This document shows, piece after piece, positions 1 through 40,069 of a DNA stretch of 40,069 bases. How positions within the stretch are numbered: the stretch's first letter is position 1; each line of letters opens with the position of its first letter. The position numbers were made by a program, and so were the translations under genes. The stretch comes from Candidatus Limnocylindria bacterium (GTDB lineage: Bacteria > Chloroflexota > Limnocylindria > QHBO01). The notes under the pieces were generated by a model. It ran no database searches. It saw only the letters and a program-made list of their open reading frames with translations, and had not been told where the DNA came from. The stretch lies in assembly GCA_041495495.1 (NCBI GenBank), contig JBGQCU010000003.1:1-40069 (forward strand), in the 5' to 3' direction.

Positions 1-1
1 C

Positions 2-1723
2 GATCCCACGCTGATCAGCAATGCCGAGATGGCGCGCGTCTTCAACGAGATCGCCGACATGCTGGAGATCTCCGGCGAGCTGGTCTACAAGGCGGTCGCC
101 TACCGTCGGGTGGCGGATGCGGTTGAGCGCTGGCCGGATGACGTCGCCCACCTGATCGTGGCCGGCGAGGCGCCCAAGATCCCGGGAGCCGGTCCGGCGT
201 TGAGCACCAAGCTGGCCGAGCTCGCCAGCACCGGACAGCTGGGCTACTACGACCGGATGCGCGCCCAGGTGCCGGCGGGGCTGCTCGAGATCCTGAAGAT
301 CCCCGGGGTTGGGCCGCGGACCGTCAAGCAGCTGCACGACGAGCTCGGCATCGAGTCGGTCGATGCACTCCGCGCGGCCGCCGAGGCCGGCACGCTGCGC
401 GGCGTGAAAGGCCTCTCGGCCCGGACCGAGGAGAACATCCTGGCCGCCATGGCGCGACAGGCAGCGCGCGGCACGCGCCTGCTGCTCCACGACGCCGACG
501 CCCTGATGGCCGGCCTCGTCGATCGGTTGCGCGAGGTGCCCGGTGTGCGCGCCATCGAGCCGGCCGGATCGCTCCGACGCCGCAAGGCGACCATCGGCGA
601 CCTGGACCTGTTGGCGGCGACCGATGACCCCGCCCGCCTGATCGCCGCGCTCGACGGCCTGCCCGGAGTCGAGGCGGTCCTCAGCGCGGGGAACGACAAG
701 TCGAGCATCGTGCTGGTCGACGGGCCCCAGGTCGACCTGATGGTCTGCCCGCCGGCCGCCTGGGGCAGCCACCTGGTCCACTTCACCGGCAGCAAGGAGC
801 ACAACGTCGCGCTGCGCGGGATGGCCCTGGAGCGTGGCCTCTCCCTGTCAGAGAAGGGCTTCAAGGTGGTCGACAGCGGCGCGCTGCAGCCGGTGGCGAC
901 CGAGGACGAGGTCTATGCGCGGCTCGGCCTGCCGTGGATCCCGCCCGAGCTGCGCGAGGACAGCGGCGAGATCCAGGCTGCGCTCGCAGGTCGCCTGCCG
1001 ACCCTCGTCAGCCTCACCGATCTGCGCGGCGACACGCACGTGCACTCGGACTGGACCGATGGGGTCGACTCGATCGAGGCGATGGCGCGCGCCGCCCGCG
1101 GGCTCGGCCACGAGTGGATCGTGCTGACCGACCACTCCCCGTCGCTGGGCATCACGCGTGGCCTGTCGGCCGAGCGGGTGGCCGAGCAGCGCGCGGAGAT
1201 CGACCGCCTCAACGTCGAGCTGGCTCCATTCCGCATCCTGCATGGCACGGAGATGGAGATCCGGGCTGACGCCACCCTCGACTATCCCGATGCGCTGCTC
1301 GCCGCTTTCGACCTGGTGGTGGCCAGCGTGCATACCGCCCGCGGGCAGTCGACCGAGCAGCTGACGCGCCGCACCCTGGCGGCGATCGACAACCCGCACG
1401 TTGACGTCATCGCGCACCCCACCGGCCGGATCGTCAACCGCCGCGACCCCATCGCCCTTGACTGGCCGCGCGTCTTCGAGGCCGCCGCCCGGACCGGCAC
1501 CGCGCTCGAGCTGAACGGCAGCCCGCGGCTTGACCTCGATGACGCGCTGGCGAGGGCCGCCGGACAGGCCGGCGCGCGCCTGACGCTGGCCAGCGACGCG
1601 CATCGGACCGAGGAGCTCGACCAGCTGCGCTACGCCGTCGCGATGGCGCGTCGCGCCTGGCTCAGCGCATCCCAGGTGATCGGCACGCGCAGCGCCGCCG
1701 AGCTGCTGGAGCTGGTGCGATGA
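2..1723 (+). CDS. polX: DNA polymerase X / PHP 3'-5' exonuclease (PolX); true start probably upstream of the window
   Basis: Frame is open from base 2 (DPTLISNAEMARVFNEIADMLE). Shows HhH IPGVGPRT, GSLRR..GDLD palm motif with VDL third Asp, HFTGSKEHN, and PHP motifs HVHSDWTDG, TDHS, AHPTGR and SDAH. Confidence 0.95.
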   Translation, partial: DPTLISNAEMARVFNEIADMLEISGELVYKAVAYRRVADAVERWPDDVAHLIVAGEAPKIPGAGPALSTKLAELASTGQLGYYDRMRAQVPAGLLEILKIPGVGPRTVKQLHDELGIESVDALRAAAEAGTLRGVKGLSARTEENILAAMARQAARGTRLLLHDADALMAGLVDRLREVPGVRAIEPAGSLRRRKATIGDLDLLAATDDPARLIAALDGLPGVEAVLSAGNDKSSIVLVDGPQVDLMVCPPAAWGSHLVHFTGSKEHNVALRGMALERGLSLSEKGFKVVDSGALQPVATEDEVYARLGLPWIPPELREDSGEIQAALAGRLPTLVSLTDLRGDTHVHSDWTDGVDSIEAMARAARGLGHEWIVLTDHSPSLGITRGLSAERVAEQRAEIDRLNVELAPFRILHGTEMEIRADATLDYPDALLAAFDLVVASVHTARGQSTEQLTRRTLAAIDNPHVDVIAHPTGRIVNRRDPIALDWPRVFEAAARTGTALELNGSPRLDLDDALARAAGQAGARLTLASDAHRTEELDQLRYAVAMARRAWLSASQVIGTRSAAELLELVR

Positions 1724-2496
1724 CCGCGGCCGGCGCCCGCGGTGAGCGGCTGTCCGCCAATCGGCGGCGCATTGAGCACCCCGAGGCGATCGTGCTGGCC
1801 CTGGTGGTCACCGGCCTGGCCGTCTATGGCTGGTTCGCGTCGCCCTTCTGGATGGCGGTGGCGATCGCGGCGCAGCTGGTTGTGGGCGGCCTGGGAGCGG
1901 TATGGGTCATCGGTCCGGTGCGGGCGCGGTTCGGCTTCGCACGGTATGGCACGTTCGCCGTGGCAGGCGCAGCCGCCACGTTGCTCGGCAGGTTGCTGGA
2001 GTCGGCCGCCCAGGTTGCCGCCGTGCCCGTGATCGCGGTGCTCCTCTTCGGCGTGCTGTGGCTGGAGCTGCGCCTCCCGGAGGGACGTTCACCACGCCTG
2101 GCCGTGGACCTCACCCTGGTCGGCATCGTCTTTGCGGCGGCCGCCGGGGTGGGGGCCACCTTCCCCGCCTTCTCCTGGCCGCCGACCGTGCTGCTGGTCG
2201 TCATCGCCGCCTCCGTTCCGGCGCTGCGCGCCGCCGAGCTGCGCGGACGCTACGGCGTCGAAGCGGTGGGGCAGGCGGTCCTGCACCTGCTGGCGATCGC
2301 ACAGCTGGGTGTCACCCTGGCGCTGCTGCACCTGCCCGGTGTCGTCGGAGCCGCGGTGCTTGCCCTCGGCTTCCATGCCTGGGCCGGCGCGGCAGAGGCC
2401 CTCGACAGTGGAGCTCGAGGTCGAGCGGTGCTCGTCGAATTCGGCAGCCTGGCGCTGCTGGGTCTGCTGGTCGCGCTCCTGCTGCGGCCGGCCTAA
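1720..2496 (+). CDS. Polytopic membrane protein of unknown function (about 8-9 TM), translationally coupled to polX
   Basis: ATGA overlap with polX stop; alternating hydrophobic segments over 258 aa; host-like codon style. Confidence 0.8.
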   Translation: MTAAGARGERLSANRRRIEHPEAIVLALVVTGLAVYGWFASPFWMAVAIAAQLVVGGLGAVWVIGPVRARFGFARYGTFAVAGAAATLLGRLLESAAQVAAVPVIAVLLFGVLWLELRLPEGRSPRLAVDLTLVGIVFAAAAGVGATFPAFSWPPTVLLVVIAASVPALRAAELRGRYGVEAVGQAVLHLLAIAQLGVTLALLHLPGVVGAAVLALGFHAWAGAAEALDSGARGRAVLVEFGSLALLGLLVALLLRPA

Positions 2497-2519
2497 GTTT
2501 CCCCCAGCCGACGTTCCAT

Positions 2520-3575
2520 TCACCGGCTCGAAGGCTTGGCGGATGGTGAGCTCCTTGGCTCAGGAGTTGGCTCAGGGCAGGACTGCCGCTCGGGTTCGAC
2601 AAGCCGGAATCGCAGCGTGAGGTGGACGGTCCGCGGCCAGCCGAGGACGCTGACCCGAACATCGAGGCTGTCGATCCCCTGGAAGCCCAACACCGGGGCG
2701 GGGTTCGACGGGTCGAAAGCGCTGCCGAGAGCGCAGGCGCCGGCACGCCCGACGAGCCAGATCGACTGGCCGCTGCGGGGCATGTCGAAGGGCGTAAATG
2801 GGCGGATCGGTCCGCTCATCCCACCGTTCGGCTCGCGGTCGATCCAAAGGGCCGTCGGCATCATTTCGGGGAGGAACGAGCGGGGATCCCGACCGAACAA
2901 GGGCGACACGATCCCCTCGATCCGGATGGGGAGCAGCCCGTCCGCCAAGAGGTAGAGCCCGACGCTGAAGCGGCCGTTCGCCGGGGCCAGCTCGTACAGC
3001 AGCTCCTCCCCCGAGCCGGGGACCTGCGGCGCCCTGACCGTGTTGAGGCCCAACCCGTAGCCGGAATCGAGAACCGTGACGGGAATGAGGGCTGCCACGA
3101 CAGCCCAGCCTGCGAGCACCACGGCGACTATGGCTGGGAAAAAACGCCGCCGCCCGCGGACGGTCATCGCCAGGATCCCCAGTGCGGCGCAGGCGAGCAC
3201 GACGGGGATGGCCGGTGATAGGTCATCGGTCCCGCTGACGCCGGGGCCCTGGAGCGTCGGATCGAAGGCCCCGACCGGAGACTCGACGGCGGATGCACTG
3301 GCGACCGTCCCGACGGGCGATGATGCGCCGGGACCGGTAGCTGGTCCGAGGTGGCGGGGCGCCGTGAGGCCGATGACGGCCACGAGAATGACCGCCGCGA
3401 GCCCGACCACGGCTGCGAACGGACGTCTCAGTTGTGACGGCTTGGTCGACTCGGCTTCTTCCGGGACGTCCTGCACCCATGATCGAAGCACGTCTGTGGC
3501 AGCGCCGGGATCGCGCCGGCGCAGCACCGTGCGCAGCTCGTCCTCGAGACGCGGATCGCCTGGCTGCCCGGTCAT
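2520..3575 (-). CDS. Putative membrane-anchored anti-sigma factor / sensor
   Basis: ATGA overlap with the ECF sigma stop. Short helical N-terminus (LEDELRTVLRRRDP), about 3 hydrophobic segments, and a C-terminal domain with two Cys and a Pro/Ser-rich tail. Anti-sigma role inferred from position. Confidence 0.65.
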   Translation of the reverse strand: MTGQPGDPRLEDELRTVLRRRDPGAATDVLRSWVQDVPEEAESTKPSQLRRPFAAVVGLAAVILVAVIGLTAPRHLGPATGPGASSPVGTVASASAVESPVGAFDPTLQGPGVSGTDDLSPAIPVVLACAALGILAMTVRGRRRFFPAIVAVVLAGWAVVAALIPVTVLDSGYGLGLNTVRAPQVPGSGEELLYELAPANGRFSVGLYLLADGLLPIRIEGIVSPLFGRDPRSFLPEMMPTALWIDREPNGGMSGPIRPFTPFDMPRSGQSIWLVGRAGACALGSAFDPSNPAPVLGFQGIDSLDVRVSVLGWPRTVHLTLRFRLVEPERQSCPEPTPEPRSSPSAKPSSR

Positions 3576-4141
3576 CGCTCTGCCACCTCGAGGGCGGTCC
3601 GCAGGCGCCCCATCGCGTGGTGCAACCGCGATTTCACCGTGCCCTCGGGGATCCTGAGCACCTCCGCGATGCCCGGGACGGTCAGGTCCGAGTAGAAGCG
3701 CAGCGTGACCACGACCTGTTCGTCGAGCGTCAGGCCGACGACCGCGCGGTCAAGCGCGTCACGCGCCGCTGTCGCCTCGGAGGCGTCTGCGATTCGCGGG
3801 TGCTCCGCCTCGATGAGCTTGCGACTGACGCCATCCCGGGCGCGCCTCGCGCGGTCCCGCAGCCGGTCCCGGCACTCGTTCACGAGGATCCGGCGGAACC
3901 ACGCGTCGAAGCGGGTCGGGTCGCGGAGGCCCGCGAAGCCACGCCAGGCGGCGACCGCCGCCTCATGGACCGCATCCTCGGCCTCAATGCGATCGTTGAG
4001 GATCACCCCGGCCAGTCGATAGGCTCCATCGAGCTGCCGGTCCACGAGTCCACGGAATGTGTCAGCCCGCAGGTCGGTGACCCGCAGCGCCTCGAGCCGC
4101 TTCTCGTCGCCAATCGGTTTCGCCACCAAGCTCCCCAGCAT
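3572..4141 (-). CDS. ECF RNA polymerase sigma-70 factor (189 aa; real gene is the 3' part of the 653-aa ORF)
   Basis: Region 2 (AYRLAGVIL..AEDAVHEA..FDAWFRRILVNEC) and region 4 (LRFYSDLT..IAEVLRIPEGTVKSRLHHA). ATG at 4141 has GGAGG about 9 nt upstream. Confidence 0.92.
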   Translation of the reverse strand: MLGSLVAKPIGDEKRLEALRVTDLRADTFRGLVDRQLDGAYRLAGVILNDRIEAEDAVHEAAVAAWRGFAGLRDPTRFDAWFRRILVNECRDRLRDRARRARDGVSRKLIEAEHPRIADASEATAARDALDRAVVGLTLDEQVVVTLRFYSDLTVPGIAEVLRIPEGTVKSRLHHAMGRLRTALEVAER

Positions 4142-4167
4142 CCGCTGTCGCCTCCGTTCATCCGATC

Positions 4168-4195
4168 TGACGAACCGGCATGGCGAATCGTTCGC
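4168..4195 (-). promoter_or_regulatory. Candidate ECF-type autoregulatory promoter GAAC-N17-CGTC
   Basis: Minus strand reads GCGAAC gattcgccatgccggtt CGTCA about 27 nt upstream of the sigma ATG; fits the generic ECF AAC/CGT consensus. Confidence 0.55.
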
Positions 4196-4289
4196 GAGGA
4201 TAGACGCTGGGGCACCTGACTCATAGAGCCGGACGTGTCCGGGTTCGCGGTCGTCTCTGTGGGGGCTCTCGTCCTTTCTCCGGTGCGCG

Positions 4290-4318
4290 TTGACACCCCT
4301 GTCGGGCTCTGCTACAAG
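4290..4318 (+). promoter_or_regulatory. Sigma-A-type promoter for the TPR / MTase-like operon
   Basis: Perfect TTGACA (4290-4295), 17-nt spacer, TGc-TACAAG extended -10 (4313-4318). Confidence 0.6.
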
Positions 4319-4399
4319 TAGGCGCCCTTCGGCCGGGTGACCGGATTCGGACGGGCATTTCGTGCATCTGGACCGCCTCACGGAGAGCCTGGGGAGACG

Positions 4400-5227
4400 A
4401 TGACGCTCGGAGAGACGGAGCCCACCAACCGGCAGCGTCGCCACCTTACCGAGGTCGCGATCGGGCAGGCCACGCGCGGCGAATGGGAGGCGGCAGTCGC
4501 CAGCAACCGCGAGATCCTGGAGCTGGGCGGCGACACCGATGCCTACAACCGGCTGGGCAAGGCGCTGGCAGAGCTGGGCCGCCACGCCGAGGCGCTGGAG
4601 GCGTACCAGGCCGCTCTGGCACGCGATGCCACCAATCGGATCGCGGAGCGCAACGTCGGGCGGCTGCGGGTCATCGCCGGCGGCGACGGAGCGGCGGTTG
4701 GCGACGGCAAGCCCGAGAAGGCATCCGCTGCGCATTTCATCGAGGAGATGGGCAAGACCGGCCACGCCCGCCTGATCAACTTGCTGCCGGCCAAGCAGCT
4801 CGCCCCGCTCTCCGCCGGCGATACCGTGGAGCTGGTCCTGGACGCCGGTCAACTGCTGGCCAGGGTGGGGGAGGTCGAGATCGGGCAGGTCGAGCCGCGC
4901 ATCGGCTCGCGGCTGGCCAAGCTCATGAAGGGCGGCAACCGCTACGAGGCGGCGATCACCACGGTCGACGGCCACGAGGTGCGGGTCATCATCCACGAGG
5001 CCTTCGCCAGCCCGTCCAATTTCGGCAAGGTCAGCTTCCCGGCAAGCGCCACGGGCCGGGCGAGTGACGTCAGGCCGTACATCAAGGGCACCCCGCTCCG
5101 CTACGATGACGAGGAGGAATCCGAGGAGTACGAGGAGGAGTCCGAGGAGGTCGAGGAGCTCGACACCACCCTTCCGGAGTTCTCCGCCGAACCCGACCTC
5201 GAGGAAGAGCTGCTCGAAGAACCGTAG
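4400..5227 (+). CDS. TPR protein with HIRAN-like beta-barrel domain and highly acidic C-terminal tail
   Basis: ATG 4400 after GGGGAG. About 2 TPRs (AYNRLGKALAELGRHAEALEAYQAAL), then FIEEMGKT, then LSAGDTVEL..IGQVEPRIGSRLAKLMKGGNRYEAAI (HIRAN-like by eye). 23 of the last 40 residues are D/E. Confidence 0.85.
   Translation: MTLGETEPTNRQRRHLTEVAIGQATRGEWEAAVASNREILELGGDTDAYNRLGKALAELGRHAEALEAYQAALARDATNRIAERNVGRLRVIAGGDGAAVGDGKPEKASAAHFIEEMGKTGHARLINLLPAKQLAPLSAGDTVELVLDAGQLLARVGEVEIGQVEPRIGSRLAKLMKGGNRYEAAITTVDGHEVRVIIHEAFASPSNFGKVSFPASATGRASDVRPYIKGTPLRYDDEEESEEYEEESEEVEELDTTLPEFSAEPDLEEELLEEP
5105..5224 (+). repeat. Low-complexity acidic tract (GAG-rich)
   Basis: DDEEESEEYEEESEEVEELD...LEEELLEEP; no K/R in the last 40 aa. 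Confidence 0.85.
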
Positions 5228-5235
5228 GAGCCCGA

Positions 5236-8088
5236 TTGAGCGAGGCCGAACGGAAGCGACTGGATCACGTCGTCCTTCCACGCCGCCTCCCCGGGCTCGC
5301 GCTGCTGGAGCGCTATTTCCCTTCGCCGGCCGATAACCAGCTCGACGCTGAGCTCTCCGCATTCGGCCGCCCCGGCGACACCGTCCTCGACCCATGGGCC
5401 GGCACCGGCTGGACCGCGCGCCGTGCGATCGCCCACGGCATGCGGGTGGTGGCCGCCGATCCGAGCCCCTTTGCGCAGCTCGCCGGACAGGCGTTCCTGC
5501 TCGCCCCGGAGCCCGCCGCGCTGGATGCGGCATTCGCCCAGCTCTCCGCCTCGCGGCGCGTCGACGTGCCGCTGCGCCAGCACCTCGAGGAGCTGTACGC
5601 CACCCGTTGCTCGACCTGCCGTCGCCCGGTCGTGGGCGATCAGTTCATCTGGCCGCGCGACGGCGACGCGCCGGGGCGGAAGGTGTACCACTGCCCCAAC
5701 TGCGACGTGTCGGTCGGCGGTCCGCAGGAACGGGTCGCGCCGATCGACGACGCTGATCTCGCCAAGCTTGGGATCGACCGTCCGGCCGATCCCGAGGCCA
5801 CCCTGCCGGTGGCGGACCCCGCGGCCGATGCCGAGGATGACCTGCCGCCGGCGCCGATCGGGCTGACCGCCATGCCGGATCCGGACGAGGACCCTGCTGC
5901 GCCGCATGAAGACCCCGCTGCGCCGATCGGCGAGGGGGGCGGTCCGCCCGCGCTGTCGCCGGCGCTGCCCGATCCGCCGACCGGGTCGTTGCGGTCCGGC
6001 CGCCCGCGCTTCGCCTCCACCGTCCATCCCGACCCGGCCCCCCAACCGCAGACCGATGTCCGCCAGAGCCTGCACTACCAGCAGCTGCGGGACCGGTTTC
6101 CGGTGCTTGACGGCCGAACTGAGCTGGTCGATGAGCTGCTCGACTTGTACACGCCGCGCAACCTGTACGCGCTGCAGACGATCGCCAACAAGATCGATGC
6201 CGAGTTCCGCGAGCCATCGCTGGCGGCCGTCTTCCGCGTGGCGCTGGCGGCCTGCCTGCTCCCCGGCAGCCGCCTGAACGGCTATCCCGGGCGGGTCGCC
6301 TCGCTGCGCATCAGCGGCGGGCACGTGCGCCAGCCGGCGTCGCGCCACCAGCGCGAGGTGAACGTCTGGCGCCTCTTCGAGTCGGCGGTCAGCGACGTCA
6401 GAACGGCGATCGTGGCGCTCGGCCGCGATCGCCGCCCCGCGCGCTTCGCGGCCGATCTGGACGAGCTGGGCGGCGTGGGGGCGGCCAACGTGCTCTGGAT
6501 CCGATGCCGTCCCGCGGTGGTCGGGCAGTATCTGCCGCCGGAGGGGGTCGACCTGGTGCTCGGCTCGCCCCCGCCCTCTGCGAGCGCCGACGAGATGAGC
6601 TTCGAATACCTCGCCACCGCCTGGCTGATGGGACGCGAGGCCGCAGAGACGCTGCGCCTCGAGCCGCTCTTCAGTGCGACCCAGAGCCGCGGCGAGCCCG
6701 CCGAGGGGACCGCCATGCGGCACGCCATGACGTCCGCAGCCGGAGCGCTGAAGCCGGGCGGCTGGTGCAACATCCTGATCGAGGGCGGTGACCTGGATCG
6801 GATGCTGGCGGTCGCCGTGGCCGCCGCCGCCGCGGATCTCGAGCTGGTGGACGTCATCCACCGCGAATCGGTCCGCTCGGGAGAGGGGATTGCGCTGCAC
6901 TTCCACAAGCCGTCGGCCGAGGATCGGCTGCGAACCGCCATCTCGTCCAACCCGCTCCAGCTCGGTGCCGAGGACGGGCATCTCACCTACCCGGACCTTG
7001 CCACGGCGATCGATCGGGCGGCGACGGCGCTCCTGAAGCGCCGCGGCGAGCCGGTCGGGCTGGTGCGCATCGGTGCCGCCGTGCTGGTGGAGCTGCAGCG
7101 CGCCGGCCTCCTGTCGCGCGTCTCCGCAGCCCGCGGCGCGGCACCTGGGCCGGAGGGATCCGAATCGGCTCCGGCGGAGGCCACCGACGCCGCGGAGCGG
7201 CCCGAGCGCGGCCCGAACATGCTGGCGACCCTCCTGCGCGAGGAGCTGGCGCGCGACGACCATCCGTCGCTGGTCCGTATCGGCGACGCGGATCGGCCCC
7301 TGTGGTGGCTGCGCCAGCCCGAGCTGAGCGAGACGCCGCTGGCAGATCGTGTCGAGTGGGCCACCTTCTCCGTCCTGACCACCGCCGGCCGGCTGGATGA
7401 GGCCGGCTTCCTGGAGCGGATCTACGCGCTCTTTCCGGGGCTGGAGGCTCCGGACGAGGAGCTGGTGCGGGCCTGCCTGGCGGCCTACGCCTTCGTCGGC
7501 GAGAAGGGGCTGCTGCGCACCGAGGAGGAGCTGGCGGGGCGCCAGGAGGACCACGCCCGGATCATCGGCACGCTGGTCGACTACGGGCACCGCCTGGGAC
7601 TGCGCGCCTGGGTCGGTCGCCACGAGCACGAGCGGCCGTATGCGGGGGCCAGCCTGCTCGAGCGGCTGCGCGACGATGAGCGCCGGGCCTACCTGCCGCT
7701 GATCGTGCGCGCCCCGGCCGCGTCCCTGGCGGCGATCGATGCGATCTGGTATGTGCGCGGCCGGATGGCCTTCATGTTCGACGTCGAATGGACCGCCATG
7801 CTCGGCGAGCCGATCCTGCGGCGCGGCCTGCAGATCGAGCCGACCGATCAACAGGCACGCTTCTGCGTCTTCCCGGCCGAGCGTACCGAGCTGCTCCGCC
7901 TGAAGCTGGACCGATCGCCGTGGCTGCGTGCCGAGGTCGCCCGCCAGAACTGGCACTTCCTGAAGTGGCAGCACCTGGAAGGGCTGGCGGCGCGCGATGG
8001 CGCCAGCCTGGACTGGCTGGAGCCGGTGCTGGGGCTCGATCCGCTGATCGAGCGCGGAGGCGAGCAGCTCACCATGTTCGGGGAGTAG
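5236..8088 (+). CDS. Large DNA amino-methyltransferase-fold protein with Zn ribbon and C-terminal PD-(D/E)xK-like domain; catalytic motif IV degenerate
   Basis: TTG start after AGGAG overlapping the upstream stop. Motifs: VLDPWAGTG (motif I), CSTC/CPNC, LYTPRNLYAL, VDLVLGSPPP (in place of DPPY), LKPGG, H..I..L..YG..LG...W, IDAIW..FDVEWT. C-terminus EQLTMFGE. Confidence 0.8.
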   Translation: MSEAERKRLDHVVLPRRLPGLALLERYFPSPADNQLDAELSAFGRPGDTVLDPWAGTGWTARRAIAHGMRVVAADPSPFAQLAGQAFLLAPEPAALDAAFAQLSASRRVDVPLRQHLEELYATRCSTCRRPVVGDQFIWPRDGDAPGRKVYHCPNCDVSVGGPQERVAPIDDADLAKLGIDRPADPEATLPVADPAADAEDDLPPAPIGLTAMPDPDEDPAAPHEDPAAPIGEGGGPPALSPALPDPPTGSLRSGRPRFASTVHPDPAPQPQTDVRQSLHYQQLRDRFPVLDGRTELVDELLDLYTPRNLYALQTIANKIDAEFREPSLAAVFRVALAACLLPGSRLNGYPGRVASLRISGGHVRQPASRHQREVNVWRLFESAVSDVRTAIVALGRDRRPARFAADLDELGGVGAANVLWIRCRPAVVGQYLPPEGVDLVLGSPPPSASADEMSFEYLATAWLMGREAAETLRLEPLFSATQSRGEPAEGTAMRHAMTSAAGALKPGGWCNILIEGGDLDRMLAVAVAAAAADLELVDVIHRESVRSGEGIALHFHKPSAEDRLRTAISSNPLQLGAEDGHLTYPDLATAIDRAATALLKRRGEPVGLVRIGAAVLVELQRAGLLSRVSAARGAAPGPEGSESAPAEATDAAERPERGPNMLATLLREELARDDHPSLVRIGDADRPLWWLRQPELSETPLADRVEWATFSVLTTAGRLDEAGFLERIYALFPGLEAPDEELVRACLAAYAFVGEKGLLRTEEELAGRQEDHARIIGTLVDYGHRLGLRAWVGRHEHERPYAGASLLERLRDDERRAYLPLIVRAPAASLAAIDAIWYVRGRMAFMFDVEWTAMLGEPILRRGLQIEPTDQQARFCVFPAERTELLRLKLDRSPWLRAEVARQNWHFLKWQHLEGLAARDGASLDWLEPVLGLDPLIERGGEQLTMFGE
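5779..6054 (+). repeat. Pro/Asp/Ala-rich low-complexity linker inside the MTase-like protein
   Basis: RPADPEATLPVADPAADAEDDLPPAP...EDPAAPHEDPAAP...; EDPAAP occurs twice in tandem. Confidence 0.7.
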
Positions 8089-8123
8089 TCGCGGCCGAAA
8101 GCCCTCCGGCGTAGACTCGCCGC

Positions 8124-8156
8124 GGGAGTGCCGTGGTTCCCCCCCGCGGCACTCCC
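8124..8156. other. 13-bp hairpin with TTCCCCC loop between convergent genes (terminator or small RNA)
   Basis: GGGAGTGCCGTGG-TTCCCCC-CCGCGGCACTCCC with one G-U pair; no U-tract on either strand; TAGACT lies 6 nt upstream on the + strand. Confidence 0.6.
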
Positions 8157-8181
8157 AAGCACGTGCGCGGGAGCTCGGGAG

Positions 8182-8520
8182 CTAGGCGCGCGGCCCCTTC
8201 GGACGGGCCGCTCGCCTCCCCAGCGCACGTCGCACCACGGTCATCACCTCGTCGACGTAGGGCTGCCCCTGGCCGACCTCGATGGCGTGCGCCAGGCATC
8301 CGTCGATGTGGTCCTCGAGCAGCAGCAGGGCGACGCTGTCGGCGGCGGCCGTCATCGCCTCGACCTGCTGCAGGACGTCCAGGCAATAGGCCTCGTCCTC
8401 GACCAGGCGCTCGATACCGCGCACCTGGCCCTCGATCCGGCGCAGCCGGTTCAGCAGCTCTCCCCGATCCTTGCTGTAGGAGTGGCGGAAGTGATCGGCC
8501 GTGTGCATGTTGCTGGTCAT
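8182..8520 (-). CDS. csoR: CsoR/RcnR-family metal-sensing repressor (C-H-C fingerprint, likely Cu(I))
   Basis: RLRRIEGQVRGI, YCLDVLQQ and EDHIDGC motifs. Start ATG 8520 (alternative 8508). Confidence 0.9.
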   Translation of the reverse strand: MTSNMHTADHFRHSYSKDRGELLNRLRRIEGQVRGIERLVEDEAYCLDVLQQVEAMTAAADSVALLLLEDHIDGCLAHAIEVGQGQPYVDEVMTVVRRALGRRAARPKGPRA

Positions 8521-8560
8521 ACTCGGGGGTAGTATGTGGAGGCGGACCGCCATCGGTCAA
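8518..8560 (-). promoter_or_regulatory. csoR promoter (TTGACC-18-CATACT) with overlapping CsoR/RcnR-type operator CATACT-CGGGGGT-AGTATG
   Basis: 6-bp inverted repeat flanking a G-tract (8518-8536) matches the established TACT-G-tract-AGTA architecture of RcnR/CsoR operators. Confidence 0.75.
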
Positions 8561-8609
8561 TCGCGGCGCGCCGGGTCAACCCGCCGTTCGCGCTACGATG
8601 CGCCGAGCC

Positions 8610-9338
8610 ATGCCCGACCTTGAACGCCACGAGCTGATCCAGCCTCTCGAACGAGCCCTGGTCATCTTCAGTCATCCGGATGACGCCGAGTTCGGTGCGG
8701 CGGCGACCATCGCCCACCTGACCGCCGCCGGCGCCCGGGTCGACTACGTGGTGACGACCGATGGCGGCAAGGGGACCGAGGACCCCGCGGTCACCTCGGC
8801 GCAGCTGACGTCCCTGCGCGAGGCCGAGCAGCGCGCCGCGGCTGACGTGCTGGGCGTCACCGAGATCGTGCACCTCGGCTACCCCGATGGCTACCTCGAG
8901 CCGACCCTCGCCCTGCGGCGCGACATCGTGCGCCAGGTCCGTCGCTTCCGGCCCGACCTGGTGATCGCCCAGAACCCGCTGCGCCGCCAGGACGGCAACC
9001 CGTTCATCGGCCACCCCGATCACCTGGCCACCGGGGAGGCGACCCTGGCCGCGGTGTATCCCGCTGCGCGCGACCGGCTCAACTTCCCGCAGCTGCTGTC
9101 CGAGGGGCTCGAGCCGTGGAAGGTGCGCCAGATCCTCGTCAGTGGGGTGGAGCGGCCGAACCTGTTCATCGACGTCTCGAGCACGTTTGAGATCGGGCTG
9201 CAGGCCCTCTTCTGCCATGCCAGCCAGATCTCGGACCCGGCCGCCGTCGAGGAGCGGGTGCGACAGCGTGCGGTGGAGCTGGGCGAGCCGGTCGGCCTCG
9301 AGCTGGCCAACGCCTTCCTGTCGATCCTGATCGGCTGA
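8610..9338 (+). CDS. PIG-L / LmbE / MshB-family N-deacetylase
   Basis: HPDDAE, TDGGKG, REAEQ and HPDH motifs intact; ATG 8610 lies 10 nt after TACGAT. Confidence 0.9.
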   Translation: MPDLERHELIQPLERALVIFSHPDDAEFGAAATIAHLTAAGARVDYVVTTDGGKGTEDPAVTSAQLTSLREAEQRAAADVLGVTEIVHLGYPDGYLEPTLALRRDIVRQVRRFRPDLVIAQNPLRRQDGNPFIGHPDHLATGEATLAAVYPAARDRLNFPQLLSEGLEPWKVRQILVSGVERPNLFIDVSSTFEIGLQALFCHASQISDPAAVEERVRQRAVELGEPVGLELANAFLSILIG

Positions 9339-9354
9339 TGGAGACCGAGCGGCG

Positions 9355-11259
9355 ATGATGCGCGGCCACTGGGGAGGCGGCGAGGGACCAAACCTGCGCG
9401 CCCGGCCGGGGAGCGGCCCCGCCACCTTCCGACGCATCGTCGGCTTCTTCCGGCCGTATCAGCGGCGGTTGTCCCTCATCGGGATCCTGATCGTGCTGAC
9501 CGTCAGCATCGGCGTCATCAACCCGATCCTCCTCAAGCTGGTCATCGACAACCTGACCGGGCCGCGCGACGTGGGGCTCCTGTACCTGCAATGCGGGCTG
9601 ATGATCGGTCTGCCGATCGTGACCAGCCTGCTCGGCGTGTGGCAGAGCTACCTGTCCAACGTGGTCGGCCAGAACGTGATGAACGACCTGCGCCACGCGC
9701 TCTACACGCACCTGCAGTGGATGCCGCTGCGCTTCTTCACCGAGACGCGGACCGGCGAGATCCAGAGTCGCATCGGAAACGACGTCAATGGCGTGCAGTC
9801 GGTGGTGACCGATACGGCCGCGTCGCTGCTTTCCAACTTCGCCACGGTGGCGACCACCGTGATCGCGATGCTGATCATCGACTGGCGGCTAACCGCGCTC
9901 AGCCTCGGCATGCTGCCGATCTTCGCCTACATCACCTACCGCGTCGGCAAAGTCCGTCGCGTGGTGAGCGGCCTCACCCAGCGGTCGCTGGCGGAGGTGA
10001 GCGCCATCACCCAGGAGTCGCTGTCGGTGTCTGGCATCCTCCTCTCCAAGACATTTGGCCAGCAGCGGGCCAGCATCGAGAAGTTCCGCCGCGAGTCCCG
10101 CCGCCTGGGCGACCTCCAGATCCGGCAGCAGATGATCGGCCGCTGGTTCTTCGCGCTGATCGGCACCTTCTTCTCGATCGCGCCCGCCTTCGTCTACCTG
10201 CTGGCGGGGACCCTCATCATCGGCGGCGACACGCACGTCAGCATCGGCACCATCGTCGCCTTCACCACCCTCCAGAGCCGGCTCTTCTTCCCGCTCGGCC
10301 AGCTCCTGGGCGTGCAGGTCGAGATCCAGGGTGCGCTGGCCCTCTTTGACCGGATCTTCGAGTACCTGGAGATGCAATCGGAGATCACCGATGCGCCAGA
10401 TGCGGTCGAGCTGGACCAGGCCACGGTGCACGGCGAGCTGCGCCTGCGCAGCGTCTCGTTCCACTATCCCCGTCCGCCCGTCATCCTGGCGGCGCCGTCC
10501 GAGGCTGAGGCCGCCGACGAGGCGGAAAGCGCGGTCGCGCCGCCGGCGCTGCCGGTCAGGCCGTTCGGCCTGAACGAGATCGATTTCGACGCGCTGCCCG
10601 GGCAGCTGGTGGCGCTGGTCGGCCCGTCGGGCGCCGGCAAGACCACTACCACCTATCTCATCCCGCGGCTGTATGACGTGGATGAGGGCGCGGTGGAGAT
10701 CGACGGCCTCGACGTGCGGCGCATCCGGCTCGAATCGCTGGGCCGGGTGATCGGCGTGGTCACGCAGGAGACGTACCTCTTCCACGCCTCGATCATCGAC
10801 AACCTGCGCTACGCCAAGCCCGATGCCACCATGGCCGAGATCGAGGAGGCGGCGCGCGCGGCCGCGATCCACGATCGGATTGCCGAGCTGCCCGAGGGCT
10901 ATGACACGATCGTCGGCGAGCGCGGCTACAAGCTGTCGGGCGGCGAGAAGCAGCGCGTCGCGATCGCGCGGGTGCTGCTCAAGGACCCCCGCATCCTGCT
11001 CCTTGACGAGGCGACCAGCGCCCTCGACACGGTCAGCGAGCGGCTCATCCAGGCCGCCCTCAACCGGCTCATGGAGGGGCGCACCACGATCGCCATCGCG
11101 CACCGCCTGTCGACCATCCTGCGTGCCGATCAGATCCTCGTCTTCGACCGGGGCCGGATCGTGGAGCGCGGAACGCACGACCAGCTGCTTCGGCACGAGG
11201 GCCTGTACGCGCAGCTGTACCACGAGCAATTCGCGGCCGAGCGGGAAGGACGCGCGTGA
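9355..11259 (+). CDS. ABC exporter, fused permease + ATPase (MsbA/MdlB-like)
   Basis: N-terminal TM domain; Walker [35 protein letters not shown]. Confidence 0.95.
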
Positions 11260-13337
11260 GCGAGGCGCCCTCCGCGTCCAACCGCCTCGCGGGCGAGACC
11301 AGCCCATACCTGCTCCAGCACGCGCACAACCCGGTGGACTGGTATCCATGGGGTCCGGAGGCGCTCGAACGGGCTCGCGCCGAAGATAAGCCGATCTTCC
11401 TGTCGATCGGCTACTCGGCCTGCCACTGGTGCCATGTCATGGCCCACGAGTCGTTCGAGGACCCGGCCATCGCCGCGCAATTGAACCGCGACTTCGTGGC
11501 GATCAAGGTCGACCGCGAGGAGCGCCCCGACCTCGACGACGTGTACATGGCCGCCGTGCAGACCATGACCGGCGGTGGCGGCTGGCCGATGAGCGTCTTC
11601 CTGACCCCGGCGCTGGAGCCGTTCTTCGGCGGCACCTACTTCCCGCCCGAGGATCGGCACGGGATGCCCGGCTTCCCTCGCGTGCTGGCCGGCATCGCCG
11701 ACGCGTACCGTACCCGGCGCGACGAGGTGGTCGCCCAGGGGCGGGAGCTGGCCGCGCACCTGCGCGAACAGCTGGACGTCCAGTCCGGTGGGGCGGAGGT
11801 CGAGCGAGCGCAGCTCGAAGTGGCCGCCGCCCGCCTGGCGCAGTCATTCGACCCGACCCACGGCGGCTTCGGGGGCGCACCCAAGTTCCCGGCGCCGATG
11901 ACGCTCGAGTTCCTGCTCCGCGCCTGGCGACGAAGCCGGGATCCGGAGACCCTGCGGATCGTGACGCTGACCCTCGACCGCATGGCGGACGGCGGCATCC
12001 ATGACCAGCTGGGGGGTGGGTTCGCCCGCTACAGCACCGACGCCCGCTGGCTGGTGCCACATTTCGAGAAGATGCTGTACGACAACGCCCAGCTGGCGCA
12101 TGCCTACCTGGAGGGGTATCGGGCGACCGGCATGGACCGATATGCCGACGTCGCGCGGCGCACGCTCGACTTCATGGTCCGCGAGCTGGCGACCGAGGAC
12201 GGCGGCTTCGCATCGGCTCTCGACGCCGACAGCGAGGGCGAGGAGGGGCGCTTCTACACCTGGGATCAGGTCGAGTTCACCGAAGCCCTCCACCGCGCCG
12301 GCCTGGATGATGCCGATACCGGCTTACTGGCCGATTACTGGGGCGTTATCGCCGCCGGCAACTGGGAGGGCCGCTCGATCCTGCACGTCACCTCAACGCA
12401 GGCTCCAGCGGCGGACCTGCTGGAGAGGGCCCGGCGCGCCCTGCTCGCAGCCCGCGATGGCCGCGTTCGGCCTGGCCGCGACGACAAGCAGCTCGCCGCC
12501 TGGAACGGCATGGCGCTCCGTGCGCTCTCGGTCGGGGCGCTGGTCCTCGGCGATGAGCGGTTCGCCGCTGCCGCCCAGCGCTGCGTCGCGTTTGTCCGGG
12601 CGCGCCTGCTGCGCGACGACGCACGACTGTGGCGCACCACTCGAGACGGTGTCGCGCACACGCCCGCCTTCTGCGAGGACTACGCCCATGTCGCCGATGG
12701 GCTGCTGGCCGCGTACGCCGCCGCGGGGCAGGTCGAGGACCTCCTGCTCGCGGCGGCCCTCATGGATCGAGCCGTCACCGACTTCTGGGATGAGGAGCGC
12801 GGCATCTTCTTCGACACGAGCGACGAGCACGACCGCACGGTGGCGCGCCCGCGCTCGGTGGTCGACGGCGCCACCCCGGCCGCCAACTCGGTCGCCGCCG
12901 ACGTGCTGCTGCGCCTGTCGCTCCTCACCGGGGACGCGGATCACGACCGCCGTGCCCGCAGCATCCTGCGTGCCGCCGGGCCGGCCCTCGACCGCCACCC
13001 CGCGCAGTTCGGCAGGATGCTGGCCGCCGCGGATCGCTCCCTGGGGGAGCCGCTGGATGCCGTGATCGCCGGCGAGAGCGACGATCCCCGGGCGCTGGCC
13101 CTGCGACGCGCGGCCGCCGTGCCCTACGCCCCTGATCTGGTGATCGCACCGCTGCCGAAGGGGAGCGACGTTTGGGGCTGGCCGCTCTTCAAGGGGAAGG
13201 CGGCGCGGGACGGCGCGCCGACTGCGTACGTCTGTCGCGGTTACGCCTGCGACCAGCCGACCTCGGATCCCAACCGCGTGGTCGCGCAGGTCAATGCGCT
13301 TGTCCCGACCGCCAACGGTGAGACGGCCACGCCATGA
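11256..13337 (+). CDS. Thioredoxin-domain protein YyaL/DUF255 (SPATA20-like)
   Basis: [53 protein letters not shown] and [10 protein letters not shown] motifs; GTGA overlap. Confidence 0.95.
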
Positions 13338-14302
13338 GCAGCTCCGCCACCGCGTTCCTGCGGCTCCTGCTTCTCGCCGGATTGATCACCGGCTGTGCGA
13401 CCGCGTCGCCGACGCCGTCGCCGACCCCGGTGCCGACCGCGGAGCCGACACCGACCGCCAGTCCGAGCCCGACGCCCACGCCCAGCGCAACCCCCGTGCC
13501 CAGCCCGATACCGATCCCGGTCGACGAGGAGATGCTCGGGCGACGCTTCACCGTCCTGGTTGCCGGCGAGGACACCAGCGCCAGCCGACGCGCCGGAGGC
13601 CTGGAAAGCTGGCGCACGGACGCCCTGATGGTGGTCAGCGTCAGCGCCGACAAGTCGCGGATCGACATGATCTCGCTGCCGCGCGACACCGTCGACGTGC
13701 CGATGGCCGATGGCCGGATCTACCACGGCAAGATCAACGCGATCTCGGAGGCGTTTGGGATCGAGGCGCTGCGGGGCGCCGTATCGACGCTCCTCGGTGT
13801 CCCGATCGACCGCTACATCCGGATCGACATGGACGATTTCGTGTGGATGGTCGACGTGGTCGGCGGCATCGACGTCGTGGTGAAGACCCGCCTCTCGGAC
13901 CCGAAGGTGCACCTCCATCTGGCGGCAGGCCCCACGCACCTTGACGGCGCGACGGCACTCGCCTTCAGTCGCACCCGAGCCGATTCGGATTATGAGCGGG
14001 CCGCCCGCCAGCAGCAGGTGATCCTGGCCCTGGTCCGCAAGTGGCTCGAGCCGGGGACCGGGTCGTTGGTGGGCAGCGTGCGGCTCCTCGGGTCGCTCAA
14101 GACCGACATCCAGCTGGGTGAGCTGACGACGCTGCTCGAGATCGGGCGTCGCTCGGCGACCGCCGCGGTGACGGCCATCGTGCTGCAGCCGCCGCGCTAC
14201 TCGCTCTTCGCCGGCATCGAGCCGAACACCAAGCGCGGCTGGGTGATGATCCCCAATGTCAGCGCGATGCGGCGCTACGCCCGGGCGGCGCTGGCAGGCT
14301 GA
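13334..14302 (+). CDS. LytR-CpsA-Psr (LCP) family lipoprotein
   Basis: Lipobox LITGC; PT-rich linker; RTDALMV, SLPRDT, KINA, GGIDV, FSRTR and [10 protein letters not shown] motifs. Confidence 0.92.
13403..13519 (+). repeat. Pro/Thr/Ser-rich linker repeat
   Basis: [39 protein letters not shown]; ccgacgccg-like DNA repeats. Confidence 0.8.
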
Positions 14303-14340
14303 CGTGCGGCCCGCCGAACGGGAACGTCAGGCGGCGGCGC

Positions 14341-14739
14341 TCAGTCCGATGCGGTCGCCAGGGTGGCGTGCGTGCCGCACCGGTAGCAGGACTCGTCGGC
14401 GGCTCGAATGGTCGCTCCGCAATTGGCGCACGAGACCAACAGGTCCGCCTCGCACTGCGTGCAGAACCGCGCGCCGGCGGGGTAGCGCAGCCCGTCGTTG
14501 GGGCAGTAGGGCACGCCGCGTGACGTCTCGATGGCGCCATCCGCGGCGCGGGGCAGGAGAACGGCCGGCAGCGTCACCGCCTGGGCCTCGATCCCCACCT
14601 GGGAGACCCGCAGGTATCCGATCACCAGCCAGAGCAGGTAGAGCCCCACCAGCCCGATGAAGCCGAACGGCGCGAGCGTGGCCAGCAGGCTGCCCAGGCC
14701 GGTGGAAATGAACTCGATAACGTGCCGGATGAGGTCCAT
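14341..14739 (-). CDS. Membrane-anchored double zinc ribbon protein
   Basis: N-terminal hydrophobic segment; CPND, CTQC, CANC and CYRC knuckles; TGc-TAGAAT 9 nt before the ATG. Confidence 0.8.
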   Translation of the reverse strand: MDLIRHVIEFISTGLGSLLATLAPFGFIGLVGLYLLWLVIGYLRVSQVGIEAQAVTLPAVLLPRAADGAIETSRGVPYCPNDGLRYPAGARFCTQCEADLLVSCANCGATIRAADESCYRCGTHATLATASD

Positions 14740-14825
14740 GGCGCGGCGATTCTAGCATCGGACACGGCGTGCGCCGGGCAGGGAGGCTGCGCTACACTCG
14801 GCCAAATCGTCGCCCCTTGAGGACC

Positions 14826-15896
14826 ATGCCCCGCCCCCGGCTCGACCCCCGCATACCGCTCACCGAGCTCCACGTCCACCTGGGCGCAGCAGTCACCCCG
14901 GCCATCATGTGGGGCATCGCCCACGCCCAGGGGATCCGGCTGCCGACCAAGGATTACTGGGCCTTCCGTGACCTGATCACCGTCGGTCGTCGCCGCTCGT
15001 TCAACGCCTACCTCGACCTGTTCCACTGGACCGAGATGATCCAGTCCAGCCCGATTGCCGTCGAGCGCAGCGTGTACGAGGTGATCGGCGGCGCGTATCG
15101 GAAGAGCAACATCACCCAGATCGAGCTGCGCTTCAACCCGATGAAGCGCAACCGTGGCGGCGAGCAGGACCTCGACCACATCATCGCCGCGGCTGTGCGC
15201 GGCATGGACCGCGCCGTGCTCGAGTACCCGCAGGTGCGCGCGGGGCTCATCTTCTGCCTCGACCGCGGCTTCAGCCGCGAGCTCAACGAGATTATCGCCG
15301 CCAAGGCGATCAGCTGGCACAGCCGCGGGGTGGTGGCGGTCGACATCGCCGGCCCCGTCGAGCCGTCCTTCCGCTTCGCCGACTACCGTGAGCTCTTCGC
15401 CGAGTGCCGGCGCGCGGGCCTGGGGGTGACGGTGCACGCCGGCGAGACGGGCGGTCCCGAGGAGGTGCGCGAGGCGATCGAGGCGCTCGAGCCGACCCGC
15501 ATCGGGCATGGCATCAAGAGCGCCTACGACCCCCACGTGATGGCCATGCTGCGCGAGCGGGGCATCGTGCTGGAGGTATGCCCCTCGTCGAACCTCACCA
15601 CGCGGGTGGTGCGCAACGTGGCCGAGATGCGCTTCATCCTTCGCTCGCTGATCGACAACGCCGTGCCATTCACGCTGTCGACCGATGGCCCGGAGATGCT
15701 CCGCTCCCACCTGCGCGACGAGGTGGCGCTGCTGCTGCGGACCGAGATCATGTCGCTCGACGAGATCGGCCGAGCCATCGCGACCGCGCACGCCGCCAGC
15801 TTCCTGGACCGCCTGGCGCCGTCCGGCGAGGCTCCCGGGGGCCACCCGTTGCCGCCCGACGCGCACGCGCCGATGGCCCTCGAAATCGAGGTCTAG
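14826..15896 (+). CDS. Adenosine deaminase-family amidohydrolase, divergent
   Basis: ELHVHLG, ELRFNP, HAGET, RIGHG, EVCPSSN and STDGP motifs; ATG 14826 after GAGGA, with TACACT at 14793-14798. Confidence 0.88.
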   Translation: MPRPRLDPRIPLTELHVHLGAAVTPAIMWGIAHAQGIRLPTKDYWAFRDLITVGRRRSFNAYLDLFHWTEMIQSSPIAVERSVYEVIGGAYRKSNITQIELRFNPMKRNRGGEQDLDHIIAAAVRGMDRAVLEYPQVRAGLIFCLDRGFSRELNEIIAAKAISWHSRGVVAVDIAGPVEPSFRFADYRELFAECRRAGLGVTVHAGETGGPEEVREAIEALEPTRIGHGIKSAYDPHVMAMLRERGIVLEVCPSSNLTTRVVRNVAEMRFILRSLIDNAVPFTLSTDGPEMLRSHLRDEVALLLRTEIMSLDEIGRAIATAHAASFLDRLAPSGEAPGGHPLPPDAHAPMALEIEV

Positions 15897-15914
15897 GCTG
15901 ATAGACTGCCGGCC

Positions 15915-16781
15915 GTGTCCTCGATCTGGCGGCCGGTCCGGGAGCGCAACCCCGCCCGCAGCCTGATGGCCGTCGTCGCCCACCCGGGCGACGAGGCGTT
16001 CGGGTTCGGCGGTGCGATCGCCCAGGCGGCGGCCTCCGGCGCGTACACCGTGGTGGTGTGCGCAACCCGCGGCGCGTTTGACCGGCGGCTCATGGATCCG
16101 GCCCCGGCGCCCGGCGGGCGCAACCGCTCGTACCAGAAGCCGGTCGTCTGGCGCAACCTGGATACGGTCCGCGAGGACGAGCTGCGCCGGTCGGTTGGCC
16201 TGCTGGGGGTCCGCGTGCTGCGCATGCTCGACTACGCCGAGGAGGGGCTCGCCGCCGTCGACTTCGACGAGCTCGTCGGGCGCATCGTGCAGCCGATCCG
16301 GATGCACCGGCCCGAGGTGATCCTGACCTTCGGGCCCGAGGGCGTGACCGGCGATGCTGACCACATCGTCGTCGGTCGAGCCGCGGCGGCCGCCTTCGAG
16401 CGCGCCGCCGAGCCGCTCTCCTACGAGGATGACATGGAGGAGGACCAGGTCGCGTGGCGGGCGGCGAAGCTCTACCAGCTGGTGGTGCCCGCCGCCGCGG
16501 TCGCCGCCCTCGGCGAGCGCGCGCCGGACAGGTATGGCTCACCGGACGGAACCGACACCCTGACCCTCGAGCTCGGCGAGCTGGCACAGGTCAAGCTGGC
16601 CGCCATCGGCCGTCACGTGTCGCAGACTGGGTCGGCCGGGCCGTTCCACGATTGGCGGCCGGAGGTGCGCGACGCGTTCCTGGGGACCGAGCACTATCGG
16701 CTGGCCGGGTCGAACCTGCCGCTGCCGGTCGGCAGTGGGGCCGCGCCCGCCGAATCCGGGCTGTGGGACGGGCTCGCCTGA
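15915..16781 (+). CDS. PIG-L-family deacetylase-like protein with degenerate catalytic residues
   Basis: AHPGDE, ATRG, REDEL, LTFGPEG and DADH motifs, KLAAIGRHVSQ; GTG start 7 nt after TGa-TAGACT. Confidence 0.85.
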   Translation: MSSIWRPVRERNPARSLMAVVAHPGDEAFGFGGAIAQAAASGAYTVVVCATRGAFDRRLMDPAPAPGGRNRSYQKPVVWRNLDTVREDELRRSVGLLGVRVLRMLDYAEEGLAAVDFDELVGRIVQPIRMHRPEVILTFGPEGVTGDADHIVVGRAAAAAFERAAEPLSYEDDMEEDQVAWRAAKLYQLVVPAAAVAALGERAPDRYGSPDGTDTLTLELGELAQVKLAAIGRHVSQTGSAGPFHDWRPEVRDAFLGTEHYRLAGSNLPLPVGSGAAPAESGLWDGLA

Positions 16782-16889
16782 GGCGTCGAGGGCGGTTCTC
16801 AACATAGGTCGCATCGGCCGCGTGCACCGCTCTGCTACCCTCGCCGCACCGTCAGCCATCGGCAGACCGAAAGGAAGACCGCCGCGATC

Positions 16890-17975
16890 ATGCCCGACCA
16901 GCTTACCGATGAGAACATCATGGCCGCCCTGGCGCAGATCAAGGACCCGGAGATCGGGCGCGACCTGGTCAGCCTGGGGATGGTCAAGTCGATCGAGATC
17001 ACCGGCTCGACCGTCGACCTCACCGTTGAGCTCACCACTCCGGCCTGTCCGCTGAAGGCCAAGATCGAGTCGGACATCGTCGATGGCCTGGCACTCCTGG
17101 GCGCCACCACGGTCCGCGTCGACTGGGCCAGCAACGTCAAGCGCTCGTTCGGTGGCCCGGCCGCCGACCTGATCCCCGGGGTCAGGAACACGATCGCGGT
17201 AGCCTCCGGCAAGGGCGGCGTCGGCAAGACCACGGTGGCGGTCAACCTGGCGGTCAGCCTCGCCCGAGACGGTGCCCGGGTTGGCCTGCTCGACGCCGAC
17301 ATCACCGGCCCCAACGTGCCGCTGATGATGGGCACCAGCGGCTCGCACGTCACCGGGGTCGGCTCCCGCGTCAACCCGGTGGTCGCCCACGGCGTGCAGA
17401 TGATGAGCATCGAGTACTTCCTGACCGGCGGGGCGCCGGTGATCTGGCGCGGGCCACTGATCCACTCGGCCATCCAGCAGTTCCTGCGGGACGTGGAGTG
17501 GGGCGAGCTCGACTACCTGGTGGTCGACCTGCCGCCGGGGACCGGGGACGCCGCCCTCAGCCTGAGCCAGCTGATCCCGCTGACCGGGGCCGTGGTGGTC
17601 ACCACGCCGCAGGAGGTGAGCCTGCTCGACGCGCGCAAGGCGATCGCCATGTTCAACAAGGTCAATGTCCGAACGCTGGGCGTGGTCGAGAACATGAGCG
17701 GCTTCATCTGCCCCCACTGCGGCACCCAGCACGACATCTTCGGCACCGGTGGTGCCGCCAGCCTGGCCCGCGAGCTGGGGCTCGAGGTCCTGGCCCACAT
17801 CCCGCTCGAGCCTGGCGTACGCACCGGTGGCGATGCCGGCGTGCCGATCACCTCGGCCCAGCATCCGGCCAGCGAGTCTTCAGTGGCAGCAGCGGCGCTG
17901 CGCGAGCTGGCGCGCACCGTGGCGGGCCGGATCAGCGTCATCGCCGCTCCGTTCGCGGGCGCCCGCGCCAGCTAG
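16890..17975 (+). CDS. mrp: Mrp/NBP35/ApbC Fe-S cluster carrier ATPase with N-terminal DUF59-like domain
   Basis: DPEIGRDLVSLG, TTPACP, GKGGVGKT, DADITGPN, WRGP, DLPPGTGD and ENMSGFICPHC motifs. Confidence 0.95.
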   Translation: MPDQLTDENIMAALAQIKDPEIGRDLVSLGMVKSIEITGSTVDLTVELTTPACPLKAKIESDIVDGLALLGATTVRVDWASNVKRSFGGPAADLIPGVRNTIAVASGKGGVGKTTVAVNLAVSLARDGARVGLLDADITGPNVPLMMGTSGSHVTGVGSRVNPVVAHGVQMMSIEYFLTGGAPVIWRGPLIHSAIQQFLRDVEWGELDYLVVDLPPGTGDAALSLSQLIPLTGAVVVTTPQEVSLLDARKAIAMFNKVNVRTLGVVENMSGFICPHCGTQHDIFGTGGAASLARELGLEVLAHIPLEPGVRTGGDAGVPITSAQHPASESSVAAAALRELARTVAGRISVIAAPFAGARAS

Positions 17976-18012
17976 GGCCGCCAGCTCGAACCGAAGTCCT
18001 GCCGGCGGGGGA

Positions 18013-18040
18013 TTGCCTGCGGCGCCGCCGCGGGCAGAAT
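18013..18040 (+). promoter_or_regulatory. Promoter TTGCCT-16-CAGAAT, probably leaderless
   Basis: -10 ends 7 nt before ATG 18048 with no SD; spacer contains a GC-rich inverted repeat. Confidence 0.5.
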
Positions 18041-18047
18041 GCCGTCC

Positions 18048-18803
18048 ATGCGGATCGCGGTGATCGCCGACCTGCACGCCAACCTGCCCGCGCTGCAGGC
18101 CGTCCTGGACGACGTGATGGCACTCGGCTGCGACACGATCTGGTGCGTGGGCGATGTGGTTGGGCGCGGACCCCATCCCGGCGAGGTCGTGGATGAGCTG
18201 CGCCGGCTGACGGTCACCACCGTCCAGGGCAACTGGGACGAGGCGGTCGGGCTGCGGCGGGAGCATCCCGGCGTGACCTGGGCCAGCCCCGAGGCCGAGG
18301 CGGCCGGGCTCGATTCGCTGGCCTGGACGATCGCCCGCTGCAGCGATGAGCAGCGCTCGTGGCTTCGGCAGCTGCCCGCCGCGCATCGGTTCACCGTCGA
18401 GGGCCGCTCGGTCCTGCTCTTCCACGGATCACCGCAGCGCCAGAACGAGTACCTGTGGAGCGACCGACCGAGCCGCGTCTTTGCCCGCATCACCAGCGAC
18501 GAGGGCGATGACCTGCTCTGCTTCGGCAATACGCACGAGGCCTTCCACCGGGTGGTCGGCAAGAGTCATTTCGTGGCGGCCGGCTCGGTCGGCTGTGGCT
18601 CGCTCGAGGACCCGAGCGCACGGTACGCCGTGATCGACCTCGCCGGCACCGAGCTGATGGTCAACTTCCGATCGGTTCCCTATGACCACCTGGGCGTCGA
18701 GGCGGCCATGCGCGTGCTGGGGCTGCCGCCGAGCCTGCTGTGGGCGCCACCCTCCGAGCACGGCGCGCCCGAGGCCGAGGCGGATCGCCTGGTCGAGGCC
18801 TAG
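18048..18803 (+). CDS. Calcineurin-like metallophosphoesterase (YfcE-like)
   Basis: DLHAN, GDVV, GNWD, HGSP, GNTH (canonical GHTH) and GSVG motifs. Confidence 0.9.
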   Translation: MRIAVIADLHANLPALQAVLDDVMALGCDTIWCVGDVVGRGPHPGEVVDELRRLTVTTVQGNWDEAVGLRREHPGVTWASPEAEAAGLDSLAWTIARCSDEQRSWLRQLPAAHRFTVEGRSVLLFHGSPQRQNEYLWSDRPSRVFARITSDEGDDLLCFGNTHEAFHRVVGKSHFVAAGSVGCGSLEDPSARYAVIDLAGTELMVNFRSVPYDHLGVEAAMRVLGLPPSLLWAPPSEHGAPEAEADRLVEA

Positions 18804-19762
18804 GCGCCGGCGCGCCCCCTGTAGGACGCCAGCGCACCGATCATCAGGTCCCAGAAGCGATCCACCTCCAGGTCCACGCCGACGTCGACGTTGGCCGGGC
18901 GCCCGGTCACGCCGTGCACGTCACAGACCGTGCGGCCGGCACTGAACTCCGCGTTCGTCTCGATGTCGACGCGCATGTGGCGTGTCGGCACGACGCTTGG
19001 GTCGATCAGCCAGGCCACCGCGCACGGATCGTGGACCGCTGGAGCGGCGAAGCCAAAGACGCGGAGATAGGTCTTGCCGAAGAATTTCAGCAGGTCGACG
19101 CACAGGTGCGCCAGCGGGAAGTCGAGCGCCGCGATTCGCTCGATCACCGCCGGCGTGGCGAGCGCCCGGTGCGTGGTCTCCAGCGGCACCATGGTGATCG
19201 GCACGCCGGACTCGAAGACGGCGCGGGCCGCCTCGGGATCGGCCCCGATGTTGAACTCGGCTGCGGGAGTCACGTTTCCAAGACCGATGGCGCCTCCCAT
19301 CAGGACCACGCGCCGCAGTCGACGTGCCAGCCCGGGGTCGCGTGACAGGGCTGTGGCCACGTTGGTGAGCGGGCCGGTCGCCAGCAGCACCAGGCCGTCG
19401 TGCGCGTGCGACGCATCCAGGATCACCTCCACCCCATGCCGCGGGTCGAGCGGGACGGTGGGCACCCCGAAAGCCGGGCCGTCGAGCCCCGACTCGCCGT
19501 GAATTTCCGGCGACGCGATCCGCGGTCGGACCAGCGGAGCGTCACAGCCCGCCGCCACCGGCACGCCGCTGATGCCCGCCACGCTGCAGATCCGGCGGGC
19601 GTTCAGCGCCGTCTTGGCGAGGCTCTGGTTGCCGGCCACGGTGGTGATCGCCACCAGCTCGAGCGAAGGGGCCGCCGCGGCCAGCAGGATGGCCAGCGCG
19701 TCGTCGTGGCCGGGGTCGCAGTCGAGGACGATCGGCTGCCGCGTCGGGCGGCCGGAGCTCAT
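18800..19762 (-). CDS. Inosine-uridine preferring nucleoside hydrolase (Rih family)
   Basis: DCDPGHDD, HGESGLDG, TGPLTN, AEFNI and HDP motifs. Confidence 0.95.
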   Translation of the reverse strand: MSSGRPTRQPIVLDCDPGHDDALAILLAAAAPSLELVAITTVAGNQSLAKTALNARRICSVAGISGVPVAAGCDAPLVRPRIASPEIHGESGLDGPAFGVPTVPLDPRHGVEVILDASHAHDGLVLLATGPLTNVATALSRDPGLARRLRRVVLMGGAIGLGNVTPAAEFNIGADPEAARAVFESGVPITMVPLETTHRALATPAVIERIAALDFPLAHLCVDLLKFFGKTYLRVFGFAAPAVHDPCAVAWLIDPSVVPTRHMRVDIETNAEFSAGRTVCDVHGVTGRPANVDVGVDLEVDRFWDLMIGALASYRGRAGA

Positions 19763-21018
19763 TCCTTCTTGTAGGGTCGTCCGTCGGCGGCCGGCGCACG
19801 CACCCTCCCCACCAGGCCCGCGACGACGATGACCGTGACCAGGTAGGGGACCATCTGCAGGAACTGCGAGGGCAGACCGATGTTGAGGATCGAGAGGCGA
19901 ACCTGGACGGCCTCGGCGAAGCCGAATACGTTCCCCGCCAGGAACGCTCCGAACGGCGCCCAGCCGCCGAAGATCATGGCGGCCAGACCGATGAAGCCGC
20001 GTCCCGCCGTCATCTCCTGCTGGAAGCTGCCGGTCGATCCGATCGTGAAGTAGGCGCCGCCCAGGCCGGCCAGCATGCCGCCGATGATCACGTTCCGGTA
20101 GCGGACGAAGTAGACGTTGATGCCGACCGTGTCGGCCGCCATGGGGTGCTCGCCGACGGCGCGCACTCGCAGCCCCCAGCGCGTCGAGAAGAGCATGAAG
20201 TGCAGGATGACGATGGCGGCGATGCAGGTGTACACGAACAGGTTCTGGCGGAAGAGAATGCCGCCGACCAGGGGCAGGTCGCTCAGGAAGGGGATCGGGA
20301 TCGGGCCGAAACGCTCTGGGTTATTCAGCTCGGGCAGCCTGGCGAGGACCCTGGCCGCGAGAAATGAGGTGATCCCCACCACCAGGATGTTGATCACCAC
20401 CCCGGCGATGATCTGATCCACCAGGTAGCGGATGGCCAGGACGGCCAGCAGGGCGGCCAGCAGGCCGCCCGCCACGATCCCCGCGACGATCCCGATCCAG
20501 GGGTTGGCGGTCGCGCTGCCGACCACCGCCGAGGCGAACGCACCGGACAGGAGCATCCCTTCGATGGCGATGTTCACCACGCCCGCCCGCTCGCAGATGA
20601 TGCCCGACATCGCCCCGAAGGTGATGGGCACGCTGCGCTGGAGGGAGGTCTGCAGGATGCCGGCCAGGCTCACGCTGCCACCCGATGCGGCCCAGGTCAG
20701 GAAGGAGAAGGCGAAGCCGCTGATCACCACCGCCATGACGATGCCGGAGCGAGCGCCAAAGCCGCGGGTCAGCTGGATGACCCCCGCCATCGCCGCGAGC
20801 GCCGCCAGCAGGTAGGCGGTGCCCGCCGAGGGGACGACCAGGTCGGGTACCCTGGCGCCGCCCACGTTCATGCCGAAGGAGGTCTGCGAGCCCGGGTCCA
20901 CCCGGCCGAAAAAGACGGCGATGACGATGGCCAGCAGCAGGTAGAAGATGCCGTATCCCTGCTGGCGGCGACGGCTGAGGCCACCCCGGGCGGGCATGGC
21001 TACGCTCGCGGCGGTCAC
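19759..21018 (-). CDS. Nucleoside ABC transporter permease
   Basis: ERAGVVNIAIEG, GLRVRAVGEHP and GRGFIGLAA motifs; GTG 21018 overlaps the upstream TGA (start could be 21027). Confidence 0.92.
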   Translation of the reverse strand: MTAASVAMPARGGLSRRRQQGYGIFYLLLAIVIAVFFGRVDPGSQTSFGMNVGGARVPDLVVPSAGTAYLLAALAAMAGVIQLTRGFGARSGIVMAVVISGFAFSFLTWAASGGSVSLAGILQTSLQRSVPITFGAMSGIICERAGVVNIAIEGMLLSGAFASAVVGSATANPWIGIVAGIVAGGLLAALLAVLAIRYLVDQIIAGVVINILVVGITSFLAARVLARLPELNNPERFGPIPIPFLSDLPLVGGILFRQNLFVYTCIAAIVILHFMLFSTRWGLRVRAVGEHPMAADTVGINVYFVRYRNVIIGGMLAGLGGAYFTIGSTGSFQQEMTAGRGFIGLAAMIFGGWAPFGAFLAGNVFGFAEAVQVRLSILNIGLPSQFLQMVPYLVTVIVVAGLVGRVRAPAADGRPYKKE

Positions 21019-22265
21019 GCTCCCCACCCCTTGATCGAGATCTCGGTCCCGGTCGTCTTGCCGGCCTTGATCCGGTAGATGCCGCGCACCAGTGCCGGCG
21101 CCGCGATGAACAGGATCACCAGCCCCTGGATGACGACCACCAGGTCGATCGGGATGCCGGTCTGCGCTTGCATCGGGGTGGCGCCGGCGCGCAACGCGCC
21201 AAAGAGGATCGCCGCGCCCACCACGCCGATCGGCCGCGACGCGCCAAGCAGCGCGATGGCGATGGCATCAAAGCCCCAGTGCGGCGAGAAGCCAGGGGTC
21301 AGGCGATGGTTCGTTCCGAGGATCTCAGCGGCGCCGGCGAGCCCCGCGAGGCCGCCGGAGATCACCATGGTCAGGATCACGGTGCGACCGATGTTCATCC
21401 CCGCGTAGCGCGCCCCCGACGGGTTGAGGCCCACCGCCCGGAACTCGAAGCCCTTGGTCGACCGAAACAACAGCCACCACACGGCGACCGCTGCTGCCAG
21501 CGCGATGATCAGACCCCAGTGAAGGCGGAGATCGCCGAAGAACTGCGGCAGCAACGTCGGCAGGGTGGCGCTCGATTCGATCGTCTTGCTGGTGGGGTCG
21601 GAGCGGCCGGGCTCCTGGTAGAACGGGGTTCGCAGGGCCAGGTCCACGATCAGGTACGAGACGTAGTTGAGCATGATCGTGGTGATCACCTCATGCGCCC
21701 CGGTGCGAGCCTTCAGGAGGCCCGGCACGAATCCCCAGACCGCTCCCCCGACGAAGCCGGCGAGGACGGCCAGCGGCAGGTGGATGAACATCGGGAGACC
21801 GGTGAAGCCGACCCCGACCCCTGTTGCGAACAGGGCGCCGATGTAGATCTGGCCCTCCGCGCCGATGTTGAAGAGTCCCGCTCGGAAGCCGAGAGCCACG
21901 GCCAGGCCAGCGAAGATGAGGGGTGTGGCGCGCAGCAGTGTCTCGCTGATGGGGTTGATGTCTACGAACGGGTTGCCGATCGCGCCGATGTACAGCCCGC
22001 TGTAAGCACCGCCCACGGCGCCGAGGCCCGCCGCCAGGGCAGCCCCAGGATCCGACCCTACCTTGGAGAAGAACTGCGGGTCGGACAGGATGATGACAAC
22101 CGCCCCGATCACGAGAGCGGTGATGAACGAGAGCACGGGTACCAGCAGCTGCCGCGCCCCACCGGCGATGACCGACAGGATTCGACCTGCTCCGCGCGAA
22201 GGCGGCTGCTCCGGGGTCGAGGGGACGGCCTCGCTCCCGCCGCGGGGGCCGGCCACCGCGGTCAT
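21015..22265 (-). CDS. Nucleoside ABC transporter permease
   Basis: GLFNIGAEGQ, EVITTIMLNY, GFEFRAVGLNP and GFDAIAIALLG motifs. Confidence 0.93.
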   Translation of the reverse strand: MTAVAGPRGGSEAVPSTPEQPPSRGAGRILSVIAGGARQLLVPVLSFITALVIGAVVIILSDPQFFSKVGSDPGAALAAGLGAVGGAYSGLYIGAIGNPFVDINPISETLLRATPLIFAGLAVALGFRAGLFNIGAEGQIYIGALFATGVGVGFTGLPMFIHLPLAVLAGFVGGAVWGFVPGLLKARTGAHEVITTIMLNYVSYLIVDLALRTPFYQEPGRSDPTSKTIESSATLPTLLPQFFGDLRLHWGLIIALAAAVAVWWLLFRSTKGFEFRAVGLNPSGARYAGMNIGRTVILTMVISGGLAGLAGAAEILGTNHRLTPGFSPHWGFDAIAIALLGASRPIGVVGAAILFGALRAGATPMQAQTGIPIDLVVVIQGLVILFIAAPALVRGIYRIKAGKTTGTEISIKGWGA

Positions 22266-23800
22266 GACGCCGCTCCTTCGGGCGCCAACCCTTCCTCGGG
22301 ATGTGCGCCGCCCATCAGCAGCCCAAGCCGTTCGGGCGTCGCCTCCGACGGATCGAGGATGTCCGTGATCCGCCCCTGGTACATGACCGCGATCCGATCG
22401 CCGAGCGAGAGGACCTCCTCGAGCTCGGTTGATACGATCAGGACGGCGGTCCCCTCGTCGCGCTTGGCCACGATCCGCTTGTGGATGTACTCGATCGACC
22501 CAACGTCCAGCCCGCGTGTGGGCTGGGCGGCCACCAGCAGCTTGAGCGGTCGCGAGAACTCGCGCGCCACGATCACCTTCTGCTGGTTGCCGCCGGACAG
22601 GTTGCCGATGTCGTTCAGGACCGATGGGGTGCGGACGTCGTATTCGCGCGTCAGCTCGGTGGCGTTGGCCAGCATCGCGTCCTGGTGCATGGCCAGGCCG
22701 CTCGAGAACGGCGCCTTGTAGTAGCTGTTCAGAATCATGTTCTCGGCGACCGTGAAGCCGACCACCAGGCCCTCTTCGAGGCGATCCTCGGGGACATGCC
22801 CGACGCCGGCGGCGAAGACGTGCCGCGGATCGGCCCTGGCGGGGGCGCCGGCGATGCTGATCTCCCCGCGCTCGACCTGCCGCAGTCCGGTGATCGCCTC
22901 CACCAGCTCCGTCTGACCGTTGCCCTGGACGCCGGCGATCGCGACGATCTCGCCGGCGTGGACGGTCAGGTCGAGGGAGTCGACAGCGATCTGGTGCCGG
23001 TCATCGCGGACCGTTACGCCCCGCAGGCTCAGGATCTCCTCGCCGACCCTGGCGGGGCTCTTGGTGACCTCCAGCTGGACCGGCCGGCCCACCATCATGC
23101 GAGCCAGCTCCGCCTCATCCGTGGTAGCCGGGGTGGTTGTGCCGACGACCTTGCCGCGTCGGAGCACGGTGATCCGGTCGGCGATGACGAGCACTTCGTT
23201 GAGCTTGTGCGTGATGAAGATGATCGAGGTCCCGGCGCGGGCCAACGAGCGCATCACCTCGAACAGGTCGTCGATCTCCTGCGGGGTGAGGACGGCGCTC
23301 GGCTCATCGAGGACGAGCACGTTCGAGTGGCGGTACAGCGTCTTGAGGATCTCGACCCGCTGACGAACGCCGACCGGGAGGTCCTCGATGAAGGCGTCCG
23401 GATCGACCCGCAGCCCGTGCTGCTCGGAGAGCTCTGCGATTCGTCGCCGAGCCTTGGCACGGTCAAGGGCCAGAAATGGCCCAGAGGTCGATTCCACGCC
23501 GAGCATGATGTTGTCGGTGACGGTGAAGACCGGGATCAGCATGAAGTGCTGATGGACCATCCCGATTCCGGCGGCGATCGCATCGCCGGGATCGTTGAAC
23601 TGCACCTGCTTGCCGTCGATGATCACCTCGCCCTCGTCCGGCCGGTAGAGGCCGTAGAGGACGTTCATCAGGGTCGACTTGCCGGCCCCATTCTCGCCCA
23701 GCAGGGCGTGGATCTCGCCGGGCACCACGGTCAGGTCGATGCCATCGTTGGCGACGACCCCGGGGAAGCGCTTGGTGATCCCCTTCAGTTCCAGCTGCAT
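22262..23800 (-). CDS. Nucleoside ABC transporter ATP-binding protein (two NBDs)
   Basis: GENGAGKS, GMVHQHF, LDEP, LSGGNQQK and QPTRGLD motifs. Confidence 0.95.
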   Translation of the reverse strand: MQLELKGITKRFPGVVANDGIDLTVVPGEIHALLGENGAGKSTLMNVLYGLYRPDEGEVIIDGKQVQFNDPGDAIAAGIGMVHQHFMLIPVFTVTDNIMLGVESTSGPFLALDRAKARRRIAELSEQHGLRVDPDAFIEDLPVGVRQRVEILKTLYRHSNVLVLDEPSAVLTPQEIDDLFEVMRSLARAGTSIIFITHKLNEVLVIADRITVLRRGKVVGTTTPATTDEAELARMMVGRPVQLEVTKSPARVGEEILSLRGVTVRDDRHQIAVDSLDLTVHAGEIVAIAGVQGNGQTELVEAITGLRQVERGEISIAGAPARADPRHVFAAGVGHVPEDRLEEGLVVGFTVAENMILNSYYKAPFSSGLAMHQDAMLANATELTREYDVRTPSVLNDIGNLSGGNQQKVIVAREFSRPLKLLVAAQPTRGLDVGSIEYIHKRIVAKRDEGTAVLIVSTELEEVLSLGDRIAVMYQGRITDILDPSEATPERLGLLMGGAHPEEGLAPEGAAS

Positions 23801-23830
23801 CGCATGGGACTCCCCGGAACCGGGTAGAGG

Positions 23831-23865
23831 GACAGGCGGCCCCGCATTGCGCGAGGCCGCCTGTC
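23831..23865 (-). terminator. Intercistronic stem-loop after the BMP gene (mRNA stabiliser or partial terminator)
   Basis: GACAGGCGGCC...GGCCGCCTGTC 11-bp perfect inverted repeat; no clear U-tract. Confidence 0.65.
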
Positions 23866-23897
23866 TATTGGTCTAGAGGCGAGGGACGAGGTGAGGC

Positions 23898-25034
23898 TTA
23901 CGGTGCTGGGGTCGCCTTCGGCTTGCCCGAGAAGTCAACCGCCTTCACGCTTCCATCCTTGAGAGCCGCCGTCAGCGCCGTGATCTCATCCTTGAGAGCC
24001 GCCGGGATCTTCGCGTCGAAGTTGTGGAACGGCGCCATCCCGACCCCGTCGTTGGCCAGGGTGCCGACGTACAGGTTCGAGGTGTAATCGCCCGCCATGG
24101 CGGCCTGGACGGCCGAGTAGACGGCGTTGTCGATCCGCTTCAGGACGCTCGACATGATGATCGTCTCGAACCCGGGCACGGAGAGGAACTGGTCGACGTC
24201 GACGCCGATGAAGATCGGTGCCGGGCTCATGTTGCCCGTGTTGTCCTTGACGGCTGCCATGGCGCCCTGCCCGACCGGGCCGGCCACCGGGAAGATGACG
24301 TCAGCGCCCTCATCCATCAGGGCCTGGGCCGTGGTACGGCCCTTGTCCAGGTCGGTGAAGTCACCGGTGAAGGTGCCGTCCTGCTTGACCGGGTCCCAAC
24401 CCAGGACCTTGACGCTCTTTCCCTTCTTCTGGTTGTAGTAGTTCACCCCGGCCACGAAGCCGTCCATGAAGTCGGTCACCGGACCGATCTTGATGCCGCC
24501 GAAGGTGCCGACCTTGCCGGTCTGGCTCATCCCGGCTGCCAGGTAGCCCTGCAGCATGGAGGCCGACACGGTGTCGAAGACCAGGCCGAGGATGTTCGGC
24601 TTGGCCGGGGTGTACGCGAAGTCGACGATCGCGTACTTGGTGTTCGGGTGCACCGCTGCGGACGCCTGGGTGTCAGGACCGAGCAGGAAGCCGACCGTCA
24701 CGATCAGGTCGCAGCCCGCGTCGGTAAAGGTCTTGAGGTTCGGTGCGTAGTCGGTTGCCGCGTTGGACTCCAGCAGCTTGATCGCGATGTGGAGGTCGGT
24801 CTGCGCCTTGAGCAGCCCCTCGTGCGCGTTCTGGTTGAATCCCTTGTCGTCGACACCACCGGTGTCGGTGACCTCGCAGGCCGTGAACGACGCGGCGGTC
24901 GACGCCGCAGCCGACGCCGCAGTGGACCCTGCAGCCGACGCCGCGGCCGAGGTTCCGGGGGTCTGGCACGCGGCCAGCACCACAATCAACGATACGAGGG
25001 CGGCGCTCGCGCCGAGCCATCGCTGCTTCCGCAT
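23898..25034 (-). CDS. BMP/PnrA-family nucleoside-binding lipoprotein
   Basis: ATG 25034 after AAGGAG; lipobox VLAAC; DTGGVDDKGFNQ, GADVIFPVAG and IGVDVDQ motifs. Confidence 0.95.
   Translation of the reverse strand: MRKQRWLGASAALVSLIVVLAACQTPGTSAAASAAGSTAASAAASTAASFTACEVTDTGGVDDKGFNQNAHEGLLKAQTDLHIAIKLLESNAATDYAPNLKTFTDAGCDLIVTVGFLLGPDTQASAAVHPNTKYAIVDFAYTPAKPNILGLVFDTVSASMLQGYLAAGMSQTGKVGTFGGIKIGPVTDFMDGFVAGVNYYNQKKGKSVKVLGWDPVKQDGTFTGDFTDLDKGRTTAQALMDEGADVIFPVAGPVGQGAMAAVKDNTGNMSPAPIFIGVDVDQFLSVPGFETIIMSSVLKRIDNAVYSAVQAAMAGDYTSNLYVGTLANDGVGMAPFHNFDAKIPAALKDEITALTAALKDGSVKAVDFSGKPKATPAP
24889..24950 (-). repeat. Ser/Ala tether repeat in the BMP lipoprotein
   Basis: SAAASAAGSTAASAAASTAAS; gacgccgc recurs three times. 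Confidence 0.65.
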
Positions 25035-25137
25035 TGAAACTCCTTCTCCCCTCACTCATTGATTGCCGGCGCCGCATTCGATCGCGACGAGTCGGTCGCG
25101 TTCTGGCCCGAGGGCGAGGCCGGCGCGAATCCGGCCG

Positions 25138-25167
25138 ATCATACTGCGCCGTCAAGCGCGCGCTCAA
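25138..25167 (-). promoter_or_regulatory. Promoter of the nucleoside ABC operon (TTGAGC-18-TATGAT)
   Basis: Minus-strand hexamers at 25167-25162 and 25143-25138, giving a leader of about 100 nt. Confidence 0.55.
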
Positions 25168-25204
25168 GTGATTTGTGCGGTTGGCATCTCTATCATCCGT
25201 CCGC

Positions 25205-26059
25205 ATGGACCCATCACTTCAGCCGGCGCCGCGCCTCGTCATCTTCGACCTCGACGGGGTCGTCTATCGTGGCCGCCAGGCCGTTCCGGGGGCCGCGGCG
25301 CTGATCGCCGCCATGCGCGAGCATGGGATGCTCATTCGCTTCGCTACCAACGCCGCGATGCGGACGCGCGCGAGTTACGTGACTCGGCTCAATGGGATGG
25401 GGATCGCCGCGGAGGTGGGCGAGATTGTCACCTCCACGTCGGCCACCATCGATTATCTGCGCGCGAACCTGCCGGAGGTCCATCGCGTGCTGGTGGTCGG
25501 CGCCGCCGGCATGCTGGAGGAGCTGCAGGAGGCCGGATTCGAGGCCACCGCGGCCGCGGACGCGGTCGAATCGAACTACGACGGCGGCCCGATCCCCACG
25601 TCCTATGACGCGGTGGTCGCCGGGCTTGATCAGGCATTCGACTATCGCCGGCTCGCGGCCGCGAGCAGCGTGCTGCGAGCCGGAGCGCGCTTCATCGCCA
25701 CAAACGCTGACCTGCGCTACCCGACCCCGACAGGGTTCCTGCCCGGCGCGGGATCGATCATCGGCGCGCTGCGGGCTGCCAGCGGAATCGAGCCGCTCGT
25801 CATCGGCAAGCCCGAGCCACGCATGTTCCGCGCGATCGTGGATGGCGCCGGGGTTCAGCCCGCCGAGGCCCTGGCCATCGGCGACAGCCCCGACACCGAC
25901 ATCGTGGCCGCCGCCCGGGCGGGCATCCGCTCGATCCTGGTTCTCACCGGCGTCACCGATGCCGCCACCGCGGCGACGCTCAGTGGCGAGCGCCGCCCGG
26001 ATCGCATCGCTCGCGACCCGGCGGAGGTGGCCGCGATGCTGGGGCTGACGCTCAGCTGA
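25205..26059 (+). CDS. HAD-IIA (NagD-like) phosphatase
   Basis: FDLDGV, ATN, TNAD, GKPEP and IGDSPDTDI motifs; ATG 25205 lies 8 nt after TATCAT. Confidence 0.92.
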   Translation: MDPSLQPAPRLVIFDLDGVVYRGRQAVPGAAALIAAMREHGMLIRFATNAAMRTRASYVTRLNGMGIAAEVGEIVTSTSATIDYLRANLPEVHRVLVVGAAGMLEELQEAGFEATAAADAVESNYDGGPIPTSYDAVVAGLDQAFDYRRLAAASSVLRAGARFIATNADLRYPTPTGFLPGAGSIIGALRAASGIEPLVIGKPEPRMFRAIVDGAGVQPAEALAIGDSPDTDIVAAARAGIRSILVLTGVTDAATAATLSGERRPDRIARDPAEVAAMLGLTLS

Positions 26060-27092
26060 TGTCGGGGCCCCGGGCCGCCCAGTCGGACCACGCCCGCTCC
26101 GCGGCGCGGGCCATCGGCTCGAGGACGATGCGCGGGCCGAACGCGCGCCGGAAGGCATTCACCGCGATCGCCGCGAGCTCCGCGCGCGTCAGGTGCAACG
26201 CCGTCGCCGTGCGCGCCATCTCATCGGTCAGGGTGGTCGCGGACACCGTCCGATCATCGGTCGAGAGGGTGACGCTCACCCCGGCGCGGTGCAGCTCGGC
26301 GAGCGGGTGGGAGGCGAGGTCGGGCACGATGCCGGCCTGCACGTTGCTGGTTGGGCACAGGTCGAGCGTCACGTCCCGCTCGCGTAACAGCTGCATGACC
26401 TCGGAATCCTGGGCTGCCGTCACGCCATGGGCGATCCGTCGCACACCAAACGCGAGCGCCTCGCGGATCCGATCCGGGCCGGGCACCTCGCCGGCGTGGG
26501 CGGTCAGCGCCAGCCCGCCCTCGGCCGCCGCGCGGAACGCAGCGGCGTGCGGCGGGGCCGGCCACTCCGCCTCCAATCCGGCGAGGTCGAAGCCGATCAC
26601 CGGCGGGCCGAAGAGGGCTGCGGCGCGCGCCAGCTCGACGTTCGCAGCCGGCGGGTGCGAACGCATGGCGGTCACGATCAGGCCGATGAACGGCGTGCGC
26701 GGCCCGAGCCGGGACGCCGCCTCGCTGACGCCGGTGGCCACCGCCTCCATGACCGCCACCATGGAGAGGCCGCCATCGAGGTGGAGGCGCGGCGCCCAGC
26801 GGATCTCGGCGTACGTCAGCCCGTCGTCCGCCATCGATGCGACGAGCTCGGCGGTGACCCGTCGCAGGGACGCGGCCGTCTGCAGCAGGGCGATCGGCAG
26901 GTCGAAGAATTGGAGCAGCTCGGCCTGGTCCCGGCAGCGCGGCGGCCCGATGAGGCGAGACTTCGCCTCGTCCAGCGTCATGCTGGTGCCAGCCTCAGCC
27001 GCCAGCTCGATGGCGGTCTCGGGGCGCACCGAGCCATCCAGGTGCTGGTGCAGCTCCGCCTTTGGCAGCATCCGCAGGCGATCGAGGTCCAT
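26052..27092 (-). CDS. add: Adenosine deaminase (canonical; 3' part of the 1146-aa ORF)
   Basis: LPKAELHQHLDGS, YAEIRWAP, GFDLAG, HAGE, RIAHG, CPTSN and STDD motifs; ATG 27092 lies 6 nt after TATCAT. Confidence 0.92.
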   Translation of the reverse strand: MDLDRLRMLPKAELHQHLDGSVRPETAIELAAEAGTSMTLDEAKSRLIGPPRCRDQAELLQFFDLPIALLQTAASLRRVTAELVASMADDGLTYAEIRWAPRLHLDGGLSMVAVMEAVATGVSEAASRLGPRTPFIGLIVTAMRSHPPAANVELARAAALFGPPVIGFDLAGLEAEWPAPPHAAAFRAAAEGGLALTAHAGEVPGPDRIREALAFGVRRIAHGVTAAQDSEVMQLLRERDVTLDLCPTSNVQAGIVPDLASHPLAELHRAGVSVTLSTDDRTVSATTLTDEMARTATALHLTRAELAAIAVNAFRRAFGPRIVLEPMARAAERAWSDWAARGPDIS

Positions 27093-27098
27093 CGGCTG

Positions 27099-27992
27099 AT
27101 GATAGGAGGCGGCGGCCAGCGCCGGGTGGTCACGGCCATCGTCGTTGCCTTGCTGGTGGGAGTGGGGCTCGGCCTCCGTTCCGCCGATCCGTTGCAGGCC
27201 GACCCGCCCACGGCGGCTGCCCGCGCGCGCAGCCTGGCTGCGGCTGCGGTCGCCGCGGACGAGGCGCTGGCGCGCCTGAGCGCCGTGTTGGCGGATGCCA
27301 TCGACCACGGGCGGCGGGGGTCGGCGCAGACCGTGGCCGGGAACGTGCCTCCGGCCACCGAGCTGGAAGCCGCCGCCGCCCGGCTGGTTGCCGGGGCCGG
27401 GGCCGCCGACGCGGCCCGACGAGCCGTCACGGCCCTGGCCGGGATGGCCGCGGCGGTCGTACCGCGTGCGCAGGTGCCGGCCCTGTCGTACAGCGGTCCC
27501 GACCTGCTGCTGATCGCCGACAGCCTGCGGACCAGCGCCGACGACGCGACGCTCTTCGTGCAGCGGCGCGACGCAACCCAGGCCGTGGTCAGCGTCCTCG
27601 GCGATGCGGTCGTGCAGCTCGAGAGCGACCAACCCGAGGCCGCGCTCGTCAGCCTTGATCGCGCAGCCGCCCCCGTTGCCCTCCTCGACGCCTGGCAGCT
27701 GCGACCGCCGCTGCTCAGCTACTGGATGAAGGTCACCCGCGACCTGCTCGATGCGGCACGGGGCATCGCCACCGCCACCATCGACGGGGACCCGGCGGCG
27801 GTGCGGGCCGCCGCGGCCCGATATGCGACCGCCGGGGCGGCGGCGCGTGGCGCCGACAACGCGCTGGCCGTATCGCTCTCGGAGGAGGGCGCTGCGGTGA
27901 GCGGCATCCCGCTGCGGCGCCTGGCAGCGGCGGCGTCGCGAGCCGCCGACCTCCGCGCCGCCGTGCAGCCGCTGATGCGAGGCGGGTCCTGA
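27099..27992 (+). CDS. Hypothetical Ala-rich helical exported or membrane-anchored protein (start uncertain: 27099 or 27126)
   Basis: N-terminal hydrophobic segment (VVTAIVVALLVGVGLGL); fills the gap between add and pepA with host-like codons. Confidence 0.7.
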   Translation: MIGGGGQRRVVTAIVVALLVGVGLGLRSADPLQADPPTAAARARSLAAAAVAADEALARLSAVLADAIDHGRRGSAQTVAGNVPPATELEAAAARLVAGAGAADAARRAVTALAGMAAAVVPRAQVPALSYSGPDLLLIADSLRTSADDATLFVQRRDATQAVVSVLGDAVVQLESDQPEAALVSLDRAAAPVALLDAWQLRPPLLSYWMKVTRDLLDAARGIATATIDGDPAAVRAAAARYATAGAAARGADNALAVSLSEEGAAVSGIPLRRLAAAASRAADLRAAVQPLMRGGS

Positions 27993-28010
27993 CCGCGGGA
28001 GAACCTTGTC

Positions 28011-28058
28011 TATACTGGCTTGACCGATCCGCCGCGCAGATTGGCCGTGATCGGTCAA
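28011..28058 (+). promoter_or_regulatory. pepA -10 (TATACT) followed by a 10-bp perfect inverted repeat
   Basis: TATACT at 28011-28016; TTGACCGATC (28020-28029) / GATCGGTCAA (28049-28058); GAGGAG SD before ATG 28086. Confidence 0.55.
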
Positions 28059-28085
28059 CCCCCCGAGCCATCCTGAGGAGCATCG

Positions 28086-29567
28086 ATGCGCGTCCGTGCC
28101 GAGACCACCAAGCCGGCATTGGTCCAGGCCGACGTGCTGGCGCTGCCGATCTACCGCGATGACCGCGAGATGCCGGCTGACCTGGTTGAGCTGGACGCGG
28201 CGACCGGCGGCGCGATCTCCCGCACCCTCAGCTGGGGCGAGTTCAACCCGATCGAGGATGAGACGGCGCTCGTCGAGGTGAGCGGCATCGGTGCCGCGCG
28301 GATCCTGCTGGTTGCCTCCGGGAGGCGCGGCCGGGGAGCGTGGCGCGCTCGGCGCAGCGCCTCCAAGGCGTCGCGCCGGCTGCAGGGGCGGGGAGCCTCG
28401 AGCCTCGCCTTCTGGCTGCGGGATGGCGAGGCCGCGGACGCGTACGCTGCGGCGGCGGTCGGGGCCAGCCAGGGCACCTATCGGCCGTATGCCTACTACG
28501 GCCGCGTGCGCGACACACCGGCGATGCTGCGCAGCGTCAAAGAGCTGATCCTGATCGGCGAGGCGGCCCCGGGCGACGGGGTGCTGCGCGACGCGATGGA
28601 GCTGGCGGATGGGGTCGAATGGGCGCGCGAGCTGTCGAACCGGTCGGCCAACGACCTGTCCCCGGAGAAGATGGCGGAGATTGCCCAGGGCCTGACGGCG
28701 GATGGTTGCACGGTCGAGATCCTCGGCCCCGGCGAGATGGCGGCCCTCGGCATGGGCGCCCTGCTCGGCGTCGGCATGGGGGCTGCCCACGAGCCGCGGC
28801 TGATCGCGGTCAAGCTGCCCGGCTGGCAATCCGGTGGCGAGCGGCGGCTGGCGATCGTGGGCAAGGGGGTCTGCTTCGACTCCGGCGGCATCAGCCTGAA
28901 GGCGCCGGAGCGGATGGAGGAGATGAAGCACGACAAGGCCGGCGCGGCGGCCGTGATCGCCGCCGCGCGCACGGTGGCCAGGCTCGCCCCGCAGACGCCG
29001 CTGATGGCGGTGGCCCCCATGGTCGAGAACATGCCGGGCGGGATGGCCCAGCGTCCCGGCGACGTGGTCAAGGCCATGAACGGCAAGACGATCGAGGTCA
29101 TCAACACCGATGCCGAGGGTCGCCTGATCCTGGCCGATGCGCTGCATTGGGCTGAGAAGCAGGGCGCGACCCACATCGTCGACGTGGCGACGCTGACCGG
29201 GGCCGCGGCGGTGGCGTTCGGCGACCTGATCAGCGCCTACTTCGCGCGGCCCCGAGAGTGGGGTGACGCGGTGGCGGCGGCGGCCGAGGCGACCGGCGAG
29301 TGGTTCTGGGAGATGCCGCTCGCGACCGAGTACCGCGACGCGCTCGACTCGGCACATGCCGACATCGTGAATTCGGCCGCGCGCGAGGGCTCGCTCATCA
29401 AGAGCGCCGTCTTCCTGTCTGAGTTCGTCACGGTGCCGTGGGTGCATGTCGATATCGGCGGTTCGGCCTACCTGATTCGCGACAAGGCCCACAATCCCAA
29501 GGGGGCGCTGGGAACCACCGTCTCAACCCTGGTTCGGCTGGCGCGCGACTTCGCCGTGAGCGCCTAG
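28086..29567 (+). CDS. pepA: Leucyl aminopeptidase (M17)
   Basis: GKGVCFDSGG, MKHDKAG, RPGDV, NTDAEGRL, ATLTG and HVDIGG motifs. Confidence 0.95.
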   Translation: MRVRAETTKPALVQADVLALPIYRDDREMPADLVELDAATGGAISRTLSWGEFNPIEDETALVEVSGIGAARILLVASGRRGRGAWRARRSASKASRRLQGRGASSLAFWLRDGEAADAYAAAAVGASQGTYRPYAYYGRVRDTPAMLRSVKELILIGEAAPGDGVLRDAMELADGVEWARELSNRSANDLSPEKMAEIAQGLTADGCTVEILGPGEMAALGMGALLGVGMGAAHEPRLIAVKLPGWQSGGERRLAIVGKGVCFDSGGISLKAPERMEEMKHDKAGAAAVIAAARTVARLAPQTPLMAVAPMVENMPGGMAQRPGDVVKAMNGKTIEVINTDAEGRLILADALHWAEKQGATHIVDVATLTGAAAVAFGDLISAYFARPREWGDAVAAAAEATGEWFWEMPLATEYRDALDSAHADIVNSAAREGSLIKSAVFLSEFVTVPWVHVDIGGSAYLIRDKAHNPKGALGTTVSTLVRLARDFAVSA

Positions 29568-29601
29568 CAGCCGTGCGCCGGCCCGGGTCGCGGAAGACGC
29601 G

Positions 29602-30267
29602 TTGACCCCGCTGGTGCTGACCGTGGCGGTCGCGTTCGCAGCGCTCGGCGCGGGGGCGGAGCGGCTGGCGACCGTCTGGCCGCCCGATGAAGCCTCGCAC
29701 CGAGCGCTCGGCATGCGAACCATCCTGCTGGCGGTCGCCGCGGCGCTCGCCGGCGGGGCGGTCGCATGGCGATCGACCCTGCCCGCCGCGGCGCTCGCTG
29801 TGCACCTGGCGGTCCTTGCCATCCTGGTGCTGCTCACCGCCACGGACCTTGAGCAGCGGCGGCTGCCGCACGTCCTGCTTGACCCCCTGATCGTGGTCGC
29901 CGCCGTCTTCGTGCCGTTCAATCCCACGGTCGCCTGGCCCAGCGCGCTGCTCGGCGCGGCGGTGGGCGTGGCGTTCATGGGTGGCCTGGGCCTGCTGGTG
30001 CGTGGGGGCGTGGCGCTCGGCGACCTGCTGCTGGTCGCCCCGTTGGGCCTGATTCTGGGCTGGCAGGGGATCTTCGTCGCCCTGTTCGCCGCGGGCATCC
30101 TGTCCGCCGCGGTCAGCATCGGCCTGATGCTGACCCGTCGCGCGGGGCTGAGAAGCTACATCCCGTTCGTGCCATTCCTGGTGGCGGGGACGGTCATCGC
30201 GCTGCTCCGGGACCCGGACCTGCTCGGCTCCGCGGCCGCGACGCTCACCACCCTCCTGCGCGCCTGA
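29602..30267 (+). CDS. A24 prepilin peptidase-like aspartic protease (no N-terminal Zn domain)
   Basis: Multi-TM; TDLEQRRLP and LGDL carry the catalytic Asp pair; IPFVPFL; TTG start uncertain. Confidence 0.85.
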   Translation: MTPLVLTVAVAFAALGAGAERLATVWPPDEASHRALGMRTILLAVAAALAGGAVAWRSTLPAAALAVHLAVLAILVLLTATDLEQRRLPHVLLDPLIVVAAVFVPFNPTVAWPSALLGAAVGVAFMGGLGLLVRGGVALGDLLLVAPLGLILGWQGIFVALFAAGILSAAVSIGLMLTRRAGLRSYIPFVPFLVAGTVIALLRDPDLLGSAAATLTTLLRA

Positions 30268-30273
30268 GCGACT

Positions 30274-30292
30274 GAGCGCCCGACGGGCGCTC
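30274..30292 (+). terminator. Hairpin after the pepA-prepilin peptidase genes
   Basis: GAGCGCCC-GAC-GGGCGCTC 8-bp stem starting 6 nt after the stop; no U-tract. Confidence 0.45.
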
Positions 30293-30445
30293 CGAGCGAG
30301 TGCCTGCTGGGATGGCGCTGGTCTGGACAGGTCGGGTATCCTTTGCCTCCCCCCGGCGGTCGTCCGCCGGATCGCTCCGGTCGCCGTCGCGCACGCCCTC
30401 GCGATCCCGGCTCCGAAGCATCGACCGTCCGTACGCCAAGGAGTC

Positions 30446-31741
30446 ATGTCGATCGCCAGTCGCCCCGCCGCGAAGCGGATCGCCGCCGTCCTGCTGCTCA
30501 TCGTCGTCGTGGCGCCGATGCAGTGGCAGTCGCCCGTGCGCGCCACGGATCCGATCAACGGGGCGATCGCCGAGCAGCAGCAGATGGAGGTCGAGCTGGC
30601 GCGTCAGCGCACCCAGCTCGCCGAGCTGCAACGACAGCAGGCAGATCTGGCCGCCAGCCTGCGCGGCATCAGCGACGACCTGACATCGGTCGGGCTCGAG
30701 ATCGACGCGGCCTCCCGCCAGGTCGAGCAGGCCTCCCGGGACCTCGAGCAGGCCCGCGGCGAGCTGCGCAAGTACGAGATCGACATCAGCACCCTGGAGC
30801 AGACGCTGATCGACCTGTCGAGCGGCATCGAGGTCTCGAAGGTCGAGCTGGTCGAGCGCGAGGCGCTGCTCCAGGAGCACCTGCGCACCGCCTACGAGCA
30901 GAGCCAGACATCGGTCCTGGAGGTGCTCCTCTCGACCGACTCATTCACCAAGGCGTCGAGCGAGCTCTCCTACATGCTCACCCTGTCCGACGAGGACCGC
31001 CAGCTGGCGAGCGAGATTCGCGATCGCCGCTCGCTGCTTGAGACGCGCCGCGAGACGCTGAGCGTGGGGCGAGGAACGTTGACGCAGCTGCGCGACGCGG
31101 CGGCCACCCGGGCCGCTGCCCTGGACGAGCAGCAGCTGCAGCTGGACGCGGTCAGCGCTGCCCTTGCCGAGAAGCAGGCGCAGCTGCTGCAGCTCCAGGA
31201 CGCGCACGAGCAGCAGTTCGCGGAGGCCGGCCAGGGCGCCGCAACGACGCAGCAGCAGATCGCCGCACAGGAGCAGGCGCTTGCTGCGCAGCAGGCGCTG
31301 GTGGACAAGCTCAAGGATGCGGCGAACCGGCTTGACGTCGCCTACCGGGGTCGCTTCGCGTGGCCCGAGCGCGGCTCGTTCATCATCACCCAGGAGTTCG
31401 GCGCGACGCCATTCAACTCATTCCATACAGGGCTCGATATGGCCTACGTGAGTGGGTGCGGCGGACCGGTCTACGCCGCCGGCGACGGCATCGTGCTGGC
31501 CGACGGCCGGCCGAATGCGAAGTACGGCGACTACGCGATCGGGGTGTTCATCGGTCACTCGCAGCGGCTCGCAACCCAGTACTGGCATCTTTCGCGCGAG
31601 GTCGTGGACGTCGGCCAGACGGTGCACGTCGGCGACGTCATCGGCTACGAGGGTGCCACGGGCTTCGCGACCGGTTGCCACCTGCACTTCGGCGTGGAGT
31701 TCGACGGGGCGCCGGTGAACCCAAGGATTTACCTGCCCTGA
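30446..31741 (+). CDS. Secreted coiled-coil + M23 peptidoglycan endopeptidase
   Basis: AAGGAG SD; signal peptide; long heptad-rich coiled coil; HTGLD, YWHL and HLHF Zn motifs intact. Confidence 0.92.
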   Translation: MSIASRPAAKRIAAVLLLIVVVAPMQWQSPVRATDPINGAIAEQQQMEVELARQRTQLAELQRQQADLAASLRGISDDLTSVGLEIDAASRQVEQASRDLEQARGELRKYEIDISTLEQTLIDLSSGIEVSKVELVEREALLQEHLRTAYEQSQTSVLEVLLSTDSFTKASSELSYMLTLSDEDRQLASEIRDRRSLLETRRETLSVGRGTLTQLRDAAATRAAALDEQQLQLDAVSAALAEKQAQLLQLQDAHEQQFAEAGQGAATTQQQIAAQEQALAAQQALVDKLKDAANRLDVAYRGRFAWPERGSFIITQEFGATPFNSFHTGLDMAYVSGCGGPVYAAGDGIVLADGRPNAKYGDYAIGVFIGHSQRLATQYWHLSREVVDVGQTVHVGDVIGYEGATGFATGCHLHFGVEFDGAPVNPRIYLP

Positions 31742-31811
31742 TCGAGGTCGGCCGCGCGCGGGCGAGGCCCCGATTCGACCGAATCCCGCGTATGGGGTAC
31801 CGTTTCGCCTG

Positions 31812-34667
31812 ATGCACCCGGCCATGCAGCGGCGTCGTCATCGGCTGATGATCCGCCGCACCAACCAGCGTCGCAGCCCGCGACGCGGGCTGGCGACCCT
31901 CCTCATCGTGTTGGTCGGCGTCTTCATCCTGTTGATGGCGGGCACGGCCGTCGGAACCGGGGCGGGGCTGCTGGCGGCCTACAACTACTTCGCGACCGGC
32001 CTGCCCGACCCTCACATCCTGGACGGCATCCAGATGCCCGCCAGCACATATGTCTACGACCGTAGTGGCACGGTGCTGCTCGCCCGCTTCGAGTGCGAGA
32101 ACCGCGAGGAGGTGCACTTCTCGAGCCTGCCCGATTCGATCGTGAACGCGACCGTCGCGGCCGAGGACCGCACCTTCTGGACCAACGACGGGATCGACTA
32201 CACCGCCATCGCGCGCGCGGCGCTGGCCGACCTGCGGGCCGGCTCGATCGTGCAGGGCGCCAGCACCATCACCCAGCAGGTGATCAAGTACGCAGGCTCG
32301 ATCAAGCAGGAGCAGCAGACGACCCAGAGCTCCGGGGAGGCCGCCCCCTCCATCCAGCTCGACCCGGGGACCTCGCCCGCCGCGGTCGACCCATGCACAC
32401 AGCCGGACCTCACCTTTCTCACCGGTCGTGGGTTCGGGGACAAGATCCGCGAGCAGATCCTCGCGCGCGAGGTGACGGCCGCCTACCCCGGGCGTCCCGG
32501 CAAGGAGCGGATCCTCGAAACGTACCTGAACCTGATCTACTACGGAAATCGCTCGTACGGGATCAAGGCCGCCGCCGCCAATTTCTTCGGCACCTCGGAC
32601 CTGAACCAGCTGACCCTGGCGCAGGCCGCCTTCCTGGCGGGGCTGCCGCAGCTGCCGAGCTTCTACGATCCCTACCAGCCGGTCGACAACCCGCGCGGCC
32701 CGGCTCAGGCCATGGCCCGCCGCAACGACGTGCTGGGAGCGATGCTGCACGAGGGCTACATCACCCAGCGCCAGCACGACGAGGCCGTGGCGGTCACCTG
32801 GGAGGAGATGAGCCCGAGCAAGGTCACATCGGTCCTGCGCGAGCCTCAGTTTGCCTTCCGCGTGCAGCTCGAGGCCGCGCGGATCCTCGCCTCAATGGGC
32901 GTGGCGAACCCCCAGCAGGCGGTGCTGACCGGCGGCTACCGGATCACCACCAGCCTCGACTATCCGCTGCAGCAGGTGGCCAAGGAGCAGGTCAAGAAGT
33001 GGGTCACATCGCTTGCCGACAAGAACGTGCACAACGGGGCGCTGGTCGCCATCAACTCGGCGACCGGCGAGATCGTGGCCTACGTCGGCAGCGTCGATTA
33101 CTACAACCGCGATGACCCCCGGGTGCAGGGCCAGTTCGACGTCGCCGGGCTCGGCCGTCGGCAGCCCGGATCGGCCTTCAAGCCGATCACCTACAGCTCT
33201 GCCTTCGTGGCGCGCCAGGCGACCCCGGCTACCTTCCTGCTGGATTCCGTGACGCAGTACGGCTCGTCAAACCCGCGGTACGCGTACATCCCGACCAACG
33301 CCAATATCAAGGAGCAGGGGCCGGTGCTGGCCTTCGACGCACTGCGCTACTCCCTGAACGTGCCGTCCGTGATGATGCAGGACCTGGTCGGGGTGGATGT
33401 CACCGCCCAGTTCGCGCAGACCATGGGGGTCGCCAGCGCTCAGTACATCCTGGGCCAGGACCCCGGCCTGACTCTGACCCTGGGATCGGTGCCGATCAAC
33501 CTGACCAACATGACCCAGGCCTATGGCGTCTTCGCCGACCAGGGCTCGCTCCATCCCGCCACCACGGTGCTCGAGATCCGAGACCGCGACGGCAAGGTCA
33601 TCTACAACCTGGCGGACGACGGGCCCACCGCGACCCAGCCGATGACGCCGGCCGAGTCCTACCTGACGCACTGGATCCTGGAGGGCAACACCAATCCCAA
33701 GACCAACCTGCTGTGGGGCAGCCGGGCGCAGCTCCTCGACGTGAACGGCAAGCGCCGCCACGCCGGCTTCAAGACCGGGACGACGAACGACTTCCGCGAC
33801 GTCTCCGGGTTCGGTTACGTGCCGGGGGGCCTCGTGACCGGCGTCTGGATGGGCAACAACAACCAGGAGCCGCTCTCGAACAAGTTCGGCGGCCTCTTCA
33901 GCGCCGATGGCCCGCTCTACCTGTGGCACGACTTCATGAAGATCGCGCTGAACCAGCCCTGGGATTGGAATGGGAAACAGCCGGTCCCGAACAACGACTT
34001 CGCGCAGCCTCCGGGCGTCGTGACCGCCAAGGTGTGCCGCTTCAGCGGCATGGCGGCCACGGGCGCCTGCGGGCTGACGATCGACCTCCCGTTCCTCGAC
34101 GGCACCGTCCCGCCGCCGGACAACGTGCACGTGAACAAGCAGGGCGGGGGTGGTCCGGCGCCGACTCCCGACGCATCGGGCAACGTCGGCATCCCCGTCA
34201 AGGGATCGTGCTTCGACGTCGTGGCGGAGGTGGCCCAGGACAGCCGCCGTCCACCGGAGATGGTGGCGGCCGCGAAACGCTGGGCAGACCGCTACGTGAA
34301 CGGCCAGCTGGGGTCGAAGGGGAACCCGAACCAGATGGGCGTGCTGGGTCCCGACAAGGTGTGGCTGGCCATCTCCCCGCTGTGGGGCAACAGCGGCTTT
34401 GGCGGGCCGATCTGCGGCGAGATCCACGCCACGCCGACCCCGCTGCCATCCGCATCCCCGACCGGCGGTGCGCCCGTCATCTTCTCCTGCGGGCATCGCA
34501 AGCCGACGCTGTGCACGCCGGCGCCGTCGGCTGCCGCCGTGGCGGCAGACGGGCCACCGTTCAAGCCCGGCAGCCTGGTTGCGGCCTTTGCCGTGCCCGC
34601 GATCCTGGGAGGAGTGCCGCTGCTCGCTCGGGCCGGGCGATGGCGGCGGCGAAGGCAACGCCACTGA
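31812..34667 (+). CDS. Class A penicillin-binding protein (transglycosylase + transpeptidase)
   Basis: N-terminal TM; transglycosylase motifs EDRTF, GASTITQQ and YLNLIYYG; transpeptidase motifs GSAFK, SLN and KTGT. Confidence 0.95.
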   Translation: MHPAMQRRRHRLMIRRTNQRRSPRRGLATLLIVLVGVFILLMAGTAVGTGAGLLAAYNYFATGLPDPHILDGIQMPASTYVYDRSGTVLLARFECENREEVHFSSLPDSIVNATVAAEDRTFWTNDGIDYTAIARAALADLRAGSIVQGASTITQQVIKYAGSIKQEQQTTQSSGEAAPSIQLDPGTSPAAVDPCTQPDLTFLTGRGFGDKIREQILAREVTAAYPGRPGKERILETYLNLIYYGNRSYGIKAAAANFFGTSDLNQLTLAQAAFLAGLPQLPSFYDPYQPVDNPRGPAQAMARRNDVLGAMLHEGYITQRQHDEAVAVTWEEMSPSKVTSVLREPQFAFRVQLEAARILASMGVANPQQAVLTGGYRITTSLDYPLQQVAKEQVKKWVTSLADKNVHNGALVAINSATGEIVAYVGSVDYYNRDDPRVQGQFDVAGLGRRQPGSAFKPITYSSAFVARQATPATFLLDSVTQYGSSNPRYAYIPTNANIKEQGPVLAFDALRYSLNVPSVMMQDLVGVDVTAQFAQTMGVASAQYILGQDPGLTLTLGSVPINLTNMTQAYGVFADQGSLHPATTVLEIRDRDGKVIYNLADDGPTATQPMTPAESYLTHWILEGNTNPKTNLLWGSRAQLLDVNGKRRHAGFKTGTTNDFRDVSGFGYVPGGLVTGVWMGNNNQEPLSNKFGGLFSADGPLYLWHDFMKIALNQPWDWNGKQPVPNNDFAQPPGVVTAKVCRFSGMAATGACGLTIDLPFLDGTVPPPDNVHVNKQGGGGPAPTPDASGNVGIPVKGSCFDVVAEVAQDSRRPPEMVAAAKRWADRYVNGQLGSKGNPNQMGVLGPDKVWLAISPLWGNSGFGGPICGEIHATPTPLPSASPTGGAPVIFSCGHRKPTLCTPAPSAAAVAADGPPFKPGSLVAAFAVPAILGGVPLLARAGRWRRRRQRH

Positions 34668-34728
34668 TCACACGCGCTCGGTGGTCCGCTCGGCCTGCCG
34701 ATGCGCTCCGGCGTGCGAGAATCAGCCC

Positions 34729-35988
34729 GTGTCGCAGTCGATCCTGACCCTGGTCCTCGCCGGTGGCGAGGGTGAGCGGCTCTCGATCCTGTCGCAGGTC
34801 CGTGCCAAGCCCGGGGTCCCGTTCGGCGGCAAGTACCGGATCATCGACTTCGCCCTCTCCAATGCGGTCAACTCCGGCCTCACCGACGTGGCGGTGCTGA
34901 CCCAGTACGCGCCGCGCTCGCTGATCGACCATATCGGCGTGGGACGGCCCTGGGATCTCGACCGCAGCCGCGGCGGGGTGGCCCTGCTGCAGCCCTACCT
35001 GGGACGTGGACGCAGTCGCGAGTGGTACCGGGGCACCGCCGATGCCGTGCTCCAGAACGTGGAGTTCATTGCCGACCGCGACCCGGAGCTGGTCGTGATC
35101 CTGGCCGGCGACCATGTCTACAAGATGGACTACCGCCCGTTCATCGAGCGCCATCGGTCCACGCACGCGGACATCACCTGCGCGGTGCGCACCGTGCCGA
35201 TCGAGGAGGCGCATCGGTTCGGCATCCTGGAGACCGATGCCGAGGGGCGGATCACCGCGTTCGTCGAGAAGCCCGCCAACCCGACCAGCAACCTGGTGAG
35301 CATGGGCGTCTACGTCTTCGCATGGCCGTACCTGCGCTCCGTCCTGTCCGGCGAGCGGGTCGATTTCGGGCGCGACGTGCTACCGGCCGAGGTGGATGCC
35401 GGCCGGCGGGTCTACTCCTACCACTACGGCGGCTACTGGCAGGACGTGGGCACGGTGGAGAGCTACTGGCGCACCAGCCTCGACCTCCTCTCCGACAGCC
35501 CGGGGATCGACCTCTACGACCGCGGATGGCTGATCTACACCAAGAGCGAGGAGCGCGCGCCGGCCATGATCGGGCCGCAGGCGGCGGTGACCCGCAGCAT
35601 GGTGAGTCACGGCTGCGTGATCGACGGCACGGTCGAGCACAGCATCCTGTCGCCCGGCGTGCGGGTGGGCCGCGGCGCGGTCGTGCGCGACTCGATCGTG
35701 ATGTTCGACTCGGTCATCGGGGAGGAGGCGTCCGTCGATCGGGCGATCCTGGACAAGGACTGCGTCGTCGGTCCCCGCAGCCGGATCGGTGACGGGGACG
35801 ACCTGCGCCCGAACCGCAACGAGCCCGAGCGGCTCTTCGCCGGCATCACGCTGGTGGGCAAGCGGGCGCATATCCCGGCCGGGGTCGTCATCGGGCGCAA
35901 CTGCCGGATCGACCCGAGCGTGGTCGAGGACGACTTCGGACGACATCGCACCATCCGCTCCGGCGAAACGGTGGTGCACGCTGGCTGA
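34729..35988 (+). CDS. glgC: Glucose-1-phosphate adenylyltransferase
   Basis: LAGGEGERL, RAKPGVPFGGKYRIIDF, GTADAV, GDHVYKMDY, FVEKP, SMGVYVF and YWQDVGT motifs; GTG 34729 lies 6 nt after TGc-GAGAAT. Confidence 0.92.
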   Translation: MSQSILTLVLAGGEGERLSILSQVRAKPGVPFGGKYRIIDFALSNAVNSGLTDVAVLTQYAPRSLIDHIGVGRPWDLDRSRGGVALLQPYLGRGRSREWYRGTADAVLQNVEFIADRDPELVVILAGDHVYKMDYRPFIERHRSTHADITCAVRTVPIEEAHRFGILETDAEGRITAFVEKPANPTSNLVSMGVYVFAWPYLRSVLSGERVDFGRDVLPAEVDAGRRVYSYHYGGYWQDVGTVESYWRTSLDLLSDSPGIDLYDRGWLIYTKSEERAPAMIGPQAAVTRSMVSHGCVIDGTVEHSILSPGVRVGRGAVVRDSIVMFDSVIGEEASVDRAILDKDCVVGPRSRIGDGDDLRPNRNEPERLFAGITLVGKRAHIPAGVVIGRNCRIDPSVVEDDFGRHRTIRSGETVVHAG

Positions 35989-36556
35989 CGACGCCCCGCC
36001 GATCGATGCCTGGCTCGCGGAGCTGGGGGTGGAGCCGATCGGGGGAGGCGGAGCGCCGAGCGACCCGGCCTTCAGCCGCGACCTGCTGCTCGACGGCACG
36101 CGCCGCTTCGACCTGCGCGTCACGGTGGCGTGGGTCGCCGGGGTGGGCCTCTCGGCCTGGGCCTATTACGGCGACGAGGGGCTGGAGGTGCCCAAGCGGA
36201 TCTACGCCCGCATGCTGCGTGCCAACTTCGACTATCCGTTCGTGAAGTTCGCGCTGACCGATGACGATCGGCCGATGCTCATGACCGAGCTGCCACCCGC
36301 CGGATTGGACCGCGATGCCCTGGCGCGAGCGCTCGTGCGGTTGACCATCGTTGCCGATCGGCTGCTCGACGAGACGGCGCCGGCGGTCGTCGACCGCGGC
36401 AGCCTGCCCGATTGGGCGGGGCGCACCCCGCGCAAAGCCGCGCTCCTGGCCGCGCATCGGGCCGAGGTCGAGGCGAGCATGCCGGCCTGGGAGGTGCCGC
36501 TGCCGCGGCGCCGGCGGCGCGGCCTGCTCGAGCGCGTGCTGGGGCTCAACCGGTGA
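35981..36556 (+). CDS. Hypothetical protein, YbjN-like (T3SS-chaperone-fold) domain; start uncertain
   Basis: Only host-like frame between glgC and the next gene; YARMLRANFDYPFVKFALTDDDRPML resembles YbjN-type LL.lN....KF.ld. No ATG/GTG near the glgC stop; CTG at 35981. Confidence 0.65.
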   Translation: MADDAPPIDAWLAELGVEPIGGGGAPSDPAFSRDLLLDGTRRFDLRVTVAWVAGVGLSAWAYYGDEGLEVPKRIYARMLRANFDYPFVKFALTDDDRPMLMTELPPAGLDRDALARALVRLTIVADRLLDETAPAVVDRGSLPDWAGRTPRKAALLAAHRAEVEASMPAWEVPLPRRRRRGLLERVLGLNR

Positions 36557-38493
36557 TCCGCCGGCTGGCCCGGGCCCTGGCGCTCGCGCTGCTGCTCATG
36601 CCGTCGCTCCCTCCGGGTGCCACGCAGGCTGCCGAGTACCAGATGGCGACCGTGGCCCGCTACGTGGTCGACCCCGCGGCTGCGGAGATCGCGGTCACGG
36701 TCGAGGTCACCTTCACCAACTCCACGCCCAACCCGCCCGGCCAGCTGAGCGCATTCGATCGGATCGACCTCGCCATTCACAACGGGGCGTCGCAGGTCTC
36801 GGCCCAGGATGCCAAGGGGCCGCTCACCGTTGACCTGGTGACCCGCGACGGCGCGCAGGTCGCTTCGGTGAGGCCCCGCGCCCGGGTGCGCTACAACCGC
36901 TCGGTCAGCTTCACGCTTTCGTATCGCCTGGTGGACGGCGCGGCGACAGGTGTGCATGTGCGGCCCGAGGTGGTGAAGTTCGCGGCCTGGGGATTCGGCA
37001 CCAGCAGCGAGGTCACGGTCGAGCTGCCGGCGAGCTACCAGGTGCGGGCCGACGGCGACCCGATGGTGATCGATGCCGCGGGCGGTGTGACGCGCATGAC
37101 GAGCGGCCCGATCCCGGCGCCGGACCGCTGGCTGGCCCTGGTCACCGGGTCCCGGCCGAGCGCCTACGCCACGTATTCCGCGAGCGTCGCGCTGGCGAGC
37201 GGGACAGTCGATCTCCAGGTGCGCGCCTGGGTCGGCGATGCGGCCTGGGGCCGGCGGACGCTGGCGACGCTGGAGGCCGGGCTGCCCATGCTCGAGCAGG
37301 CGATCGGCCTGCCGTATCCACGGGTCGGGCCGCTGGTGGTGACGGAGGTGATCGGTGGCGAGGGGAGCGCCGGCCAGCCCCCGACGCCCGCGGCGGAGAT
37401 CCAGGTGGCGTTCGACGCGTCCGCCTTCACGCTGCTGCACCAGGCGGCCCACGTCTGGATCGGCGAGCAGCTGGCCGCCGACCGCTGGATCCGTGAGGGG
37501 CTCGCCTCGCACGAGGCGGAGCGGGTGGCGTCGAGCCTGGGCCAGCCGCTGCCGTACGATCCCGCCGTGCGTGCCGGCGAGCTGGCCTCAGATGCCAGCC
37601 CGCTGCTGGGGTGGGGCACGGAGCCCGGCGGCGCGGCCAGCGACGCCTACGCCTACGCGGCGTCCTGGGCGTTCGTCGACCAGATTGCGACCGACGTCGG
37701 CGAGGCGCACCTGGCCCAGGCGCTCAGGCGCATCGTCGCCGGCGTCTCGGCCTACGACCCGATCGACCCCGATCCGCTGCCGCCGACCGGGCTGCGCTTC
37801 GCCCCGATGGACACCCGCCGCTTCCTCGACCAGCTGGCCGAGGTAAGTGGCGTCGATCTGTCCGACCTCTTCGGCCAGGTGGTCCTCGGCCCGCAGGCCG
37901 GTCTGGAGCTTGCGCGACGACGAGCGGCGCGTGATGCGTACGAGCGCCTGATCCTGGCAGCGGGGGATTGGGGCGCTCCGGATCCGATCGCGGCCGCCAT
38001 GGCCGACTGGCGGTTCGACGAGGCGCGCGCTGCGATCGAGGACGCCTCCGCCTGGCTGGTGGGGCGTGACGCGCTCATCGCGAAGGTGGCGGCGGCGGGC
38101 ATGACCACGCCGGATCGGCTCCGGGAGCGGTTCGCGGCTGGAGGCGGCGGACCAGACGCGCAGGCCGAGCTTGCCGCCGAGAGCGCGGTGGTCGACGCCG
38201 ATCTCGACCTCCAGCGGCGCGCCACGGCGCCGCGCGGGCCGCTCGAGACGATCGGGCTCTTCCTTGCTGACGATCCCCGCCAGCTCCTCACCGAGGCGGC
38301 GATGCAGTTCAGGGCTGGAGACCTCCGGGCGGCGGCCGGCTCGCTCGACGCTGCCGAGATGCAGCTCAACCGGGCGCCGACCAACGGCGTGGTGCGCATC
38401 GCCAGCGCCGGCGTGCTGCTGGCGGTGATCGGCCTGGTCGGGAGCCTCACCGCCCGACGGCGTGGTGGCAGCCACTACACTTCTGTCCCATGA
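36553..38493 (+). CDS. Exported gluzincin / peptidase MA-like protein with HQxxH (probably inactive) and C-terminal TM anchor
   Basis: GTGA overlap; signal peptide ending TQA; GLPYP, LLHQAAHVW..WIREGLA; C-terminal hydrophobic helix followed by RRR. Confidence 0.8.
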   Translation: MIRRLARALALALLLMPSLPPGATQAAEYQMATVARYVVDPAAAEIAVTVEVTFTNSTPNPPGQLSAFDRIDLAIHNGASQVSAQDAKGPLTVDLVTRDGAQVASVRPRARVRYNRSVSFTLSYRLVDGAATGVHVRPEVVKFAAWGFGTSSEVTVELPASYQVRADGDPMVIDAAGGVTRMTSGPIPAPDRWLALVTGSRPSAYATYSASVALASGTVDLQVRAWVGDAAWGRRTLATLEAGLPMLEQAIGLPYPRVGPLVVTEVIGGEGSAGQPPTPAAEIQVAFDASAFTLLHQAAHVWIGEQLAADRWIREGLASHEAERVASSLGQPLPYDPAVRAGELASDASPLLGWGTEPGGAASDAYAYAASWAFVDQIATDVGEAHLAQALRRIVAGVSAYDPIDPDPLPPTGLRFAPMDTRRFLDQLAEVSGVDLSDLFGQVVLGPQAGLELARRRAARDAYERLILAAGDWGAPDPIAAAMADWRFDEARAAIEDASAWLVGRDALIAKVAAAGMTTPDRLRERFAAGGGGPDAQAELAAESAVVDADLDLQRRATAPRGPLETIGLFLADDPRQLLTEAAMQFRAGDLRAAAGSLDAAEMQLNRAPTNGVVRIASAGVLLAVIGLVGSLTARRRGGSHYTSVP

Positions 38494-39545
38494 CGCGCGA
38501 CGAGTCGACAGCGAGCAGGGCGGTCGCCCGACCGCAATTCCACCCCGCCGCCGACGTGCTCGCCGGGGACACCGCCGACGTGTATTTCGAGCGGGCGCGA
38601 AGGATCCTTGCCGCGGAAGGGCTCGATCCGGTGGTCAGCATGGAGATCTTCGCCCGCGAGGAGGCGATCCTGTGCGGGGCCGAGGAGGCGCTCGCCTACC
38701 TGCGCCAGATCCTGGGGCTTGGCTCGCGACAGGATCCGGAGCCGGTGGTCGAATCGCTCCATGACGGCGACGCCATCGGCCCCAAGGAGGTGGTGATGCG
38801 CATCACCGCACGCTACTCCGCGTTCGGACTGTACGAGACGGCGATCCTCGGCATCCTTTCGCAGAGCACCGGCTGGGCGACCGCCGCGCGCCGCATCGCC
38901 GAGGCTGCGGCACCGATCCCGGTCATCGGCTTCGGCGCCCGTCACGTTCACCCCAGCGTTGCCGACCAGATGGACTACGCCTCGGTGGTGGGCGGCTGCG
39001 TGGGCGCCTCCACGCCTGCCGGCGCACGCCTGGCCGGCCTGTCGCCGACCGGCACCATGCCCCACGCCCTGATCCTGATCTTTGGCGACACCGTCCGCGC
39101 CGCCGAGGCCTTTGACCGCCACATCGACCCGGACGTGCCGCGCATCGTCCTGGTCGACACCTTCAAGGACGAGACCGAGGAATCGCTGCGCGTGGCCGAC
39201 GCGCTCGGCGACCGCCTGTGGGGCGTTCGGCTCGACACGCCGTCCGAGCGCGGCCGCGTCACCGCTGACCTGGTCAAGGAGGTCCGTGCCCGGCTCGACC
39301 AGGCCGGCCACTCCCGGGTCAAGATCGTCGTCTCCGGCGGGCTGGACCTCGACCGCATCGCCTATTTCAAGGAGTCGGGAGCGCCGATCGATTCGTTCGC
39401 CGTCGGCTCGGCGATCTCCGACGCCTCGCCGATCGACTTCACGGGCGATCTCAAGGAGATCGATGGCGCACCGATCGCCAAGCGCGGCCGGATCCCGGGG
39501 CGCACCGAGAACCCCCGACTGCGGCGGGTCGAGCTATCGGCCTGA
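38490..39545 (+). CDS. pncB: Nicotinate phosphoribosyltransferase (short QPRTase-like / archaeal-type)
   Basis: TADVYF, FGARH, GTMPHAL, LVDTF, VRLDTP, VSGGL and AKRGR motifs. Confidence 0.9.
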   Translation: MTRDESTASRAVARPQFHPAADVLAGDTADVYFERARRILAAEGLDPVVSMEIFAREEAILCGAEEALAYLRQILGLGSRQDPEPVVESLHDGDAIGPKEVVMRITARYSAFGLYETAILGILSQSTGWATAARRIAEAAAPIPVIGFGARHVHPSVADQMDYASVVGGCVGASTPAGARLAGLSPTGTMPHALILIFGDTVRAAEAFDRHIDPDVPRIVLVDTFKDETEESLRVADALGDRLWGVRLDTPSERGRVTADLVKEVRARLDQAGHSRVKIVVSGGLDLDRIAYFKESGAPIDSFAVGSAISDASPIDFTGDLKEIDGAPIAKRGRIPGRTENPRLRRVELSA

Positions 39546-39553
39546 CCGAGCCG

Positions 39554-39931
39554 ATGAGCGGGGCGGAGCCGGAGCCGGAGTCGGCCTACGACCTGTTCCG
39601 CCGCGGCTCACTGTTCCTCGCCCAGCGACACCCGGGCGCGGCGGCCGTGCTGCTCGAGCGATGCCTGGCCCTCGAGCCGGGAAAGGCGTCGATCCTCGAG
39701 GCGCTCGGCCGCGCCTACTACGACCTCGGTGACCACGCCCGCGCCGCTGAACGCTTCGGGACGATCGTGGATGCCAACCCGCTGGCCGATTACGCCCATT
39801 TCGGGCTGGGCCTGTCCCAGGTTCGGCTGGGTGACCCGGCCGCCGGCCGGCGGCACCTGCGCATGGCGGTCTTCCTCAAGCCGGAGAACGAGGACTACCG
39901 GCGGGCGCTGCGCCGCGCCGACGCGGCCTAG
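39554..39931 (+). CDS. Small TPR protein
   Basis: About 3 TPR repeats (EALGRAYYDLG..A, YAHFGLGLS..LG..A). Confidence 0.85.
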   Translation: MSGAEPEPESAYDLFRRGSLFLAQRHPGAAAVLLERCLALEPGKASILEALGRAYYDLGDHARAAERFGTIVDANPLADYAHFGLGLSQVRLGDPAAGRRHLRMAVFLKPENEDYRRALRRADAA

Positions 39932-40069
39932 AGCCGGCGGACGACCCGGACCCGAGGCCGGCGCCGGCCAACGATGGAGCGGTCGCGCGGGACGACGCTG
40001 ATCATGCCGTCCGCCTCGAGCACGGCCAGCTCGACCTCGGCGACGTCGGCGATCCCGTGCTCGCGCATC
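39928..40069 (-). CDS. DUF421/YetF-family protein, C-terminal fragment (5' end outside window)
   Basis: Manual translation MREHGIADVAEVELAVLEADGMISVVPRD...RRL*; matches the YetF C-terminal R..G..d..eV..A.LE.dG.iSV pattern; not in the ORF track. Confidence 0.8.
   Translation of the reverse strand, partial: MREHGIADVAEVELAVLEADGMISVVPRDRSIVGRRRPRVRVVRRL

Follow-up and report, generated by a model that had tools for sequence, protein, structure and literature searches.

Partners of the sliding clamp define the fate of newly made DNA, and to our knowledge only few families of such partners have been described beyond the polymerases, ligase, MutS/MutL, Hda and NucS. NucS has a restriction-enzyme-like nuclease fold, as is predicted for the nuclease-like domain of the protein described here, and type IIG/IIC single-chain enzymes carry a methyltransferase and a nuclease fused in one polypeptide. 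The class Limnocylindria, from which that protein comes, inhabits soil and freshwater. Passages of PMC9690074 report that NucS binds the clamp, and an excerpt of PMC2095814 presents R.NmeDI as a 351-aa stand-alone enzyme that adjoins its methyltransferase in a restriction-modification operon.

The window analyzed here, a whole stretch of 40,069 nucleotides from a Candidatus Limnocylindria bacterium, encodes a 950-aa protein of an uncharacterised family that appears to combine a restriction-modification-derived body with a conserved clamp tag, and whose gene belongs to the core of a class without MutS1 and MutL.

Layout and conservation of the gene cluster

The start of the window contains the following genes and translation signal.

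2..1723, plus strand: polX (DNA polymerase/3'-5' exonuclease PolX), 573 aa within the window, whose start truncates the 5' end
1720..2496, plus strand: gene of a multi-TM protein of 258 aa, its start overlapping the stop of polX in ATGA
2520..3575, minus strand: gene of an anti-sigma-like membrane protein of 351 aa, overlapping the sigma gene stop; part of a genome-specific insertion
3572..4141, minus strand: gene of an ECF sigma factor of about 189 aa, counted from the ATG at 4141; belongs to the genome-specific insertion
4400..5227, plus strand: TPR/HIRAN-like/acidic-tail gene, 275 aa from the ATG start at 4400; close homologs are also 275 aa long
5226..5238, plus strand: AGGAG, 5-nt spacer and TTG start of the 950-aa gene, read from the sequence
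5236..8088, plus strand: 950-aa gene, with methyltransferase fold, Zn ribbon, winged-helix-like region, NmeDI_C-like domain and clamp motif

The polX product matched the NCBIfam PolX equivalog NF006375 (1.8e-143; 479.2 bits against a cut-off of 426) as well as Pfam DNA_pol_B_thumb, HHH_8 and PHP, the Pol-beta-like core plus PHP that marks a bacterial PolX. A hydropathy scan of the multi-TM protein revealed eight hydrophobic segments, and family scans with it gave no match; the ECF sigma gene was recognized by Sigma70_r2 (9.6e-12), Sigma70_r4_2 (1.6e-11) and TIGR02937 (89 bits, cut-off 42.9). The polX, multi-TM, TPR and 950-aa genes are co-oriented, and the sigma/anti-sigma pair lies between the two gene pairs on the opposite strand. 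Judged from the overlaps, each pair is apparently translationally coupled, polX and the multi-TM gene through ATGA, and the TPR and 950-aa genes through a shared ribosome-binding site and stop, the TAG stop of the TPR gene (5225-5227) overlapping the AGGAG that lies 5 nt upstream of the TTG at 5236. All six genes were located where a previous reading of this DNA, made from the letters alone (the sequence-only reading), had placed them, and the co-orientation and pairwise coupling that it described were borne out. Its statement that neither an obvious compositional shift nor mobile genes accompany the pair of TPR and 950-aa genes also held: the GC content was 0.69-0.73 throughout positions 1-9000, and no mobile-looking gene was present among the annotated genes of the window up to 21027. 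No tRNA gene was found in the window.

Comparison of related loci revealed that the multi-TM gene directly precedes the TPR and 950-aa genes in 10/10 same-genus loci, counting those that reach far enough (L010, too short, was left out). The polX, multi-TM, TPR and 950-aa genes are contiguous in both loci (L051 and L052; 2/2) from other genera of the window's family (f1), and in 7/8 loci of a second family of the class (f3) polX is found upstream in the same orientation; a multi-TM gene occupies the corresponding position in f3 loci. The linkage to polX, which the sequence-only reading had regarded as its weakest part, is therefore conserved in two families. The ECF sigma/anti-sigma pair was absent from L051, L052 and all ten same-genus loci; because the same-genus loci lack it, the pair is an insertion specific to the window's genome, where it splits the cluster. 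The arrangement exceeds chance, and the cluster is conserved across the class Limnocylindria. In the gene-neighborhood check proposed earlier, the cluster was kept within the class; outside it, PolX or the TPR protein was encoded near the homolog in 0/24 loci.

Distribution of the 950-aa family and the repair genes of the class

The 950-aa family was found in 53 of 201 Chloroflexota genomes and comprises 728 cluster representatives at E <= 1e-10; among the close homologs listed, every source name is 'hypothetical protein'. A profile of the C-terminal part had exactly one match in 60/61 Limnocylindria genomes, and in 55/56 of the high-quality ones, while the full-length query had a match in 39/41 relatives. 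In the 24 loci outside the class, the neighbors are housekeeping genes (such as FtsY, Lon, glycosyltransferases, amylase, thioredoxin). Both genomes of family f20 (2/2) carry a MrfA-type helicase gene next to the homolog, overlapping its 3' end in L048 and directly downstream in L029, and a gene for a PLD/DpnI_C endonuclease lies upstream of another homolog (L035). PADLOC gave weak matches of the 950-aa protein to MTase_II (1.6e-7) and mad2 (1.5e-5), both confined to residues 36-105; these partial matches did not amount to a defence system, and no patchy, island-like occurrence was seen. A defence island was ruled out by the partial PADLOC matches, the housekeeping neighbors and the single copy in 60/61 genomes, and the view that this is not a defence-island gene agrees with its occurrence as a single-copy, apparently vertically inherited core gene.

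Neither MutS1 (MutS_I, 0/61) nor MutL (MutL_C, 0/61) was detected in the Limnocylindria genomes, and NucS_C matched in 3/61, always weakly; the window's genome had no NucS_C match above the cut-off, and MutS2 is its only MutS-like gene. In family f11, the 950-aa protein was present in 12/13 genomes, the HIRAN-like protein in 0/13 and MutL in 13/13. Coexistence with MutL in f7, f11, f16, f20 and f23 rules out replacement of mismatch repair by strict phyletic complementarity, and the 950-aa family is therefore not a simple mismatch-repair replacement. For the family Limnocylindraceae of the class, sections of PMC13212565 report the loss of most base-excision glycosylases. A literature search on PF27126, NmeDI, clamp motif combined with methyltransferase or restriction endonuclease, bacterial HIRAN, and Limnocylindria mismatch repair found no description of the 950-aa family; the supplements of PMC13212565, which lay outside its scope, may list repair genes.

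The TPR/HIRAN-like protein

The model of the 275-aa protein predicts TPR helices (residues 6-94), a beta-barrel (120-202) and a disordered tail (216-275). Two of these parts were delimited on the DNA.

4727..5005, plus strand: HIRAN-like beta-barrel, residues 110-202, from Foldseek
5045..5224, plus strand: disordered acidic C-terminal tail ending in LEEP, pLDDT <50 for residues 216-271

Foldseek matches of the barrel were weak: 4s0n_D (E 3.6e-3, TM by target 0.53), 4xzg_A (E 5.1e-3, 0.60) and 3k2y_C (E 2.9e-3, 0.68), those to the HIRAN domain of HLTF ranging from E 3.6e-3 to 1.3e-2 with TM by target of 0.53-0.62. Pfam HIRAN had no match in the protein at E <= 0.1. The modelled structure is consistent, on these weak matches, with a HIRAN-type beta-barrel fold, as had been proposed from the sequence. 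The TPR domain is similar to TPRs that bind peptides, the Hsp90-peptide binders among them, and all 14 homologs that were aligned have the acidic tail.

Of the 201 Chloroflexota genomes, 162 encode the protein, whose conserved neighbors elsewhere are gyrA, in some lineages, or a MiaB-like gene. The TPR/HIRAN-like and 950-aa families are distributed independently. An obligate pair was ruled out by the genome counts (162/201 versus 53/201), by the split in f11 and by the lack of a TPR gene near 24/24 loci outside the class; the wide occurrence and the gyrA adjacency in some lineages likewise mean that the TPR protein is not an obligate partner. Its near-universal occurrence in Chloroflexota and its place next to gyrA in some lineages would make it a second uncharacterised DNA-associated factor.

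Enzyme-like domains of the 950-aa protein

The AF2 model of the 950-aa protein (pLDDT 85.8, pTM 0.85) was divided as follows.

5257..6915, plus strand: class-I methyltransferase fold with large inserts, residues 8-560; motif I DPWAGTG at 52-58, motif IV position SPPP at 444-447
5608..5703, plus strand: Zn ribbon CxxC...CxxC (C125, C128, C153, C156), inserted in the methyltransferase fold
5806..6048, plus strand: disordered Pro/Asp-rich insert, residues 191-271, pLDDT <50
6988..7515, plus strand: helical/winged-helix-like middle region, residues 585-760, from the secondary structure of the model
7531..7989, plus strand: NmeDI_C-type restriction-nuclease-like domain, residues 766-918, with D835, D849 and E851 at PD-(D/E)xK-like positions

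A fold search with the whole model matched the methyltransferase fold only, in rows spanning residues 14-561, which predicts a class-I, Rossmann-like methyltransferase fold. The window copy retains the G-x-G of motif I ((D/E)xFxGxG) in D52-P-W-A-G56-T-G58, whereas S444-P-P-P447, at the position of motif IV ((D/N/S)PP(Y/F/W)), has no aromatic residue. The label 'pseudo-methyltransferase' given to it earlier is therefore only half borne out for this copy. Among 53 diverse homologs, G56 is kept in 6 and tyrosine occupies the motif IV column in 4, most homologs being without the G-x-G loop. When the 950-aa protein was scanned against Pfam, NCBIfam, PADLOC and PHROGs, all matches fell below threshold and lay in the motif I region; Pfam N6_N4_Mtase scored 14.4 bits, under its cut-off of 26.7. 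A related-locus search with P0382, a distant homolog bearing DPPY, returned one weak 1.8-kb fragment.

Residues outside these motifs are strongly conserved. C125, C128 and C153 of the Zn ribbon are invariant and C156 is conserved in at least 90% of the 53 homologs; R308, E374, W378, W838 and W906 are also invariant across the family, and N376, R883 and Q944 reach at least 90%. The Pro/Asp-rich insert is missing from shorter homologs of 750-860 aa.

Assignment of the C-terminal domain draws on close homologs and on an Atlas cluster: PF27126 was precomputed on 42 of the 120 homologs listed, one of them 93% identical. The nearest Atlas cluster is PF27126 'NmeDI_C' (score 0.89; 187/256 shared features). 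Together with the methyltransferase fold, this assignment supports the earlier view of a restriction-modification derivative, probably descended from a fused restriction-modification enzyme. In secondary structure, the modelled domain runs alpha-beta-beta-beta-alpha-beta (H766-786, E790-793, E836-840, E843-850, H857-866, E874-879); a profile of the C-terminal part matched PDB sequences at chance level only, with a best E of 1.8. D835, D849 and E851 fall at the expected strand positions, but glutamate takes the place of the lysine of the nuclease motif, so the active site is only putative. D835 is kept in 44/53 homologs, E851 in 23/53, R883 in 52/53 and W838 in 53/53, and position 849, aspartate in the window copy, is glutamate in 18/53. 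Many homologs have lost the canonical catalytic motifs of the two enzyme-like domains (G56, 6/53; motif IV tyrosine, 4/53; E851, 23/53), and the family-wide function may therefore be non-catalytic.

The C-terminal clamp motif

The 950-aa protein ends in a short motif that had been read as a clamp tag.

8065..8079, plus strand: QLTMF, a beta-clamp-binding-type motif, residues 944-948, two residues from the C-terminus at 950

The pattern Q[LIM]x[LMIF][FLWIM] occurs within the last 25 residues in 46/53 diverse homologs, directly at the C-terminus in 29 of them, and elsewhere in the homologs only 4 times in 42,868 residues. Manual reading of 37 genome-derived homologs found the strict motif in 27 and variants in 6. 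It is also kept in lineages without the TPR protein, such as f11 (TPR 0/13 genomes). QLTMF fits the clamp-motif consensus QL(S/D)LF given in part of PMC9690074, and the DinB homolog of the window's genome carries QLTLF.

When the 950-aa protein was modelled in complex with the DnaN dimer of its own genome, one of the checks suggested earlier, the docking score was 0.70 against 0.00 for the best control and passed a mark that was reached by 116/157 solved complexes and 2/215 mismatched pairs. The runs agreed in at least 86% of contacts, with a partner pLDDT of at least 80. Residues 940-950 of the partner were in modelled contact with DnaN 172-177, 245-250, 324-326, 350-352 and 366-373, and QLTMF is predicted to sit in the canonical DnaN cleft between domains II and III. 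Resemblance to solved clamp-peptide complexes could account for the pass; the model supports binding and is not proof of it. The conservation in 46/53 homologs and the predicted docking both favor the clamp-tag claim.

Proposed role and alternative explanations

Considering the architecture, residue conservation, synteny and distribution observed for the cluster, we assign a probability of about 0.5 to the reading that the 950-aa protein is a clamp-tethered DNA-maintenance factor from a restriction-modification enzyme, acting where clamps have been left and cooperating with PolX and the HIRAN-like protein. QLTMF would tether the protein to the beta sliding clamp, and its most likely site of action would be DNA on which a clamp remains, either in the wake of the fork or in gaps awaiting repair; there the protein would recognize and incise the DNA or process its ends. 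In this scheme, the DNA would be read by the base-flipping methyltransferase fold together with the winged helix and cut or held by the nuclease-like domain, after which PolX would close the gap, assisted by the HIRAN-like protein as a binder of DNA ends; nuclease activity, its substrate and the cooperation with PolX and the HIRAN-like protein are what we infer here. Because the class is without known mismatch-repair genes, the 950-aa protein may be part of an unknown DNA-maintenance route. It is a testable candidate for genome upkeep in lineages without known mismatch-repair machinery, and would exemplify how a defence enzyme can be domesticated to maintain the chromosome.

A bolder version, which we hold only tentatively and consider rather improbable, is that, in a class without MutS1, MutL and NucS, this protein supplies the nuclease otherwise missing for the correction of errors or lesions after replication. 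As a clamp-riding domesticated restriction-modification enzyme, it would find mismatches or damaged bases with its disabled base-flipping methyltransferase module and make the incision through the NmeDI-type domain; capture of the 3' end would fall to the HIRAN-like protein, and resynthesis to PolX. If true, this would be a third, independently evolved clamp-coupled route of mismatch or lesion repair.

Alternatively, neither enzyme-like domain may be more than a dead scaffold; the protein would then act as a non-catalytic adaptor or regulator that only binds DNA and the clamp, for instance to mark, hold or unload clamps or to recruit other factors. The family-invariant residues exclude the catalytic motifs of the methyltransferase and of the nuclease, and members of the f11/f35 type keep the C-terminal motif without acidic residues at 849 and 851, which favors an adaptor. 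However, the window copy and its class keep both the G-x-G of motif I and the D835/D849/E851 triad, and the tight linkage to PolX in the class and to the MrfA-type helicase in f20 suggests DNA processing; we regard the adaptor as possible but improbable. Still less favored is a methyltransferase of DNA (or RNA) coupled to replication, which would modify new DNA from the clamp as a bacterial counterpart of DNMT1-PCNA. This would account for the class-I fold, the clamp motif, the DPWAGTG kept in the window's clade and the intact GSG and DPPY motifs of the distant homologs P0377, P0382 and P0395, but is made unlikely by SPPP without an aromatic residue at motif IV, the rarity of tyrosine there, the sub-threshold N6_N4_Mtase score and the missing G-x-G loop of most homologs.

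It is similarly doubtful that the C-terminal QLxLF peptide binds a target other than the clamp and that the cluster is a conserved order without shared function. Clamp binding is based on a model, the neighboring TPR resembles the Hsp90-peptide binders, and the TPR protein has other conserved neighbors elsewhere (gyrA, the MiaB-like gene); on the other side stand retention of the motif in f11, where the TPR protein is missing, its fit to the published consensus, its resemblance to the QLTLF of DinB and the contacts modelled in the DnaN cleft region. An active restriction-modification or anti-phage enzyme, beside polX by happenstance, is highly improbable, since the weak PADLOC matches, the restriction-enzyme origin of NmeDI_C and the endonuclease gene at L035 are set against single copy and conserved position in the class, housekeeping neighbors outside it, degenerate catalytic motifs and the lack of a composition shift, a nearby tRNA gene or mobile-looking annotated genes up to 21027.

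Comparison with known systems

The barrel of the TPR protein is similar to the small beta-barrel HIRAN domain of HLTF/Rad5 (TM by target 0.53-0.68), but in HLTF/Rad5 HIRAN is joined to a SWI/SNF helicase, whereas the barrel here accompanies a TPR domain with an acidic tail. As in MutL-beta and, by analogy only, DNMT1-PCNA, a DNA-modifying or -cutting fold would be recruited to the clamp by a short terminal peptide; the 950-aa protein is from a different family than DNMT1 and MutL, and its enzymatic activity is only putative. With NucS/EndoMS, the clamp-dependent mismatch endonuclease of Actinobacteria and Archaea, it shares a C-terminal clamp motif and occurrence in lineages without MutS/MutL. 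In contrast to NucS, to which it has no sequence relation, it is four times larger, carries a methyltransferase fold, Zn ribbon and winged-helix-like region in addition, has a nuclease-like domain of the NmeDI_C type, and belongs to a family that coexists with MutL in other Chloroflexota. Its C-terminal domain would fall, by homolog hits and Atlas name, in the same Pfam family (PF27126) as the Neisseria meningitidis type II endonuclease R.NmeDI, but is fused behind a methyltransferase fold, clamp-tagged and encoded in a core housekeeping locus. Like type IIG/IIC enzymes, the 950-aa protein joins an amino-methyltransferase-type fold to a putative PD-(D/E)xK-like domain, and it differs from them in its degenerate motif IV, single copy, probable vertical inheritance and C-terminal clamp motif.

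Conservation of the polX-linked gene cluster

The region 2–8088 of the window (GC content of the window, 71%) contained six genes, all present as the sequence-only reading had described them:

2–1723, +, polX; 5' end cut by the window start; NCBIfam PolX equivalog NF006375 (479 bits; cut-off, 426), with Pol-beta thumb, HHH and PHP domains
1720–2496, +, multi-TM gene (258 aa); ATG overlapping the polX stop as ATGA; eight hydrophobic segments in a hydropathy scan
2520–3575, −, anti-sigma-like membrane gene
3572–4141, −, ECF sigma gene (Sigma70_r2 and Sigma70_r4_2)
4400–5227, +, TPR gene (275 aa); start ATG at 4400 placed by the length of close homologs
5236–8088, +, 950-aa gene; TTG start 5 nt past an AGGAG that overlaps the TAG stop of the TPR gene

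Family scans of the 258-aa multi-TM protein gave no match, no tRNA gene was found in the window, and no composition shift was detected across the region 2–8088, the ECF sigma/anti-sigma pair included. A gene with a PIG-L deacetylase domain (8133–9338) directly follows the 950-aa gene, in place of the DUF885 gene (~560–580 aa) found directly 3' of the homolog in families f3 and f4 (L013:4828–6507, L015:9875–11575, L025:4912–6642).

Cluster proteins were compared by tblastn with loci from related genomes, which were MAGs or representatives and in which genes were called with a crude home-made ORF picker. The multi-TM gene lay directly 5' of the TPR and 950-aa genes in 10/10 same-genus loci that reached far enough (L002–L009, L011 and L012; the truncated L010 was left out), and none of these ten contained a match to the sigma/anti-sigma pair. 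The pair was also absent from both loci that represent other genera of the family (L051, L052), where polX, TM, TPR and 950-aa genes followed one another without a gap. In family f3, the TPR gene directly preceded the 950-aa homolog in 8/8 loci, and in seven of them polX, in the same orientation, was 1–3 kb upstream (exception, L018); the intervening gene encoded a membrane protein of 7–9 segments in the four loci scanned (L013, L014, L016, L020). In some loci of this family, polX and the TPR gene are further separated by genes for a HipA_2-like kinase (L050:4140–4982) or a DUF3037 protein (L019:11007–11969). One gene of ~590–660 aa separated the TPR gene from the 950-aa homolog in all five loci of families f2 and f5, and the two were ~1.7 kb apart in the single f4 locus. 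The four-gene cluster is ancestral, and the ECF sigma/anti-sigma pair (2520–4141, −) is an insertion in this genome only. Outside the class, 0/24 homolog loci contained a PolX or TPR-protein match (L026–L049; 6–8 kb on each side). Taken with the same-strand order in families f1 and f3, this indicates that the polX linkage, considered the weakest point of the original proposal, is conserved class-wide yet limited to the class.

Domains of the 950-aa protein

Of 8000 candidates scored in a word-seeded search, 729 proteins had E ≤ 0.001; the 120 matches listed were 69–93% identical to the 950-aa protein, and the named ones were 'hypothetical protein' entries from Chloroflexota/Limnocylindria MAGs, a few of them carrying the labels of other phyla. 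When 1.84 billion cluster representatives were scanned exhaustively with HMMER, 1266 matched at E ≤ 0.001, of which 728 reached E ≤ 1e-10 and 196 reached E ≤ 1e-30; among the members of ten distant clusters that were checked, the named ones were mostly 'hypothetical protein' and two were annotated as DNA methyltransferase. The alignment comprised the query and 52 of the 150 matches listed, chosen as apparently full length (~750–985 aa; fragments excluded). C125, C128, C153, R308, E374, W378, W838 and W906 were invariant in the 53 sequences, and C156, N376, R883 and Q944 were among the nearly invariant residues. The AlphaFold2 model built from this alignment was confident, with a pLDDT of 85.8 and a pTM of 0.85, with residues 191–271 disordered.

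The ESM Atlas cluster nearest to residues 580–950 carries PF27126 'NmeDI_C' (score 0.89; 187/256 features shared), named there as the C-terminal domain of the type II restriction enzyme NmeDI, and precomputed PF27126 matches occurred on 42 of the 120 homologs listed; by these matches on homologs, the C-terminal domain is provisionally assigned to the NmeDI_C family. R.NmeDI is described as a 351-aa restriction enzyme from a Neisseria restriction-modification operon (PMC2095814). A profile of the C-terminal domain gave no match among PDB sequences (best E, 1.8). In the whole-protein model, from which the C-terminal fold was read, residues 766–918 form an alpha-beta-beta-beta-alpha-beta arrangement. 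D835 lies where the second strand begins, and D849 and E851 lie where the third one ends; these would occupy the positions of a putative PD-(D/E)xK site with glutamate in place of lysine. D835 was kept in 44/53 homologs and E851 in 23/53, and position 849, an aspartate in the 950-aa protein, was glutamate in 18/53. Members from the window's class and the 860-aa group retain the acidic pair (849, 851), which f11/f35-type members have lost. Short proteins of ~365–375 aa in other Chloroflexota matched the nuclease-like core only (L107:3308–4435; L106:3850–4941; L108:3971–5098), one of them with an N-terminal EVE domain, a reader of modified bases, as in type IV restriction-like proteins; the EVE fusion and the stand-alone core would fit a nuclease effector module. 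The main rival explanation, a non-catalytic adaptor between clamp and DNA, is favoured because the residues invariant across the family are not the catalytic ones; alongside the acidic residues kept in the class, we consider such an adaptor a rather unlikely account.

Foldseek results for the model agreed on a methyltransferase fold at E ~1e-3. Motif I reads D52-P-W-A-G56-T-G58, in which G56 was kept in 6/53 homologs and G58 in 15/53, and the motif IV position reads S444-P-P-P447, lacking the aromatic residue; P445 was kept in 43/53 and P446 in 50/53, followed by tyrosine in 4/53 only. Three distant homologs (P0377, P0382, P0395) contained both GSG and DPPY, from which it follows that a real amino-methyltransferase was the ancestor of the family. 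Pfam N6_N4_Mtase scored 14.4 bits on the 950-aa protein, under the 26.7 cut-off, and, as judged from the motifs, the canonical catalytic motif is lost in most members, the 950-aa protein included. A replication-coupled methyltransferase, for which the fold and the three motif-bearing homologs speak, is thus improbable.

C-terminal motif of clamp-binding type and predicted docking on DnaN

The 950-aa protein ends in ...EQLTMFGE. The pattern Q[LIM]x[LMIF][FLWIM] occurred within the last 25 residues in 46/53 homologs, at the very C-terminus in 29, and only four times in the remaining 42,868 residues of the 53 proteins. Six of the seven exceptions had variants such as QLAFRW, and P0323 had none; in 37 genome-translated homologs with crudely called gene ends, we read 27 strict motifs, six variants and four sequences without one. 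The motif agrees with the bacterial clamp-binding consensus QL(S/D)LF (PMC9690074), and the conserved peptide is of clamp-binding type by sequence. The genome's own DinB homolog (L109:1477–2688) has QLTLF, though not at its terminus: the motif lies ~55 residues before the C-terminus, and an extra charged tail follows it.

We modelled residues 761–950 (30-row alignment) with a pair of DnaN chains from this genome (27-row alignment) and three controls. The docking score was 0.70 for DnaN versus 0.00 for the best of the three controls, contacts agreed between runs to at least 86%, and the pLDDT of the partner was 80 or more. Confident predicted contacts joined partner residues 940–950 with DnaN residues 152, 172–177, 245–250, 280–283, 324–326, 350–352 and 366–373, which we take to be the cleft between clamp domains II and III. 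The docking mark is reached by 116/157 solved complexes and 2/215 mismatched pairs; many clamp–peptide complexes have already been solved, so the pass may reflect likeness to these. The model favours DnaN binding of the tag, as support short of demonstration, and the proposed C-terminal clamp-docking motif has held up in both the homologs and the predicted complex. Family f11, which had the TPR protein in 0/13 genomes, retains the motif, so the motif's partner is not the TPR protein. A partner other than the clamp appears a slim prospect beside the predicted docking, and real clamp binding by the 950-aa protein is likely.

Distribution and genomic context

With the C-terminal profile, the 950-aa family was detected in 60/61 class genomes (55/56 high-quality ones), with one match each, and in 53/201 genomes of the phylum, six of which were weak matches to short NmeDI-like proteins. 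The tallies include genomes flagged as unpublished (G017 in the full-length-query tally; G209, G076 and G192 in the phylum MutL_C and TPR tallies; G256 in the class C-terminal tally), and no conclusion hangs on these alone. The 950-aa gene belongs to the single-copy core of the class, and its product apparently descends from a restriction-modification enzyme.

Neighbours of homologs outside the class (59 proteins scanned) included FtsY, Lon, glycosyltransferases, amylases and thioredoxin. A PLD-family/DpnI_C endonuclease gene (L035:8331–9182), directly upstream of a homolog, was the sole restriction-like neighbour among the 59. These neighbourhoods bear no likeness to a defence island, in line with the sequence-only reading, and with single copies in 60/61 class genomes an active defence enzyme is very improbable. 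In 2/2 f20 genomes, a gene for an MrfA-type helicase (DEAD, MZB and HRQ1 winged helix; MrfA Zn-binding domain) lay directly 3' of the homolog (L029:4472–6736; L048:5182–7446, the latter overlapping its 3' end by 4 bases).

MutS_I and MutL_C were each found in 0/61 class genomes, MutL_C in 171/201 of the whole phylum sample, and NucS_C in 3/61 class genomes as weak matches (E 3.5e-9 to 7.7e-6). Among MutS-like genes, the window's genome has MutS2 alone (MutS_V and Smr domains; L055:2054–4507). The coexistence of the 950-aa family with MutL in families f7, f11, f16, f20 and f23 weakens the idea of a strict replacement for mismatch repair. Most base-excision glycosylases are reported lost in the family Limnocylindraceae (PMC13212565), an article whose main text, as far as available, does not mention mutS, mutL or polX.

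The TPR/HIRAN-like protein

The TPR-protein model (pLDDT 73) comprised TPR helices (6–94), a beta-barrel (120–202) and a disordered acidic tail (216–275). In Foldseek, the barrel matched HLTF HIRAN (4s0n_D, E 3.6e-3, TM by target 0.53; 4xzg_A, 0.60; 6kcs_A, 0.62) and 3k2y (TM by target 0.68). Pfam HIRAN did not match the protein, VIA-align returned TPR chains only, and ESM Atlas gave unnamed Chloroflexota clusters only; the earlier HIRAN-like assignment is therefore retained for the predicted fold alone and not for the Pfam family.

A profile built on the barrel plus the RPYxKGT segment that follows it matched 162/201 Chloroflexota genomes, with a single match in 160, and gave no match in families f11 (0/13), f14 (0/4) and f22 (0/11). 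Among 20 annotated loci from other lineages, the TPR homolog was directly upstream of gyrA, almost gapless, in six (L059, L061, L067, L070, L071, L073), with a gene of gyrA size in that position in L060 and L072 (judged by size only), and in eight it directly followed a MiaB-like radical-SAM methylthiotransferase gene (L056–L058, L063, L066, L068, L069, L075). In L056–L058 and L069 it also lay upstream of a PucR-type regulator. The TPR/HIRAN-like protein is phylum-wide with DNA-related neighbours, and was recruited beside the 950-aa gene only in Limnocylindria. Adjoining gyrA and having a DNA-mimic-like acidic tail, the protein might act on gyrase. The tail ends in a conserved L-E-E-P (P0005 C-terminus, window 5213–5224), and the TPR domain is similar to TPRs whose ligands are acidic C-terminal peptides, with Hsp90 MEEVD binders first among the VIA matches; the protein might oligomerise or take its own tail as a ligand.

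Proposed function and relation to known systems

We propose that the 950-aa protein, with its C-terminus predicted to dock in the DnaN cleft, would be recruited to clamps left on DNA and would read the DNA through its methyltransferase fold and winged-helix-like region. In this class, which keeps the acidic triad, it may incise or hold DNA, with PolX then filling the gap and the HIRAN-like protein perhaps binding the 3' end. We assign this whole reading a probability of about one half.

Our literature search on the 950-aa family, PF27126/NmeDI, clamp-binding motifs, bacterial HIRAN and Limnocylindria mismatch repair found no paper describing the family. We rate the 950-aa protein as a candidate clamp-tethered DNA-maintenance protein. 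In its working it would most resemble NucS/EndoMS or MutL, nucleases that the clamp recruits, and there is a likeness to DNMT1–PCNA. It belongs to none of the three: NucS_C was not matched, and its motif IV departs from that of the amino-methyltransferases.

Follow-up and report, generated by a model that had tools for sequence, protein, structure and literature searches.

A core gene of Limnocylindria-like Chloroflexota encodes a degenerate DNA methyltransferase fused to an NmeDI_C-like domain and a sliding-clamp-type tail

The window, by which we mean the whole analysed stretch of 40,069 nucleotides (Candidatus Limnocylindria bacterium, GCA_041495495.1 JBGQCU010000003.1:1-40069), carries a genuine gene for a protein of 950 amino acids, in the company of genes for a PolX-family DNA polymerase, an ECF sigma factor, a TPR protein, CsoR, a PIG-L deacetylase, an ABC transporter and others (Table 1). 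The translation is free of stop codons, and the reading frame together with all motifs that a sequence-only reading had placed on it proved exact. The base composition per codon position (GC1/2/3 = 0.78/0.51/0.89) is as in the neighbouring genes. An ORF of 957 amino acids on the opposite strand (5101-7974), with the pattern GC1 > GC3, was rejected as an antisense shadow. The TPR gene is likely an operon partner of the 950-aa gene. It lies upstream on the same strand at 17 of 18 further loci of the class, while at the 18th the contig ends too early to judge. Beyond its TPR repeats, its product belongs to no PADLOC or NCBIfam family. In families f52 and f53, an ORF of 603 amino acids with no family match is found between the two genes. 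The PolX gene is present upstream on the same strand in the window and at 7 of the 18 further loci, a synteny confined to families f1 and f2.

Table 1 Features of the 950-aa gene and its upstream neighbours, counted from the first nucleotide of the window
Feature	Position	Strand	Remarks
PolX-family DNA polymerase with PHP domain	29..1723	+	upstream, same strand as the 950-aa gene
TPR protein, 296 aa	4337..5227	+	acidic C-terminal tail; co-oriented, ends 9 bp upstream of the 950-aa gene
AGGAG Shine-Dalgarno/ribosome-binding site	5226-5230	+	5 nt before the TTG start; overlaps the TAG stop (5225-5227) of the TPR gene; sequence read directly
950-aa gene	5236..8088	+	TTG start, TGA stop 8086-8088; degenerate methyltransferase, Zn ribbon, insertion domain, NmeDI_C-like domain, clamp-type tail
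Residues 1-170, first half of N6/N4-methyltransferase fold	5236..5745	+	omega 0.04; YFPSPAD at the HKxWxRKP position
Motif I DPWAGTG, residues 52-58	5389-5409	+	
Motif II acid D75	5458-5460	+	kept
Cys4 Zn ribbon, C125/C128 and C153/C156	5608-5703	+	
Residues 171-280, Pro/Asp/Ala-rich low-complexity linker	5746..6075	+	omega 0.13-0.15; length varies
Residues 281-430, insertion domain	6076..6525	+	omega 0.03, most constrained part; also in intact relatives
Residues 431-560, second half of methyltransferase fold	6526..6915	+	
Degenerate motif IV GSPPP, residues 443-447	6562-6576	+	
LKPGG, residues 505-509	6748-6762	+	
Residues 561-700, fastest-evolving region	6916..7335	+	omega 0.28; conserved RGEP (R603, E605, P606)
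Residues 701-943, NmeDI_C-like restriction-enzyme domain	7336..8064	+	conserved D835 (7738-7740), W838, D849/E851 (7780-7788), R883 (7882-7884)
IDAIW...FDVEW, residues 834-852	7735-7791	+	
QLTMF, beta-clamp-binding-type pentapeptide, residues 944-948	8065..8079	+	followed by GE and the stop codon

The family profile matched beta-class N6/N4 DNA methyltransferases at 1.7e-10 to 1e-5, among them TTHA0409 (1.7e-10) and RsrI (3.5e-10), and in a search of the whole-family profile against the PDB the matches were methylases only. In the profile the GSPPP loop aligns onto the (D/S)PPY of the beta-class enzymes. Compared with the proteins of this class (PF01555: M.RsrI, TTHA0409, M.MboIIA, CcrM, M.PvuII), the motif I/II half of the 950-aa protein aligns (residues 36-80 to RsrI 232-276) and the motif IV half does so weakly; the two halves stand in swapped order with about 370 residues of ribbon, linker and insertion domain between them, and both (D/S)PPY and the HPTQKP-type motif are missing. 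The four cysteines of the ribbon are found in 105/105 aligned family members. These profile matches and the invariance of the ribbon show that the motifs are more than chance resemblances. The linker is presumably disordered. The insertion domain carries the signatures LYTPRN and ERNVW with R287, R308, E374, N376 and W378 invariant or nearly so, and is presumed to be a DNA-recognition module.

The motifs needed for methyl transfer are degenerate. Pfam PF01555 covers only residues 44-72 with 14.4 bits, below the cut-off of 26.7; intact relatives reach 73-77 bits (~1e-20) with the same model. Motif counts given here and below are based on our own regular expressions. In an alignment of 105 sequences, motif IV is retained in 0/13 members of the protein's own family, 0/12 of the sister group and 0/49 other Chloroflexota, so that it is absent throughout this Chloroflexota clade (74/74), referred to below as the dead clade. 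Among 121 close homologs, the position is occupied by 43 different pentapeptides, none canonical (e.g. GSVSD, SSVAD, GLVAA). The motif HKxWxRKP is present in 31/31 intact relatives and in 0/74 rows of the dead clade, and the 950-aa protein reads ERYFPSPAD there. The sequence-only reading had named a second intact (D/N/S)PP(Y/F/W) loop as an objection to loss of activity; the protein sequence contains none elsewhere. Judged from these alignments, the methyl-transfer machinery of motif IV and HKxWxRKP is gone, and the 950-aa protein is almost certainly unable to methylate DNA, a loss of function that had been anticipated as probable. Of the same 121 close homologs, 120 keep motif I, 120 the motif II acid and 120 the Cys4 ribbon.

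The order of parts in the 950-aa protein is also found in uncharacterised single-chain proteins of ~800-860 aa that join an intact Zn-ribbon N6/N4 methyltransferase to NmeDI_C (P0252, P0257, P0270, loci L027-L092): motif I half, Cys4 ribbon, insertion domain (LFTxRN, ExNVW), motif IV half, RGEP region and NmeDI_C, followed here too by a short Q-containing hydrophobic tail. They match the 950-aa protein with phmmer E-values of ~1e-35 to 1e-38 over three stretches. Unlike it, these intact relatives possess HKxWxRKP, DPFxGSG and TDPPY besides the Cys4 ribbon and NmeDI_C (31/31), lack the long Pro-rich linker and are scattered patchily over many bacterial and archaeal phyla; in 9/29 cases a small RadC-N-like HhH gene lies upstream in place of the TPR gene. 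It is to these relatives that the earlier likening to Zn-ribbon methylases of the COG1743 type rightly applies. They match the PADLOC model of PglXI, including over the insertion domain, with 1e-45 to 1e-72, and the NCBIfam model DUF1156_antiphage weakly over insertion domain and motif IV half. The 950-aa protein itself matches PglXI only with E 0.074 and differs from the PglXI/DUF1156 (COG1743, HmaB-type) defence methyltransferases by its apparent loss of catalysis and by belonging to the chromosomal core. Partner genes of the BREX, DISARM or Hma kind do not occur near it in the window, and the previous statement that a partner REase, helicase or ATPase gene is absent nearby also holds within the window.

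At the C-terminus, the restriction-like character suspected from the sequence was borne out. PF27126 (NmeDI_C) is annotated in precomputed form on homologs such as the 93%-identical P0002, and an ESM Atlas search with the C-terminus of the 950-aa protein retrieved NmeDI_C clusters with a score of 0.95; a search with residues 555-770 gave no usable match. D835, W838, D849, E851 and R883 fall on invariant columns of the NmeDI_C alignment, and the acidic D-(D/E)-E triad is kept in 117/121 close homologs. The PADLOC REase_II model (PDLC03534) is matched by 9/21 relatives of the domain, and the 950-aa protein's own domain stays below this model (0 families). Against the PDB, the profile of the C-terminal domain gave chance matches only (gp41 etc., E 0.24 or worse). 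R.NmeDI of Neisseria meningitidis is a type II restriction enzyme of 351 aa that cuts on both sides of RCCGGY (PMC2095814, available text). The C-terminal 250 residues of the 950-aa protein share with R.NmeDI/PF27126 the conserved pattern D...W...(D/E)xE...R, and differ in being fused to a dead methylase and in ending in a clamp-type tail. A role of NmeDI_C in cleavage is putative, since the available text of PMC2095814 holds no analysis of domains or catalytic residues. In other Chloroflexota members the triad is lost in 38/49 and kept in 11/49, with W838 in 49/49 and R883 in 47/49.

The gene is present as a single copy in 31/31 genomes of the class of Limnocylindria-like Chloroflexota, and its reading frame is unbroken in all 31 genomes searched. 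Comparison with three orthologs of the same genus yielded an omega of ~0.11, i.e. purifying selection, and values of 0.03-0.06 across residues 1-170 and 281-430. Together with the native codon composition, this confirms the gene as intact and host-adapted. Purifying selection maintains the Cys4 ribbon and insertion domain, the cofactor-pocket motifs (motif I, motif II acid), the conserved NmeDI_C residues and the QLTMF tail. FastTree separated the dead clade (74) from the intact clade (31) with a support of 100, the protein's family and class each forming a clade, and the phylogeny of the gene tracks taxonomy. We conclude that this is a vertically inherited, single-copy core gene of a class of soil and sediment bacteria. 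A plasmid search with the C-terminus of the 950-aa protein gave no match; with the intact relative P0257, matches arose via the methylase part only, and 0/211 records covered at least 80%.

The protein ends in QL(T/S)(M/I/F)FGE in 121/121 close homologs. The available text of PMC4549789 gives QLxLF as consensus at the C-termini of beta-clamp binders, and QLTMF matches this consensus. Within the last 20 residues, a clamp-type motif is found in 69/74 dead-clade proteins (4.9% of shuffled tails) and in 18/33 bacterial intact relatives (shuffled 1.2%), being absent in the other 15/33. In archaeal intact relatives the clamp-type motif is missing (0/12) and a PIP-like Qxx[LIMV]xx[FYW] is found instead (11/12, shuffled 2.4%), which in turn occurs in 0/33 of the bacterial ones. 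Set against host domain on the tree, tail type offers four to five independent contrasts, of which three are as expected and none is against (p = 0.25). Among 1356 crude gene calls of the genome itself, only two proteins end in Q[LM]x[LMI]F, namely the 950-aa protein and a family-4 uracil-DNA glycosylase (identified by PDB 4zbx, E 3e-47), whose tail reads QMTLF; RuvB has a looser match. A complex predicted from residues 896-950 and the genome's own DnaN lends weak support to clamp binding, with a score of 0.40 compared with 0.01 for the best of three controls, with at least 51% of contacts agreeing between runs and a partner pLDDT of 39-40; this passes a mark reached by 116/157 solved complexes and 2/215 mismatched pairs, yet scores up to 0.60 comprise only 18 of the 157 solved complexes and both passing mismatches, and the value may reflect memory because clamp-peptide complexes are already solved. 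The tail could also be a structural element of the C-terminal domain.

With a confidence only slightly better than even, we propose that the 950-aa protein is a domesticated enzyme of the Zn-ribbon N6/N4 methyltransferase plus NmeDI restriction type, which now serves as a DNA-processing factor recruited by the clamp. The ribbon and the insertion domain would still bind DNA, and the tail would bring the protein to the beta sliding clamp, so that it would act at sites of replication or repair, most likely as a nuclease or another DNA-processing factor. Control of its activity may lie with a SAM-like ligand and with the putatively co-transcribed TPR/acidic-tail protein. It would accordingly be neither a methylase nor a phage-defence system. 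Due to the retention of motif I and the motif II acid, a SAM-regulated nuclease, as had been suggested from the sequence, is possible. The further suggestion of a DNA-modification reader found nothing in its favour, and the earlier interpretation as a whole is partly supported. The conserved clamp-type tail, the co-inherited TPR/acidic-tail gene upstream and the status as a core gene had been absent from it.

The protein might have no catalytic function at all and act as a DNA-binding scaffold at the replisome that holds DNA, clamp and TPR partner together, for instance as an organiser of the chromosome or in a regulatory capacity, with both enzyme activities dead or irrelevant. The residues that dead and live forms have in common map to ribbon and insertion domain rather than to catalytic loops, and most other Chloroflexota have lost the triad while they retain W838, R883 and the tail. 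Because the triad has gone from 38/49 of those members which still bear the tail, the common function of the dead clade may need no catalysis. A pure scaffold, however, would need neither the triad nor motif I, both of which the protein's own family has kept almost throughout, and we therefore regard this alternative as unlikely, though well worth considering. We judge it considerably less probable still that the gene is a chromosomal single-protein defence element, in which a SAM-sensing restriction nuclease attacks foreign DNA and its own methylase part has become dispensable. Such a role would suit the descent from patchily distributed restriction-modification-type fusions, the matches of intact relatives to methylase models of defence libraries, the kept nuclease-type residues and motif I, and the neighbourhood of two distant members, of which one adjoins a DUF1156 methylase and the other an MrfA/BrxH-like helicase. 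Genes for defence as a rule move about and are unevenly distributed, whereas this gene occurs once in each of the 31 class genomes, in conserved synteny with housekeeping genes and with a phylogeny that follows taxonomy; in addition, the locus has no protective methylase, and the plasmid search with the C-terminus gave no match.

Two further explanations carry very little weight. The conserved motif I, motif II acid and LKPGG-type motifs of the protein's family would fit a methyltransferase that is still active on DNA, or on RNA or protein, with a non-canonical catalytic loop, but the diversity of the loop among close homologs, the absence of HKxWxRKP and of any other PP(Y/F/W), and the PF01555 score below cut-off make this highly improbable. 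Practically negligible is the view of the gene as a decaying restriction-modification remnant or incipient pseudogene. The degenerate catalytic motifs alone would agree with it, against the low omega (lowest in two domains), the intact frames across the class, the native codon composition and the strict conservation of tail, ribbon and triad, by which the remnant reading is already refuted. The sequence-only reading had itself raised the objection that close homologs might have DPPY while this copy decays. It fails because DPPY occurs only in distant, horizontally scattered relatives and the copy is under purifying selection; the alignment of homologs shows the motif IV aromatic to be missing across the whole clade.

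NucS/EndoMS and MutL are clamp-tethered repair nucleases in which a nuclease-type domain is combined with a C-terminal peptide that binds the sliding clamp. We liken the family of the 950-aa protein to them by mode of action only, with the PIP-type tail in archaea and the beta-type tail in bacteria as seen across the family. No sequence relationship of the 950-aa protein to either was detected, and in contrast to both, nothing in it points to mismatch recognition. MutS1 exceeded the cut-off in 0/31 genomes of the class, and MutL in none of 20 sampled class genomes nor in the genome of the window. A bona fide NucS was not found in the class; matches to NucS_C were partial only, and marginally above the domain cut-off in 3/31. 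That MutL is simply replaced was rejected as a general explanation, because both MutL and the methylase-nuclease family are present in families f9, f5, f14, f18 and f33. Nor does retention of the acidic triad follow the absence of MutL cleanly, given that f5, f14 and f18 keep both triad and MutL. As a long shot, we speculate that a clamp-tethered nuclease of restriction origin, with a SAM-type pocket and a TPR partner, constitutes a third, undescribed pathway of replication-coupled repair in this class, which would deal with mismatches, uracil, lesions or the discrimination of the nascent strand and fill the role of the MutL endonuclease or NucS. If this were true, the entire methylase and NmeDI_C family including its live members would work on the clamp at the fork, the archaeal members by way of PIP tails and the bacterial ones by way of beta-clamp tails.

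A description of the methylase-NmeDI_C family was not found in the literature, sought via PF27126, Limnocylindria methyltransferases and inactive or domesticated restriction-modification methylases. To our knowledge, DNA methylases or restriction-type nucleases borne by the replisome are barely known beyond eukaryotic DNMT1, MutL and NucS. If the proposed domestication is true, the 950-aa protein would stand as a clear example, in prokaryotes, of how a restriction-modification-type enzyme can be tamed to become part of the chromosomal core, an example in which the dead methylase appears to be kept as a folded module while the nuclease-type site and the clamp-docking tail are preserved. A further prediction would be that coupling to the sliding clamp, in bacteria as in archaea, is a property of a whole family of methylase-nuclease fusions that is widespread and unstudied. 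The protein would also provide a concrete candidate in a large lineage of uncultured soil and sediment bacteria devoid of the known mismatch-repair systems.

The 950-residue protein is encoded in a stop-free frame, in whose translation all motifs named by an earlier, sequence-only reading were found at their proposed positions. Its codon-position GC (0.78/0.51/0.89) follows the same pattern as that of neighbouring genes; an opposite-strand 957-aa ORF was rejected as a shadow frame by its GC1 > GC3 signature. The 1.86-Mb, 83%-complete assembly contains a single copy of the gene, whose named homologs are labelled Chloroflexota or Candidatus Limnocylindria. One uninterrupted frame is present in 31/31 genomes of this Limnocylindria-like class (completeness 90% or more in 30), and overall omega is 0.11 (Nei-Gojobori, against three same-genus orthologs). 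Omega is 0.04-0.06 for residues 1-170, 0.13-0.15 for the linker (171-280), 0.03-0.05 for 281-430, 0.12-0.13 for 431-560, 0.27-0.28 for 561-700 and 0.08-0.12 for 701-950. The gene is not decaying, and the intactness claimed for it is borne out by the unbroken frame and the low omega. Of the 201 genomes sampled from the phylum, 65 have matches to the query at E <= 1e-3, many of these matches covering just the motif I stretch common to ordinary methylases; full-length forms, recognized by an additional match in the C-terminal region, occur in several further families.

Coordinates of the features discussed
Feature	Position	Strand	Remark
351-aa gene of no family	2520-3575	-	
ECF sigma factor	3572-4300	-	
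TPR protein, 296 aa, strongly acidic C-terminal tail	4337-5227	+	ends 9 bp upstream of the 950-aa gene
AGGAG		+	5 nt before the TTG start of the 950-aa gene; overlaps the upstream gene's stop (sequence read)
950-aa gene	5236-8088	+	
401-aa ORF	8133-9338	+	
CsoR-type repressor	8182-8553	-	
Second PIG-L gene	15915-16781		
Family-4 uracil-DNA glycosylase, own genome	G000:C33:3356-4033 (= L120:357-1031)		4zbx, E 3e-47 over residues 9-175 of 225
Dead-clade member, locus L015	L015:7439-9991	-	
DUF1156 + N6_N4 methylase (HmaB-like)	L015:10119-12200	-	
Dead-clade member, locus L025	L025:7943-10357	-	
DEAD/MZB (MrfA/BrxH-like) helicase	L025:5682-7946	-	

The methylase half is recognizable and lacks its catalytic loop. 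In Pfam, N6_N4_Mtase stays below threshold (residues 44-72, 14.4 bits vs 26.7). A 77-member family profile matches beta-class amino-methyltransferases across the motif I half, led by TTHA0409 (1.7e-10) and RsrI (3.5e-10) and followed by an N4-cytosine MTase, MboIIA, CcrM and PvuII; its loop 'vdlvltePPrpd' is aligned with their (D/S)PPY. Canonical motif IV is found in 0/121 sequences when the query is taken with its 120 closest cluster representatives (at least 69% identity), the position being occupied by 43 different pentapeptides, e.g. GSPPP, GSVSD, SSVAD and GLVAA. Motif I, the motif II acid and Cys4 are each kept in 120/121, D-(D/E)-E of the C-terminal domain in 117/121 and the tail QL(T/S)(M/I/F)FGE in all 121. 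In a wider alignment of 105 sequences, 31 intact and 74 Chloroflexota-type sequences without motif IV (the dead clade), the four zinc-ribbon cysteines are present in every row; the query's family, f1, keeps the motif II acid in 13/13 and the PP dipeptide in only 6.

Motif conservation by group in the 105-sequence alignment (counts rest on our own patterns)
Group	n	Motif I GxG	Motif IV	NmeDI_C acidic triad
Intact relatives	31	31	31	31
Query's family f1	13	13	0	13
Sister group (f2/f3-like)	12	shifted to GRGG	0	10
Other Chloroflexota members	49	0	0	11

In a FastTree phylogeny the 74 dead and the 31 intact sequences fall on opposite sides of a split with support 100, and both the query's family and the class come out as clades; intermediates could be missing, since the intact set was collected with motif-containing patterns whereas the dead set consists of the best matches to the query. 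The sequence-only reading had left to an alignment of homologs the question of a clade-wide loss under constraint, and the alignment answers it with 0/74 in a gene under purifying pressure of the strength given above. The alternative it raised, another intact PP(Y/F/W) loop, finds no counterpart, as a scan of the whole protein revealed no other (D/N/S)PP(Y/F/W)-like motif. Judged by its motifs, the methylase is dead clade-wide. An 'RPPY' with the aromatic kept stands at motif IV in the dead-clade member of L015 and in P0142.

Among the best 150 of 1266 relatives at E <= 1e-3 (exhaustive representative search), three (P0252, P0257 and P0270) are fully canonical and carry HKxWxRKP, DPFxGSG, TDPPY, LKPG and IDVxW...FEVE(N/H)TT. 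These three match PF01555 at about 1e-20, PADLOC PglXI (1e-45 to 1e-72), several MTase_II models and, weakly, NCBIfam DUF1156_antiphage. A pattern scan of GTDB genomes confirmed 604 loci of this intact type, of which 80 were kept; their distribution over hosts (DPANN and other archaea, Planctomycetota, Verrucomicrobiota, Nitrospinota, Bacteroidota and more) is patchy and horizontally scattered. No conserved large partner gene was seen in the 29 neighbourhoods examined. A small gene (98-188 aa, single or duplicated) precedes nine of the 29 (L047, L050, L053, L055, L056, L060, L063, L071 and L077); on our reading of the sequences, its product resembles the N-terminal helix-hairpin-helix part of RadC.

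Residues 690-950 are named by ESM Atlas as NmeDI_C, 'Type II restriction enzyme NmeDI C-terminal domain' (score 0.95; 205/256 features in common), and homologs of the query carry a precomputed PF27126 match. Such domains also occur as stand-alone proteins. In an alignment of C-terminal-domain relatives, 9 of 21 members match PADLOC REase_II PDLC03534 (best 6.5e-9), a model that the query's own domain does not match. The invariant D, W, E and R columns of this alignment are kept in the query as D835, W838, E851 and R883, as are most nearly invariant ones, D849 standing where the alignment has E. A PDB profile search detected no solved structure for the domain by sequence. The accessible text on NmeDI (PMC2095814) presents an enzyme of 351 aa with cleavage on both sides of RCCGGY and contains no domain analysis. 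A literature search found no publication on the methylase + NmeDI_C family.

The conserved tail resembles a clamp-binding peptide. According to the portion of PMC4549789 available, the C-terminal beta-binding consensus is Q-L-x-L-F and the archaeal PIP form Q-x-x-I-x-x-F-F. Counted in the last 20 residues with our own patterns and with shuffled tails as background, clamp-type tails occur in 69 of the 74 dead-clade sequences (shuffled 4.9%) and 18 of 33 bacterial intact relatives (1.2%), with no PIP-like tail in either group; among 12 archaeal intact relatives none is clamp-type and 11 are PIP-like, Qxx[LIMV]xx[FYW] (2.4%). No cross-overs between archaeal and bacterial hosts were seen among the intact relatives (loci L027-L092), and two Planctomycetota sequences nested among archaeal ones on the tree end in KQLSLL and KQLFLI, i.e. 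have switched type. On the tree, tail type and host domain are concordant in 3 cases and discordant in 0 (p = 0.25, with only 4-5 independent contrasts). The tail types by host domain suggest that the whole family may be clamp-coupled. In the window's own genome, a loose clamp motif lies in the last 20 residues of only 10 of 1356 crude gene calls, including RuvB (contig C63), which ends in QPGLFD. Q[LM]x[LMI]F in the last 10 residues is found in only two, the 950-aa gene and a uracil-DNA glycosylase whose 50-residue low-complexity extension has QMTLF at its end. A complex predicted between residues 896-950 and DnaN of the same genome (score 0.40 vs 0.01 for the best control; at least 51% of contacts in common between runs; partner pLDDT at least 39) lends weak support to docking: it passes a mark reached by 116/157 solved complexes and 2/215 mismatches, but only 18 of the 157, and both passing mismatches, reach it at 0.60 or under, and the pass may reflect likeness to clamp-peptide complexes already solved.

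In 17 of 18 further loci of the class a TPR homolog precedes the target on its own strand; the contig of the 18th stops 690 bp beyond the gene. Families f1, f2 and f3 have the TPR gene as the target's immediate neighbour; in f52/f53 a gap of ~2 kb separates the two and holds a 603-aa ORF without a family. The TPR protein has a middle domain without assignment and a very acidic C-terminal tail (DDEEESEEYEEESEEVEELD...), and its gene is inherited together with that of the 950-aa protein throughout the class; a DNA-mimic or inhibitor role is conceivable. PolX, a repair polymerase with a PHP domain, is encoded upstream in the target's direction both in the window (in the + strand stretch 29-2496) and in 7 of the 18 loci, all of them f1/f2. 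Between PolX and the TPR gene, the window has an opposite-strand ECF sigma factor and the 351-aa gene, possibly its anti-sigma; relatives such as locus L022 have a single same-strand cluster made up of PolX, an unknown gene of 258 aa, the TPR gene and the target. Downstream, the 401-aa ORF overlaps the CsoR-type repressor gene; as its PIG-L / BshB-like deacetylase domain begins only around residue 175, the real start of the gene is probably close to 8650. Outside the class the target's neighbours are unrelated, with two exceptions in one genome each, a DUF1156 methylase adjoining the target at L015 and a helicase gene overlapping it by 4 bp at L025; both are distant dead-clade members in defence-like company.

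None of the known mismatch-repair systems seems to be present in the class, whereas most other Chloroflexota have MutL. Of the 201 genomes sampled from the phylum, 170 have MutL over cut-off (a tally that includes the MutL-matching genomes G038, G145 and G173, flagged unpublished, of which the class-level statement is independent). The corresponding counts in the class are 0/12 for f1, 0/7 for f2 and 0/1 for f3, and the window's own genome has none either. For MutS1, 0/31 class genomes exceed the cut-off, with only MutS2-like ATPase-part matches to be seen, and NucS_C gives only partial matches (~40-65 of 124 positions), marginally over the domain cut-off in 3/31. Could the target replace MutL? 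Other Chloroflexota families hold both proteins; therefore a role as general MutL substitute is ruled out.

The 950-aa protein descends from a methylase-restriction fusion; it is inherited vertically, is under strong constraint and has a dead catalytic loop. In decreasing confidence, we infer that it would be unable to methylate, would still bind DNA, would use the beta clamp as its docking site and, least securely, may take part in replication-coupled repair as a nuclease or a factor that processes DNA. Against a nuclease step, most other Chloroflexota members lack the acidic residues and keep the tail. A SAM-like ligand and the TPR/acidic-tail partner would perhaps gate such a putative nuclease or processing activity.

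Follow-up and report, generated by a model that had tools for sequence, protein, structure and literature searches.

A putative sliding-clamp-binding tail on a degenerate methylase–nuclease fusion of the Chloroflexota

Clients of the bacterial beta clamp such as Pol IV, PolC, DnaE, MutL and Hda dock through short peptides of the form QL[S/D]LF or Q-phi-x-LF, or through the hexapeptide Q-phi-x-LxL. The protein of 950 amino acids described here, encoded in a genome of the Limnocylindria, resembles them in the shape of its motif, in its position-wise conservation and in its placement within a disordered C-terminus. It differs in what carries the motif, a pseudo-methylase derived from restriction–modification (R-M), which is a kind of client that our literature searches did not find; it is a candidate client, known from its sequence. 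The searches found no paper on this family, nor on clamp-binding bacterial DNA methylases.

Three further systems invite comparison. EndoMS/NucS, a clamp-activated mismatch endonuclease (PMC9690074), combines a restriction-enzyme-like nuclease domain with a clamp motif in lineages lacking MutS and MutL. The present protein shares these features but has a methylase body, there is no match to the NucS profile PF01939 on it or elsewhere in its genome, its family also occurs in lineages that have MutS and MutL, and part of the family has lost the nuclease residues. The Zn-ribbon N6/N4 methylases (PglXI of BREX type 3, HmaB/DUF1156-like enzymes and the uncharacterized N6_N4_Mtase + NmeDI_C (PF27126) fusions) have the same order of motif I, Zn-ribbon insert and motif IV, and two intact groups have similar Q-L-x-L-F/L motifs. 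These intact enzymes retain DPPY/F (119/120 in each group sampled) and are patchily distributed, whereas in the present family motif IV is gone and the gene belongs to the core genome, in single copy. Lastly, DNMT1 places a DNA-methylase fold on the sliding clamp PCNA by means of a short motif (PMC9690074), although it is an unrelated C5 methylase with a PIP box and the present protein is likely not catalytic.

The gene lies in the window, by which we mean the whole stretch of 40,069 nucleotides analysed, and is laid out as follows.

4337–5227, forward strand: gene for a TPR protein with an acidic tail, ending 8 nt before the start of the 950-residue gene
5236–8088, forward strand: the 950-residue gene, comprising a degenerate Zn-ribbon N6/N4 DNA methyltransferase, two helical domains, an NmeDI_C-like nuclease domain and a clamp-type tail
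5389–5409, forward strand: methylase motif I, DPWAGTG, residues 52–58
5608–5703, forward strand: Zn ribbon C125/C128/C153/C156, each cysteine kept in 147–148 of 150 representatives
5800–6048, forward strand: Pro/acidic insert, about residues 189–271, of low model confidence and absent from distant homologs
6565–6576, forward strand: decayed catalytic motif IV, SPPP, residues 444–447, aligned to DPPY/DPPF of intact relatives
6988–7530, forward strand: two helical domains, about residues 585–765, with RGEP and LxDRVE signatures, putatively winged helices by predicted secondary structure
7552–7935, forward strand: NmeDI_C-like nuclease domain with acidic D835, D849 and E851, from a reciprocal domain match
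8065–8079, forward strand: QLTMF pentapeptide of the Q-phi-x-phi-F clamp-binding type, residues 944–948, two residues ahead of the stop

Of 7996 proteins scored, 1686 match the reading frame 5236–8088 at E ≤ 0.001, which marks it as a real gene; its strand shows no notable promoter or terminator. An earlier note, made from the sequence, had assigned a methyltransferase fold. This is upheld by Foldseek (methyltransferase-fold matches only, best E 7e-4), by profile matches and by hhalign (probability 99.7 to PglXI-like methylases over 395 columns, and 98.8 to DUF1156-like methylases over 397), but catalytic motif IV has decayed to SPPP. The domain folds as a whole rest on Foldseek, profiles and the Atlas, and the two helical domains may be winged helices, judging from the predicted secondary structure. 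The best-kept residues of the family (E707, R308, N376, P739, Y751 and R883) sit in the Zn ribbon and the helical domains.

The codons at 8065–8079 (CAG CTC ACC ATG TTC) read QLTMF, preceded by ERGGE and followed by GGG GAG TAG, that is G, E and the stop at 8086–8088; the pentapeptide is thus C-terminal, just where the earlier note had placed it. Model confidence is below a pLDDT of 50 at residues 943–946 and 948–950, so that the tail is predicted to be disordered, free and terminal. A strict pattern, Q[LM][SDTAPG][LMF]F, occurs within the last 15 residues of two of 1511 open reading frames in the genome against 0.15 expected, the frames being a crudely filtered set and the two matches being the 950-residue protein and a hydrolase fragment. 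The genome's own Pol IV (DinB) has QLTLF directly after its IMS_C domain. Elsewhere in the genome the strict motif is matched by DinB, an ABC-2 membrane protein, the hydrolase fragment and one frame without a Pfam match; those in the ABC-2 protein and the hydrolase fragment are probably due to chance, and the last reads like a shadow frame.

Is the tail conserved? All 120 close homologs among the matches listed (69–93% identical to the protein) end in QL[TS][MIF]FGE. In a distant set of 150 representatives, less than 50% identical to each other, Q-phi-x-phi-F/L is found within the last 15 residues in 132, against 2.7 in shuffled tails. The strict pattern is present in 93 of them, 69 of these at the very last residue, and has an internal rate of 13 in 114185 positions. 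Among 68 orthologs taken from genomes there are 56 with a pentapeptide and eight with a hexapeptide. The motif is absent from the last 15 residues in 18 of the 150 representatives and in four of the 68 orthologs, and none of these counts equals a number of independent events because the genomes are kin. The earlier note wished to see a terminal QLxxF checked for conservation among homologs, and for a motif of this type the outcome is strongly positive throughout the phylum (120/120, 132/150 and 64/68). Its caution that five residues can match by chance does not hold here, since a chance origin is ruled out by the genome-wide count of reading frames, by the conservation among homologs and by the shuffled tails.

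The carriers also have the partner that such a tail would need. DnaN is encoded in 30/30 carriers tested, and its residues R152, P153, L155, D173, R176, F244, P245, M368 and P369, which we take to line the peptide pocket, are invariant. Residue 174 is N in this genome in place of the commoner G, a point against our main reading. Across the 150 representatives the motif is Q146 at position 1, L63/M51/I27 at position 2, P36/R34/S16/A16/Q11 at position 3, which varies freely, L101/M28/F11/I8 at position 4, where the present protein has M, and F85/L48 at position 5. An alanine scan of clamp-binding motifs found positions 1, 4 and 5 most important, position 2 less so and position 3 without effect (bioRxiv 10.64898/2026.05.27.728225), and the column profile matches this, with conservation at 1, 4 and 5 and freedom at 3. 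The tails of families f2 and f5 are QLxFxW, near the hexapeptide form QphixLxL given in the same source, so this lineage has switched from the pentapeptide. On such evidence the C-terminal peptide would very probably sit in the DnaN cleft.

The methylase body has decayed to different extents. Motif I is intact in the protein and in 118/120 close homologs among the matches listed; in most distant homologs it has become DPFGxSP, with FxGxG in 2/150. At motif IV the consensus of the family is LPRP, and [DNS]PP[YF] occurs nowhere in any of the 120 close homologs among the matches listed and in four of the 150 distant ones. The methylase profile PF01555 scores 14.4 on the protein, below its cut-off of 26.7. 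With motif IV lost in essentially the whole family, the methylase is likely to be dead for methylation, as judged from its sequence.

The nuclease domain gives a reciprocal match to a stand-alone NmeDI_C-like domain (E 1.9e-5), and PF27126, which is NmeDI_C, is found on members of the family. D835, D849 and E851 are its putative catalytic residues; D849 is E in most relatives. The pattern D..[ED]xE is present in 103/120 close homologs among the matches listed, and the triad D..EVE in 15/15 of family f3. It is changed to Q/K in 7/8 of families f2 and f5, which also lack MutS and MutL, and was not found in 9/9 of families f11 and f35. The triad is not universal, and therefore nicking cannot be the function of the family as a whole.

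How widely is the gene distributed? Matches were present in 39 of the 41 genomes searched, including 21/21 near-complete ones, in single copy. Full-length orthologs occur one per genome in 66/301 genomes of the phylum (31 in its own class, 35 in others); a full-length copy is absent in the other 235, and most of the Chloroflexota families sampled lack the gene. Many Chloroflexota from several classes nevertheless carry it as a core gene, in single copy. Its neighbours are housekeeping genes, with no recurring defence genes in 34 wide loci and the window. No cognate genes of a BREX, DUF499 or type II R-M system recur there, and the gene is not patchy as such systems are, being single-copy in 21/21 near-complete relatives. 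The TPR gene is adjacent in 16/16 loci of other families of the class and in 18/20 loci of the genus (two cut by contig ends), and in 0/18 loci outside the class. It was rejected as an obligate partner on this last count, and since it is present in many non-carriers and lacks a strong match in 13/13 carriers of families f11 and f35.

In its own class MutS_I was found in 0/41 genomes and MutL in 0/41, against 36/38 and 15/17 outside it. The MutS_V match in this genome reads as MutS2, with no MutS_I domain. NucS_C gave matches in 13/41 genomes of the class at E ≤ 0.001, four above the cut-off, all weak and partial, none spanning more than 66 of the 124 profile positions in a search confined to the C-terminal domain. 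MutS is present in each of the 21 carriers tested from other classes, and the family is therefore not simply a substitute for it; simple replacement of MutS/MutL is ruled out, as carriers outside the class have both.

A strongly conserved tag that probably docks on the clamp, together with a lost methylating motif, likely marks an undescribed replication or repair factor. Our reading of the whole, to which we give a probability of about 0.55, is that of a clamp-tethered, domesticated and likely methylation-dead methylase–nuclease fusion that acts in post-replicative surveillance or repair and not in phage defence. Through QLTMF the fusion would be held on the clamps that remain on freshly replicated DNA, and the tethered protein would there survey or repair the DNA after replication. 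The dead methylase body and the helical domains might then inspect the daughter duplex for bases that are mismatched, damaged or half-modified, to which we give slightly less than even odds. That the nuclease-like domain nicks such sites in the lineages with D..[ED]xE, this one included, is possible but rather doubtful.

The tether could be real and the protein nonetheless a non-catalytic DNA-binding factor with no role in repair, whether one that reads half-methylated DNA in the manner of SeqA, a chromosome-organizing or cell-cycle factor, or the pseudo-enzyme partner of an active methylase. Families f11 and f35 have lost both catalytic centres, yet keep the gene and its tail, and conservation in the family peaks in the Zn ribbon and helical domains. 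Moreover, family f3 has a separate methylase of ~520 amino acids whose SPPY is intact and which, in 5/6 loci read by eye, has QLxLxL at its N-terminus. We think this unlikely, though worth serious thought, as the acidic triad is strict in f3 and mostly kept in f1, this 83% complete genome holds no active partner methylase (one match only), and there is no conserved neighbour outside the class. An alternative mismatch-repair enzyme akin to EndoMS/NucS, which is a clamp-activated mismatch nuclease (PMC9690074), would suit a class without MutS_I and MutL and with weak, partial NucS_C matches, and it is in f4, a family with small genomes, that decay of the ortholog has gone furthest. It is improbable: the gene is equally kept in seven families having MutS and MutL, families f2 and f5 lack both yet have an altered triad, and the loss in the class may have been a single event.

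Many partners are known to bind short hydrophobic motifs at a C-terminus, and the tail might be kept for another partner's pocket, as a degradation tag or for self-packing, with no binding to DnaN. The PglXI-like relatives offer some precedent, with QLxLF in a conserved stretch (49/120) that is probably folded, where the motif could be structural. The invariant Q, the free third position, the switching between penta- and hexapeptide and the position in a disordered terminus are all as expected from the clamp consensus, and make this quite improbable. Slighter still is the chance that the protein is a defence methylase–nuclease of the type IIG or BREX kind, still active through an atypical catalytic loop. 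The protein does keep motif I and the acidic D75 that comes after it, the PADLOC type II MTase and PglXI models match it weakly, and intact full-length MTase + NmeDI_C fusions do exist as Atlas clusters. Against this, all close homologs among the matches listed are without the aromatic residue of motif IV, motif I is lost in 148/150 distant homologs, and the gene is single-copy and class-wide among housekeeping neighbours, unlike patchy defence genes.

If clamp-tethered surveillance or repair is the right reading, the protein would represent a novel type of sliding-clamp client, in which an enzyme of defence has become a core factor of the chromosome in several classes of Chloroflexota. It would also be a concrete candidate for keeping fidelity in a high-GC class that lacks MutS/MutL and has no convincing NucS. 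The earlier note held clamp binding to be unexpected for an ordinary R-M enzyme. The protein is indeed no ordinary R-M enzyme, with motif IV lost in a single-copy core gene, but the motif is not peculiar to it, as 98/120 related methylases with intact motifs end in the same way. The tag may therefore predate domestication; its probable source is an ancestral methylase, still active, that reached the daughter strands it modified by way of the clamp. The DNMT1–PCNA analogy would fit these intact relatives better than the present family. Their tag raises a wider question: might bacterial methylases enlist the clamp to shield DNA that is freshly synthesized and still half-methylated? A wider and speculative extension, which we would not expect to hold in full, is that certain R-M and BREX-type methylases form a branch that travels with the beta clamp and methylates daughter strands directly behind the fork, as a bacterial counterpart of DNMT1–PCNA. 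In the Chloroflexota one such clamp-tethered methylase–nuclease would then have been tamed and become a reader-nuclease that follows the fork, giving a whole class without MutS/MutL or NucS a third way of correcting replication errors.

The seed of the intact-methylase group adjoins an endonuclease of the HaeII family at locus L143. This is the one locus for which an R-M context is shown, because Pfam on 18 neighbours of intact relatives gave a second methylase and a transposase and no further clear system gene. Intact full-length MTase + NmeDI_C fusions were not found in 401 phylum genomes, plasmids or genome contigs and are known from Atlas clusters, one of which aligns to the model of a family member over 786 residues with a TM score of 0.77.

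The 950-aa protein encoded at 5236-8088 ends in a pentapeptide that, judged from its conservation, is a real and strongly conserved motif of the type that binds the β sliding clamp, DnaN. The earlier note had placed QLTMF at the extreme C-terminus, and it is found there, two residues before the stop:

8065-8079, + strand: QLTMF pentapeptide, followed by GE and the TAG stop (8086-8088) of the 950-aa ORF that begins at 5236

With 1686 homologous proteins at E ≤ 0.001 (7996 candidates scored) and matches in 39 of the 41 genomes searched (own genome counted, and an unpublished genome, G017, included), and in 21/21 near-complete ones, the ORF is a real gene. The best 120 of the 1686 homologs are 69-93% identical to it, their named sources almost all Chloroflexota/Limnocylindria, and all 120 end in QL[TS][MIF]FGE. 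Because such close homologs are conserved across the entire tail, the real test of conservation lies in distant relatives. When a profile built from 45 members of the family was searched against 50%-identity representatives, 1127 proteins scored E ≤ 1e-30, and the best 150 of these were analyzed; the profile contained the tail, five residues being a small share of scores >550 bits. The Q944 column is Q in 146 of these 150, position 2 is L, M or I in 141, position 3 is unconstrained (P36, R34, S16, A16, Q11), position 4 is L, M, F or I in 148 and position 5 is F85, L48, W6, I6, while residues 938-943, directly N-terminal of the motif, show no conservation. Within the last 15 residues the strict pattern occurs in 93 of the 150, against 1.7 in shuffled tails, and 69 of the 93 end in it; the broader pattern occurs in 132 (shuffled tails 2.7). 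Conservation of a terminal QLxxF, the check that the note had proposed, holds in the close homologs and, in the broader form, in most distant ones. Of the own genome's 1511 crudely filtered ORFs, 2 carry the strict pattern within 15 residues of the C-terminus, against 0.15 expected; this expectation, the shuffled tails and the columns of the distant relatives rule out the chance match that the note had allowed for.

Clamp-binding peptides have the consensus QφxLF, or QφxLxL as a hexapeptide, with positions 1, 4 and 5 most important, position 2 less so and position 3 without effect, according to a preprint (bioRxiv 10.64898/2026.05.27.728225). The column profile of the family reproduces the positional order given there (1, 4, 5 > 2 > 3). 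The DinB/Pol IV of the own genome (L147:418-1776, + strand) has QLTLF, one residue off QLTMF, directly after its IMS_C domain. The clamp motif of E. coli DnaE is QADMF, with M at position 4. DnaN was found in 30/30 carriers tested, and R152, P153, L155, D173, R176, F244, P245, M368 and P369, which we take to line the peptide cleft, are invariant in the 29 aligned sequences. In the AlphaFold2 model of the protein (mean pLDDT 83.5, pTM 0.82) most of residues 943-950 are under pLDDT 50. From the sequence pattern, the tail very probably docks on DnaN.

Pfam gave a sole match to the protein, N6_N4_Mtase, below threshold, and an NCBIfam search gave none; PADLOC, PDB sequence and Foldseek searches gave weak methyltransferase matches. 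In profile alignments residues about 25-543 match PglXI-like (probability 99.7) and DUF1156/HmaB-like (98.8) methylases, with the common order motif I, four-cysteine Zn ribbon, motif IV. These alignments and the weak matches uphold the methyltransferase fold assigned in the note. Two helical domains follow, in common with an intact methylase (L139:2962-5376, - strand), in which both are succeeded by QLRLL and then a different C-terminal domain. The C-terminal domain of the studied protein, labelled PF27126 NmeDI_C, shares homology with nuclease domains that stand alone or are fused to EVE; R.NmeDI is described as a type II endonuclease in PMC2095814. Fusion clusters of MTase and NmeDI_C (820-910 aa, other phyla) are present in the Atlas; for one of them the alignment covers 786 residues with a TM of 0.77, and this model comparison points to the ancestral architecture of the family.

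Similar peptides occur in active methylases. Among 14 weaker profile matches fetched, several are intact-motif methylases with such a peptide near the C-terminus. At another locus, L143, the methylase gene directly follows an endonuclease gene:

L143:2921-5224, - strand: intact Zn-ribbon methylase ending QLPLL (homologs P0272-P0391)
L143:5127-6230, - strand: adjoining HaeII-family endonuclease (Pfam E 3e-114)

Among the best 120 of 1192 homologs of this methylase (58-100% identity, source names from several phyla), 119 have DPPY/F and FxGxG, and the broad motif lies in the last 40 residues of 98 and the last 15 of 63 (shuffled 2.1), often trailed by LE and a charged tail. Since intact relatives carry such peptides, R-M methylases are no strangers to a clamp-type tag; this speaks against the note's framing, in which loading onto newly replicated DNA was unexpected for an ordinary R-M enzyme. 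Sequence comparison suggests that the tag may predate domestication of the family. None of the PglXI-like proteins P0392-P0511 (best 120 of 4807) has the broad motif in its last 40 residues; 49 have QLxLF in one internal column between two helical domains, where it may be structural. By eye, several have comparable peptides at one or other terminus. In family f3, a methylase of ~520 aa that retains SPPY shows, again by eye, the hexapeptide QLxLxL at its N-terminus in 5/6 loci (L089-L093; L088 without). A distant methylase relative on an archaeal plasmid (L151:3812-6223, + strand) lies directly 5′ of a brxA gene, in line with BREX-type ancestry.

Full-length orthologs (E < 1e-160, one per genome) are present in 66 of 301 genomes of the phylum. 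Of these 66, 31 belong to the own class, and the remaining 35 are spread over seven further families. Their neighbours are housekeeping genes that differ from lineage to lineage. The neighbours in the window are:

29-1723, + strand: PHP-domain DNA polymerase X (PolX), about 3.5 kb 5′ of the studied gene
4337-5227, + strand: TPR protein with unannotated middle domain and acidic tail, widespread in Chloroflexota
3572-5533, - strand: ECF sigma factor domains in the last 160 aa
8182-8553, - strand: metal-sensitive repressor
about 8611-9338, + strand: PIG-L deacetylase

The TPR gene lies upstream of the studied gene in 16/16 other-family loci of the class, 18/20 genus loci and 0/18 outside the class, and is distributed independently of the family. 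The repressor, deacetylase and sigma factor that flank this two-gene unit are ordinary housekeeping context. PolX is near the family gene in the window and in 6/7 f3 loci.

The protein is an undescribed domesticated R-M fusion with a clamp-type motif. A literature search by title and start of abstract, covering few subscription journals, found no paper on the family or on bacterial DNA methylases that bind the clamp; supplementary tables and the original clamp-motif survey (Dalrymple 2001) might list such proteins. The accessible part of a clamp-partner review (PMC9690074) mentions a methyltransferase only for Dnmt1-PCNA.

We propose, at a probability of roughly 0.55, a clamp-docked, methylation-dead reader: docking would bring it onto newly copied DNA, where it would act in surveillance or repair, with nicking by the nuclease-like domain in lineages that keep its acidic triad. 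The alternatives are not fully exclusive of this or of each other. That the protein is an active defence enzyme is very improbable. Motif I is intact in the own genus and family (118/120 close homologs, best 120 of 1686) and in 2/150 distant members only (best 150 of 1127); motif IV is SPPP, LPRP in the family consensus, and [DNS]PP[YF] is found in 0/120 close and 4/150 distant members of the same sets, compared with 119/120 in each intact group (L143-type, best 120 of 1192; PglXI-like, best 120 of 4807). A non-clamp role of the tail also seems improbable, if slightly less so: the genome-derived orthologs, counted once per genome, number 68 after removal of the own genome, 4 loci cut by contig ends, a fragment, duplicates and 2 non-orthologs, and the pentapeptide is present in 56 of them, a QLxFxW-type hexapeptide tail in 8 (f2/f5) and neither in 4.

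A non-catalytic factor that follows the fork is a possible, tentative alternative. The acidic triad is changed to Q/K in 7/8 f2/f5 proteins (1 unmatched) and its pattern is not matched in 9/9 f11/f35 carriers; it is D..EVE in 15/15 f3, D..[ED]xE in 103/120 close homologs (best 120 of 1686) and D..[EQ]xE in 8/9 deep carriers. A MutS-independent mismatch nuclease, which is a narrower version of the repair reading, is unlikely. MutS_I and MutL are each found in 0/41 own-class genomes, the single MutS_V match of the own genome (L128:445-2898) reads as MutS2, and NucS_C gives weak partial matches in 13/41 (4 above cut-off); outside the class 36/38 genomes have MutS_I and 15/17 MutL, and MutS is present in all 21 carriers tested there. 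The small-genome family f4, with the most decayed orthologs of the gene, we infer to be the small-genome Limnocylindraceae of PMC13212565, whose accessible text discusses loss of base-excision repair and lacks the word MutS. Two strongly diverged f4 orthologs (L036:6103-8454, - strand; L094:3-941, + strand), from genomes of 1.1-1.2 Mb, have QLDL within a longer tail.
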